In this document: positions 1 to 64,000 of the stretch, one piece after another | How positions within the stretch are numbered: position 1 is the first letter of the stretch | Layout: each line of letters starts with the position of its first letter | Assembly: GCA_951406725.2 (NCBI GenBank) | Contig: OX597817.1 | Location: forward strand, 125,240,001 to 125,304,000 | Reading direction: 5' to 3' | Source of the DNA: Octopus vulgaris | Taxonomy: Eukaryota | Length of the DNA stretch: 64,000 nt | Notes under the pieces: generated by a model | What the model was told of the DNA's origin: nothing | Database searches by the model: none | What the model saw: only the letters and a program-made list of their open reading frames with translations | Made by a program: the position numbers and the translations under genes

Positions 1-454
1 TACAGGAATGGTCACAAACACATTAACATGTACGCTAATACATTCATATGCAAGTATTGGCAAGTACATTCCTCTAAATTTATACATACCCATATTCACA
101 TATAGACACACACACACAGGCACACACAAATACACATACTCACACAGACACACATCTCACATATATACACACATATATACGTTATGGTACAAAGCACTAA
201 ATTCTTTAACTTTTACTTTTAAGTTAGTGCTTTGGTCATGAACAACACAATGGTTGGACATGTTTTCAAGGAAGTTTGCAAATAAATGAGATTGCCTATA
301 TTTGGTGCCATGTAGTGAGACTGAACCTGAAACCACTGGGTGAGAAGCACATTTCTAAAGCTCACAACTGCAAGTCAGGGGAAAGCTTTGCATTTTAATC
401 ATTAACTGTCAAGGTGGTGCTCCAGTACAGCTGCAATCCAATGAGGGTAAAAAC

Positions 455-779
455 TCCCTTTGGTCATGAATGACCATGGTATTACACCTAGAAAGTTCTT
501 TTCTGAGACACAAGTCCTGGCAAGGTTGTTTATGGAAGACCAGCAGTCGCCCATGTAGTCTCCCCTCTCTATGCCACTGATGCTAACCATGGGAAAGGTA
601 AAGGCTGATACAGCTTGCTACCAGTGACATAGCAACTCATTCTTACAGCTGAGTGAACTGGGGCAATGTGAAATAAAGTGTCTTGCTCAAAAGCACAGCA
701 CACAATCTGGTCTGGGAATTGAACTCTCTACCTCATGATTGTGAACCAATATTCAAACCACTGAGCCATGCACCTTCAC
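455..779 (-). mobile_element. tRNA-derived SINE with CORE-like central domain
   Basis: Minus strand begins GTGAAGGTGCATGGCTCAGTGGTT (A box), then GAGTTCAATTCC (B box), then TGAGCAAGACACTTTATTTCACATTGCCCAGTTCACTCAGCTG. Similar head and core at 14400 and 56295. Confidence 0.75.
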
Positions 780-1767
780 AGAAAATCCAATGAATGAAAG
801 ACGTAAAAAAATGAAGGAATAGCTTTCATAGGCTACTAATAGCTATGGTATATGTCTTATGTTACATTCCATATTTGATGAAATAATTAAAGCAATATAA
901 AACATTGACTAACATTAGATTACCCCTACCACATAATTATTTCTAGTTCACAATGATATTTAATACAAAGTGTATTAAAAATGTAACTAAACTATAGCTG
1001 ACATGTTTGAATTCTGACACAGTCACATTTGATTAGATAAATAATTATAATACACTCATTAGTATATAATTACAAAACTGACATCAACAATAAGTTTAAG
1101 CAAAAATGTAAAACAGATGCCCAGAAATAAAACTTACACATCCAGCAATGAAAAAAATAATGATGTTTGTAAACAAAGTGTCAATTAAATAGAAAGAAAA
1201 TAGAACACAAAGAAAAATACAATGTTATAAGTTAAACTGAACTTTCAGACTTGTGAATCATTTGAAGTGCATGAAAGAATTTGAAAGTGTAGATTTTAGA
1301 ATAAGATTAAAAGATGTGTTCCAGAGAATTTTTTTAAATGATGGTATATATACACTAATGTTATAGCTTAAAGTTGCTTCATTATAAAGAGATAATAAAA
1401 AGACATCTTTTGCTATACACGTTTGATTGCAAACATACGCTTTTGCATCCAAAATTGTTAGTTTTCCATGTAAAGTGTACTGGGAACTTTCAAACTTCCA
1501 TGCAAACTGTGCCCATAATTTTTTAATCTTTCATGTGAAATGCACCCATAATTTCTTCGTGTGAAGTGTACCATTAATATTTTTATTTCAGCTCTAGTAT
1601 GCCATGAAGTCAAAAGTTTTGAGAACCATTGCTCTATTACTTCTATCATCTCTTTTATAGTTTCTACTCCTTTAAATTAGCTAGGCTGTGCAATTTGATT
1701 CATAGCCTCTCCCTCTTTTCAGAATAATATAACTCTTTCAATTCTACACTAATTAGATGGCATTTGT

Positions 1768-1975
1768 TTATACAAGGAAGTGCTGAAAAGTTCCTGGTTT
1801 TGGGTAAAAGAAAATACAAGGAGGTCAGTTAACTATATGATTTTATTAAGCTTATTCCCCTTCTTAGATTCACACACTTATTGCAGCAGTCCACAAAAGA
1901 ACTTGCAAAGTTGGGTCTCCAACCAGGCCTTTTGTGATACCCTTAAAGCTGGGAACTTTTCAGCAACCCGTTATA
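1768..1975. mobile_element. mariner-derived MITE
   Basis: Imperfect TIRs TATACAAGGAAGTGCTGAAAAGTTCCTGG / CTGGGAACTTTTCAGCAACCCGTTATA with TA ends. The internal minus strand resembles a mariner transposase C-terminus (CNKCVNLRRG). Confidence 0.65.
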
Positions 1976-2631
1976 TATATTGCTCACATTTGTGAGCAAT
2001 ATCATAATTAGAAATTTGTGCTCAAATAAGATTCCAATAATCAATTGCTTTTTTCTCCATATCTCTAAACTTATATTCCAGAACTGCTGCCTTACAGAAC
2101 TCCCTACCTGTTCATACTCTTGTTGTTGTTTAACCCAAGTTGGCTTCAGCCAAATTAACACATGAGGAAGGCTTGCTTTGGAGGTGTAAAAACAACAGCA
2201 TGGTCACTGTTAACAATTTATATTTTTATTTTTTCATGTTGTTAATGTATATAGAACAATATTATTCAAGCCAATCAGTAGATAATTTTTTATAAGTCAT
2301 AATGTTATTTCTAGGAAAATTGTCTGCTATTCCTGGTAGGAACAACAACTACATACAGGGCTGTCACCTTTACTTTGGTTAAGAAGTTAACTGAAAATTT
2401 CAAGCCATGAAAAAATATGAGTATGTACTGTAAATAAATTTAAAAGAAATGAAAAAAGTAAATGAAAATAGCTTATCAATAAATTCCCTAAGGAGATAAA
2501 AGAAAAATGAAAGAAATCCCAAAAAATGACAATCAGAACAACTTCAACAGAAAAGACAAGAAAAAGAAGCAATGGTGATGAAAGGTGGGGATATATACAT
2601 ATACATACATACAAACATACATGCATTCATT

Positions 2632-2663
<32 letters not shown>

Positions 2664-2668
2664 TACAT

Positions 2669-2699
<31 letters not shown>

Positions 2700-3569
2700 C
2701 GACTGGTTTTTTTCTGTTTCCATCTGCCAAACCCATTCACAAGGCTTTGGTTAGCTTGAGATGATAGATAGGTAGATAGGCAGACAAGTACCAAACTCTC
2801 TGTCTGTCTGTCTCTCTCTCTGTATAGCTGGCCACTTTGTACCCAGAACAGAGGCCTTTGAACTCCTAAGGTAATAAACATGAAATAATACAATAGTTCC
2901 AGCCCAAAATAAATTTAACTTGTACTTTTAAAGATGTTCTTTAGGATAACGTGAAATATTGAACTTCAGACAGAATAAAGTAAAATATAGCTACGGATAA
3001 AAGGTACATAGGTTATGAATATTAATTGAAGGGATGAGGCCTCGAAATAAAATGTTGCAGGGGTGGGGGCTCTAAAAGTCATGCGATGGCCATAACTATA
3101 TAAAGGCTTCTTTACTGGCTTGCTGTTATATACCAGTTTGGAAAAAAACAAGCAGAAAACCAGTTACAAATTTTCCAGTTTGTTCTGTTTATTATATGGA
3201 TTTATAGTGCTAAATTATCCATTTCATTTAACCTTAAAACAGCTCATTATATACAGTATAACTTTCCACTACAGATTTATAAGTGCAGGTAGTAAGCAGT
3301 GCTTATTATACTATCTAAATTGGCATATAATCTTTTCTGCTTAGATTTCACAGAAATTAATTTGGCTTCCATAACTCTGAGTTTAGTGAAATAAGTACTA
3401 ATAATACATTGGTGTAGGAATGGCACTTGTGGCTAAGAAGTTCTATTCTAAACCATATGATTTTGTGTTCATCTTCACTGGGTGGTGCTTTGAGCATCTC
3501 CTACTACAGACCCAGGCTGGTCAAGAACGTATAAGTGGAATTGTTTGATGGAAAAGGAAACTAGTCTGT

Positions 3570-3824
3570 TATACACACATACATACATGCACGCATATAT
3601 ACATACATACATACATACATACATACATACATACATACATACATACATGCATGCATGCATACATACATACATACAAGCTGCCAGACGAGATGGTGAAGAT
3701 GCCGACGACCGCTTTGTTCAAAGCCTCCCTTGACCTCAAGTGGCCTGACTCTTTACATGAACACCACCCTGTACTTAACTCCATGTCCCCCTACATGGCC
3801 TTGCTATTTGCTTTTGAGCCAAAT

Positions 3825-3856
<32 letters not shown>

Positions 3857-3896
3857 ATACATACATACATACATACATACATACATACATACATAC
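3570..3896. repeat. (CATA)n microsatellite split by a LINE 3' end
   Basis: CATA arrays at about 3570-3673 and 3858-3896. Confidence 0.9.
3675..3857 (+). mobile_element. CR1-type LINE 3' end, heavily 5'-truncated, with (TAAC)n tail
   Basis: Translates KLPDEMVKMPTTALFKASLDLKW, matching the CR1 ORF2 C-terminal pattern N.LP..VV......FK..LD. Followed by a short UTR and (CTAA)n. Confidence 0.7.
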
Positions 3897-4423
3897 AGTA
3901 GTGTAGCCAAGTTCTAAAATTAAGGGGAGTGAGCATATGAAAAAAAAGTTGTTGAGACACATACCAAACAATTTTAAACTCATTTCTCTCATATTACATG
4001 GAATATTTCATTAGTTATAATATATACACTTTGTATTCTACATTCATTAATTTAATATTTCAGTAACAATATCATTATGTATGAAACTTACAACTACTGA
4101 TATGGGTGTGATGCTGAAAAAAGATGAAACTCCACGGGATCATCCAGTGTTGGGAGGTCATGTTGTCAGGGTTTGTTTTGGTTCTTCAGATGTCAGCTGC
4201 CACTGACACATCACAGGAGATTGAGCAGCCTGTTCAAAAACATGGATGGTTGGTCACACAAAAAGTTCTTAGGTCATGGCGATTACCAACAAAATGAGAT
4301 TTGGCTTTTTTCACACAAGTAAAGTAAAGAGTTGAAAAAAAAGTGTTGAAAAGGCATCAATTTTGAAAAATATGCCTGGGGAAAGCAATCACTCCTCTTG
4401 ATCCTACATTAGCAAAGCCACTG
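3896..4423. mobile_element. possible degenerate hAT-like non-autonomous element
   Basis: Weak terminal inverted similarity CAGTAGTGTAGCCA / TAGCAAAGCCACTG. Confidence 0.25.
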
Positions 4424-4586
4424 TATGTGTTTATATACACATACAATTTATATATATATGTGTATGTATACACATGTGTGCATGTGAGTGTTTGTGCCTC
4501 CTTGTCTTGCATAACAGTATTAGGTAAGTGTCATTGTTATACAAACAGTGTTATTCATTGCTAGTCTTTATAAAAATGTGTCCAAT

Positions 4587-4993
4587 AGGAGTGGCTGTGT
4601 GGTAAGTAGCTTGCTTACGAACCACATGGTTCCGGGTTCAGTCCCACTGCATGACACCTTGGGCAAGTGTCTCCTACTATAGCCTCGAGCCGACCAAAGC
4701 CTTGTGAGTGGATTTGGTAGACAGAAACTGGAAGAAGCCTGTCGTATAAATATGTGTGTGTATATATATATATATGTGTGAGTATATGTTTGTGCATCTG
4801 TGTTTGTCCCCACCAACATCGCTTGACAAATCGATGCTGGTATGTTTGAGTCCCCATAACTTAGCAGTTCGGCAAAAGAGACTGATAGAATAGGTACTAG
4901 GCTTACAAAGAATAAGTCCTGGGGTCGATTTGCTCGACTAAAGGCGGTGCTCTAGCATGGCCACAGTCAAATGACTGAAACAAGTAAAGAGTA
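4587..4993 (+). mobile_element. SINE family A (tRNA head, internal TA/TG microsatellite, GTAAAAGA-type tail)
   Basis: GGAGTGGCTGTGTGGTAAG...GGGTTCAGTCCCACTG head and ...GGCGGTGCTCTAGCATGGCCACAGTCAAATGACTGAAAC tail. At least 9 near-complete copies in the window. Confidence 0.9.
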
Positions 4994-6559
4994 ATCATGT
5001 GAAATGTTATTTTGCTTGGAAACAAGGGAACATTGGTGACAGGAAGAGCACCTGGCTGTATAAAATCTGCCTCATTCAAAACCTGACATAAACATAACAG
5101 CAATGATGACAATGATGGTGACAATGACGAATACATAAAGATTAGTTCTATCAACAGTTGTTTTCCATTTTTTTTTCTTTACCTTTTCCTGAAACTTGTG
5201 CTTATGTTGGAAATCAATGCTGGAACATACTAGTAATTACCAACAGAACATTTACCTTTAGATGCCACAGTATATTTTGGAAATCTTCTCTTGAAATAAT
5301 TACCAATACTTGACTAACAAAAGACTGCCGGAGCAAGTATTGCTATTTTTTGTTTCCTATGCAACATTAATAAACACACCATGAATACTTAGCAGTGACA
5401 AAAATATTCTAGTGAGATTCTTCAGAGAATTCTACAAAACTATTTCATTTCTAATTCACTGAAATATCTCCCCAACATTTCTTTTTTCTTTTTCCAGAAT
5501 CTAAGCAAACAATAATGTATAATCAAATTTCTTAAGCTAAAACAGAATAACAAACTGGTGCATCAGCTGTTGGTTTGAAATAAATTAATTTTTCTATGTG
5601 AGATTATAAAGCTTCATCATATAACAAAATGTCTCTGTGTTTCATATGTTTTAAAGTAGTTTTTTACAATTTTCTGAATCAAAAACAGCAATTACTAGTT
5701 CAATTCCATTAACAAGAGAAATAAATGAATAAGAATATTTTAATAATTCAGTGTATGAAAATGTCTAGCATCTAAGTCATCAATTGGTCGGGGGCTCTGA
5801 TTAAGTTTGCAATTGCAAATGAAACTAATGGAATCTACTAATTCTTAGATATTACACAGAATTGAACTCAAAAGCTGGAGGTGTAGGGGAAACATAATTG
5901 TTTTAGCTGTGAACTGAAACTGTGTCACTGAGTGCTTACTGCTATGCTGTTCTTTTATACAAATTAGTTGCCAGCATGTCTTATTTTAAGACAAAATAAA
6001 AGAGTTTGGAAAATCTTAAACATATTTATATGCACTCTTCAAATCCCAGTGTGCCCTAGCTAGGCCACAGCACAGCTGGTTAGAACTAGTAGAAAAATGT
6101 ATATATTGAATTGACAGGAAAAAAAGTCAGAAACAAACAAAACAACTATCATGTATAATTTATGAGATGAAATACTGTGATAAGAATAGAATTTTCCAGG
6201 AATCTTGAAACTATAATTAAAATCAAAAATAAAATTTCTAAGTTAGATCCTAGCCTTGGAGCAATGTATATGTGTTGGAAATAGGGCTCCCTTTGATAAT
6301 GAACAGAGAGCAAACAGAGAGAAAAATAAAAATAGGATATATATAAAATCCAAAGAGCTGAGATATATTGTCTGAAAATATCAATTATTGATAAATGATA
6401 TTACAAAAATATCAACTAAGAAATTTGATTAATATAAACAAGGTATGTCATTGAAATGTTTATTTGGAATGTCTATAAAAATACTGCATGATAATAATTC
6501 TTGTTAAAAGGCCCTGCAGTGCAATGGATGGCACCAATTGCTGAAGTTCTTAATTCCAG

Positions 6560-6670
6560 CTATTGAGGAGATATAACAAAGAGAACACAAAAGTGCACAT
6601 GAGAGGCGTCGCTTCTCCATTGCATCAAGTAGCTTCACCTGCAGCAGGTGTCATCCCTGCTGCAGATCAA
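6560..6670 (+). CDS. candidate isolated 111-bp internal exon, product unknown
   Basis: Acceptor TTCTTAATTCCAG and donor CAA|GTGAGT. Open phase-0 frame LLRRYNKENTKVHMRGVASPLHQVASPAAGVIPAADQ, locally higher GC. No recognised homology. Confidence 0.25.
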
Positions 6671-6774
6671 GTGAGTCTGCCAGAAATGAATACAGAACAA
6701 GAATAGTCAACATTGACTTATGACAGACAGTTGGAAAAGTACAAGAAGCATTTAATCAAAAAGCTTGTAGTTCT

Positions 6775-7450
6775 ATGGGGAGGAGATTAGTTGGTAGATG
6801 GCCCCCACCCCTCAACATCGGATTGGTACTTTGTTATATTGACACTGGAAGAATGAAAAACAAAGTCGACCGTAATGGTATTTTGAACTCCGAATGGGAA
6901 GGTCGGCAACAAATACTGCAGGGCATTTTGTCTGATACAGTAATGATTCTACCAATCCACAACTAAATGGCATGATAATAATGATTCCTAACATAGCTGC
7001 ATGGCCTAAAATGTGGGTGGAGAATGAGCAGCGCCAATTCAATTTGCCCTAGAACATGACTATTAATTATTTTATGCATTCTTGGATGATGAAAGGTAGA
7101 ATTAACCTTGGTGGGATTTAAATGCTGAATGTTAAGTTAATACAACTAAAGACCACAAACAAGGCATTTTCCCTATCCTTCAATTAATTCTGCAAATTCA
7201 TTGCCAGCCCACTGCTTTCATCCATGAATATCAATAACATTATTGATAAAGATGTTTACAAAGGCCCAAAACCCTTTATGGTAAGAGTTGACTGTGTCAA
7301 CAACAGCACTTGACAGTTATTTATTTGATAGGCTCTATAAGACTAAAAGGTGAGGCCGACCTGTGGGAGTGTGGATTTGAACTCAGAATTTAAAGGTTAG
7401 TAACTAATTACAGTAAACCATTTTGTCAAGTATTCAGCCAATACTGCTAC
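6775..7450 (-). mobile_element. cluster of old degenerate SINE family B copies
   Basis: Repeated decayed GATGAAAGGCAAAGTCGAC...ATTTGAACTCAGAA motifs. Confidence 0.55.
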
Positions 7451-8394
7451 CCAGCAGCACCACCACCACCAACAACAAGAGGACAATAACAACAGCACCA
7501 ATACCATTTCAACCACCACAAACAACATTGCCATCATCATTGCATTTATATTTGCTTTCTCCACGTAGGCATTGGTTTGCTAAGTCTTATTGAGGCAGTA
7601 TTTTATCTCCAGTTACTCTTCCTATCACCAGCATTTATTACGCACTGTGGTCGATGTAATCGACTTAATACCTATGTCTGTCCTTGTTTGTCCCCTCTAT
7701 GTTTAGCCCCTTGTGGGTAATAAAGAAATAGGTATACAAACAAAACCAACAAAAACACTGAGAAGTGGGATGCATTATTTGAAGCAGATATAAAAGAATA
7801 CAAATGTTGTTGTTAAGCAACAAGATGGGTAAGGGTGATTAGATGATGGTCTAGGGCTTAGGGGCGGGAGACACCAGACCTTGGAAAAAAAGAAACTTTG
7901 GTTGTCTTGTTGTAGTTGAATGCTCATCGTTGACGCCCGACACCACTAGGAGATGGCCCTCGAAGTTGCTGGAAATGGAGATCTCCAGGCCCAAATTCTT
8001 GAACAGCGGTTTTGATGCTGGACACATATGGAAACAGACTTCGTCTCTCTTTCACTCTCTCTCTCTCTTTCTTCTCTTTCTCTCTCTCTCAATCTTGCTC
8101 TTTCTTACACACACACACACATGCACATACAGTAGGAGTCTGCACAATTTCTGTCTACCAAATTTCAGTCATAAGGCATTAACTAGTCCAAGGCTTATAG
8201 CAAAATTCAGTTACCCATAGCCCCATGTTGTCAGATGGAACCTGAACTAACATTAATTACCCCAGCTTGTAAGCGTGTCAGTGACTGAGAGATACAGACA
8301 CAGTTACAAACATGTGTTAGTTAAGTTAATCAACTTCAATGCTCTATTATCATTTTATTGACTGCAGAAGAACGAAAGACAAAAGTCAAATTGA

Positions 8395-8590
8395 TTTCAA
8401 ATTTCGGAACGAGGCCAGCAATTTTGGGGGAAGGGGTAAGTGAATTACATTGATCCCAGTGCCCAACTGGTACTTATTTTATCAACCCAAAAAAGGATGA
8501 AAAGGAATTTGTAGTCAGAACATAAAGATGGACAAAATGCTTCTAAGCATTATGCCTGCCATTCTAAGCATTCTACCAGCCCACTGCTTT
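8395..8590 (-). mobile_element. SINE family B, degenerate
   Basis: AGGCCAGCAATTTTGGGGG...CCCAGTGCCCAACTGGTACTTATTTTATC...GGATGAAA. Confidence 0.65.
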
Positions 8591-8739
8591 GACATAATAT
8601 AATATAACAAGGCATTTTGTGTCTTTCACATTATGAACATTGTTGTCATTCATCCTGCAGAAATAATGATCACTTTGTTATGTTGCATCACAAGTCATAT
8701 CTCAGCTAGATATAATCAAATATGAACAAATATTTTGTA

Positions 8740-9120
8740 GGCAGAGGAGCGGCTGTGTGGTAAGTAGCTTGCTTATCAACCACATAGTTCCGGGTTCAGT
8801 CCCACTGCATGGCACCTTGGGCAAGTGTCTTCTACTATAGCCTCGGGCCGACCAAAGCCTTGTGAAACTGAAAGAAGCCCATCATATATATGTATATGCG
8901 TGTGTTTATGTGTCTGTGTTTGTCCCCCCAACATCGTTTGACAACCAATGCTGGTGTGTTTACATCCCTGTAACTTGGCAGTTCGGCAAAAGAGACCAAT
9001 AGAATAAGTACTAGGCTTACAAAGAATAATTCCTGGGGTCAATTTGCTCGACTAAAGGTGGTGCTTCAGTATGGCTGCTGTCAAATGACTGAAACAAGTT
9101 AAAGAGAGTAAAAGAGTAAA
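8740..9120 (+). mobile_element. SINE family A
   Basis: Same head, body and tail as the 4587 and 62868 copies. Confidence 0.9.
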
Positions 9121-9288
9121 ATAAGGATTCTGATTCTTAGTTGGTGATGGTCTCAGCCAATGGACCATGGATCATTTAGCATTAGCTTACACTGAAAGAA
9201 TATAATTTTAAATCATATTTCTATTTTAATGACTGTTGCATTCTGTAGGATGTTTTTGTATTATGTATGTATTATATATGTAATAATA

Positions 9289-9655
9289 AGGCTGTGAGCT
9301 GGTAGAAACGTTAGCATACTGGGCGAAATTCTTAGCGGTATTTTGCCTGCTGTTACGTTCTGAGTTCAAATTGCCTTTCATCCTTTTAGGGTCGATAAAT
9401 TAAGTACCAGTTATGCACTGGGGTGGATGTTATCGACTTACTCCATTTGTCTGTCCTTGTTTGTTCCCTCTGTGTCTAGCCCTTTGTGGGTAGTAAAGAA
9501 ATAAGTATTTCATCTGTCTTTACATTCTGAGTTCCAAATTCCACCAAAATTGCCTTTCATCCTTTTGAGGTCAATAAATTAAGTATCAGTCACATACTGG
9601 GGTCGATCTAATTGATTGGCCCACTCCCAACATATTTCAGGCCTATAGTAGGAAA
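9289..9655 (+). mobile_element. two tandem SINE family B copies
   Basis: GGCTGTGAGCTGGTAGAAACGTTAGC...GAGTTCAAAT...GCCTTTCATCCTTTTAGGGTCGATAAATTAAGTACCAG, then a second partial copy from about 9506. Confidence 0.85.
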
Positions 9656-10794
9656 GAAAGGATTACATACATAGTAATTAAATTGTATATTGTGAATTAT
9701 ATAATATTCACTTTATTGTGTTTTTGTTATGCACATGATACCATAGTCCATGGAAAAAGACTTATGCAAAAGTGCTCCGCAGTGAAAAAATGTCTGGTGA
9801 CATTACCTGGTAATGAGATTCTGTGTATTTCATACCATTCTCAAAGACATTGAGGAAGTAAGTAACTGAAGTAAAACAGCTCCAGCTAGGAATTGAAATC
9901 CAACTTACTTCTAATGTGAGAAAAGAAAGAGAGGATGGAAGAGAGAGAGAGAGAGAGGAAATAATGAATCAGACGGATAGAGACAGTTATAGAGAGTTCG
10001 ATGGATATAAAGAGAGAGAATGAGACAGGGAAATGATCTGACAGACAGATATATACACATATGTACACAAATACACACACACACACACACACACACACTT
10101 ATAAAACAATTGTTGTGCCACTATGAGTGAAGGAAATTAATCTATTGGTTGTCAGGCTACTACATGTGTGTGTGTATGTGTGTATCTGTGTGCATGTGTG
10201 TGTGTGTGTTTTAATGTCTCAAGTATGCTACAAATGATTCTTTACTTTCTGTTTCCTCAGAAAAATCTTATATAATGTCAGCTTGAACAATAGTTTTGCT
10301 TTTGTCTGAAACTTTTCCGAGCAAATTGTTGTAAATGTCTCGAAACAGTTTAGAAATCTACCCCCACCTCTCTCTCTCTCTCCTTCTCTCTCTCTCTCTC
10401 TCACACACTCACACTTTTTCATTCTCATTTTCTGCCCATCCCCAACCACAAGCTTTTTCTCATCTTCCTAACAGAATGAACTCAAATATATATTTTGGTT
10501 GATTAATTTTGCTCTGGAAAAACTTTTCTTCCATACAACTTGATCTGAATATCAGCTAATAATGTTGAACAATTTATAGCAATTCGTAATATACAAAAGA
10601 TCTAAATAAAAAAAAGATAAACAAAAGTAAAATAAATAAAAGATGCCCTCATATTCTTTCCATTGTATTTTGATAGGGTTAGACAGTAGGAAACATAACA
10701 TTTTATATACCTATACTTTTTCCCCTATTGCAAGTTGAAAGCAAACTCGCCATAATTTGATTTTTATGTCTTTTAGTATGTGAGGGATTGCACA

Positions 10795-10889
10795 AGCATG
10801 TATATGTGTGTACATGCAGGTGTGTATGTGTATGAGCATATGTGTATTACATTCGCATACACATATATCTGGACATACATACATACATG

Positions 10890-10955
<66 letters not shown>

Positions 10956-10982
10956 TACATACATACACACACACATATATAT

Positions 10983-11031
<49 letters not shown>

Positions 11032-11080
11032 TACACACACACATATATATATATATATATACATATATACATACACACAC

Positions 11081-11124
<44 letters not shown>

Positions 11125-11133
11125 TACATACAT

Positions 11134-11192
<59 letters not shown>
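10795..11192. repeat. compound (TA)n/(CA)n/(TACA)n microsatellite
   Basis: Direct inspection; source of the YI-rich ORFs. Confidence 0.95.
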
Positions 11193-11193
<1 letters not shown>

Positions 11194-11371
11194 GTCACTG
11201 TGTAGCTTAAAAGTTCACTTTGCAGCCACATAGTTTCGTGTTCAGCACCGTTGTATAGCACCTCAGCATGACCAATGTCTTGTAAATGAAATTTGGTGGA
11301 TACTAACTGTGTGGAAGCTGGTCACACATGTGTGCGCACATGCACACACACACACACACACAACACCAGAA

Positions 11372-12270
11372 TTAGTGTGCGAGAGAGAAGACTGAACTGA
11401 TATGGTCATGTGATATGTATGGAAGAAGACAGCTGCATACAGAAATGCCAATATCACTAAATTTGGTAGGGGACCTGTGGAAGAGAAATATCTAGAAAGG
11501 TGTGGGACAAAATGCAGAAAAAAATATGATCTTCAGATGTCGAACATCATGAAGGAGACAACGAAGAAGGGACTTGATTGACAATATATTGTGCATTCCA
11601 GCGGTGGTGCCCCAGCATGGCCGTGGCCTTTGGGATAAAACATTTTAAGGATTTAAGGATTAAAAAACTCATTCAGTTAAGTAAAATTGAAGCCCTAAAG
11701 TTATGTCCCTTATGTTCATGCTCCTACACACAAATCAACCCCTGACAAACCTAAAATCCAACAACCAATCTTCCTAAAACCACACCACTCCTTTTCATCC
11801 AGATCACCACCAGCTGCATTTCACTCCACTCTATCTCCCACTCTCTCTTCACATCCTTGTGAACCTGAGTCAACACAATGTGTTCATGATGAATCTCTTG
11901 CCCATGACATATCCTCCTAACATTGTCTCTCGCACTCCTTTTGCAATCTCAAGACCTTACCCACCCACTCCCTGTAATATCACTGTACTCCACCCCTGCC
12001 ATCACATGTTCACCATCCTCTCTCTCTCTCTTTTTCTTTCTCCATCTGAAATTGCTAGGTATCTCCTCTACTGCTAGACACCTATTTCTGTCTCCTCTGT
12101 TCCAAACTCTCATCACCTGGTATAAAGCCACCTTGTTCAGTTGAGGTGTGTCGTCTTGCAAGCTACATGGTGACCTTGCTGTTGCTGCTACACTCTAAGA
12201 AGGGGTTGACATTAGGAAGGGCATCCAGCCATAGAAACCACGCCAAAAACAGACTGTAGAGCTTGGCACA
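11372..12270 (+). mobile_element. RTE-type LINE 3' fragment, degenerate
   Basis: ERRLN*YGHVICMEEDSCIQKC (RRL.W.GHV.RM motif) and GTCGREISRKVWD. The 3' motif TTAGGAAGGGCATCCAGCCATAGAAAC is shared with 19107, 47578 and 63523. Confidence 0.65.
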
Positions 12271-12439
12271 AAACATACATATTGCACAGGCACTGACTTC
12301 ATATACTGCACACATACGCACATACATGCTAAAGTACCCTATTGAAGTTGTTGAAATTCCAATGAAGACACCTTGAATCTCAGGTTAGAAACTGGCTCAT
12401 TCTCTATTGGCAAAAAATCTTGAAATAAAACTGAATAAT

Positions 12440-12734
12440 GACATACATACATAGATATATACATACATACATGCATACATACATATGCACATACATACAT
12501 GCATATGTATGTATGTATTTACATACATACACACACACGAATGCATACACACATGCATACATACGCACAAATACATACATATACACAAATACATACATAC
12601 ATATACACAAATACACACACACATACATATATGCACATATGTATGCATGCACACACATATACACACACACACACACACGTGCACACATACATACATACAT
12701 ACGTACATACATACATACATACATACATACATAC
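12440..12734. repeat. (CATA)n/(CA)n microsatellite
   Basis: Direct inspection. Confidence 0.95.
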
Positions 12735-12919
12735 AGGTTGTTATTTTAAAGCTAGTTTCAGCATAGCTCTAGGGCATACACTAATGGAGTGGATGAATGC
12801 TGACTGTAGAGTGAAATTTAATAAAAGTTCATGATTTCAGGGACTTCAAGTTTTCCCTATTAGTTTTTTCCGCAAACAGTCTTGCTATATTTTCTGGTAT
12901 TAATATACGAAATGCCTCA

Positions 12920-13158
12920 AGGCGGTGAGCTGGCAGAGTCGTTAGCATGCCAGGCAAAATGCCTAATGGTATTTCATCTGCCTTTACATTCTGAGTTCAA
13001 ATTCCACCGAGGTCAACTTTGCCTTTCATCCTTTTGGGGTCAATTAAATAAGTACCAGTTATGCAATGGGGTCGATGTAATTGACTTAATCCCTTTATTT
13101 GCCCTTCTTTGTCCCTTCTATGTTTAGCCCCTTGTGGGCAATAAAAAATAAATATAGG
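12920..13158 (+). mobile_element. SINE family B, full length
   Basis: GGCGGTGAGCTGGCAGAG...GAGTTCAAATTCC...GCCTTTCATCCTTTTGGGGTCAATTAAATAAGTACCAG...CCCCTTGTGGGCAATAAA. Confidence 0.9.
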
Positions 13159-13284
13159 AAACGCCTCATCAAAAATAGGAGTGTATTGATATTGTTTTGT
13201 GTTTGTTGTAAAACTTACGAAAGGGAATCTTTATTTACATTATTTACAATTGACAGATATTTGTCCTCATCTTGTTTGTTGTTA

Positions 13285-13324
13285 ACACAACATTTCAGCT
13301 GATATACCCTCCAGCCTTCATCAG
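13285..13324 (-). ncRNA. minimal hammerhead ribozyme-like motif (PLE type), degenerate
   Basis: CTGATGA-A-GGCTG gagggtatat CAGCT-GAAA-TGTTG. Stem II pairs; stem I is not evident in this copy. Confidence 0.5.
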
Positions 13325-13381
13325 AAATTTTGAACCAGAGTTTCAAGGTATTTTTTGATGTTATTAATATTATTATTATTC

Positions 13382-13771
13382 GTGGAGGCGCAATGGCCCA
13401 GTGGTTAGGGCAGCAGACTTGCGGTCATAGGATCGCGGTTTCGATTCCCAGACTGGGCGTTGTGAGTGTTTATTGAGCGAAAACACCTAAAAAGCTCCAC
13501 GAGGCTCCGGCAGGGGATGGTGGTGATCCCTGCTGTACTCTTTCACCACAACTTTCTCTCACTCTTACTTCCTGTTTCTGTTGTACCTGTATTTCAAAGG
13601 GCCGGCCTTGTCACTCTCTGTGTCACGCTGAATATCCCCGAGAACTACGTTAAGGGTACACATGTCTGTGGAGTGCTCAGCCACTTACACGTTAATTTCA
13701 CGAGCAGGCTGTTCCGTTGATTCGGATCAACCGGAGCCCTTGTCGTCGTAACCGACGAAGTGCTTCCATCC
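13382..13771 (+). mobile_element. SINE family C, full length, inserted in (TTA)n
   Basis: GTGGAGGCGCAATGGCCCAGTGGTTAGGGCAG...GGTTTCGATTCCC tRNA head. Flanked by ATTATTATTATTC on both sides (probable TSD). Confidence 0.85.
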
Positions 13772-14399
13772 ATTATTATTATTATTATTCAGGTCACTGA
13801 ATGGAATCGAACTTGGAATCAATAGCCCAAGCTCTTAACCACTTTGCCATATGCCCATGGGCAATTATTGAGTTAATTTTAGGGCTTATATTCTCATATC
13901 CTTCCTTAATACCGGTTCCTATATGCTATTCATATCAGCACTCAGTCTGCTTAGGAGGTTGTTGCGTCAGAGCATATGTACTGCTTCTTTTAGTTTTTGT
14001 ATTTTCCAGTGGTGTTCTCTGTCTATTATTTTAACTTCAACCCATAGGGGGAGGTGGTCTTCATTTTGCCATAGATGATCAGCTCTCCATGTCACAGCTT
14101 TGCGATGTTCCTCTACCCATAAAGGGAATCTTTATTTGTTGTATTAACCTTGTGAAATAGTTTATTGGTTTAAGACCAGATTACCTAAAAGAGCCTGAAC
14201 AATCCTTAGTGGTATTGATGCCATTCCAAAACCGAAAGCATGGTCTAATTTTAAAAGGACTTGAATGTCAATATGGCAATGATTGCAGTGCAGGAGCACA
14301 AAACCTAGGGCCATGCTGCATAGTTTCTTATGCAGGAATGGAATAATAATGAATTCAGTATTGTCAGTTAAGTACAAATAATAAGCTCACACCAAAGTT

Positions 14400-14555
14400 G
14401 TGGAGGTGCATAGTTTAGTGGTTAGGATGTTTGACTCATGATCATAAGGTTGTGCTTCTGTTTCATAGACTGAATGATGCATTGGGTTCTTGAGCAAAAC
14501 ACTTCATTTCACATTGCTCCAGTCCATTCAGCTGGTAAAAATGATGAACTGGTGT
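14400..14555 (+). mobile_element. CORE-like SINE, partial
   Basis: GTGGAGGTGCATAGTTTAGTGGTTAGG...CTTGAGCAAAACACTTCATTTCACATTGCTCCAGTCCATTCAGCTG. Confidence 0.65.
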
Positions 14556-15744
14556 AAGTATTATAATCATATTAAGATAGTCTATTCCACACAAACTTCT
14601 AAGATATTCAACAGAAAATTTAAACATTTATTACAAAAGTTGTTTCTGGACATTCAACAGTTTTCTATTGAAAGTGGCAAATATTTAGGTAAATGAAGCT
14701 TTTGAAATGATTTGTGCTTCTCTGTGATGCTTGGTATAAGATCCTGTCTAGATTGTTTAATTAACTGTGCAAATATAACCATCATCTCTTGAGGCAACTA
14801 ATGTGGAGTTGCAAGTTAATTTTGATAATTAACTGAAAATATGTATTGAAAATATGCACTAATGCTTCAAGCTTGCACTGACAGATCTTTCAAATTATAC
14901 GATGCATGATATCAAATGGATCTTCTGATTAATATGAAAAATTCCAGAAAATTCTGAAATTCTAATGATATATATGTGAATGCAAGCATTAAAAATATGA
15001 CTAAGAATGCATTTTCTAAGGTGTTTACAGATAAAGGAAATGAAGAAAACACTCTTAGTAGTAAGAAAGAATTTTTATTTTTTATTTTTGCTCCTAGTCA
15101 GCTTATTTTTCTATTATTTTCTTAATTTTTGTCATTTATTTATTTTTATTTTCTGTTTTTAACTTATGTTGTTCAGAGAAACATTACTCATAAATAATGT
15201 TTCCATAAACTGATTTTTCTTGTATGAAATAAATCATACATAAAGTTAGGAAATATTGTTTGCTGGAGCTTTCACTTGTTTTCAATGTGTTCGTTTGTAG
15301 AACAAGAAAAGAAAATAAACTTTAAAAAAAAACCCAACAAAAACACAACTGAAAATACTTTCAAGGCACAATCAGTGGCTGGATCTGTTTTGGGAATGCT
15401 TTTTTTTTTCTATTATTTACAAAGCTTTACTTATTTGAGTTAATGGTGGTCTTATACTGTTTCTTTTTTCTTTATTCCTAAGACATTGCCATAATACAAT
15501 AGTTTGCTTTTTTTTTTATTATTTTTCAATCATTTATATTCATGTTTTGTGTGAATTTATATCATAATATTCAATACTGAATATAGACATAACAATAGAA
15601 AACAATAACTTTTAGCACATTTAATATATGTGTTACATGTTTCCTTCCCCAAACATTAAGTTTTTCAGATATTATGATGTAGGGTGGGTGCTTTTACATG
15701 CACCAAAATTTTGAGTTTTAATCTTTACATGTCTAATACATAAA

Positions 15745-15748
15745 TGCA

Positions 15749-15790
<42 letters not shown>

Positions 15791-15819
15791 TATATATGTA
15801 TATATATATACACACACAC

Positions 15820-15905
<86 letters not shown>

Positions 15906-15945
15906 ATATAATATATATACATATGTATATATATGTATACATAAA
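15745..15945. repeat. (TA)n-rich microsatellite followed by a SINE A tail fragment
   Basis: Direct inspection; tail fragment at 15945-16010. Confidence 0.9.
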
Positions 15946-16298
15946 TTTGCTCGACTAAAGGCGGTGATCCAGCATGGCCACAGTCAAATGACTGAAACAA
16001 GTAAAAGAATAAACAAATATATTATATATATGCACAACCATGACATTGTGGTTCAGAAGTTCATTTCACAACATATTATTCAGTGTTCAATTCCACTACA
16101 CAACATCTTGAAAATATTTCTACAATAATAGCCTTGCCTCATGTTTACCAACGCCCTCTGAGGGGAATTTGATAAAGAAATTGGAAAGAAGCTCAACATA
16201 TGTGTATGTGTATATGTGTGTGTGTGTGTGTGTGCGTGTGTATCTGTGTGTATATGTGTATGCATGTTTATGCTTTCTAAAACCTGTTGATGTGAATA

Positions 16299-16521
16299 GG
16301 TGCAGGAGTGGCTCTGTGGTAAACAGCTTGCTTACCAACCACATGGTTCCGGGTTCAGTCCCACTGTGGGGCATCTTGGGCAAGTGTCTTCTACTAAATA
16401 AAGACTCAGGCCAACCAAAGCCTTGTGAGTGGATTTGGTTGATGGAAGCTGAAAGAAGCCCATATATATATACACACACACACATATATATATATATTTA
16501 TATACACACACATACACGCAC

Positions 16522-16553
<32 letters not shown>

Positions 16554-16757
16554 ATGTTTGTATGTCTGTGTTTGTCCCCCCAACATCGCTTAACTTAGCA
16601 GTTTGGCAAAAAGAGACTGATAGAATAAGTACTACATAAACATGTAAACGTAAGTACTAGGCTTACAAAAAATAAGTCCTGGGGTCAATTCGCTTGACTA
16701 AAGGTGGTACTCCAGCATAGCTGCAGTCAAATAACTGAAACAAATAAAAGAATAAAA
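16299..16757 (+). mobile_element. SINE family A
   Basis: Family head and tail with an expanded internal microsatellite. Confidence 0.9.
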
Positions 16758-17934
16758 AAATCTGTGTCTCCTAATGAGCTGTAATATGGCAGTTTGAGAA
16801 ATATCAATCAAAAAAGTAAGTATGAGATTATAACTTTGGAGGTAATATGATGAACTAAGCCACTGAGAGAGGTACCACAGGGTGGTTTCAATCCAATGAT
16901 TGATACCAGCAAAAGAGTATGTGATATTCCATAGTTGTAATATCTTGCCTTACTTAGTTTAGTTTTATCAGTTACCAACTAATGTACATATAAGCCCGAT
17001 CTCTCTTTTTCCCTTTTCCTTGAATATATAATTCATAATTTTATCTTTTACAACTGCATTGATTTGATCATAAAAAAAAAATCTTTCAGACTGATTTATT
17101 TCCCATCTGCAGACTTGAAACATAAAGAAATAACATTCAAAATATATAATTATCCCTAGCGAACTCTCAGTATTAACTAGTCACATCAACTGAACAGTTG
17201 TCCACATATCCAATCTATTCATGCATTGTAGAGTTAAAAATATTGCTGTTTTATGTTATTCCTGTTGTGTAAGATGTAGTTTTGATATAAATCACTAACT
17301 AGGTTGGTAAATACATATTTTTGTTAATAAATGAAATACATTTGCAGTCAGACCTTAGTTATGGGAACATAAATTATCTGAAATACATGATTATCTAAAC
17401 AAAATCTTGATTTCTTGTGACTATTTGACAAACGTACTATGTGTAGCTTCAATATGATTACAAATTACTTATTCTAAATTCATCTAAATTAAAAAATTTC
17501 ATTCAAATTTCATGTTAATTTAAGTTTCAAAAACCAGCTCGATGAAAGTGTTATGTAGCTAAATTCTTCATTATTCTTAAAATCAAGTTCAAACAAAGGC
17601 AGTGTATTTCAACAAAAATATGGTAACAAAAGCCTAAAAAGGAATTTGAATTCATGAACAGCAGTGTAAAAATGTTACATAAAAGAGGTATCACCAATAC
17701 TGGAAATACTTCCTTTATGTGACTATTATGTGACTATCATCTCTTGAGTTCACCATTACCATAAAAAATGTGTTGTCAAGTTTACCAGGATAACTACAGA
17801 TGAGTCCACATTTTACTGTGTTACGATAAGTATAACTTATAAAAATAAGTGACACATTTAAATACATAAAAGTATGGATAAATCTTTATTAATGCATAAC
17901 AAAATTATAAAATGATAAAGATTTATCCTTACTT

Positions 17935-19106
17935 GTAAGTAACATAGAAAGGATATATACACAATGTATAGAAGGTGGTAGAGGCCTTATACAGCTGGAA
18001 AACTATTATAAAATAACCACCATAGGACTACAAAAATACCTACTTCAGAAGCAAGGAAAACTAATACAAATAGCCACAAAACACGAGCAAAGCAAAAAAA
18101 AAAAATGTTTTCAGTATTTAAGGAAGCTGACAAATACAAACAAGAAGTCATACTACCTAACGAATATGAAGAAGAAACAACAAAAGCTCTAAAGCAAATG
18201 AAATCCAAACTAAAACTAGAACAGCAATGGACCTTGATAAAACGATGGCAAGAAAAGCCCCTTCATGGCAAATGCTGGGCTAAACTAAACACAAGAAAAA
18301 TAGACAGAGAAAAATCCTAATAATGGTTGAGAAGCTCAGGACTCAAAGCAGAGACTGAAGGATTTTTAATTGCAGCACAAGACCAAAGCCACCCCACCAG
18401 AAATTACCAAAAACATAATGAAACGAATATGTGGATATGGACAAGAAACAATAAATCATATTATCTCTGGCTGCCCAGTCCTGGCTAAGAAGGAATATAT
18501 TTACAGACATGACAGAGTTGGACCTACATACACTGGAAACTATGCCAACACTATGGAATAACAACAGAAAATAGATGGTATAAGCACAAGCCAGAAAAGG
18601 ACACAGACAATGAGAAAGCAACCATAATATGGGATATGCCAATATACACTGCTAGAGAAATTAAGGCCAATAGGCCAGATATAGTTGTCAGAGATCATGA
18701 AGTAAAAAATTATTTCTAATTAATGTATCAATACCACCAGATGAAAATGTTTCTCTAAAAGAAATGGAGAAACTTTCAAAATACAAAGACCTGGAAATAG
18801 AGGTAACTCGAATGGGGAATCTAAAAACAGAAGCATTTCCTATCATAGTAGGCACATTAGGTATGATAAAAAAATATTCAGACAAATACATAACAAAAAC
18901 ACCAGGACTTACAAACACATATAATATACAGAAAATTGCACTACTGGGCACTGCACACATCCTACACAAAACACTTTCAATACAGTAACCATAAGAGCAT
19001 CACAGCAAACCACTGCACCTACTCAAGGCACACAGAGCTGCACTCAGTAGTGAAGTGAAAGCATGTTATAAAAATAAAACTACTGAATAATAATAATAAT
19101 AATAAT
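17935..19106 (+). mobile_element. Dong/R4-clade non-LTR retrotransposon, 5'-truncated and frameshifted, with (TAA)n tail
   Basis: EGGRGL; LKAETEGFLIAAQDQS; CCHC-type ICGYGQETINHIISGCPVLA; RHD; restriction-like endonuclease IKANRPDIVV; EKLSKYKDLEIEV; QKIALLGTAHIL. The 3' UTR ends in (AAT)n. Confidence 0.9.
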
Positions 19107-19549
19107 GTGTTACCAGTGCCGGTGGCATGTCGAAACTCTACTTGTGAAGACCCGTTGAGGCAAGTGAGGATCAGAATGGAAATCGATCAATGGAAATTGC
19201 AGATGTGTTACCAGTGCCGGTGGCATGTAAGAGAACCTTCCGTTTCGCGACCGTTGCCAGCACCGCCCCGTTTTGTGTATGTTGCCAGCCTCGCCTGGCC
19301 CTTGTGCCGGTGGCACATAAAAAGCACCATCCGTTCGTGGCCGTTTGCCAGCTCTGTCTGGCACCTGTGCGGGTGGCACGTAAAAAGCACCCACTACACT
19401 CACGGAGTGGTTGGCGTTAGGAAGGGCATCCAGCCGTAGAAACACTGCCAGATTTGACTGGGCCTGATGAAGCCTTCTGGCTTCACAGACCCCAGTAGAA
19501 CCGTCCAACCCATGCTAGCATGGAAAACGGACGCTAAACGACGATGATG
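19107..19549 (+). mobile_element. RTE-associated 3' element with internal GC-rich tandem units and (GAT)n tail
   Basis: Repeated GGTGGCAYRTAAAAAGCACC units, GGTTGGCGTTAGGAAGGGCATCCAGCC, and an end CGCTAAACGACGATGATG. Reverse complement of the 63523-64000 family. Confidence 0.8.
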
Positions 19550-19579
19550 AATAATAATAATAATAATAATAATAATTGC

Positions 19580-19720
19580 AAAATTAATGCCAACTAACCA
19601 GACATTATGATTCTGGATGATGAGAACAAAAGCATGTGTCATGATAGAGGTGGCTATATCTGAAGACATGAATGTAGAAGGACAAAGAATGAGTGCCAGG
19701 TTTAAGAAAGGTAATAAGTA
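19580..19720 (+). mobile_element. second, older Dong/R4-like endonuclease fragment
   Basis: [13 protein letters not shown] then, after a frameshift, [17 protein letters not shown]. Directly follows a (TAA)n run. Confidence 0.45.
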
Positions 19721-19814
19721 CTGAGGTTGATACATTCAAGTAAAAAGTTCTTCTAGGCAGTGCCCTAACATGTCCAAAGTCAAATGACTGAAAGAAACAA
19801 AAGATTAAAGTCAA

Positions 19815-19831
19815 GACACATAAATGCATAC

Positions 19832-19876
<45 letters not shown>

Positions 19877-19926
19877 CATATATATGTATATGTGTATATA
19901 TGCGTGTGCATATATATGTATATGTG

Positions 19927-19960
<34 letters not shown>

Positions 19961-20005
19961 GCATATATATATATATGCATATATATATATATATATGCAT
20001 ATATA

Positions 20006-20045
<40 letters not shown>
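19815..20045. repeat. (TA)n/(TATG)n microsatellite
   Basis: Direct inspection. Confidence 0.95.
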
Positions 20046-20046
<1 letters not shown>

Positions 20047-20732
20047 ATAATCAGAAATGATAGTGCCACTGTTTTTTGTGTTTATACACACACACACATA
20101 CATAGATATATGAGTGTATTTAGAGAAAAGAGACAGGGAGAGAGAGACAAACAAAATGAAGAACCAAATTATGGCAACAATAATAAAAACAAGTAACAGG
20201 CTCTTAATTCACCACAAGGCCTTGAATGCTAATGTAAAATCCAACAAGCTTCAAGCAGTGTTTATGAAGACATGTTAGCTGCAAGAAAAAAAATAGTTGT
20301 TACACAAAAACAAGAGTAGATGTTAAATAAAGGAAAAGATGAAATTTATGATATGATATATCATGAGTTAAATTACAAAATGTATAATAGCAATCACATG
20401 GAATGAATAAAAATTGTATTATAGAGCAGAATAATTAGAGCATGAAAATCATATAGGAATCTCACCTACATGCTCTGTGTCAGGCTAGAATGCTTTAGAG
20501 CACCCACAGTTATTCGCTACCTGTCATTTCTCATTCTGAGTTTCGTGCGCGTCAAGCTGCTCATTAAAATTTTTTCTACGTGGATTAGTCTGGGGAGGAA
20601 CCTACATTCACAGGAAACTCTTAATGCATTATCATAAATATCAGTAGTTTCTATGGAGATTTTGTCTATAAAGTATCCCTTATATCCCAAGTTTGTTTAT
20701 TTATATATCTAGGAAAACCCTCCATGCCATTA

Positions 20733-21100
20733 TTAACTCTGCCTTAGCGAAGGTGGAGGTATTGTTTTCAGTCATGTTTGTTTGTTTGTCCATGGTCAAG
20801 ATATATCAAGAACTGGTGGATGGATTCGGATAAAACTTTCAGGGATGTTTGGCCTCGTAACTGACACAGACTGATTAGATTTTGGGATCAATCTGGTACC
20901 AGAAAAAGATTCTGGATTATTTTTCAGGTTTGTTTTACTTAATTTTTGAGAGTGGTTGAGTTCATGTTTAGTATTCTTGTTTGTGAGAGCAGTTGAGTTT
21001 ATTTCAGATATTCTCATTTTAAAAATCATCTCTGGTTAATCTTCGAGAGGACGTTGGTGTTGCCTTGGTAGAGGTTTGTGCACTCTGAGTACCCTTGTTT
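20733..21100 (+). mobile_element. HINE/DINE-1-like non-autonomous Helentron element
   Basis: 5' ACTCTGCC..AAGGTGGAGGT hairpin/subTIR, a (GTTT)n stretch, a 3' subTIR CCTTGGTAGAGG, a terminal hairpin GCACTCTGAGTAC, then a T-rich end. Confidence 0.65.
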
Positions 21101-22540
21101 TGTTATTGTTTTAAAGAGGTACTGCTTCTTTCTCCTTTTTGGACAAATGAGCATTTCACACCATGTGCACCATAATCATTATCATTCTGATGTGGGGGGG
21201 GGTCCTCTTTTCTGTCCACTATGCTTTTGCTGGGGGCTCAGCTTTTTTTTTCTTTTGGTGATCTTTCTCTTTTTGCATTTCTGACAGTTTGAAAAGCCAT
21301 TTTTGTTGCAATCATTTATTTCCCATCCTAAGTCAAGATGGAGGCACTTGTTGCTACAGTCAGGTGACAGGGTATCTGCTCAATTCTTTCCCAGCCTGGG
21401 CATGAGGTGATTTCCTCTATCATTTTGTAAGCTGTCATATGGGATGCTCTGAAAAATGGAACCAGATGGTCTTTCTATTTTTGCAACATTTCTCTTTTTC
21501 ATTGCTCTCTTCTTTGCATTACTCTTCTCTCAAGCCCTTCAGAAGAAGAGTTCTTCAACTGGTTTTTTTATTACCAGTATATAACACACGGCGCTTTACT
21601 TTGCATCTAGAGTTTTATGATTTTTATCTCCACTCCTATAATTGGGGATAAATCTGGTATAGCTGTAGGTTCCAGTGTTCGTTAAGACTTACAAATCCAT
21701 CCTGATACCGCCCATCCACATGTTACCTTTCATCATATCTACACTGATCCCCCACTCATACAGTTACACATTAATATCATCACCTTAAACAATCACCTTG
21801 TATTTCCTTCTCCAAGATATTTGTTTATGTTAATGTTATTTGTATGTATGGGTGGCCGTCTCACTAAAACAATCTTTTTCACTGGATTTTCAGTTCTAAG
21901 ACCTCAACATGCAATTCTATAAGACTTACCTCTGGAAATATGAAGAATTTCACCCAAAAGGTTATGTAAGCTTCTCACAGTTGCTGCTTCAGTTATAAAT
22001 GATATCACAAATGGACAGATAAATTCATTTAAGCTTAATATGTACGGGTATGCATTCTTTAGGAAAGTGACTGTCTTATATAACACTGTGTTCCCAAATA
22101 GCTCTTTTTAATGAGGCCTGTCATATGGGCAAAAATAGGACCCATCTGTTAAGGATTTTAATGTTTAAACTTGATGCATAAATCTGAGTGTGCAAAATGG
22201 CAGTGCTTACAAAAGAAATGTCAGCATTGCTTATTAATGAACTCTGTGGAATTATCATTAATATCCTTTTCTCTCTTTTTGGTTTTGCAACATATGTGTC
22301 TGGAAATAATGGTTTTCTTTTCTTCTTTGTGTATATTTTACAAGAGATAGAATTATCAAATTAACAATACTATCTCTTGTATTTTACTTTTACTTGGTTG
22401 AAATTTTTGCTGCCAGTTTTGTATATAGACAATATGGAAGATACCAAATTATACAAAATCATTGTTCAAATTATTATTTTTTTTATTTTGGCCAACTTTC
22501 TATTGGTAGAGTTCAAGCTTTCTGATGTCATTAGTATTCT

Positions 22541-22934
22541 TTTATTCTTTCACTTGTTTTAGTCACTTGACTATGGCCATGCTGGAGCACCACCTTTAGT
22601 CAAGTAATCAACCCTAGGACTTAGTCTTTGTAAGCCTCGTTCTTATTCTATTGGTCTCTTTTGCTAAACCACTCAGTTATGAGGATGTAAACACCCCAGC
22701 ATTGGTTGTCAAACAATGTTGGGGAAACTAACACAGGCACGCAAGCATACCTATGCATATATATATATATGTATATATATATAAGACAGGCTTCTTTCAG
22801 TTTCCGTCTACCAAACCCTCTCACAAGGCTTTGGTTAGCCCAAGGCTATAGAAGACACTTGCCCAAAGTGCCATGCAGTGGGACTGAACCTGGAACCATG
22901 TGGTTAGTGAGCAAGCTACTTATCACACAGCCAT
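22541..22934 (-). mobile_element. SINE family A
   Basis: Reverse complement of the family head and tail. Confidence 0.9.
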
Positions 22935-23067
22935 GTGTCTATTTTGTAAAAAGAAGTGTAAAATATACAGTAATTATCCTTTCTTTAAAAAAACTGTTTT
23001 AAAAACCTTTCCTTAGATTATCAAATGACAATAATAATAATAGTAATAATAACAATGATAGCAATAG

Positions 23068-23620
23068 TAACCTGATGTAATACCAGGCATTGACTCACAT
23101 AGCTTCTGACCTTAACTTAATGGAAGTGTTATCATGTACATGTTTAGTCTGTATAAAAGACGGGCTACAGCAAATATTCTGCTCAGTACTAGAGATTTGC
23201 TTGTCAGTTGCTTGAACTAACCAGTTGAGCATGTCTATTCATGGCTGATGATATGTGCATCTCTAATCACGGGCAGAAGCAGTGGGTGAATATCATAGCT
23301 ATGTGTTGAGAGGAATTCTTTAGGGTTTGAATAATTCACCTTCTGAAATAAGGGTGTTTTGTACAACATCCTTAAACAATCCTTATTCAAGGAATTTTCA
23401 GTGGGATGGGCTACTCAACATGAAGAAAATTCGATCTGCACCCCACCTAAAAGTTCATGCAGTGTTTATTTTGATATGAGATCACCATATCATGCACATA
23501 TATGGTCGTGATGCATGAGCCTGGTGTACCCTTATCAGATGGGTCGTCATGATGGGTATATTGAACTTCGTATATTTGTACCCCAGTGTCACTTTGAAGA
23601 TGTGAGCTACTCTCTCACTC
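23068..23620. mobile_element. unclassified ~550-bp element embedded in (TAA)n
   Basis: GC-richer non-coding block bounded on both sides by TAA arrays. Confidence 0.4.
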
Positions 23621-24099
23621 AATAATAATAAAAATAATAATAATAATAATTTTTCACTAATCACAAAGGTTTGAAGTGATTTTGAAAATATGAAACTTCA
23701 TTCAGAGGTTATGAAAATGAAAGGAGTGTTTACAAAGACAAAAAAGAAAGTCAAATGATGCTATGCAATATATGAGTGGTGATGAAGAGTTTGCAATTAT
23801 ATATACTTGCTTGAAAATTAACAAAATTTTGAAAAGACACAAATTAAACAAGCTATAATTATTGGACAAAATAACATAATAAATTGCTTGCTACATTGCA
23901 TGTGAGTAGTTCATAATCGACTTGTAATTCCTCAAAAGTTTTAAAAATTTGGTGTCATGACAAAGAATTTTCAAGTTTCTTATAATGTCTCAAATTTAGT
24001 TTTACTAATAATCTATCTTTTTCACGTTGTTTACATTTCCAAGGACTGTGTAATTCAAAATTATTTGGACTGTTCTTTAGGCACTTTTCTTTCATTCTT

Positions 24100-24290
24100 T
24101 TGGCTGCAATTGGAGCTCTGCTTTGAAAGGTCTTAATCCAACAAATTGACCTCAGGACTTATTCTTTGCAAGCCTAGTACTTATTCTATCAGTCTCTTTC
24201 ACTAAACTGCTAAGTCACAGGTGTGTAAACACACCAACATCAGATGGTGGGGAGGAGAAACAGATACACACATATATACATACACACACA
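24100..24290 (-). mobile_element. SINE family A, 3' half
   Basis: CCTCAGGACTTATTCTTTGCAAGCCTAGTACTTATTCTATC. Confidence 0.75.
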
Positions 24291-24291
24291 C

Positions 24292-24329
<38 letters not shown>

Positions 24330-24336
24330 CAAATAC

Positions 24337-24596
24337 AGGCCAGTTTCCTTGGCGTATAGGTTCCCCACCTGGATGGGACACTGGTCCATCGCAGGTGAGC
24401 TGCAAGATGCAGGAGGAAAGAGTGAGAGAAAGTTGTGGCAAAAGAGTTAGCTGAAGTTTGCCATTACCTTCTGCCGGAGCAGTGTGGAGCTTAGGTGTTT
24501 TGCTCATAAACACACACATCGCCTAGTCTGAGATTTCAACCTGTGATCCCTCGACTGCAAGTCTGCTGCTCTAACCACTAGGCCATGTGCCTCCAC
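24337..24596 (-). mobile_element. SINE with family C head and V-domain-like 3' part
   Basis: Minus strand GTGGAGGCACATGGCCTAGTGGTTAGAGCAG...CCTGCGATGGACCAGTGTCCCATCCAGG. Confidence 0.75.
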
Positions 24597-25065
24597 TATA
24601 TCTAAAGTGAAGCAGTCTAACAGTGTTATTGAAGTCAGAACTGTAAATCCTACATATACTTTATTTAATGTATATGGGTATCCTGCCTTCAAGAGTTAAC
24701 TGTATCTTTCTATGAGATCAATATGTAAGCAATATGATCATTATTGACTGTGATGTACACTATTATTAATGTATAAAAACATGAATTTAATACATAAATA
24801 TCATTTAATGAATAATTAATATGAAAATAATAACAGTAATGAAAAAACTCTAACAAACAGCAAACTGACATTAGAAATTAAAGAAAACTCAAAAAAATGT
24901 TCTATATATGATAGTCAAGTTTTTTTTATTTTTAGATATGTGTAGGTTTTTTTAATATTTTATTAATGGAATTTTTTATGAAATTTTTTCTGATTATATG
25001 AAAAATTTGACAACACCAGAAGCAAGGAAATTTCAAAAGTTTCAAATGATAAATACTATAACTTA

Positions 25066-25067
25066 AA

Positions 25068-25102
<35 letters not shown>

Positions 25103-25332
25103 ATAATAATAATAATAATAATGATAATAATAATAATAATAACAACAACAAAAATAATAATCACAATAACAACAACAATAATAATAATGATAATGATTTC
25201 TTTATTAATAATAATTTCTTTTACTAGCCAATAATCATAATAATGATGATGATGGCGATGATGATGATAATGAAATGACAGCAAAAATAATAATGACAAC
25301 GATGATGACGATGAAGATGATGATGATGATAA
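25066..25332. repeat. compound trinucleotide array (TAC)n(TAA)n(CAA)n(TGA)n
   Basis: Direct inspection. Confidence 0.95.
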
Positions 25333-26279
25333 CTTTTATATATATGCTAAGGAAAGCTTTATCAAAATAAATGGTAAATACTTACACTGCATGTGGTTCA
25401 TTTGATATTTTCCTATGACATGTTTTTCCCTTGAGAAAATAAACAAACAGATTGCTAATTCTGTTTAAATTCACATGAGTTTTTTTTTCTTTGCATTTGT
25501 AGATTTTCATTTCTTTTATGATTCCTTCGATTATAAAAACTCTACAGAATACAAATTATTGTGTAAGATCTAACATCGAAATTGCCTGAAAGCTTCACAT
25601 CAGAGGTGTTTCAATGAAAAGAATTATTGTAAGATATATTCTGATTTAGCTTTTTAAAAGCTTATATCTGCTTCTCATTGAATTTCCAACTGACAAACAT
25701 TCACTTTGCTGTGTATTATCATTAATATCACATGTACACCAAATCGTTCATAACACTGACACCGTGTTTTACTGATTTTTGACAAAGCATATATCTTAGT
25801 TTTGTGAGGGAGAGTTTTATAGGGCCAACTGGACTGATACTTTATGCAATGCTACAATATGGTCCTAGGCTATCAAAACTGAAGAAAAAACACCCCAAAA
25901 TATGAAGAATCAGTTGATTCACAAATGATGAACAGCCAAGTGTGAAACATAATGGAAATCAACCTTGGGACATAAAGGAATGAGGCTAAATACTGTTCTC
26001 TGATACTGTTCTCTGATAGATATATATGCCTACAAAAGTCATAATATAACAATTCCATTTGTACCTTCTGGATAGTTTTAGGTGTTGTGTATATATATAC
26101 ATCTCTTCTGTCTGACGGTCTGTCTGTCTATCTGCCTCTCTCTCTCTCTCTCTTTCTCAAAATTTGCTTTCTTGTCTGTAAAATACCAACTTAATAAACA
26201 CTTCCAGAGATTGCTTATAAAATGTTCTTGCATTCAAACAGCTATCATTTGCCATTAAAATTGATGGTAATTGTTTTCA

Positions 26280-26352
26280 GAGGCTGTTTAGTTCAATGGG
26301 AGAGAATTCAGCTGGTATCTGATGGATAAAAGGTTCGATTCCCATAGCCTCC
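26280..26352 (+). pseudogene. tRNA-like sequence (pseudogene or isolated SINE head)
   Basis: 73 nt. Acceptor GAGGCTG/TAGCCTC, D arm GTTC/GAAT, anticodon arm TCAG/CTGA with loop CTGGTAT, B box GGTTCGATTCC. The T stem is defective. Confidence 0.5.
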
Positions 26353-26420
26353 TACTGGCAACTTTTTTCTCTCTTTCTGTTGTTTTCCCAGATGTACATT
26401 ATTCGAAATTAACTTGTTGG

Positions 26421-26454
<34 letters not shown>

Positions 26455-26466
26455 TTCTCTCTCTCT

Positions 26467-26835
26467 TTCACTTGTTTCAGTCATCTGACCGCAACCATGC
26501 TGGAGCACCACCTTTAATCGAGCAACTCGACCCCGGGACTTATTCTTTTGTAAGCCCAGTACTTATTCTATCGGTCTCTTTTGCTGAACCGCTAAGTAAC
26601 GGGGACATAAACACACCAGCATCGGTTGTCAAGCAATGCTAGGGGGACAAACACAGACACACACACGCATATATATACCAAATCCACGCATATATATACC
26701 AAATCCACTCACAAGGCTTTGGTCGGCCTGAAGCTAAAGTAGAAGACACTTGCCCAAGGTGCCACACAGTGGGACTGAACCTGGAACCATGTGGTTGGTA
26801 ATCAAGCTACTTACCACACAGCCACTCCTGCGCCT
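26467..26835 (-). mobile_element. SINE family A with private internal deletion and duplication
   Basis: Contains two tandem copies of GCATATATATACCAAATCCAC. Confidence 0.9.
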
Positions 26836-26926
26836 ATATACATATATATATACATATATATATATATATACACATATATACACACACACACATATATATG
26901 TATAATGGTATGTATATATAGAGAGG

Positions 26927-26984
<58 letters not shown>

Positions 26985-27445
26985 CAAACAGTATTTGCAG
27001 CAAGTATTCCAAGTGGGTAGCCATTAAGTAACATGGTACATAAAGTTACCATGTGCTTTATCATGCATTTGCATCTGAAAATCCAGGAAAGACTAAAGGG
27101 AAGTGTGTAATAGTCAATCAGATTCAGTTTAGTAACTGAAAGGGAATTATGAAACAGCTTACAAACATACAGAATTAAATCCATATCTCACTCCTTCTGG
27201 ATTTTAATTTATAATATCTAACCATCTGTCTATGTGTATGTATGTGAGCATATATATATATATATATATACATATGTATATATATAAATACACACATATA
27301 TATATATACACATGCATGCACACACACATACATATATATATATATATGCATACACACATATATAGGTACATATATACGCATACATACTCATACATATACA
27401 CACATATATGTATTTGCACATGTATATACAGACTCATATATATAT
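26836..27445. repeat. (TA)n, (GA)n and (CA/TA)n microsatellites
   Basis: Arrays at 26836-26980 and 27230-27445. Confidence 0.9.
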
Positions 27446-29067
27446 TCAAACACAGACTCAACAATCACAAGTCCTCTTTTAAAATACAGGAGATACATGA
27501 CATCACAATGTCGGTAAGTTACATGGCTACAGAAAGTAAATGCTGTACAGCATATAATCAACTGACAATGGTTATAAAACATGAAGACATTACTGCAACA
27601 CCAGTAGTAGGTACAGATTTGGGTTAGCAGAGAAAATGATTATACTGAAAATTTTGCTCTCCCAAAAGGCCTTCTTGAACTCTAAAAGTAAAATTTTTCT
27701 CCTTGTTCTCATGATTGGAAATGTATTTTAGCCAACTGATTAGTTCCATCTTAATAGTAAGGACTGTCTCTTGCCTATTTCAAGTACTCCAACCCAGCAT
27801 TTTTACACACTCATACATGGCCATGTATATTTTAAAAACACCCTCCCCATCTCACTTTCACTCTCTTTCACTCTTTCTATTATCACTACACTACCCTTCT
27901 GTCCATACCACTCCCCAGACGAAAATGCAAAAAATTAGGATGGACATTTGCCAATAAAATGCTGCCATGCAGAACAGTGACTAGAGGGGCCAAATAAAAT
28001 TATATAATTCTGATGGGTTTAAAGGCCAGCTTTGTTCTTTCATGGTGTTTTTCTCTTCTTGGGCTTTGTACTGGTCTTTATACATTTCTAGGATATATAA
28101 GCTTCTTTTCCTGACTACTTCTTGTGTAAAGGGATTGAAGACTTTCTCTTCCAGTGCTCTGGTTCAATAACTTCCTACAGGTAAATTTTGAACCTGAAAC
28201 ATGTAATAAATTTGACTCTACCAAAATTAAAACTATTGAGTCTACATCAATAATTTTTTTGTCATATAAAGCTCTACCTCTTAGTAAACCTATCATTAAT
28301 GCATGTATGTGTGTGTGTCTGTCCGTGTATGTGGAGAGAGAAGAAGCCCACAATTGTATATAGCTCACACAAAATAATACAATAAAATAAATCTACGCTA
28401 TGTTACAATAGAAGTACATTCATATTTGAAACTAAGGAAGAAAATCAATAGTAAGCATTCATTTCATCACATTCTTCACAACGGAAATATTTTTTTCAAG
28501 GCAACATGAAAACTGATTCAGACAAAAGAACTTAAAATGTATAAGTAAACTGCAAGAAATTCCTTAATCTTCAGATATAAAATATGTATAATGAAATGTA
28601 ATTTTACTTTACAAAACTACATCACTTAAAATTTACTTATCTTAATTAAGAGAAAATATTTCTTATATCTTTTAGGTTCTTTACTTCACCTTAAAACAAT
28701 GTATGATTTTAAAAACTATGCCATACGAAATTTTCTAATGATGTTATTCTCTATAATGTAATTGTTAACTCTTTTTCTTTCTTTTCAATCAGAGGTAGAA
28801 GGAGACGGCCTACAAGTATTGGGATGCTTCAAAACTGTGAATGAATAGAAGGGTTAAAGAAACCATCCCTCCTGGGTCGTGGAAAGGACTAGCTGGAATA
28901 TATCAATCCACAAACCTGGTCTGAATGTTTTTAACAGAATGAACTCTAAAAGCATGTAAAAACCAAGTTATTTCAGTAAACCAGATAATGTATTAGGTTT
29001 ACCTGCAAATACAGTCTTCTGCATGCAGTTTCTTAAATAATTCTTTCAACCCAATTTCTCTTCCAAA

Positions 29068-29382
29068 GCTATTTAGATCTTGTCAAGTAGAAGAAACATT
29101 TCCAAGATTACTGTGCTGAGGATGGAACCAGTTATGTAGTTAATTATTTTTGACCTGAATCATCTTTTAACAACATGATCCAAAATTGCTCAAATTCAGA
29201 GTGAACTTGTAATAGATAACCTGCTATTTAGATCTTGTCAAGTAGAAGAAACATTTCCAAGATTACTGTGCTGAGGATGGAACCAGTTATGTAGTTAATT
29301 ATTTTTGACCCATATCATCTTTTAACAACATGATCCAAAATTGCTCAAATTCAGAGTGAACTTGTAATAGATAACCTGCTAT
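29068..29382. repeat. 155-bp tandem duplication
   Basis: Unit GCTATTTAGATCTTGTCAAG...GATAACCT starts at 29068 and 29223. The copies differ only at GACC-TGA-ATC versus GACC-CAT-ATC. Confidence 0.95.
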
Positions 29383-29776
29383 GTGCCTCGAGAAATCATT
29401 ATTTAGTTGATTCTCTCATACACATTCCTAAAATTTCTTGTGTAAAATTCTAAATTAATTACTGAAATCAGAAACTGTTCATTAAAATAGAGAAGCAGTG
29501 ATAATAAAATAAAACAAGCAAAAAAAAAAAATTAAATTCTTCACTGAGTGTATTGCTTTTAAACCCCACACCACTTCAGTGATACCAACTTAGTGATCTG
29601 ATCATCAACATCATTTTACATGTCTCAACATGTGATGTTCATTGAAGAATTTTACATTTTATCCTTACTGGATAAATGTATGATACACTTACTATTTCTT
29701 TATTTTACCTTAGTAGTTAAACTCTTCTGTTTATTATTTAATTGACTTAACTATCCCTGTATGAAATTACATGTAG

Positions 29777-30058
29777 CTTGTTTCAGTCATCTGACCGCAA
29801 CCATGCTGGAGCACCACCTTTAATCGAGCAACTCGACCCCGGGACTTATTCTTTTGTAAGCCCAGTACTTATTCTATCGGTCTCTTTTGCTGAACCGCTA
29901 AGTAACGGGGACATAAACACACCAGCATCGGTTGTCAAGCAATGCTAGGGGGACAAACACAGACACACACACGCATATATATACCAAATCCACGCATATA
30001 TATACCAAATCCACTCACAAGGCTTTGGTCGGCCCGAAGCTAAAGTAGAAGACACTTC
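29777..30058 (-). mobile_element. SINE family A internal segment, near-identical to 26471-26750
   Basis: Shares the private duplication; lacks both head and tail. Confidence 0.9.
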
Positions 30059-31955
30059 CCCCTATTTTAGTAATTCGTTTTATCTTCACTATGTATCAAC
30101 TAATATTTGCTAATGTTCATTCATATTGATAACCATTCAGCTGCTAGATAAAATTATAAGATATGGAATTAATTGGTACATTGATTCAAATATAATTACA
30201 TCTATATTAAATGAATACCACACCAGGTTTTGACAAAGCATACTCCAACTATTTGTTAACAAAACTACCTACACACTATATTATAGTGTATATAGGTGAT
30301 TAGTTTTTGAAAACCCCTAATGCAATTCTCAGGCAGAATTATTTTAACATTGTATGGATAAAGATGGCTCTTTAAATTACAGTTTTACTCTTTACTCTAT
30401 CTAAGAGGTTTCCACATCATTTCTGCTCATACACTTTCTCTCACCATTCCAGAATTGATCCAAGGCTATAGTAATAGACACGTGTCAAGCTAATATCCAG
30501 TGTGATTTAGACTGGTATCTTGTGAATGTGAAGCAAATTTCTTAATGTGACCAATTCTGTAACTGCCTGCATTTAAAACCCATAGAATTCAACAAGGGAA
30601 ACTCTACATCATCATCCATTTGTTGGAGATAGCAGCTAAAACATATGCTATCATCTTTAAAAGAAAAAAGACATATTAGGTAGTTTAATACAGAGTACAC
30701 CAACCCTGTAAAAAAACATCATCGAGTGGTTATGGTTGGAATGTCTTTGATCATAAATCTGCTCAAACAGAAATGATCTGTACACACATGGCTTTTAGTG
30801 AGGTATTACTTCAGATCAACACCTTTCTTTAATGGAATGAAAATTTCCCTTAAACAATAACACTAATTAATGACTTCCATCCACCTAGTTAATGCATAAA
30901 AGAATGAACTGCTGTGAAATCTTCAACCAAACGATAATGTAGTAATGCAGGAAGCCAATTATGATATGTCAAACTGTGTACCCCAACGTGGCATACATCA
31001 TTCCTCTATGAAGTTAGCTGGATTAAAGAATGGTTGACATTAATTTGATTAGGTTTTCACAAAGAGGTGGAAATTGAATGTAATCATTTTCAAATTTCCA
31101 ACAATGAAAATCAAATTGTGATTGTTATGTACATTATGAGAAAGATATGAAAATTTCAAAAGGAGTTATAAGCTGCTTCTACTTCCATAATAGTTGATAA
31201 TCCCCCTTTTTTTTTTTGATTAACATTCTAGAAAACCATAGTAATGTTTTAACAAAAGTTCGTTTTGCTTATTTTTGTTTTATTATCATTTAGGATGAAA
31301 AGAGGAAATGTATTGAATGAAACCTAACTGATATAATTTTCTTCTAATGTTTCAAAATATATAATAATTAATTAAATAGTATTAAATTATAAAGAAAGAT
31401 TATGAATAAATTACATAAACTTGTAAATATTCTAAATATTATTAAAGAGTTCATTTGATTTTGAAAGAAGCTGAAAACTTCATGTTATAAGTAGCCAAGA
31501 AACTGATCAAGAAGTTTGAGGACTTTCTGTGTAATTCATGAAGAGAATAAAAATTTCATTGATGTCATTATAGAAGCATTATCAGTATCTCTCATAATAA
31601 TAGTAGTCGTTAGTATATCAAATATTTCTTTTACAGTGCCTGCACAGCCTTGTTGTATCTTCTACTACATCGACATGTCAATATGTGCATAATATTGTCA
31701 AGAACAGTGACAATGTCACACATAACAAAGGGAAAATTTTGTTTGGTTGATTGTTCCTCCAAACAGCAAATAGATGTGTGAGAGAGGAGGGAGGAGTAGA
31801 GGGAAAGATATAATGGGAAATAAGAGAGAGAAAGTGATAGACAAATAAGAGGGTCAGAGAGAAGGTAGGGAAAAGAAATTAGCTATAAATCAACTAGAGC
31901 AAATACATGAAATGAAGCAAACCTACATGCATCAAGTAATGTGGTACGATAAACG

Positions 31956-32247
31956 ATAAATGTTACCCTTTTCAAGCCTAGCCAGGCTCATGGGCCTGGT
32001 TTCCCGGTTTCTGTGGCGCATGTTTTCCCCCCAGCTGGACGGGACACCAGTCCATTGCAGCATTACTCAAGAAACAGGAAGAGAGAGTGGGAGAAAGTTG
32101 TGGTGAAAGAGTACAACAGGGGTCGCCACCATCCCCTGCTGGAGCATTGTGGAGCTTTTAGGTGTTTTCGCTCAATAAAACACAACGCCCGGTCTGGGAA
32201 TTGAAACCACAAGTCCGCTGCCCTAACCACTGGGCCATTGCGCCTCC
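31956..32247 (-). mobile_element. SINE with family C head and V-domain-like tail
   Basis: Matches the 13382 copy up to TTCCTGTTTCT, then continues GCAATGGACTGGTGTCCCGTCCAG...GAAACCAGGCCCATGAGCC. Confidence 0.8.
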
Positions 32248-32772
32248 TATGTGGTACACCCAGATGAAATACAGATGATATTGATTTTTTTACATTGGCA
32301 TATGATTGAAAATATAGCTGGTTACCATCAACCCCAACTGTTACTTATTTTACTAACATGAAGGTTAAAAAGCAAAATTATATTAAAAGTTTGAATTCTG
32401 AATGTCAAGGTATGTACTGATTATTAAAAGTATTGGAAATTATTTAACCCAGTAATCTGGAAAACGATAAGGAATATCCCTGCTAAGACTAAATACAGCA
32501 ACAAGATGACTAAATGCTGCAATAATGTCTTGCAGAATTTAGTCATATTTCTTTATATTCTGATTTCAACTACAGCCAAAGTTGTGTTAGCTTTGTCCAG
32601 TTTTATGGTTTATAAAATAAATGCATAGCTAATAAGATCTGGGCCTGAATGCTATAAACGGAGTGCATGCATGTGTGCTCAACAATTTTAATTCCTAATT
32701 CTGTGGTTCTAACCTTGGATGTGGTTGATAAAAACTGTGTTAGTTACATTGGTATAATATCCTTTCCTAAAC

Positions 32773-32809
<37 letters not shown>

Positions 32810-32811
<2 letters not shown>

Positions 32812-33134
32812 GATGTACTTGCATAGCAAGTGACCTGATCTGAGATCGTGTGCTGAAACCAAGCAATTGCATTTTGGAAGGTGTTTTTAAGCCATTTAAA
32901 AGCACACAAAAACGTTAGATTCACTTCAACATTTAAATCTAATTTGCCAAAATATTTTCGTCGCTTTGAGACCATGAGCTGATCACTGACAAATTTTGTC
33001 AGTGATCAGGTCGCGGTCTGGTCGCGGTCTCAAAGCAACGAAAATATTTTGGCAAATTAAATTTAAAAGTTGAAGGGAATCTAATAGTTTTTGTGTTTTT
33101 AAATGGCTTACAAACACCTTCCACACTGCAATTG
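32810..33134. mobile_element. fold-back element between (TA)n runs, probably a PLE terminal-repeat derivative
   Basis: Inverted arms 32864-33134 centred on CTGACAAATTTTGTCAG, with an unpaired extension on the left. Confidence 0.6.
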
Positions 33135-33678
33135 TTTATATATATATATATATGCACACCCACACATGCACACGTGCGCAAGCACACACACACACAAGTA
33201 CCATACTATGTAAAAGGGAATTAATGTATATCAACATATACCTTTACTCATTGAAGTGAATGCATGCTTGTGAATATCTATTTATGTGTATATAAATGTG
33301 GGTGCTTGCATGTGTGCATGTATGCATGTGTATTCCAAATTGAAGGCCAGAATTTTGCATCTTGGTCACTGAAACTTTGCTGGGTGTGGTGGAAGGGATC
33401 TTATTCTAAAAAGAAGAACATCACTTATATGGCTTTCAAGTCTTATATTGATATGTTTATATTTGTAGCCATTTTTATTAAACTCATATTAAACCATCTT
33501 CTAAACTGCTTAAATCTATGTTTCCTGAATGAATAAAGATTATCAGCAACTTTTTCAAGCATTTTATCCAAACTATAGAAAATTAATGTATTTGTATTTA
33601 TATTAGTTGACACATACAAGTGCTGAATACTGCTAGTAATTTATGTTTTTCTATCTATAAATAAATAAAGAACTATAT

Positions 33679-34205
33679 ATACAGGGTGTAATAGGTAAAT
33701 CGAGACAAATTTCAAATGGGTATATTTCTAATTGTATAGATTTTGTTAGAGTTTAAATTTTAAATATTACCAGCTTGAATAATAACATGTCCTATTTTGT
33801 ATTTCAGAAGGAAGAAACTATGAATGATAAAGAATTAAACCATGGAAGTGTAATTGTTGATTTATTTCATGCCAGCAAAAGTGCTGGGGAGATTGTTAGA
33901 GCCAGAAAGTATGCCAAATCTACTGTTTTAAGAGCTGTAGCCAGTTTGAAGAAAAGTCATGATGTTCAGAGAAAGCCCCACAGTCCTCGTAGTAACTAAA
34001 AATGCACACTTCGCTTCTTAACAGGACTTGAAAGATCGATTGAGTTGAACCCATCAAAATCGATGGCTCAAGAACGAGGAATCAGTTAAATGATCATTTC
34101 TAGGGCTTGTAAAATAAGACCTCCATATGAAATCGTACGTGAGGAGACACTGTAACATCGTAACTACCACTCCAAAACCATTCGAGAAGTCCCAAACTTC
34201 TTAGT
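33679..34205 (+). mobile_element. Tc1/mariner superfamily (maT/DD37D-like) 5' fragment
   Basis: TA-CAGGGTG start. HTH-like frame IVDLFHASKSAGEIVRARKYAKSTVLRAV...IELNPSKSMAQERGIS...DLHMKSYVRR with stops. Confidence 0.6.
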
Positions 34206-34229
34206 CATCTGACAAAAAAAAAAATATAG

Positions 34230-35195
34230 ATTAGAATGGCACATACTCGCAAAAACAACTTCTAACAACTCTACCAATAGATGATGCGATCTCTGTTTAA
34301 CCAAACGCCTAAAAATTCTAAACAGCTAAACCGCCTCTTCTTAATAGAAAATATGAGAACAGTATTTTTTGTCTACATATAAGCTTCTTTGTCTTTTCCA
34401 GGTATTGGTAAACCCGCTTGACCCAGTACAAATCCTATGCTAGCTTCTTCATCTAAATAATCCCATTTAGCCGGGAACCAGCTAAACTACTTACACGCAA
34501 ATATTCACCTTCCAACCCCCACTCACTTTACACAACACATAATAAATTATTTTACACCTACACACGGTTTCCTCTATTTCTACGAACTTCCTACAACTTT
34601 AAGTCCCAAAGACACTTAAATACCTTACTCACTCCGGACTGAGTAATCCGGATAGAGTTAGCACCCTTTGCCTTATGAGTTAGAGTTATTCCTTTTCTTT
34701 ACCACGCCGGTGAAAAGTCTAGCCAAAATAAACGTGAAAAATAAGCGCTTACTTAAACTTGGGACTACAGATCAAAATAACCTCCACCCTATATCCACTT
34801 CGCAGCAGAATTATCAACTAAGAAATCTACTATATTGTAAGACTCCCCATTCTTTGTCTTTATTCTTGTTACGAATGTATCCCTATGTCTTTCACTCTTC
34901 TTACCTCTACATATGACTCTGCATTCTGATGATGTCTACCGCTATAACTGGTAAACAGAAACGATCGTTAATGTACTATTACTACCACTTTTCTTTATTA
35001 ATTAAATTAACAGCTTACGAGCGCAAACTACCAACTTCTTCCTGTTATTTTCCTCCATTTTCTTCTTGCTTATAATTTAAACTACAGTTTACCCGGTGAA
35101 TTACCTGCTACCTTATACAAGGACTGTACTTACGCAGCTAATCACCAGGAGCGCCTTTGGATTTAACCATCCTTAGAGGTTTTAAAAACCTCTAA

Positions 35196-35197
<2 letters not shown>
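34230..35197 (+). mobile_element. Penelope-like element 3' end and terminal repeat
   Basis: WHILAKTTSNNSTNR*CDLCLTKRLKILN (PLE C-terminal CxLC motif), a downstream HHR, and an end at (CA)n(TA)n. Confidence 0.6.
34920..34975 (+). ncRNA. type I minimal hammerhead ribozyme
   Basis: Stem I TGCATT/AATGTA; CTGATGA; stem II TGTCTACC/GGTAAACA; GAAA; palindromic stem III ACGATCGT; cleavage triplet GTT. Confidence 0.7.
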
Positions 35198-35241
<44 letters not shown>

Positions 35242-36265
35242 CTAGCATTAAAGACCCGTCGTTGCCGGGTCATAGTGCTAGTGCATATATATGTGTATAT
35301 ATATGTGTACATATTACATGTACATCTACATATATACATCTACACATAAAATGCAAAATACAAAGTTATATCTTGATATCGCTAGTGATAACAATACTCA
35401 AAATATATAACAGACTGGAATTGTTAGCCCGTCTCTTGTAATTTCGATCAATTGTATCTTGTCTTCCCTCTTGTTTAGAAGTGTGGCTACAATCCAGCCT
35501 ACCTCTACTTGGGGGGGGGGGGGATTTAAAATTCTTTTCCAGGACGTCCTACGTCCCAGATATAAAGGTAAAAATAAAATATTTCCACTTTGCAAGTTCG
35601 AGTCGAGTACTCCCTTGCACGCTCCGTTGACTCGAACCTTGCTTCTATTGTGGCGAATTTACCGCCTCTGATTAGATATCTTTCATAGTCGCACCAAGAC
35701 ACTTTTCGAAGGCGCTTTCCTCTAGGTGTTCAAATCTTTTTTCTCTACATTGTATACTTTATAGACAATAGTCTTTTCTTTAATTTAATTTTTTATTATC
35801 CATCTGGACTATTCCATTTCTGCACGCTAATTTTATTTTTAATTTATTCCCATTCATGTGAAACCACTAATTCAAGTTCAAGTCATTGATGCAATTTTAT
35901 ACCAATTGCTATTTTTACTTTTGTTATGTTACGATTATATTATACTTTAGTTTGATTTTAATTATTACTTACTACACATAATTCAATTGTTATTATTATT
36001 TTTATTGTTAAAGTGAAAGTATCTGACATAAAATAGAGAAATATTTTTGTTTCACTTTTAACACGTAATACTGAAATAGTGGAGAAGATATGATATTGCT
36101 ATGGGCTCGCTCTAGGCAAGAAGTTGAACATTTGTTTTTGCCCATGAAACTACATGGACCCTAAGTACGGCATGTGTAAAATTTGAATGAAATTGGTTGT
36201 GTAATTCCCAAGTTTTAGGGAAACACACAGACAGACACACATTCTCAGTTTTATATATATAAAGA
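35242..36265 (-). mobile_element. non-autonomous Helitron (Lep1-like architecture)
   Basis: Minus strand starts A|TC-TTTATATATATAAAACTGAGAATGTGTGTCTGTCTG and ends with hairpin ACCCGGCAACGACGGGT followed by CTAG|T. Confidence 0.7.
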
Positions 36266-36527
36266 TACATGCATACATATATATATTTATGTATGTATAT
36301 ATATATATGTATATCTATCTATCTATATATATATATATTATTTGACTGCCAAATTACATAAGTAAAATGTTTGGTTTTACTTTTGATAAATGCAATGTTT
36401 GAAAATCTCATCCCTTGAGTCTGTTATGTACCATTACGGTCATATAATACATATACATACATATGTATAAGTGTCTGTGTATGTATGCATGTATGTGTAC
36501 AGCAGTGTATTGGAAAGAAAACACAAG

Positions 36528-38659
36528 TACTGGTTGACATTCTAAAATCCAACAATCTTCAGACCTGAGGAGTGCCTGATTTTCAAAACTGCCAAATTTT
36601 TTATGTTTATATATGCTGGATATATTTAACAGAAAATTGCTACCTGTACAGTGCTTTAAAGAAAGAAAATTAAGCACTAAATGAAAATCAAATGACATTT
36701 TAATGTTCACTAACTAAATAAAATAGTTTTACAGAATTTTAATTCAACTAAATAAAATAGATCCTCAGAATTTTAATTTAAAAGAAACTGATAGTGTTGA
36801 TAGCACATCTGGTTGACTTGAATTTGAGGGCAGTGGATTATAAGTTGTGGACATTACTGCTGCTTCTTTCTACTCCCTAGCTATTTTCTTGAATATATCA
36901 GGCGATGTCTATTACTTCATATACATGGGTCTTTCTCTAATAAGTTTATCTTACAGCAAGTAAACATTCATGATTTCTTGTTCATTTACAAAACTTAGTC
37001 CAGCCAACGTAATTTACCTCTTACATCTCCCTCATTTTCATCGCTACTTGTACAGGCATTTCTCTCCAGACTTTTAACTATATCTACAATTTCAGAATCA
37101 GTGTAATGATGAACTGTAGGCACATTATCATCAACATCCATCCATTCTGTTAAAACATCTTCATTTATCTTTGATGAAAGCTTCTTGGCATCAGGATTAG
37201 TTACATCTTTAACACACACAATAAGTTCCTGTATAAGCTGCTTTACTTTGGAAACCCTAAACCCTCCAAAACTATTTTCAGTATCATTGTTAGAATAAGA
37301 AGTAGACATTAAACTGGGTCACAATTTATGCCATCTATTTTTCAGTGTTGATGTTTTCACAGACTTCTATGCATTGGCAGCACAGTACACTACATCCTTA
37401 ATGTTGAATTCTTTTATGAACTTCTGTACTAGGGTGCCTGAATTAACTGAACTCACTAGGCTCTTCATTGACAGGGATCGATACTTGCACTTCCTTGCAG
37501 CAAATCTGTTATCAACATTGTCCTGTAATTGAATTACTGATGTGCAGTTGAGTGGGAGGTAGACAACAAAACCATTATCTTTCACTAGAAGATTGGCGTT
37601 TGGATGTGCTGATCAATTGTCTAAAATAAGAAGTGTCTTGCATTTAGGGTCTAGTCCAACTGAGTTACAGTGAGCCCTAGCCTCAGGGACAAAACATTTT
37701 TTAAACCAATTCAATGTAATATCAGGGGTAACTCACCCCTTCCTGTTGGCACAGTAATGGACAGGAAACTGTGTCATTCCCTTGAAAGCCCTCAGATGTA
37801 AACTTTTCCTGATAACAAGCAACTTACATCTTTGGGTACCTGCAGCATTAGAGCAGTATATTACCATGACTCTATTGGTTGTCAGAGTTCTTTTTGGTGT
37901 ACATCTCCAAAACAAGGCAGTCTCATCAGTATTGTACACTTGTTCAGGACTTAAATGTTCATCATTAACCAACTTTGCAAATTCATCCACATTTGAACAA
38001 GCCACATTCTTGCTGCTGAATGTTTTTCACCAGACACTGCACAAAACTGTAAGTCATGTCATGACTTGAAATGATGCAGCCAGCCTTCTGAATATTCACA
38101 CTTGTGTTGCAATCCTAGTTTTTCATCAAACACTTTGGCTTGTTCCTTTAATAAATCACCAGAAATGTTCACACCTCTACTTACACAAAGATTAAACTAG
38201 GTTATGAGAACTTGGTCCAGTTTCAAACTTCTACCCTCCATCATTGACTTCCTTACAAACATATGCTTTTTTGATCAACTGTTAGAAAAGAACTTTAACA
38301 GTTTTTCTTTCTGCTTTTTAATATCATACACTGTTGACGAGCCAATGTCATATGTTTCACAAATGGTTTACACAGACACGCTGCTATGAAGATTTTTTTA
38401 GCATTTCCACTTTCTCTGCAATTGACGACGCGTGATTTTCATGTTTTATGTCACCTCTTTTCTTTGCTGAATCCACAATGGGGCTATACAGCAGCAAATA
38501 AATGATAAAATGAGAAGGAATAAGCATCAAAACATAAATGGTGCCTCCAGAAAACAGTGGCGTACCAACTCTGTAAATTTGAAAATGTGCTCCAAAATCT
38601 ATGCTGGAAATCTGAAGGAACCAGATTTTCAATGGTCAGATTTTCGAATGTCAGCTGTA
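36528..38659 (-). mobile_element. Tigger/pogo-family DNA transposon, near full length, decayed
   Basis: TIRs TACTGGTTGACATTCTAAAATCC / reverse complement TACAGCTGACATTCGAAAATCT with TA ends. CENP-B/jerky-like frames SIAEKVEMLKK, LSPEQVYNTDETALFWRCTP, CSNAAGT..KLLVI, VVYLPLNCTSVIQ. Many stops and frameshifts. Confidence 0.88.
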
Positions 38660-39799
38660 CCACTTTTCAAATAAAATACTTTGCATTATTTGTTCTGCAC
38701 TGTCTTACACACACATCCCTCTTTCTCTCATCATTAATATATCAGTTAATAAGAGTTTCACTAATTGAAAATCTGTTATCAACAATACTATTGTCCTCCA
38801 ATTGCAATATAAAGCAACTACAATAACTGTTTAATATTTCTAGATTTGTGGTCTTGTGCATATATAAGAAATGACTATTAATAAACATTAAATATAAATT
38901 TACTAAAAAGTATAAGTACAACTAGTACACTGCAAGATATGGAAAACTAAAATAGCAATCCATTAAAATGAAGAAAACAATGGAGGTAAATATGTTTAAG
39001 AATTTCAAAAGACTTCTTTTTTAATAAAAAAAGCAGTTAGTTTCAGGAAACCCTGTTGCATTTAGAATTCCCCTTTGAATTTTATGATGAAAGAATCCTA
39101 AAGGAAATAGCTTTCTAAGATATGATCATCACCCTTACATGTTACATAAGATATTTAGGTATCTTGTAACACATTCTTCAATAACCCAAAATATGTCAAC
39201 AGAGAGCAATACACTTAGAACTATCAGATATACTTTTTTAATAATAAGCGATATCTTAGTAAGAAAATTTAAAAGAAAAATTATCATGAACCTATTCCCC
39301 CTCCTTTTTCTGAAAAGAGAAAACATTAGTTATTCTATATAAAACTGATATTTCAATAGAATATTGGTTATTTATTTATTATTTTGGCCTCTATCTTCAA
39401 GAATATTGGCTTTTTATGGAAAAAGTTGTTTGATGCTACAAAATTTCATACAGCATTTGTTTACATCGAAAATTGCTGTCAAGTATTAAAAACAAAATTC
39501 AAGAGGAGATATTTGAAAATAATATACAACAGACAAAATTTAGTTACCACAACTACGAAATATCCAGAAGCTATAATCATTACTGCAATGAACTTCTTAA
39601 ATATAATCACAATAATTGATTCAAACATATTTTTCACAAAAATTTTGAAAATGAACAGTTATATGTTCAAATGAAATGATTTTCCTTTATATATTTTTCA
39701 TAATTTTTGTGTAATTTTACAAATTGATACATTAATGCTGCACATACATAGACACATACATGTATGTGTGTGTGCGTGTGTGTGTTTGTATACACGTTC

Positions 39800-39922
39800 T
39801 TCTTTTATTCTTTTCTTTTACTTGTTTCAATCATTTGACTGCAGCCATACTGGAACACTGCCTTGAAGGGTTTTAGTTAAAGAAATCTACCCCAGGACAT
39901 ATTTTTTAAGCCTAGTACTTAT
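39800..39922 (-). mobile_element. SINE family A tail fragment
   Basis: CTTGTTTCAATCATTTGACTGCAGCCATACTGGAACACTGCC. Confidence 0.7.
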
Positions 39923-40914
39923 GAATATAAGTATGTATATATGTATATATATATGTCTGTATATGTATACATATGTGTGTATCACTGAAATTAACATTCA
40001 AACGTCATTTCAAGTTAATTATAATAATTTTTTTAAAGTATTTCCCTAGTTAGTAGCTATGAACCTATTCCAGGAAGTTAGAAAATCTGCAATACAAAAA
40101 CAAAAGCAAAAAAGAAAGAAAATAGACAAACCAACCCAGAAACACTAAATCTCTTACACATTTAAATAAACTAGTAAATATAATATCACTAAACACATTT
40201 TTAAACATTGCAATTAATTTACAACAAAATATCATCTTTGAAATAGCTTCCCCCACCACCTTAAGAAGTATTTTCCAAAACTCATTGGCCAAAAATTAGT
40301 TACATTTATGCCAGCAAATTGCCATCTGTTTGCTCTTTATTATTTTGTTTGGCAAGTTTAATAGCAGAAAATACAGAAACAATAATTTTTGAAGCATAGT
40401 TTAAAGAGGGATTTTGGATTATGGTACAATAATTCTTTGATGATATCAATCCTTAGTAAAATGAATGCCAGCTATAAATAGAGTATTAAAAGAAGAATAA
40501 ACAGTATCTGACAGAAGCGAAAGTTCTGAAGTAGCAAAGCAAAGAATAATAAAAATAAAAATAAAAAGATGTAGAGGATTACAAAACAATAAAATGAGAT
40601 CAATATACTATAAACAGCCACAGAAAAACATCTGCTTCGTCTAATCCTTTTTTGCAGATCAATTAGGATTCTGTATTCTATATCTTCAGACTAATCAATC
40701 AGGTCAGAAAAAGTTAAATAGAAACGATATTTCACAGAGATATAGGATTAAACATTAAATTTAAATGATTGCTTTTTGTTTTCAACTGAAGTGCTTTAAT
40801 ACAAAGAGGATAAACTGTACTTAAATAAAAAAATATATATTTATTTTTATTAAAGTACAGCTGTCAACACAGATAATTTTATTTACATCATAAATATACT
40901 GAGTGATGGAATAC

Positions 40915-41135
40915 TGGCCCATTATCATTCATCCAAGAATTGTCAGCATGCTGAGCAAAATGCTTAGCAGCATTTCGTCCATCTTTACATTTTGAGTTCA
41001 AATGCTGCCAAGGTCATCTTCGCCTTCCATCCTTTCAGGGTTGGTAAAATAAGCACCAGTTGAGCAATAGAGACTATGAACTCAACTTAGCCCCTTCCCT
41101 CAATTTGCTGGCCTTGCACCAAAATTTGAAACGAT
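40915..41135 (+). mobile_element. SINE family B
   Basis: GAGTTCAAAT...GCCTTCCATCCTTTCAGGGTTGGTAAAATAAGCACCAG. Confidence 0.75.
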
Positions 41136-41159
41136 TATTATTGTCATTACTATTATTAT

Positions 41160-41355
41160 TATTATCCTTTCTACTGAAGGCACAAGGCCTAAAATTTGGG
41201 GGGAGGGGAAATAATAATGATAATCCTTTCTACTGAAGGCACAAGGCCTAAAATATTTTGGGTAAGGGGAAATAATAGTGATAATGATAATAATTATTAT
41301 TTCCCCTCCCCCAAAATTTTAGGCCTTGTGCCTTCATAGAAAGGATTATTATTAT
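41160..41355. repeat. two direct and one inverted copy of a ~55-bp SINE-B tail unit
   Basis: ATCCTTTCTACTGAAGGCACAAGGCCTAAAAT twice, then its reverse complement, separated by TAA-like spacers. Confidence 0.85.
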
Positions 41356-41812
41356 TTTTATTTCACAGATCTTTGTTTTGATGCCGATTTTTCCATGATT
41401 AGGGTGATTTTTTTCTTTCTTTGGAACAACTGTTGTGGTTGTGTTAGCTCAGCAGCTCTGATCAGCAAACTTTCAGCTGTGGTAATATCGATCTCTTTTT
41501 TTGTTTTTAAAGAAAAGTATAACTTAGAATATATTACCTAACATATCTTTCCTTTTTTTAAGATAGCCGGGCATTATTTGAGGAATGTTTCATTGTAATT
41601 CCTTGCAGATCAAAGAAATATGTAGAGCCACCTATCAGCTAATGGTAAAAATTGGTTTAGTGTTCAGTAGCTAACCACTCAAACAAGAGAAGGTATAAAT
41701 AAGAGCAAGTTGGTTTATGTACTTTGCTCAGGGGTACAACAAAGCAACACAATACTTGTAAAATGATTTGACACTATGACTGAGAACAGTATTTTGCTAA
41801 GGTTATTTCTAC

Positions 41813-41914
41813 ATTTACATTATTTACATTCAACGGATATTTGTCTTCATCTTGTTTGTTGTTAACAACAAACAAGATGAGGACAAATATCCGTCAAATG
41901 TAAATAATGCAAAT
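41813..41914. repeat. spacerless palindrome made from the PLE terminal repeat seen at 13235-13287
   Basis: ATTTACATT...GGATATTTGTCTTCATCTTGTTTGTTGTT|AACAACAAACAAGATGAGGACAAATATCC...AATGTAAAT. Confidence 0.85.
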
Positions 41915-42902
41915 AATGTACATAATTCTTCATCTCTTAAATATAGAACTGCATTTCTACAGATATTCTATAGAGATTATAGCCAGCCCTATTTTTTGCT
42001 ACAGCATTTCATATATGAGACATCAGAGGTAAACAATGAGATGGAAAATAAAAAAATGGGTAATGGGCATATATATTACAATGTAATTACAAATCATTAA
42101 AATGAGAACAGTAATTCAGAATTTTAACTTCAAAATCATTGGGTCTCAAATTACGGGGCTCAAACGAAGCATTTAGAAGACTATGTCATGGGACTCCATC
42201 TAAAGGCTACGACTGGCTGGTTTACATATTGGCGTGAAATAAAGCAAGAAGCAAATTGCACCAAAACCAACCAATCAGTGTAGCAGACACAACAGGGCCT
42301 AAGCAGCCAAAGGATGGCTGCTGCTATCTGGCGCAATGTTATATGTATGATGTTTCTCAAAGAGGGATAATGTATTTCACTAAATGCTACAAGTACTAGG
42401 TTTTAAAAGAATAAGTCTAGGGGTCAATTTGTTTGACTAAAACCCTACAAGGTGGTGCCCCAGTATGGCCACAGTGAAATGACTGAAACAAGCAAGATAA
42501 AAACAAAACAACTGTCCAACAACATTAACATGATGATCATTAACACTGCCATCATTTGTGTCACTCATATTCTATTAGATACCATAAAAACTTTGAAACC
42601 TTAAAAATGTGAAAAAACTGTCACAAAAAATTTTTTAAACAATATTTCCTAAATGCGTGATGTTATCTGAAACATGATCAATTCTAAAATATCAGCCTAG
42701 CAATTCTGTAAGGTTTTAATTTGGGGTATTTGGCTGTTACATTAAACTGTTTGAATATAAGGCCAATGTAGAAGATTATATGCAATCATCAAACCATCTA
42801 CAAAGAGCAGTCAAATTTCCTTCAAATTAAATTGTACTGTCTTTAAAGAGAAAGTGCTCATTAGATACTGTAGTTCTGGATCTAATTTGCTTGTCCAAAT
42901 TA

Positions 42903-43120
42903 AGGCGGCAAGCTGGCAGAATCATTACAGTGCTAAGCAAAATGTTTAGCTACATTTTGTCCATCTTTATGTCATGAATCCAAATTCGGTGTTGACTTTA
43001 CTCTTTACCTTTCCAGGGTCAATAAAATAACTACCTGTTGAATATCAGGATCCATTGTAATCAACTCATCCCCTCTTCTAAAATTGCCAGCCTTTTTTGT
43101 ACCAAAACTTTGAAACCAAT
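42903..43120 (+). mobile_element. SINE family B, degenerate
   Basis: GGCGGCAAGCTGGCAGAATCATTA...CCAGGGTCAATAAAATAACTACC. Confidence 0.65.
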
Positions 43121-43499
43121 TTGCCTGACAGAAGAAAAAGAAGAAAAAAAAAAAAACTAGTCACTTCTAGTTGACCTGGGCACAGACAACAGACTGAACA
43201 GACAAATTGCATGAACGCTACCTCTGGCTTGTCACTCCAAAGTAGACAGAAAATGTTTTAAAACCATCAAAAACAAACTTCAAAATTTCATACAAAAGGT
43301 CAAATTTTACAGAAACCGCCAGCCAATATAATTGCAAAAATATAAATCAATAATATCGGATGTAAACATAAATTCTTTCTCCCTCTCTCTCTCTCGCTCT
43401 ATCTTTCTCTCTCTCTTACACACACACATAGAGGAAAAATACTTTTCTGAAAGATAATAGTTTCTTCTAAAAAAGATTTCAGTAACTGAAATCAAAACT

Positions 43500-43672
<173 letters not shown>

Positions 43673-45572
43673 ATATATTTTTCTGTAGTATGAAACATTG
43701 GAATATATCAGCAGACAGTTCTTACACCATTTTGTATATAATCATAGACAGCGATTTAGCTTATTCCAAGTCTGCAGTATTAACAAGTCACAAAAATGAA
43801 ACATTAATGTCTATCGCTCCTGACTAGGACCAGATGTGAGTTATCTCACTTGTGTATGACTTCTAGGCATATTAACATCAGGCACATTGATGAGAATATA
43901 TTCTCTTATACCTATAAAGCGCAGTCTACTCATGAACTAGCAAAACACAAGTATAATTATTATTGTTGTGCACTGCAAATCAATATATGAAGTGCAAAAT
44001 AAAAGGACAATCAGGTCCCATACTTGTATGTAGAATTATACAGAGGGCTATGGTACTATTACAACAACTGAATAAAATGCTGCCTTCTGCTTAAAACCAT
44101 AATATACTTTTGAAATATGACATATCTAAGCTGCTGAAAATAGTACATTACTTACACTCAGCTGTACCACAAATATATTTTGCTAAACATTATTATAGCT
44201 CTAGTTTTTCTTGTTGTTGATATTTTCAACTTACATAGTGTGAAAAGATTGGGTTTTTTTCCCCCACTTGAAACTCATTTTATTCAAGCATTACCAAATA
44301 AAATATTCTTTGGAGTACTTATAAAAGCCTATATTTGCCTGAGGAAATCCTGATACCCAGTGGATAGACAATGGAAGAAGGAGTTTTATTTCAGAAAGTT
44401 TCAAACTTTTATTGACAGACATTACAATTTCACATCCAAAATTTCTAACTTATATAATTATGCAACACAACAATATACTACAATGGTTACAAAATAGCAC
44501 AAATCAAGATATAAGCTTTGTGTGAATGAGGAAGATAAAATGAACAGTTTAGTGAATAATTGAAGAGAATGTACCTAATTTTCAGACAAATCCTTTTAAC
44601 ATGACTTAATGATAATAACAACAGTAGTAGCAACTCTCACATGATTTCAAATATTGTGGCCTGTTCACACAGCAGGTGTGTAAATTTTAAGACTTCCTTC
44701 ATTATAGAAGAAATAGATGGAAGTTTGGGATCTCTCACAGGCTGGAAGAAAAGAATATAGATAGGAGAATTTAGTAAAACTAAGCAACATTTCTTTGCAA
44801 CAGGAAATAATCCATGCAATGACAAAAGAATTTTGTCTTAGTTATGAAAAAAGGAAGTGGATTAAATTTTTCTTCTTAAGTAGTACAGAATGCAATGGGA
44901 GAAATTACCTCAAATTTTAAAAAAATGTTGACATTATCTACTGTATCTTTAAAATTGGTGACAGGCAAAACACAGGCTGAAATTATCAGACATACTTCTG
45001 ACAATATATCTCTGCCTTAAAGAGTTTCAATAAGGGGCACAAGAAACGATAGTCTATGGCAAGATCACATATATGTATAACAATATAGGGCAGTAGGCAA
45101 AGAAGATTTGAAGGAAGATGACATGTGATCAAAAGGCATCACAGTGAACTTGCAAATCCTAATGACCTCTGAATGCTACAATTACCATATTACCATCCTA
45201 GAACCATATCTGATGGAAAAAGAAAAAGAAAATTAAGATTAAGGATTCAGAGTAGAAATCCTAGTTTCAAAAATTTGTTGGAGTAAAACACATCCCAAAG
45301 ATGAATATTTGGAATATTTAGTGAAAACAAGGAAAATGAAAATAACTAAAAAGTAAAACAAACCCCAGTGTCCAGAACATCACCAGCTAAAACCCTGGTG
45401 GTAGTAAAGGAAATATTTTCCAGTACAGTACCACAAACAGTACCAAATACAAGTATCACTTCATTATCATGCATAAAGGATTAAATAATGGTTACATTTG
45501 ACAATCTATGAGGTGTCAGAGATCAACAGGAAAGGGAAAAGAAGTTTCAAAACAATTAAAATAAAACAACAA

Positions 45573-45656
45573 AAGGTGAAGCACAATTGTTTTGAAGAAA
45601 TTTTTCCTTTTCTCGGGAAAAGGAAAAATTTCTTCAAAACAATTGTGCTTCACCTT
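45573..45656. repeat. perfect hairpin with 40-bp arms and a 4-nt loop
   Basis: AAGGTGAAGCACAATTGTTTTGAAGAAATTTTTCCTTTTC-TCGG-exact reverse complement. Confidence 0.95.
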
Positions 45657-46281
45657 AGGGTTTTATTGATGAAAATGAAGAGGACAAAGCATAACTAAGA
45701 TTCAGCATCCTTTGAAAGTTAAACACAACGGAGAGACAAAATTATGCATCTGTTGTGTTATGTACTTTAGAAATTAAAATGATACAAAAAGATTTAGGTT
45801 CAGAATATAAGCCACATACAAAAGATAAACTACTTAAAACCCATAATGAATTTTAATATCAAACCCTAAAAATGTTGTAGTTCTTCAACACCAAGTATCT
45901 CAAAACATGCTTACCTGTGCATTTAGTTGCACTTGTAAGCAATTTGAAAATCAGTTATTGAGTGGGGCTGGGAGTACCCAAACACATCATAACCAGTAGT
46001 GAAATTTGATTGATGTTTGATTTTGAAATATGGTGGAAATTTATGTGGAGATCTGTCTTTTATGTCTGTGTGGCTGAGTGTGCTTGTATGTGTTTGTCTG
46101 TATTTCACAGATACCATTTAAAAATGGTTTCATTATTTATGTCCTGTACTTTAGTGGTTCAACAAACAGATGCTTAACAAAATAAGTATCAAACTTAAAA
46201 GTAAGGTGGCGATGTTCCAGCATGGCCACAGCCCAGTGACTGAAACAAAATAGCAGGATTAAAAAAATACTGTTCAAAATC

Positions 46282-46516
46282 TTATTTCTTTATTGCCCAC
46301 AAGGGGCTAAACATAGAGGGGACAAACAAAGTCAGACAAACGGATTAAGTCGATTAAACCGACCCCAGTGCATAACTGGTACTTAATTTATCGACCCCGA
46401 AAGGATGAAAGGCAAAGTCGACCTCGGCGGAATTTGAACTCAGATTGTAGCAGCAGACGAAATACCGCTAAGCATTTCACCTGGCGTGCTAACGTTTCTG
46501 CCAGCTCACCACCTTC
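46282..46516 (-). mobile_element. SINE family B, full length, young
   Basis: Clean reverse complement of the family with CpGs retained. Confidence 0.9.
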
Positions 46517-47044
46517 AAATCTATTATGGTCAATAAAATTAAAAGAAAGACAGCCCTTAGCAAAAGCAGTGATTTTTTGTCTACTACAAAAAAAAATCAA
46601 GAACAAAATAATATAAATAAAATAGACAAAACATCGCTGATATCAAATATATAAGAATTATGTAAGACTGGTTACTCGTATTTGTTTGCTTATATGATAT
46701 ACTAATTCATACCAGTGTGGGAACTTTTAAATAGTCATTTGATCAGCTAAATTAGCAGCCAGTCTCTCTCATATCACACTCTACTGCCTCTGAAGAAGAT
46801 CATATGAGATATTGTAGTAGATAAAGTAATCAGAAATAATCTGTTAGAAAATGACATGATAGTTGCAGCTAGAGCACCTTTGATCATGAGTCTAGTCGGT
46901 CAATGCTAACCAGAGGCTAAATAACAGCAACATCATTAATTACCTCCTAACATTTCTTTAACTTTAATTAAGTGTCTATGCGAAAAACAGATTTATTTTT
47001 GGTTTTGACAATCTATACACCCAATCTTATCTCTATGTTGCAAA

Positions 47045-47260
47045 GTACTTTGTTCACTGCACACACGCTATTTACTAACCACACCAGAGGTCTGGTTCTT
47101 GTACACACAGCAATATGGTTTGTGTACACAATAAACACGTTTATCATTCATACAGTGTTTGCTGTATACACCATAACTTGCCATTATACACACAACAGTT
47201 TGTTTACAGTACATACACTGTTCAGTAAACATACTATGCTTAACCATTGTACATACAGAA
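47045..47260. repeat. degenerate ~18-bp minisatellite
   Basis: Recurring TGTTYACTGYACACAC-like units; 6-aa periodicity (LFTxHT) in ORF 46972-47277. Confidence 0.45.
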
Positions 47261-47577
47261 GTTACGTCCATGCATAAATGGCAGTTAATTTACTGAACTA
47301 AAATTTGCTGATTGTATTTTTATACATTCTAGTTTTACTTATTTCAGTGACAGGTCTACAGCCATGGTGGGGTAAGCGCCTTCCAGGGTTTCATAGAACA
47401 ACTCAACCACTGTAATTCCTCTTTTATTCTGTCTAGTATTTATTATACCACTCTCTCTTGCTAAGGTGCTAACTTGCTGAGAGATAAACAAACTAAAATT
47501 GGTTGTAAAGGAGTGCTGGGGACAAATACAAAGGCACACATATACATACAAACATAAATACATTTACACACACACAT

Positions 47578-48484
47578 ATCATCATCATCATTTAACATCT
47601 ACTTTCCATGCTTTAGCATGGGTTGGACAGTTTGACAGGAGCTAGCTAGGCAGAGGTCTGCACCATGCTTTGCAATCTGTTCTGACATGGACTTTTTTTT
47701 ACATCTGGACAACCACTTTGCCATGTGGATTGGATGCTTTTTATGTGGCACCAGCACTGGTGGAGTCAACAAGTAACTTGCAAGACAAAGATCCCTTGAG
47801 AGGTGGTGTGACATTAGAGGAGGTGATCTTGTGCTAGATATTAAAACGTTAGAGTATGACAGAGAGATAGAAACAGGTGTCTTAATGTAGAGGAGTACAT
47901 GGTTACCTGGTCACAGATAGATAGATTGATAGAGAGAGTGTGTGTGTGAGAGGGGAGGGAGAAGGAGTGATCAAGATTGAGGTCAGTTACAGGTGTGATG
48001 CTGTAGAGGAGGTACATGGTTAACTAGTCAGCAGGAGAGAGCAAGAGGAAGAGACGGACTGAAAGAGAGCAAGAAAAAAAGAGAGAGTGGAAGAGATCAA
48101 GAATGCAAGAAAGCAGGAGAGAGATGGTGGTGAAGTGTCAGGGCATTCTCACAAGGAACTGGGATCAGAATATAAATCAGCTGGTAGGGAAGAACAAGGG
48201 AGAGATAAGTAATGGTAAAGTGGAAGGGCATGCCTTCAAGATATAGGGTCAGAATATATAAATGGTAGGGTGTTGACAAGGTGAATGATTAGGGAGTAGA
48301 GACTTCGCGTGAATGCAATGAATGTAGAGGTGGGTAGTAGTATGTAGTAACTGGTAAAACCTGGCCATATAGAGGGAGTGGAGAGATATTGTCATCTCTA
48401 CCACGAGGCCCAGGATCCTGAGATCGGTCCTTCCACTTCAGCCCATGTCTTCCTGGGTCTCCTTCTTCCATGGGTGCCAGCCAC
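47578..48484 (-). mobile_element. RTE-type LINE 3' fragment
   Basis: Minus frame GTHGRRRPRKTWAEV (RTE C-terminal GRPRKTW motif), a pyrimidine-rich 3' UTR, the family 3' end and an (ATG)n tail. Confidence 0.7.
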
Positions 48485-49868
48485 TCTGGGATCGGCTATT
48501 TTTCTCTATATCTGAATTTTGACCTGGGATCTATGTAGAGCCATCCTTTGACGAAGACTGTTTTTTGTTTGGCCTATGCATTGCTTTTGATACCCAGAGC
48601 AGGTTAGTGCGTATATCAGGTTCTCCGAAGCACATGTGAAGCTGCTTTTCACTGTGAAACGTTGTCCCTCTTTGAAGGAGAACTCTGATCCCTCGATTAA
48701 ATTGACGCATATCCCGCAGTTGGGTCTTCCACATTTTTTTACTGACGGCTTCAGTGTTGTTGTTGAGCGTATTCAGTCTTGTGTTCGGAGACTTCAAAGA
48801 TTTGGGCTATCTCTTACTTTTTATGACGGTGTGTATTTGGAGGATTAAGTTCATTCTGTGGTCCCTTTTTAGGAGGGGAATGTCTTGAAGGTTTCATTTC
48901 ATTGTTAAGAGGGTTGTGTGTGGAGATGTCTGGTAGGACTTTTGGTTGTAAATCCTTCTTTAATTTGGGATGTCTGAGTTCGTGGATGTTGGGTTGTAGG
49001 GCACGCTGAAAGTATATGTCAATTAGTGAAGGTGGGTAGTTCCTGGTGATGAGTGTATCCTTTAGTTCATGTAGTCGTGTGTTCCTGGTGCTTGCATTAG
49101 AAACTATAGAACATATCCTTTTTGCAAGGATATTCATTCTGGTATGGCATGAGTTGAACGGTGGATATTGCTTGGAGTCCGTAGTCTTATAGTATATATC
49201 TGTTTCTATTACGTTGTTAGATTTCTTAATTAGGATGTCGAGGAGAAGTTGTTGATGGCTATATTCCATCGTGAATTGTGTTTACGTCAAGTCCATTTAC
49301 AAGTGCTTGGAATTCTTTAAGTCTCTCTATACTTTCATGGCAAAGAATGAAACAGTCATCGAGGAATCTCTTCCAGTTATTTTCTCTATAGAAGGAGAAT
49401 GGGCTGCCGTATTTATCTAGAACCTTACGATAAAGATTAATTTCTAGATATCCCATGACTAGGTTAGCAAAGAAGCGGGACCATTCTCGTACCCATCGCA
49501 CTCCCCGATTTTTGTCGATAGAAGTTGTCTTTGAAGGCGAAGTAGTTATTCTCCAAGATGAAGTTTAACCCTTCTATCATGAATTTTTTTGATGCGATGT
49601 GGGAGTTCGTTGGCGTAATTCTCTAGCCAGAATTGAATTGCATCTGTTCCTAGGTTGTGGGGGATATTGGAATAGAGGCTGACTACATCGAAGGATACTA
49701 GTAGGGTGTTTTTGTTTATTGTTTCAGGAAGGTGATTGAGCATATCCAGGTCGTCCCTTATGTAGCATTTGTCATACTTGAGGAATGGTTTTAAGAGGGT
49801 ATCTAAAAAGTTATTGAGGCGGTGGGTTTCGCATGCGGGACCTGCTATTATAGGTCTCAATTTGAGGT
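48485..49868 (-). mobile_element. Penelope-like element RT plus GIY-YIG endonuclease, truncated and frameshifted
   Basis: LRPIIAG; LVSFDVVSLYSNIPH; QKSGSAMG; FANLVMGYLE; WKRFLDDCF; TDIYYKTTD; ENLIYALTCSGYQKQCIGQT...RQRMALHR. Confidence 0.92.
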
Positions 49869-52414
49869 GAAGTCTATTCTCGCAGTGGGTGTCATTAATC
49901 TCATCATAACATCTCCCCTTTTGAGATCTTGACTTCCGTAGAAAATGAAATTTTTTTTATTCCTTTCCAACACTTTTTTCTTTTTGAAATTTTGCTTCCG
50001 TAGGGAATTCAGCCCCTTTTCTGCTTGGAAATTATTTCTAAATGTTCAGTCTGTTTACGTTATCTGCTATTGTTCCTTCTAGGCTCAATCTCTTTCGGTG
50101 CTGACACATCGAACATGTAAAACATTTCCATTGGAATTTCCTTCCTTTCTTCTGTATGCTTGATTTTTAATTAATTTAGGTGTCGTTTATGCTCCCATCG
50201 TTGACCTTCTATTAAATACACCAAGTTTCCAATACTTTTAATCACTACACTATCCTGCCAACTCTCTACCGTTTTTGTATACTTTGAAATGGACTTTTTC
50301 TCCGACATCAAAATGTTTAGTTAAAATTTTTGTATTTTCTCTATACGCTTTTTCCTTTGGCAACAATTTGTTGAAGATTGATTTAATGCTTCGAGCGAAC
50401 ATTAGCTCTGCAGGCGACTTGCCTGAAATAGTATTCGGATTGGGCGTTATTCTGTACACCCTTAAGAATTTAGTTTGCGTTTCGTTATTTCCTAACTAGT
50501 TATATGCATTTTAAGTGCTCGATTGAAATTATCTACGAATCGTTCTGTTTGCCCATTTAACCTCGGGTAGTAGGCGGGGTCAACATATGCTTGATTGCAT
50601 GCATTTTGTAAGATTTTTTGAACTCGTATCCTGTAAATTGTGTTCTATTGTCCGATACTATAGTGTCCGGAACATCGTATCGAGCGGAAAGTTCGTGCAG
50701 GAAATTTATTGTTGCCTTCGAGGTAAGTTGACTACACATGCATACTTCTGGTCACTTGGTAAAGCTATCAACAATGATCAAGCAGTACGCACAATTTATT
50801 TCTTATACAGAACAGAATTAGGGACTTACAGACCAGAATCCAACAACTCCAACCAGACCGTGCCGAACAGACTGGTTGTGTTTTTTTTACCACGAAATCT
50901 TTTTCACTACAGGTTTTTATCCCGAAATGCGATATCACTCCACATTTCGCCTACGAAGTGCAGTTTTTAACCTATCACGCCTCGTGCAAATTTTGGTGTT
51001 TTTCTTAATATAGGTATCCCAATTCTTTTCCACGTGTCGGTATTAATAATCGAGATATCGCTACCAGTGTCTAGTTGTAATTTAATATTCACTTAATTTA
51101 CTTTTACATGTATAAGTTCCTTCTTTTTGGTGTCGCTTCTACTTGCCGATCAGAAAACTTTAGAATTTTATATGTTCGACCTTCCTAACTTTGCTCTGGG
51201 TTGTGAGCTCTTGTGTCCTACTTTTTAGCAACTGTAACATTTTTGCGTTTTGAAAGGATAATCCTTCTTGAAATGTAGGGTTCCATATATGTAGCATGGG
51301 TTTAATCTTAATATTTTTTGCCTATACCTTCCTGGTCGGCACGCTTGTACTTGTGAGAACTCTTTCTTTTCAATTTTCTTCACGTCCTGACGAAAGTTTA
51401 CCATTCTTTGATACTCCTCTGCAACTGCCTGCAGGGTTATGCTTTGGACCACTTGTTCGAATTCATGAGAATTCTTGCACATATCTCCGCATTATTCTTT
51501 ACGATAAGCCCTTGCACAAAAATTAGGCACTTAAACACATCAGGAATTAGTTCCTTCAGTTTAAACCTTTCGCACATTCGGTTTACAGTACTGGCATACG
51601 TAACAAGTCTTCATCTGATTTTTGTAACTAGATTCCAACACCACCAACGAGTGTTAATAAGGGAACTCCTATCACTGAATACTTTTGATAGTTGTTCGCC
51701 TGTTTCTTGGAAACAAATTTCACTAGTTTTGGGGGATAGCATGCGCTAATTTACGTAATAATAGTCTTACTTTTTGCTGTCTGTCCACGACTTGCATTCT
51801 TCCTTGAAGATTTCTTCGTACATTCTAAAGAACGCTACAAACATCATACCATCCTCTGCTATAGAATTCGATATGCCATCTAGCGAAAACGAACTTATAG
51901 TGTTTCTGGACTTCTTAAGACATAGCTCCATTAACTGATGTTTGTCTTGTTGCTTTAGTAGTTGTTTCTGCAACTCCTGTTGCTGTTCTTCGTGCTGTTT
52001 TTGAAACTGTATTGTAAAAGCTAATAGGTCTTCCATTATTAACTACTTTGTATCACAAAAACTTAACTCACCTGCATGAGCTTTGAATCCTCGACGCCCA
52101 TTTTTATAACGTGGTTACTCGTCGCCAATTATTGTAGTATCACCACTATTAATGATCATACTTGTTTACACTATGACCGTGTAGTAACAATAAAATATAT
52201 AACGAAGTAGGGTAACATCTTCATGACAATCCAACAAACTCTTCACAAACTATACACAAACCAACAAACGATATTCCAACAAACTGTCAAAACGACACCT
52301 TACGACCTCAAGGGACTAACGCCTATTCTTTCTGTCTCTCAGTCAGACCGCTACTATTTATAGTCGTTCGGTCAAGTCTAGTCTCGCAGAGGGTGTGTGA
52401 ATCTCGCCACAACA
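49866..52414 (-). mobile_element. Gypsy/Ty3 LTR retrotransposon (Mag/K02A2.6-like), internally deleted
   Basis: 5' LTR 52414-52133 (TG...CA, TATAAATAG) and PBS TGGCGACGAG. gag with Zn-knuckle remnants, protease LQLDTGSDISII, integrase VPDTIVSDN...NGQTERFV...YRITP...GKSPAELMFAR. PPT AAAAGGGGAGA and a 46-bp 3' LTR remnant at 49911-49866. Confidence 0.9.
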
Positions 52415-52580
52415 GCTTCAAAGAGACTGACGTTGAAGAAATGATGCTAGAGCAGTGAAATATTGGATGAATTAATTTCAACACCTCGTATTAATAACTC
52501 TATTGTTTGTTTCCAGGTAAACTGATAACTGACTGTTGAAAGAAGACTTCAAAAGTAACTAGTAGCTACTTCTCTTGAAA

Positions 52581-53035
52581 ATGGACAAAATTTGGCATTG
52601 CGGTGTTATCGAGTACCTGCAGAAAAATGGCTTAGCTCCCAAAAGAAATTCATGCTGAGATTGTAGATTAAATTAGGGGATAACATTCGAGCTTTACCAA
52701 CAGTGCAAAAATGGGCAGCTGAATTTAGGAGGGAAAGGGGAGTCTTGAAGAAGACCTTAGGTATGGATATCCTGCAACTGCTACACTGAGGAAAACATTG
52801 ATCATGCTCACCACATGGTGATGGATGACAGGGACTGACTATAAATCAAATAGCCAATGCTATTAGCATATCCCTTGAGAGAGTTGAGAATATTCTGCAC
52901 AATGAGCTTGAAATGCTGAAGGTTTCTACTTGGCAGGTGCCCCATCTGACAGCTGACCAAAAGTATACCAGGTAAAATCTGACATTGTTTTAAGCAGATC
53001 TATCTGGTTTCCTTGAATGCTTCCTAATCTAGTAT
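52581..53035 (+). mobile_element. mariner transposase pseudogene fragment (N-terminal half)
   Basis: MDKIWHCGVIEYLQKNGLAPK...TVQKWAAEFRR...EENIDH...LTINQIANAISISLERVENILHNELEMLKVSTWQVPHL (degenerate WVPHxL), with frameshifts. Confidence 0.85.
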
Positions 53036-55423
53036 GTGTCTAACGAGGCCGATTATTTCATCAACTGATAAAATGCTTCTGCACTGTGTAATTACATAGT
53101 TTCCCACCTGCAAGGTAGCAATGCAGGTTGTATCAAAACGATTGTTGTGATCAATAACGTTTCCTGTATATTCAATTTTCCATCACTGTTTTTTCTGTTA
53201 TACGCATTAAACATTGAAGAATTCCTAGTGGATCCAGCAATTATTGTGCAATTACCATGGATGACATTAGGAAACCATATGCAGTAAATGTGCTTTATTA
53301 GCCTAGTACTAGAGACATACCCAACTTTTAAATTTTAACTTATATACAAACACTCATATATATATATATATATATATATGTTATATGTTATATGTGTGTG
53401 TGTGTACATGTTCATATACACACAAATCCATATATACATGCACATACATATACACAAACCCACACACACACACTCACAAACTCACACACACAGAGCAGGA
53501 TTCTTTCAGTTTCTGTCTACCAAATCCATTCACAAGGCTTTGTTTGGCTTGAGACGTCAGTAGTAGAAACCATCCTAAATTGCCATACAGTGTGACAAAA
53601 CTTAGATATTGTAGTTATGAAGCAAACTTCTTATCACACAGCCATGTCTATATATAAACACAAATTTTTCACTAGTTTCTTTACTGTGCATACAATGATT
53701 TGGTTACTGTCCATAAATTATTGTCTTTTCATACAACAGCTTCTTCTCTGCATATACTGTTTTGCCACTAAACACACCCTGATGGCTATGCACACAGATC
53801 AGCAATAAATTATAATGGCTCCCTGTTGTATATCAGTATCCATTTGATTGTCTAATAAGCCATTTCACTGTTACATATACCGTTCACATATTTCCCTAAA
53901 GGGCTTATGACACAGTGTAATAGAAGTGAACCTGTAAATTACAAGTACCAGCCTTTCAACTAAACTCCACGTAGTTTCTGCTTATCTAAATTCTGGGTCA
54001 AGCCATGATTATAGAGAAAAAGGTGGCAATTGGTGTGATGGAACCTTCAAACTTCCACTTGTGAACTGAACTTTTTAACCATTCCGACATACTCTGTCCA
54101 GTAGTATGGTAACTTTAAATGCAACCATTTTATAACTACATATGACAGAAGTTTTCTGTCTTTATGTATAAACTGTTTATCACAGAGCAATTGTTTAGAA
54201 TTATAAACAAGTGATAAATTATTGATGATTCCAACTTCACATTTTTTTCCTTCGTTTGTTATTGCTAAAACCACATAGTAATAACTCATGAGTTATTTAC
54301 AGAAACAAAATAAATAACTAAAAAGAATACACACATGCACACACACACAAATACGCGTACACACATACATATGTATGCCTTTATACATATACATAAACAC
54401 ATATATGTCATCATCATCATACATATGTGTGTGTGTATGAATATGTATACATGTATGTACGTATGTGTATATATGTTAAGTTGTGGAATTATTTATTGTA
54501 GTATAGGTTATTTTTTAAAATTTTTTCTTGCGAGCTTTAAATTTAATTCTTGAATTTCTATTTTTTTTATTTTTCAACATTTTTCACTTCTGGTTCATAG
54601 GAAATCTTGACAGAGTGCTTCCCACAACAATAGAATCACACAACATATGGCAAAATGTTTAGAAGAGGTTACAATTAAAAAAAAAAAATTAAATTTGGTT
54701 AAGAGAATTAAAATGATATAAAGAATTCCAATTAATGTAATGTCATCTGATGATAGTAAATAAAAGAGAAAAATAAAAAATGAAACATCAACAGCAACAA
54801 CAATTTCAAAAATAGTAGCAGGAAGAATAACAATGGACCAGATAAAAAGAAAAAGAATTTAGTGTAAACCAAAGAAAACAAATCAAGATACTGAAATGTC
54901 AAAATAGAGAAGAAATAAATCAGTTTAAGATCTCCAAAGTTTACAAAAAATATTTAATACAAATCTCAGCTTTGATAGTCTGAAGAAGCATATGAAGATC
55001 TACAAGTGAATGAAGATTTGTTTGGAAAGAATATGGATTATAAATTCCCATTATCATGGTTTACGCTCTGTCAACTGACCTTCAATCATCGTACCACATA
55101 GTGAATTTTAATGAAACACAGAAGTTGTTGAATTGATAACCAATGGAAATAATAATGCTATATATTCTTGATTGTGAAGATATATTAGATATAATATTTA
55201 CATTCGTAGTGTATGATAGCTTGTCCATCAAATTGGGCAATGTCTTAGCTATGCAAAACTAGTACAAGTTTGTTTTGTTTGGTTATTTTACAGTAAAAAA
55301 GAGCTGCAAACACAAGCTTCCTCTCTCATTTTTACACTATGTACCCACTAACAAGATAACATCAAATCAACTGTGTTGTAAGGAGATGGCCAAGATAGCT
55401 GAAAGAATTTGCAGACCTCACAG

Positions 55424-55850
55424 TACTCTTTTATTCTTTCACTCTTTTACTTGTTTCAGTCATTTGACTGTTGCCATGCTGGAGCTCGATGTTAAAGGAT
55501 TTTAGTCAAAGAAATCGATCCGAAGACTTATTATTTGGAAGCCGGGTACCTATTCTATTGGTCTCTTTTACTGAACTGCTAAGTCATAGGGACATAAACA
55601 CACCAGCATTAGTTGTCAAACAATAGTGGGGGGACAAACACAGATACATACATGTAAACACATACACAAATACACACACACAAACATACGACAGGCTTCT
55701 TTCAGTGTCCATCGGCTAAATCCACTCACAAAGTTTTGGTTGGCCTGCCGTTATAGTAGAAGACACTTGCCCAAGGTGCCATGCAATGGGACTGAACTCA
55801 GAACCATGTGGTTCGGAAGCAAGCTTCATACCACAGTCACATCTGTGTCT
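55424..55850 (-). mobile_element. SINE family A
   Basis: Reverse complement of the family. Confidence 0.85.
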
Positions 55851-56019
55851 ATATATTGTCTAATTTTGTATATGTTGAAAACTTTAAATCAGTGGTTTAC
55901 AACAGTTTTGTTTTTGCCTATGGACCCCTTTGATTCCCATTTTACTCTACTGGACCTCCATAATCATTTAATGTATTTATAAAAAAAGAATCCTACTGTA
56001 TTTTTTATAATTAAACATT

Positions 56020-56232
56020 CTTTTCTACATCAGGTACAAGGCCCAAAATTTTGGGGGAGGGGGCCAGTCGATTAGATCGATCCCTGTTTGCAACTGGTAC
56101 TTAATTTACCAACCCCAGAAAGGATGAAAGGCAAAGTCGACTGCAGCAGGATTTGAACTCGGAATGTAACGACAGACAAAATATGGCTAAGCATTTTGCT
56201 TGGTGTGCTAACGTTTCTGCCAACCTGCTACC
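56020..56232 (-). mobile_element. SINE family B
   Basis: CTGGTACTTAATTTACC...AAAGGATGAAAGGCAAAGTCGAC...GCTAACGTTTCTGCC. Confidence 0.85.
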
Positions 56233-56294
56233 TTTTTATAATTAAATATTATTAGGAATTGTATTAAGAAAATTAAAATATGTATTGTAGGATA

Positions 56295-56540
56295 GTGGAG
56301 GTATGTGGTTTAGTGATTAGGGTGTTGGACGCATGATTGTAAGATTGTAGTTTGAATTCCTGAACTGGGCAACACATTGCGTTTTTTAGTAAAACACTTC
56401 ATTTCATGTTGCTCCAGTCTACTCAGCTGGCAAAAATGAGTTATCCTGTGACAGACTGGTGTCCCATCCAGATGGGTAATATATAGGCCATGGAAACCAG
56501 GAAACTAAGCCTATGAGTCTTTATGAGTCAGGAAAGAACT
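56295..56540 (+). mobile_element. CORE-like SINE with V-domain-like tail
   Basis: tRNA head, AAAACACTTCATTTCATGTTGCTCCAGTCTACTCAGCTG, then CCTGTGACAGACTGGTGTCCCATCCAG. Confidence 0.7.
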
Positions 56541-56994
56541 AAAAGTAGAAACAATTTATTGTACATATATTTTAACAACAAAATCTTAGATGGTTTCCCA
56601 AGAGCTTATATGGACTCAGATATAAACTTGGTAGAGTTTCCAGTTTAGTTGCCACTGATCCAACCATGAAACAGACTGCACTGGGTTACATGTAACCAGT
56701 ACTGCTAACAAGTGACCTAACTTAACAGCTCTATCCTATATTCACATATAAATAAATGTACATTCAAATAAGCATACATATACATAGTGAGTTTCCACCA
56801 TGCTAATTAAAAGTCAGACTCACCTTTCACTGCAGTTCATATTTGTGTTATTTTAATTAGAAGTTTGGAGGTGTCTCCTATTATTTTCCCCAGAATTTTG
56901 TCTTTTAAAAACATGATTGTTCTCAATACTAAGGGTGTAACTTTCTTAAAATTCTTATCATAGTTAATCTCTCAAACATATCTACACTTATATT

Positions 56995-57208
56995 GATTTC
57001 AAATTTTGGCACAAGGCCAGCAATTTCCAGAAGTGGTTAAGCTAATTGCATTGACTCCTAGTATTCAATTAGTTATTATTTTATTTATCCCGAAAGGATG
57101 AAAAGCAAAGTTAACCATGATGGAATTTGAACTCAGAACATGAAGATGGATGAAATGTCACTAAATATTTTGCCTGGGGTACTAACAATTCAGCCAGCTT
57201 ACTGCCTT
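56995..57208 (-). mobile_element. SINE family B
   Basis: GGCACAAGGCCAGCAATTT...CCCGAAAGGATGAAAAGCAAAG...ATTTGAACTCAGAAC. Confidence 0.75.
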
Positions 57209-57856
57209 ATCTGAACTTGCATTAAACAACATAAATTTCATACAAATGATATTATGCATTGAAAGAACCTCACATACCTATTTTCTTTTTATTTTAAATT
57301 CATTGCAGAAAATTTCTTCTTGATAGTGAAAAGATTTAAAAAATTTCTTTTTATAAAATATTTTTGCTACTCTTCACACTCTCTTCATTTAGAAATAACT
57401 TTTCCTTATCTCCTTCTCAGATATTTTCACCCTGTATTTCTTTCTGCATTAGGTGCATTAAATATAGATAATTTCAATTCTGCAAGCCAAAAATACTGTT
57501 TATGAATACAAAATGTGTTTTAACATAAGGTTTATTATTTAGGGTTAAGAACTAGAAGTTAGGATTTAAGATTAGGGTTCGAGGTTTATAGCTAGGTTTT
57601 AAAGTTAAGATAACGAGTTATTGATAAAAGTTAAAAAAAGAAAAGAAATATTTGGATGTCAAATTGAACTTAAGCAAAAATTATTACATACAGTTGTAAT
57701 CTTTCATGAAAATATGGACTGCTAAATGAGAAAGAAAGAAAGGAAATTCAAAGAAATGCGAATTTAGAAATGCATGGGACATAATAGCTATTGCATAACT
57801 GCCATAAATTGTATATAGAAATAAATTTGCTATATATGTATGTATATTCTATCTAT

Positions 57857-57996
<140 letters not shown>

Positions 57997-58582
57997 TGAA
58001 TCATGAGATTCTTACAATTGAAATAGCAGAGTGTAATTTACTTTTGCTAAGGGCCAGTGCAAGTAAAACCAAAGATATATATTTAATACAAATAATATGT
58101 AGTTTGTTACCAAAATAATAAATTTTTGTAGAATATAAGTGGATTCCATTCCATAAATTGCTGAGCAGCTGTATACTTTATTTCCTGGGCAATGACAGTT
58201 ATTGTCCTACTTCATTCATTTTACATATTATTCCTAGACAATTGGGATTTGAAAATCATGCATCATTTGCTAACCCTTAACTGTTTTATAAAAGTATTGT
58301 TATAGGATGGTGACTGGAGATGTCAATAAACATAAGGCCCACAAGGAATAAAAGCTATACATGTACTCACATGCACACACACACACATATGCATGCATAT
58401 ACACACACACACAAAGAGTCTCTCTTTCTCTGTACAGATTTAATACAGCTTCTGTGTATCAAATTCACTTACAAGCCATTAATTGGTCTGAGGCTATAAC
58501 ACAGTGGAAATGAACCCAGAAACTTGTGGTTGCAAATTAACATTCAAGCAAGCTACACACACACACATATGCACACAGCTAT

Positions 58583-58629
<47 letters not shown>

Positions 58630-60144
58630 GATAGATAGATAGATAGATAGATATAGATATACATATATATATATATATATTATGTATATGATTATGTATA
58701 TAAATATAGATATATGCACACATAGTCATATAAGGATATTTACAGTGATTTACTATCTATTCATTCTGCAACTCCACAAAATTATAATACCGCGGAGAAC
58801 CTTTGAAAGAAAAACAATAACATAGCTAGCTGACACCATTATATATATGAAGATTAATATGAACAATACACCTAACCGATGCATATTGTGTAAACAAAAT
58901 ATAAAGTAATATTGCAAAATATATTAAAATCACAGACACTAGTGAAAGGCAAAACGAAGACAAAAAAATAACAAAATAATACTGTTGCTAAATTATATAT
59001 ATATGCAGAGGCCCTATTTATCAAGCTAGCAGAGAACTGTGTAAAATTTAAAACATCAAGACTTTCATCTAAAAGCAAATTTCAAAGAGGATTTTACCCA
59101 TATTTTATAGTCTAATGTTGGAGTAAAGAGCGTTTATAGCAAAAGACAATAAAAAGCCAATTGATTTTAAATTATTAGCAAAAGATCAAATAGCAAACAA
59201 TCATTTAGCGCAGAAGAAAGCTTCTGATTTTGTACGCCAAATGAGCTCCTTTACTCAGCAGCATTTATGTTATCTATCACACAATAACAATTAGGAGTGG
59301 TGTAGATCAATCAAACTAAATGCAGCTCACCAGTTAAATGGACTATCTTTCTCCGAAATAAGGTCAATGGTCTCTATGAAAACATTGCTTAGAATTATAT
59401 AATGTTCTGTAAATAATAATTTGACAATCAACGTATTTCATATAAAAAAAAAAAATTAATTTTAAGACCTTCCAAATAGGACTGTCTGGGTGCAACTATT
59501 TGGGAAATGAGTGATTTCATTTGTGCAGAAAAAATATTCAAGAACAAATAGCCGTTAGTCATAAATAGCTCCATTCATAATTCTCTTTAATGAATCATAC
59601 AAAGTTCAGTATATTAAAGCGTTTTATTTTGAAAGTTTTGAATATGTATGTTATTTGAATGGTTATAAAATAATCTAACATTAATATTATTATAGTGACA
59701 ATAAAATTACTCTGATATAGTGAAAGGTTGAAGACAAAAAAAAATGTGTGCCTGAAATCATCTCTGAGACAGCACATGATGTTAGGAAGAAATACTCTTT
59801 TAAATTGCACCAAATCTTTATATAGATTGCCTGATCTCATTCATTATTTTTACTCCTTCGCCCCTCTTTTTCTCTCTAGCACTTTCATTAACACTTTAGT
59901 GACGTCTAGGATTTTCTCGTCTAGTGTAACTGCTGGTTTTGTTAATAATTGGAAAAGTGAGATCAAATGGAAAAGCAAGAATCAATCAGTTGTTGTCTAC
60001 ATGAATGATACACTGTAAAGAGTTAGATATGGATCTGCATCAATATCTTCTTTATATAGTTGTAAAGCAAAAAATTCCTAGATTAGTAGCTAACTCATAC
60101 ACGTGTGTGTATATGTATGTTTTGTGTGTGTGTATGTATATATA

Positions 60145-60581
60145 TATATAAGAATTTTTTGCATAATAAGATAAAAAAAACAAGGCTATGTCGATATTAG
60201 AGCATTTATAGACAGATGGTCTTACACCTGTTTCTAGGATATTTATTAATTATATCCCTTTATCGGGATATTAATTATATCCCTTCATCTAAACTAACTA
60301 CGACTTAACTATCCTCTCACACTGTGTCTGATGAAGGGATATAATTAATAAATATCCTAGAAACAGCTGTAAGACCTGCTATCTATAAATGCTCTAATAT
60401 CTACACAGCCTTAGTTTTTAATCTTATTACGCAAAAAATTCTTATATACACACGCTGACATAGAACCAACATTGAACCCTTTTTTCGCAGAATTACCAAA
60501 TCTGGAACTTAACTATGGTCTGTCTATAGCACTTATTCAGCATTAACTGACACCTTGGGATCTCAATGACACCATTATCTC

Positions 60582-60583
<2 letters not shown>
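60145..60583. mobile_element. fold-back element with HHR core, between (TA)n runs
   Basis: Inverted arms 60145-60448 plus a right extension to 60583. Plus-strand CTGATGA AGGGATAT..ATATCCTA GAAA CAGCTG TA at 60328-60371. Confidence 0.7.
60323..60376 (+). ncRNA. hammerhead ribozyme-like motif
   Basis: Intact CTGATGA and GAAA cores, stem II GGGATAT/ATATCCT, palindromic stem III ACAGCTGT, GTA triplet. Stem I GTGT/AGAC has one mismatch. Confidence 0.55.
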
Positions 60584-60619
<36 letters not shown>

Positions 60620-60624
60620 TGTGC

Positions 60625-61035
60625 GTCAATTCATTACAGCTGTTTCCAACAAATTTGTAAAATTAATTAATGATTACATTATATCATTATAAAAAACATT
60701 TTTCTTCAGATGAATACGTGAACTATACTGTTAAGGATATTTAAAAACATACAAAATCCATGGCGCGTGGATATTTTGTAATTCTACGATTATCACTGAT
60801 TACAGAATGACTTTGCCAAATCAAAACAAATTAAGAAAGACTTTTTAATTTGCTTTTATTTGGTAAACTCATTCTGTGACCAGCGATGATATTCACATGC
60901 CATAGATTTTATGTTTTTAAAAGTCCTTAAGAGTATAGTTTGTGTATTCATCTGAAGAAAAATGTTTGTTATAATGATATAATGTAATCATTACTCAATT
61001 AAAAAATTCGTTGGAAACAGCTGTAATGAATTGAC
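60625..61035. mobile_element. fold-back element with an HHR core in each arm
   Basis: ~200-bp inverted arms. ATTCAT-CTGAAGA...GAAA-CAGCTG-TA-ATGAAT at 60946-61031 (+) and 60715-60629 (-). Confidence 0.7.
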
Positions 61036-61321
61036 CCCGATCTATCATTTGCTATTTATTTATGATTCACCTCTCTCAGAAACTATTTCTTGTGTGTTCT
61101 GAAGTGCACTGTAGACCATATATTTAATACAAGGTGCATTTCTTAATTAGACCAAGGTCTGATAATATACTCAGTTGGGTTCAATTAATTTTTTGCATAA
61201 CCTGAATATCATTCTGCCTGTTCCTCGATACCAATGTTTGTATTTGTCTATAGTTGCTGTGTATGCATTATAATTTCGACAGCTTATCCACCTGAATCTT
61301 AACTTATTATATGTGTGTATA

Positions 61322-61452
61322 GGCACAGACGTGGCTGTGTGGTAAGAAGCCTGCTTCCCAACCACATGGTTCTTTGTTCAGTCCTACAGTGTGGCACCTT
61401 AGGCAAGTGTCTTCTACTATAACCTCAAGCTGGAAACTGAAAGAAGCCTGTC

Positions 61453-61488
<36 letters not shown>

Positions 61489-61710
61489 CATGTTTATGTA
61501 TCAGTGTTTGTTCTCCCACCATCAATTACAGCCAATGTTGGTGTGTTTACATCCCTGTAACTTTGCAGTTCAGCAAAAGAAATCAATAGAATAAGTACTA
61601 GGCTTTCAAAGAATAAATCCAGGAATCGATTTGTTTGACTAAAGGCAGTGCTCCAGTATGGCACCAGTTAAGCGACTGAAACAAATAAAAGTATTCAAGA
61701 ATAAAAGAAT
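61322..61710 (+). mobile_element. SINE family A
   Basis: Family head and tail. Confidence 0.88.
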
Positions 61711-61809
61711 ACACACACACACATATGGGAGACAGATATTCTCCATACAGAATACACTTCGTAGTGCTCAAGAGATTCAAACTTGTGCAGATAGAGGAGT
61801 AAATTTAAA

Positions 61810-62381
61810 GATAAGCAAGTTGATATACAAAAAATATTAAATACATTTAATACAAAAAATTTACATAAGTTTTCATATTAAAGGGTTCCGACTAACACAG
61901 AATAGAAATATCAAGAATTAAAGGGCTTGAATTAGAGTTTTACGAGTCCTCCAACAGCTGTTTCTGGGGGCTTGATGGTCACAAATAATGATTGTAAATT
62001 GAGTCCATCATCAGATATTACCATCCCATCTTCAGGGAAGAATTTTAAATTTTGAGTTGGTGACAGAAAGGAGATTAAAGATGAATGATGTAAAAATTCC
62101 ATCTTTAATCTCCTTTCTGTCAACAACTCAAAATTTAAAATTCTTCTTTGAAGATAGAGGCTGGGAATATCCGATGATGGAATCAATTTACAATCATTAT
62201 TTTGGACCACCAAGCACCCAGAAACAGGTGTTGGACTTGTAAAACTTTTATTCAACCTTTTAATTCCGGATATCATTTCTATTCTGTGTAAATCAGACCT
62301 TTCCATATGTAAACATATGTACATCTTTGTGTTAAATGTATTTCATATTTTTTGTAGTTTATCTTGCCTAACTTGCTTATC
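61810..62381. mobile_element. fold-back element with ~280-bp arms and HHR-like cores
   Basis: Inverted arms GATAAGCAAGTT...AACTTGCTTATC. The minus strand of the left arm reads CTGATGA TGG...CCA GAAA CAGCTG TT. Followed by (TA)n. Confidence 0.65.
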
Positions 62382-62439
<58 letters not shown>

Positions 62440-62867
62440 CTTATTACAAATTTGGGATTTTATCAATAGGACAACCTTATTTTCTGGAGTATACATAGAA
62501 AGTTATATCCAAAATACTAATCTAATAATATAAGCATTTTAAAGCCTACTATAACGTACAATAAAATAAAGTACAATAGAATAAATTAAACATTATTTAA
62601 ACATATTCTAAAAAATATATATACCTTACCTGTTATTAGTCTGTGGGGATAGAAGGTAATATTAATCAACACTACACATGTTTCTGCCCAGGTGGTTTGT
62701 TTTGCCAGGCTATACCTAATACATAAATCCACCAGTTCGTCCTCAGGCTATTTTTCTTCTTCTTATTATTATTATTAACGTATCCAACTTAATCCTACAA
62801 ATTATAAGATATTTTCATAAAAAATTAAGAATAAAATAAATATATATATATAACTTCCTAATATATA

Positions 62868-63279
62868 GGCGCAGGAGTGGCTGTGTGGTAAGTAGCTTGT
62901 CTACCAACCACATGGTTCTGGGTTCAGTCCCACTGCGTGGCACCTTGGGCAAGTGTCTTCTACTATAGCCTCGGGCCGACCAAAGCCTTGTGAGTGGATT
63001 TGGTAGACGGAAACTGAGAGAAGCCCGTCGTATATATGTATATATATATATATATATATATGCGTGTGTGTTTGTGTGTCTGTTTGTCCCCTAGCATTGC
63101 TTGACAACCGATGCAGGTGTGTTTATGTCCCCATTACTTAGCAGTTCGGCAAAAGAGATCGATAGAATAAGTACTGGGCTTACAAAAGAATAAGTCCCGG
63201 GGTCGAGTTGCTCGATTAAAGGCGGTGCTCCAGCATGGCCGCAGTCAAATGACTGAAACAAGTAAAAGAGTAAAGAGTA
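62868..63279 (+). mobile_element. SINE family A, full length, young
   Basis: Best-preserved copy with CpGs intact; GTAAAAGAGTAAAGAGT tail. Confidence 0.92.
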
Positions 63280-63522
63280 TATTTTTACAAAATTTAAAAG
63301 CTTTTAAAAATTAAAAAATTATAAAAATTTTTTAATTCATAAAAATTTGATAAAATTAAACACCTAAAAATACAATAGCAGTATATATATATATATATAT
63401 ATATATAAAAGCTAAACATAAAAATATCCTCATCGACTATTTTATAAACACGTCAAATTAAACTGCCTATCTATATAAACTTCATGGGAATTAATAATTT
63501 ATTGTGAATTTTACCCCTATCA

Positions 63523-64000
63523 ATCATCATCATCATCATCGTTTAACGTCCGTTCTCCATGCTAGCATGGGTTGGACGGTTCGACCGGGGATCTGGGAAG
63601 CCAGAAGGCTGCACCAGTCTCCGGTCTTATCTGGCAATGTTTCTACAGCTGGATGCCCTTCCTAACGCCAACCACTCTGTGAGTGTAGTGGGTGCTTTTT
63701 ACGTGCCACCTGCACTGGTGCCAGGCGAGGCTGGCATCGGCCATGGTCGGATTGGTGCATTTTACCTGCCACCTGCACGCAAGCCAGTCGAGGCGGTACT
63801 GGCTTCGGCCACGATTCGGATGGTGCTTTTTACGTGCCACCGACACGGAAGCCAGTCGAGGCGGTGCTGGCATCGGCCACAATTCGGATAGTGCTTTTTA
63901 CATATCTCCAGTCCAGGGGTCCTGGCATCAGCCGGGTGCCAGTCATAGGATTGGTTCAATTTCGATTCCGATTTCACTTGCCCCAACAGGTCTTCGCAAG
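63523..64000 (-). mobile_element. RTE-associated 3' element with ~65-bp internal tandem repeats, running off the window
   Basis: (CAT)n tail, GGATGCCCTTCCTAACGCCAACC, and three-plus units of GGTGCTTTTTACGTGCCACC...GCCAG..GAGG..CTGGC. Confidence 0.8.

What the first reader, a model, noticed from the sequence alone, without database searches (positions are those of the whole stretch)
60145..62381. Three adjacent fold-back elements carrying divergently oriented hammerhead cores
Within 2.3 kb are three long inverted repeats (60145-60448, 60625-61035, 61810-62381) with no obvious similarity to each other outside the core. All share one design: CTGA(T/A)GA...GAAACAGCTGT(A/T) reading outward, the same palindromic stem III, an unpaired extension on one side and adjacent (TA)n or (CA)n. 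Some arm copies are decayed. The parts match PLE biology (HHR-bearing pseudo-LTRs, inverted 5' repeats, microsatellite targeting). Together they suggest non-coding ribozyme-bearing hairpin mini-elements. A transcript from either strand would contain an HHR plus its antisense arm, so cleavage would compete with dsRNA formation (inference).
Basis: partly seen in the sequence, partly recalled or inferred. Interest (0 to 1): 0.75.

Follow-up and report, generated by a model that had tools for sequence, protein, structure and literature searches.

The report
Three head-to-head Penelope retroelement stubs
These three palindromes are the decayed tail ends of three abundant jumping-gene families, each carrying a predicted self-cutting RNA motif and each likely pasted in twice, head to head, during one insertion; this layout is already known for such elements, and these copies likely do not spread as hairpin mini-elements.

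Summary
The three inverted repeats and their outward-reading hammerhead motifs are real. Each belongs to its own repeat family with hundreds to thousands of candidate copies in this genome. Longer copies of all three run upstream into a Hydra-type Penelope-like endonuclease (strong for E1 and E3, one full locus for E2). The fixed-axis mini-element idea fails: 22 distinct axes in 23 E1 palindromes, no arm-specific variants, and the two arms of a copy are closer to each other than to other copies. One locus shows the same layout with RT and endonuclease inside. The layout is published (Arkhipova 2013, Cervera 2014, Craig 2021). Residual interest: the two outer ends almost always pair one short and one long end, which fits priming at both known RT start sites; E1's ribozyme core is mostly U4C; E3 5' ends cluster. 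The scan found this kind, and the end rule, before on other DNA of this genome. Cleavage and transcription are unshown.

The parts
60145..60266 (-). E1 left arm: inverted, tail-less (short-end) copy of the family 3' end; hammerhead broken (G8 to A, stem III palindrome lost, no 5' strand of stem I)
   Evidence: 90% to the long copy in L231
60268..60289 (-). E1 junction: short duplicated piece of the left arm, joined to the right arm at a 4-nt CATC overlap
   Evidence: (D18)
60286..60448 (+). E1 right arm up to the short end; holds the hammerhead
   Evidence: 87% to L231 over arm plus tail
60324..60375 (+). E1 right hammerhead-like motif: core 60328, 7-bp stem II, palindromic stem III, predicted cut after 60371; stem I has one mismatch; family form is U4C
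   Evidence: cleavage untested
60449..60581 (+). E1 tail (long end), on this arm only
60584..60617 (.). (TA)17 tract between the E1 tail end and the E2 left end; likely insertion target
60625..60837 (-). E2 left arm, tail-less; hammerhead core and 6-bp stem I intact (60715-60629)
60842..61035 (+). E2 right arm; hammerhead core and 6-bp stem I intact (60946-61031), stem II weak
61036..61280 (+). E2 tail, on this arm only; end approximate
61318..61710 (+). Very high-copy short repeat (SINE-like, label recalled) between E2 and E3; second copy at 62864-63268
   Evidence: (D5-D7), depth
61725..61805 (-). E3 tail, on the left arm only
61806..62089 (-). E3 left arm; hammerhead with outer core at 62035, long stem II, 5-bp stem I, predicted cut after 61953; core intact
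62096..62385 (+). E3 right arm, tail-less; hammerhead broken (C3 to T at 62148, stem III palindrome lost)
62384..62439 (.). (TA)28 tract between E3 and E4
62440..62866 (-). E4: single-armed stub of a fourth hammerhead-bearing family (core 62746-62673), not in the original finding
   Evidence: 346 candidates; endonuclease upstream in 2 of 11 other loci

Best explanation
The three palindromes are short 3'-end stubs of three different Penelope-like retrotransposon families with Hydra-type endonucleases, each likely formed once, at insertion, as a head-to-head pair. Inferred mechanism: the element's endonuclease cuts both strands of a (TA)n tract; each free end primes reverse transcription on the element RNA, one at the inner start site (short end) and one at the outer start site (long end, adding the tail); both cDNAs stop early and are joined at 0-4 nt overlaps or through short inserted pieces. 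The hammerhead faces outward on both arms because it lies near the 3' end of the element. The copies have since decayed and are likely inert; in a read-through RNA the long hairpin is predicted to bury the ribozyme. Shown: family membership, link to RT/endonuclease, copy-specific axes, one-tail rule. Inferred: two priming events, timing, inertness.
For: Families: 2961, 736 and 1350 first-look candidates for E1, E2, E3. Link to protein: E3 lies downstream of the endonuclease on the same strand in 16 of 30 loci found with the endonuclease; endonuclease upstream on the same strand in 6 of 30 long E1 copies; one locus chains endonuclease, 3' region and E2 in order (L291). L231 holds RT, endonuclease, 3' region, E1 hammerhead and tail on one strand and a 98% identical inverted tail-less copy of about 970 nt on the other. 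Axes: 22 distinct of 23 E1 palindromes; 0 of 116 columns arm-specific; arm distance 0.064 within a copy against 0.094 between copies, 0 of 2000 permutations as low. Samples drawn with the distal end, blind to the axis: E1 8 clear two-armed loci of 29, all with different axes; E3 16 of 29, all different except one duplicated locus pair. One tail only: 22 of 23, 8 of 8 and 14 of 16; chance for 22 of 23 is 3e-6 at best. Partners made of tail alone next to a tail-less arm (L263, L279, L281, L286, L154) cannot be fold-backs of that arm. (TA)n follows 17 of 25 short ends and 9 of 14 long ends. Two RT start sites flanking the tail and extension of both strands are shown in vitro for an anole element (PMC11167929).
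Against: The window's E1 axis recurs within 2 nt in L032 and L038, and two other pairs nearly coincide; these copies carry different subfamily variants and the site has a 4-nt overlap, and the query favoured that axis, but descent from one palindrome is not formally excluded. E3 5' ends cluster 44-52 nt before the core in 10 of 29 axis-blind loci, on both arms in 2 of 16. One E1 locus has two tails (L265), one is undetermined (L051); in E3 one is partial (L304) and one undetermined (L301). The partner arm is the nearest arm in only 9 of 23 copies. The E2 link rests on one full chain at 33-38% protein identity; none of 10 extended E2 loci showed a same-strand endonuclease. Pfam found no family in the endonuclease pieces or in the 806-aa ORF, so the Hydra label rests on motifs compared by eye, not on a tree. 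Some 5' ends carry 20-40 nt fold-backs (L324, L305, L167), which fits self-priming. All samples are the top 30-40 hits of each search, biased to well-preserved copies.
Confidence: 0.9

Rival explanations
1. Same origin (Penelope-like stubs), but the inverted arm is made by self-priming or fold-back on one template, with the tail difference set later by endonuclease resolution, as proposed for rotifer elements.
For: PMC3846280 reads junction palindromes as self-priming on an antisense template; PMC8557442 ascribes the tail to endonuclease resolution. Short fold-backs at 5' ends in L324, L305, L167, L168, L174. Arms of one copy share variants. The short end sits at a TATA stretch that the endonuclease could cut.
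Against: Most junctions are asymmetric by tens to hundreds of bases, and tail-only partners beside tail-less arms cannot be copied from that arm.
Confidence: 0.25
2. One reading: non-coding hairpin mini-elements with fixed axes that move as whole palindromes using Penelope-like enzymes.
For: Three E1 copies share an axis within 2 nt; E3 palindromes found with the palindrome as query mostly have both 5' ends near -44 to -56; L345 holds the same palindrome twice in tandem.
Against: Junction sequences differ copy by copy; no arm-specific columns; 20 of 29 axis-blind E1 loci are single arms and lengths form a ladder up to the ORF; the same layout occurs with coding sequence inside (L231, L131, L132).
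Confidence: 0.04
3. A short non-coding RNA started inside the pLTR (retrozyme-like or run-off template) supplies part of the E3 copies, giving a preferred 5' end and near-uniform palindromes.
For: E3 5' ends at -44 to -52 in 10 of 29 axis-blind loci; non-autonomous pLTR derivatives are reported (bioRxiv 10.64898/2026.07.22.740005).
Against: No head-to-tail monomer arrays at these loci; the cluster is not at the predicted ribozyme cut; E1 ends are broadly spread in the like sample; an RT pause or a favoured joining site explains it as well.
Confidence: 0.2
4. The cluster is a host-selected RNA device (double-stranded RNA source or ribozyme switch).
For: Four hammerhead-bearing stubs lie within 2.7 kb; three arms keep core and stem I.
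Against: Two of six cores are broken, arms are about 10% diverged like other copies, elements abut shared (TA)n tracts, and at an assumed 40-80 such stubs per Mb some 200-1500 three-element clusters are expected genome-wide by chance alone (density is a rough assumption).
Confidence: 0.03

Closest known systems
Hydra-clade Penelope-like elements (Craig et al. 2021, PMC8557442), including Hydra-1_Obim and Penelope-13_HM
   Same: C-terminal endonuclease with CxCX5C linker and CxxC/CxH motifs, hammerhead near the 3' end, (TA)n targets; Penelope-13_HM is listed with a 5'-truncated inverted copy and a hammerhead on both strands; several listed hammerheads have a mismatch where G10.1-C11.1 is usual.
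   Different: These families' hammerheads differ from the one listed for Hydra-1_Obim; tails are about 80-290 nt, not 30-40; 3' regions are long (about 0.7-1.1 kb or more); E1 has CCGAUGA, whereas all Hydra cores in the listed table start ctga.
Inverted pLTR plus one-sided tail of endonuclease-positive Penelope-like elements (Arkhipova et al. 2013, PMC3846280; Craig 2021 Fig. 2 legend)
   Same: Head-to-head inverted truncated copy, tail on one of the inverted arms, microhomology at 5' junctions.
   Different: Here both arms are so short that no ORF is left, and the one-tail pairing is counted over dozens of copies.
Minimal hammerheads of Penelope-like elements (Cervera and De la Pena 2014, PMC4209133)
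   Same: Type I core, palindromic stem III that needs a dimer; pairs of motifs 100-700 bp apart on opposite strands already reported in Schistosoma.
   Different: No G10.1-C11.1 pair in E1-E3; stem II is long in E2 and E3; U4C in E1.
Animal non-LTR retrozymes (bioRxiv 10.64898/2026.07.22.740005)
   Same: Short, non-coding, hammerhead-bearing, related to pLTRs.
   Different: Defined by head-to-tail tandem monomers; these are head-to-head truncations continuous with an ORF-bearing parent.

Membership tests
Endonuclease-positive Penelope-like element | RT plus GIY-YIG-type endonuclease in the parent element | tested here: met
   At family level: L231 and L102 carry RT and endonuclease pieces upstream of E1 and E3; E2 endonuclease only, one chain. 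No such coding sequence in the window itself.
Endonuclease-positive Penelope-like element | Hammerhead motif in the terminal repeat, sense to the ORF | tested here: met
Endonuclease-positive Penelope-like element | Inverted 5'-truncated copy and one-sided tail | tested here: met
Endonuclease-positive Penelope-like element | Partial tandem (direct pLTRs) in full-length copies | tested here: inconclusive
   The tandem hits fetched (L229, L230) were larger duplications without ORF match; no full-length parent of E1-E3 was recovered.
Endonuclease-positive Penelope-like element | Target-site duplication | not tested
   Ends lie in (TA)n tracts.
Hydra clade | CxCX5C linker, CxxC before the conserved E, CxH after the conserved N | tested here: met
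   All three in L231 (E1); in E3 pieces L141, L083, L102 taken together; linker and second motifs in L255/L256 (E2), partly decayed; definition.
Hydra clade | DKT motif and RWK motif at the RT N-terminus | tested here: inconclusive
   DKT seen only in a related younger family (L130); the E1-E3 parents recovered lack this region; RWK not seen.
Hydra clade | (TA)n insertion preference | tested here: met
   17 of 25 short ends and 9 of 14 long ends in E1; window tracts.
Hydra clade | Placement in the RT tree | not tested
   No reference sequences were available to the scripts; motifs compared by eye with the alignment rows.
Minimal type I hammerhead | Core CUGANGA / GAAA / UH with stems I-III | tested here: met
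   Core intact in 4 of 6 arms; stem I intact in 3 of 6. Core columns more conserved than random columns in E1 (P 0.007) and E3 (P 0.006), not E2 (P 0.26); background includes indel-prone runs.
Minimal type I hammerhead | U4 and G10.1-C11.1 | tested here: not met
   E1 has C4 in 118 of 147 arms; none of E1-E3 has G-C at 10.1-11.1. U4C is a known weak natural variant (PMC3088659).
Minimal type I hammerhead | Self-cleavage | not testable with these tools
   No assay; Rfam listed no hammerhead family among the 150 of 223 matches shown.
Non-LTR retrozyme | Head-to-tail tandem monomers without a coding parent | tested here: not met
   Single or head-to-head copies continuous with an ORF.
MITE / fold-back DNA element | Fixed palindromic unit copied as a whole | tested here: not met

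The most novel reading that the evidence does not exclude
Penelope-like elements integrate by obligate two-ended priming: an enzyme dimer uses the inner RT start site on one target strand and the outer site on the other, so inverted repeats and the one-sided tail are two faces of one step. The many thousands of octopus-type stubs are a natural read-out of this rule, and a family with a U4C ribozyme core still reached about ten thousand copies, so full ribozyme activity is not needed for spread.
Probability: 0.5. Interest if true: 0.55.

Novelty: new member of a known kind. Interest (0 to 1): 0.27.

Why it matters
The locus itself is ordinary retroelement debris. Its value is as data on an open question: Craig et al. 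2021 call the origin of the tandem/inverted structures undefined. The near-strict pairing of one short and one long end, with tail-only partners, gives a testable link between those structures and the two RT start sites found in vitro. It also warns that such palindromes can be misfiled as MITEs or microRNA hairpins (the E3 centre scores below threshold against several microRNA models).

Tried and rejected
Rfam: no hammerhead family among the 150 of 223 matches shown; microRNA matches are below their gathering scores. Pfam: no family for two endonuclease pieces and the 806-aa ORF. A home-made profile of ORF pieces gave many low-complexity false matches and was not used beyond its strongest rows. 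First upstream walks found no ORF for E1 or E2; one shared upstream piece of E2 loci proved to be another common repeat. Expression: no RNA holder listed; two runs guessed to be RNA hold only diverged family copies with 4-10 differences per piece shown, so nothing is concluded. Summed contig depth was not used as a copy number. Copy estimates from off-target flanks are rough: E1 4 loci in 0.49 Mb (two are duplicates of each other), E3 1 in 0.65 Mb, E2 0 in 0.78 Mb. Minimum-energy folds of the single arms do not give the full hammerhead fold, as expected for a dimer-dependent motif. The inner E3 core was rejected because it has no stem I partner and is CCGATGA in the family. A paper on dimeric hammerheads of these elements (recalled) is not held and was not used. 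Literature searches; the two papers listed for Penelope + twin priming + inverted were seen as listings only and do not concern this by title; papers outside the library and bioRxiv supplements were not seen, so absence from print of the end rule is not established.

Full report
Setting. The window is G000:C4:125240001-125304000 in a 2.8-Gb genome of 227 contigs. It is AT-rich and full of microsatellites. I take it to be an octopus-type genome from its size, a repeat recognised from memory and the wording of earlier scan notes; this is inference.

Observation. The three inverted repeats are there, and each arm has a hammerhead-like motif reading outward. The pattern is far above chance: 5 matches with a palindromic loop in the window, none in 100 resamples. 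The families resemble each other only at the core. Contigs of public runs cover the E2 centre (359 nt at depth 47 against 53 in the flank; 398 nt at 7.0 against 7.2 in a second run) and the E3 centre (depth 46). So these junctions exist in reads at about single-copy depth; the first run may be the assembly's own source, and both runs belong to one study.

Each palindrome is one copy of a large family. DNA searches gave 2961 (E1), 736 (E2) and 1350 (E3) first-look candidates, of which 40 were scored and 30 loci returned each time. Copies occur as single arms and as head-to-head pairs. All share one of two outer ends: a short end, and a long end that adds a tail. In the window the tails lie at 60449-60581, 61036 to about 61280, and about 61725-61805, one per element.

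The parents are Penelope-like elements. Walking upstream in longer copies reached an endonuclease in all three families. E3: frames in L083 and L087; with that protein as query, 16 of 30 loci have E3 downstream on the same strand within the flank. E1: after two walks, 6 of 30 loci have the endonuclease upstream on the same strand. L231 shows the whole design: RT pieces, endonuclease, about 1 kb of 3' region, hammerhead and tail on one strand, and a 98% identical inverted copy without tail on the other. E2 is older and its link weaker: 2 of 15 loci have the endonuclease before the far-upstream piece, and one of them (L291) continues in order to the E2 hammerhead and tail; 10 other extended loci gave no same-strand endonuclease. 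The motifs (CxCX5C, CxxC before E, CxH) match the description of the Hydra clade (PMC8557442 section 11). A related younger family has an 806-aa open frame with DKT and RT motifs like those printed for Hydra-1_Obim. Pfam recognised none of these proteins and no tree was built, so the clade label rests on motifs. The endonuclease query had 12,554 candidates.

Fixed axis or made at insertion? For 23 distinct E1 palindromes the centre sequences differ copy by copy, with 22 distinct pairs of 5' ends. No column of 116 separates tailed from tail-less arms. The two arms of a copy differ by 0.064, arms of different copies by 0.090-0.097, and none of 2000 random pairings came as low. This is what copying both arms from one element at insertion predicts, and the opposite of descent from a palindromic master. 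Against it: the window's axis recurs within 2 nt in L032 and L038, two more pairs nearly coincide, and the partner is the nearest arm in only 9 of 23. The three copies with the shared axis carry different subfamily variants in both arms, the site has a 4-nt overlap, and the query favoured that axis. To remove that bias I sampled with the distal ends only. E1: 29 distinct loci, 8 clear pairs with 8 different axes, 1 complex, 20 single arms. E3: 29 distinct loci, 16 with an inverted partner, all different except one duplicated locus pair. For E2, 3 of 21 loci had two hammerhead arms, each with its own axis.

The end rule. Exactly one arm has the tail in 22 of 23 E1 palindromes (one undetermined), 8 of 8 axis-blind E1 pairs and 14 of 16 E3 pairs (one partial, one undetermined). 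In the arm-query set 11 of 12 pairs follow it and L265 has two tails; these sets overlap in a few loci. Independent ends would give 22 of 23 with probability 3e-6 at best. Several partners consist of tail sequence alone, next to a tail-less arm (L263, L279, L281, L286, L154), so they were not copied from that arm. Junctions show 0-3 nt overlaps or short inserted pieces. For an anole element, reverse transcription starts at two sites that bound the tail, both target strands are cut and extended, and a dimer is predicted (PMC11167929, parts 1-2 of 4 and passages). I infer that each target strand primes at one of the two sites and the two aborted cDNAs are joined. The published alternative is self-priming (PMC3846280, passages); short fold-backs at some 5' ends fit it.

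The ribozymes. E2 has intact cores and 6-bp stems I on both arms; E3 left is intact with the outer core and a long stem II; E1 right has a stem I mismatch; E1 left and E3 right have broken cores. In E1, 118 of 147 arms read CCGATGA, 27 have T at the second place and 14 have A at the third, like decay at other CpG sites of the family (15/20 and 25/16). So the window's textbook core is likely a decay product of a U4C family, though a minor U4 subfamily is not excluded. U4C lowers activity in vitro but suffices for a viroid (PMC3088659, passage). None of the three has G10.1-C11.1; mismatches there occur in the published Hydra table (supplement part 2 of 59). Core columns are better kept than others in E1 and E3 but not E2; this more likely reflects selection on source elements than on each copy. 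Such minimal motifs cut poorly and only as dimers in vitro (PMC4209133, parts 1-2 of 4), and cutting was not needed for insertion in the anole assay. In a read-through RNA the whole-palindrome hairpin is predicted to dominate. No locus-specific transcript was shown.

Why three together. E1 and E2 share a (TA)17 tract, and E3 shares a (TA)28 tract with a fourth, single-armed stub. Many other hammerhead families turned up in flanks (33 motifs with other palindromic loops in 0.96 Mb). At an assumed 40-80 stubs per Mb, 200-1500 clusters of three are expected genome-wide; shared targets would raise this.

What is known. Inverted truncated copies with a one-sided tail, paired opposite-strand minimal hammerheads 100-700 bp apart, Hydra elements in an octopus and a Hydra element with hammerheads on both strands are all in print. 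Retrozymes are tandem monomers (bioRxiv preprint, parts 1-2 of 5) and do not fit. Earlier notes of this scan reached the same reading on other DNA of this genome, and two mention the end rule; I saw them after my own tests and count them as no support. Verdict: new members of a known kind, low interest for the locus, moderate for the end rule.

Noticed in passing
window 62440-62866 (-): Fourth hammerhead-bearing family, single arm, sharing the (TA)28 tract with E3; 346 candidates; endonuclease upstream in 2 of 11 other loci.
   Followed up: partly
E3 family, L292-L321: 5' ends cluster 44-52 nt before the core in 10 of 29 axis-blind loci: an RNA start, an RT pause or a favoured joining site.
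   Followed up: partly
E1 family, L150-L179: Many 5' ends fall about 330 nt before the core, some with short perfect fold-backs; the query lay just downstream, so this may be sampling bias.
   Followed up: partly
E3 hammerhead, window 62014-62008 (-): An inner CCGATGA-like copy lies inside stem II and resembles the E1 core; possibly a relic of a core duplication.
   Followed up: no
L130:1487-3907 (G000:C5): 806-aa open frame of a young Hydra-type family with an Asn-rich linker and a canonical hammerhead; relatives L131, L132, L134, L138 have 98-99% identical inverted arms; no Pfam match.
   Followed up: partly
L042, L132, L232, L236 flanks: Other hammerhead families also show CCGA-type cores, so U4C may be recurrent in this genome.
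   Followed up: no
window 32861-33137, 41155-41359, 41813-41914, 45560-45667: Four more palindromes without the hammerhead pattern; the first three match repeats found in 5-6 of 248 unrelated loci, the last in none.
   Followed up: partly
window 34926-34969 (+): Lone hammerhead-like motif with a palindromic GATC loop.
   Followed up: no
window 63691-63901: GC-rich 68-nt tandem repeat, 3.2 copies.
   Followed up: no
L345 (G000:C28): The same E1 palindrome occurs twice in tandem, 624 nt apart.
   Followed up: no
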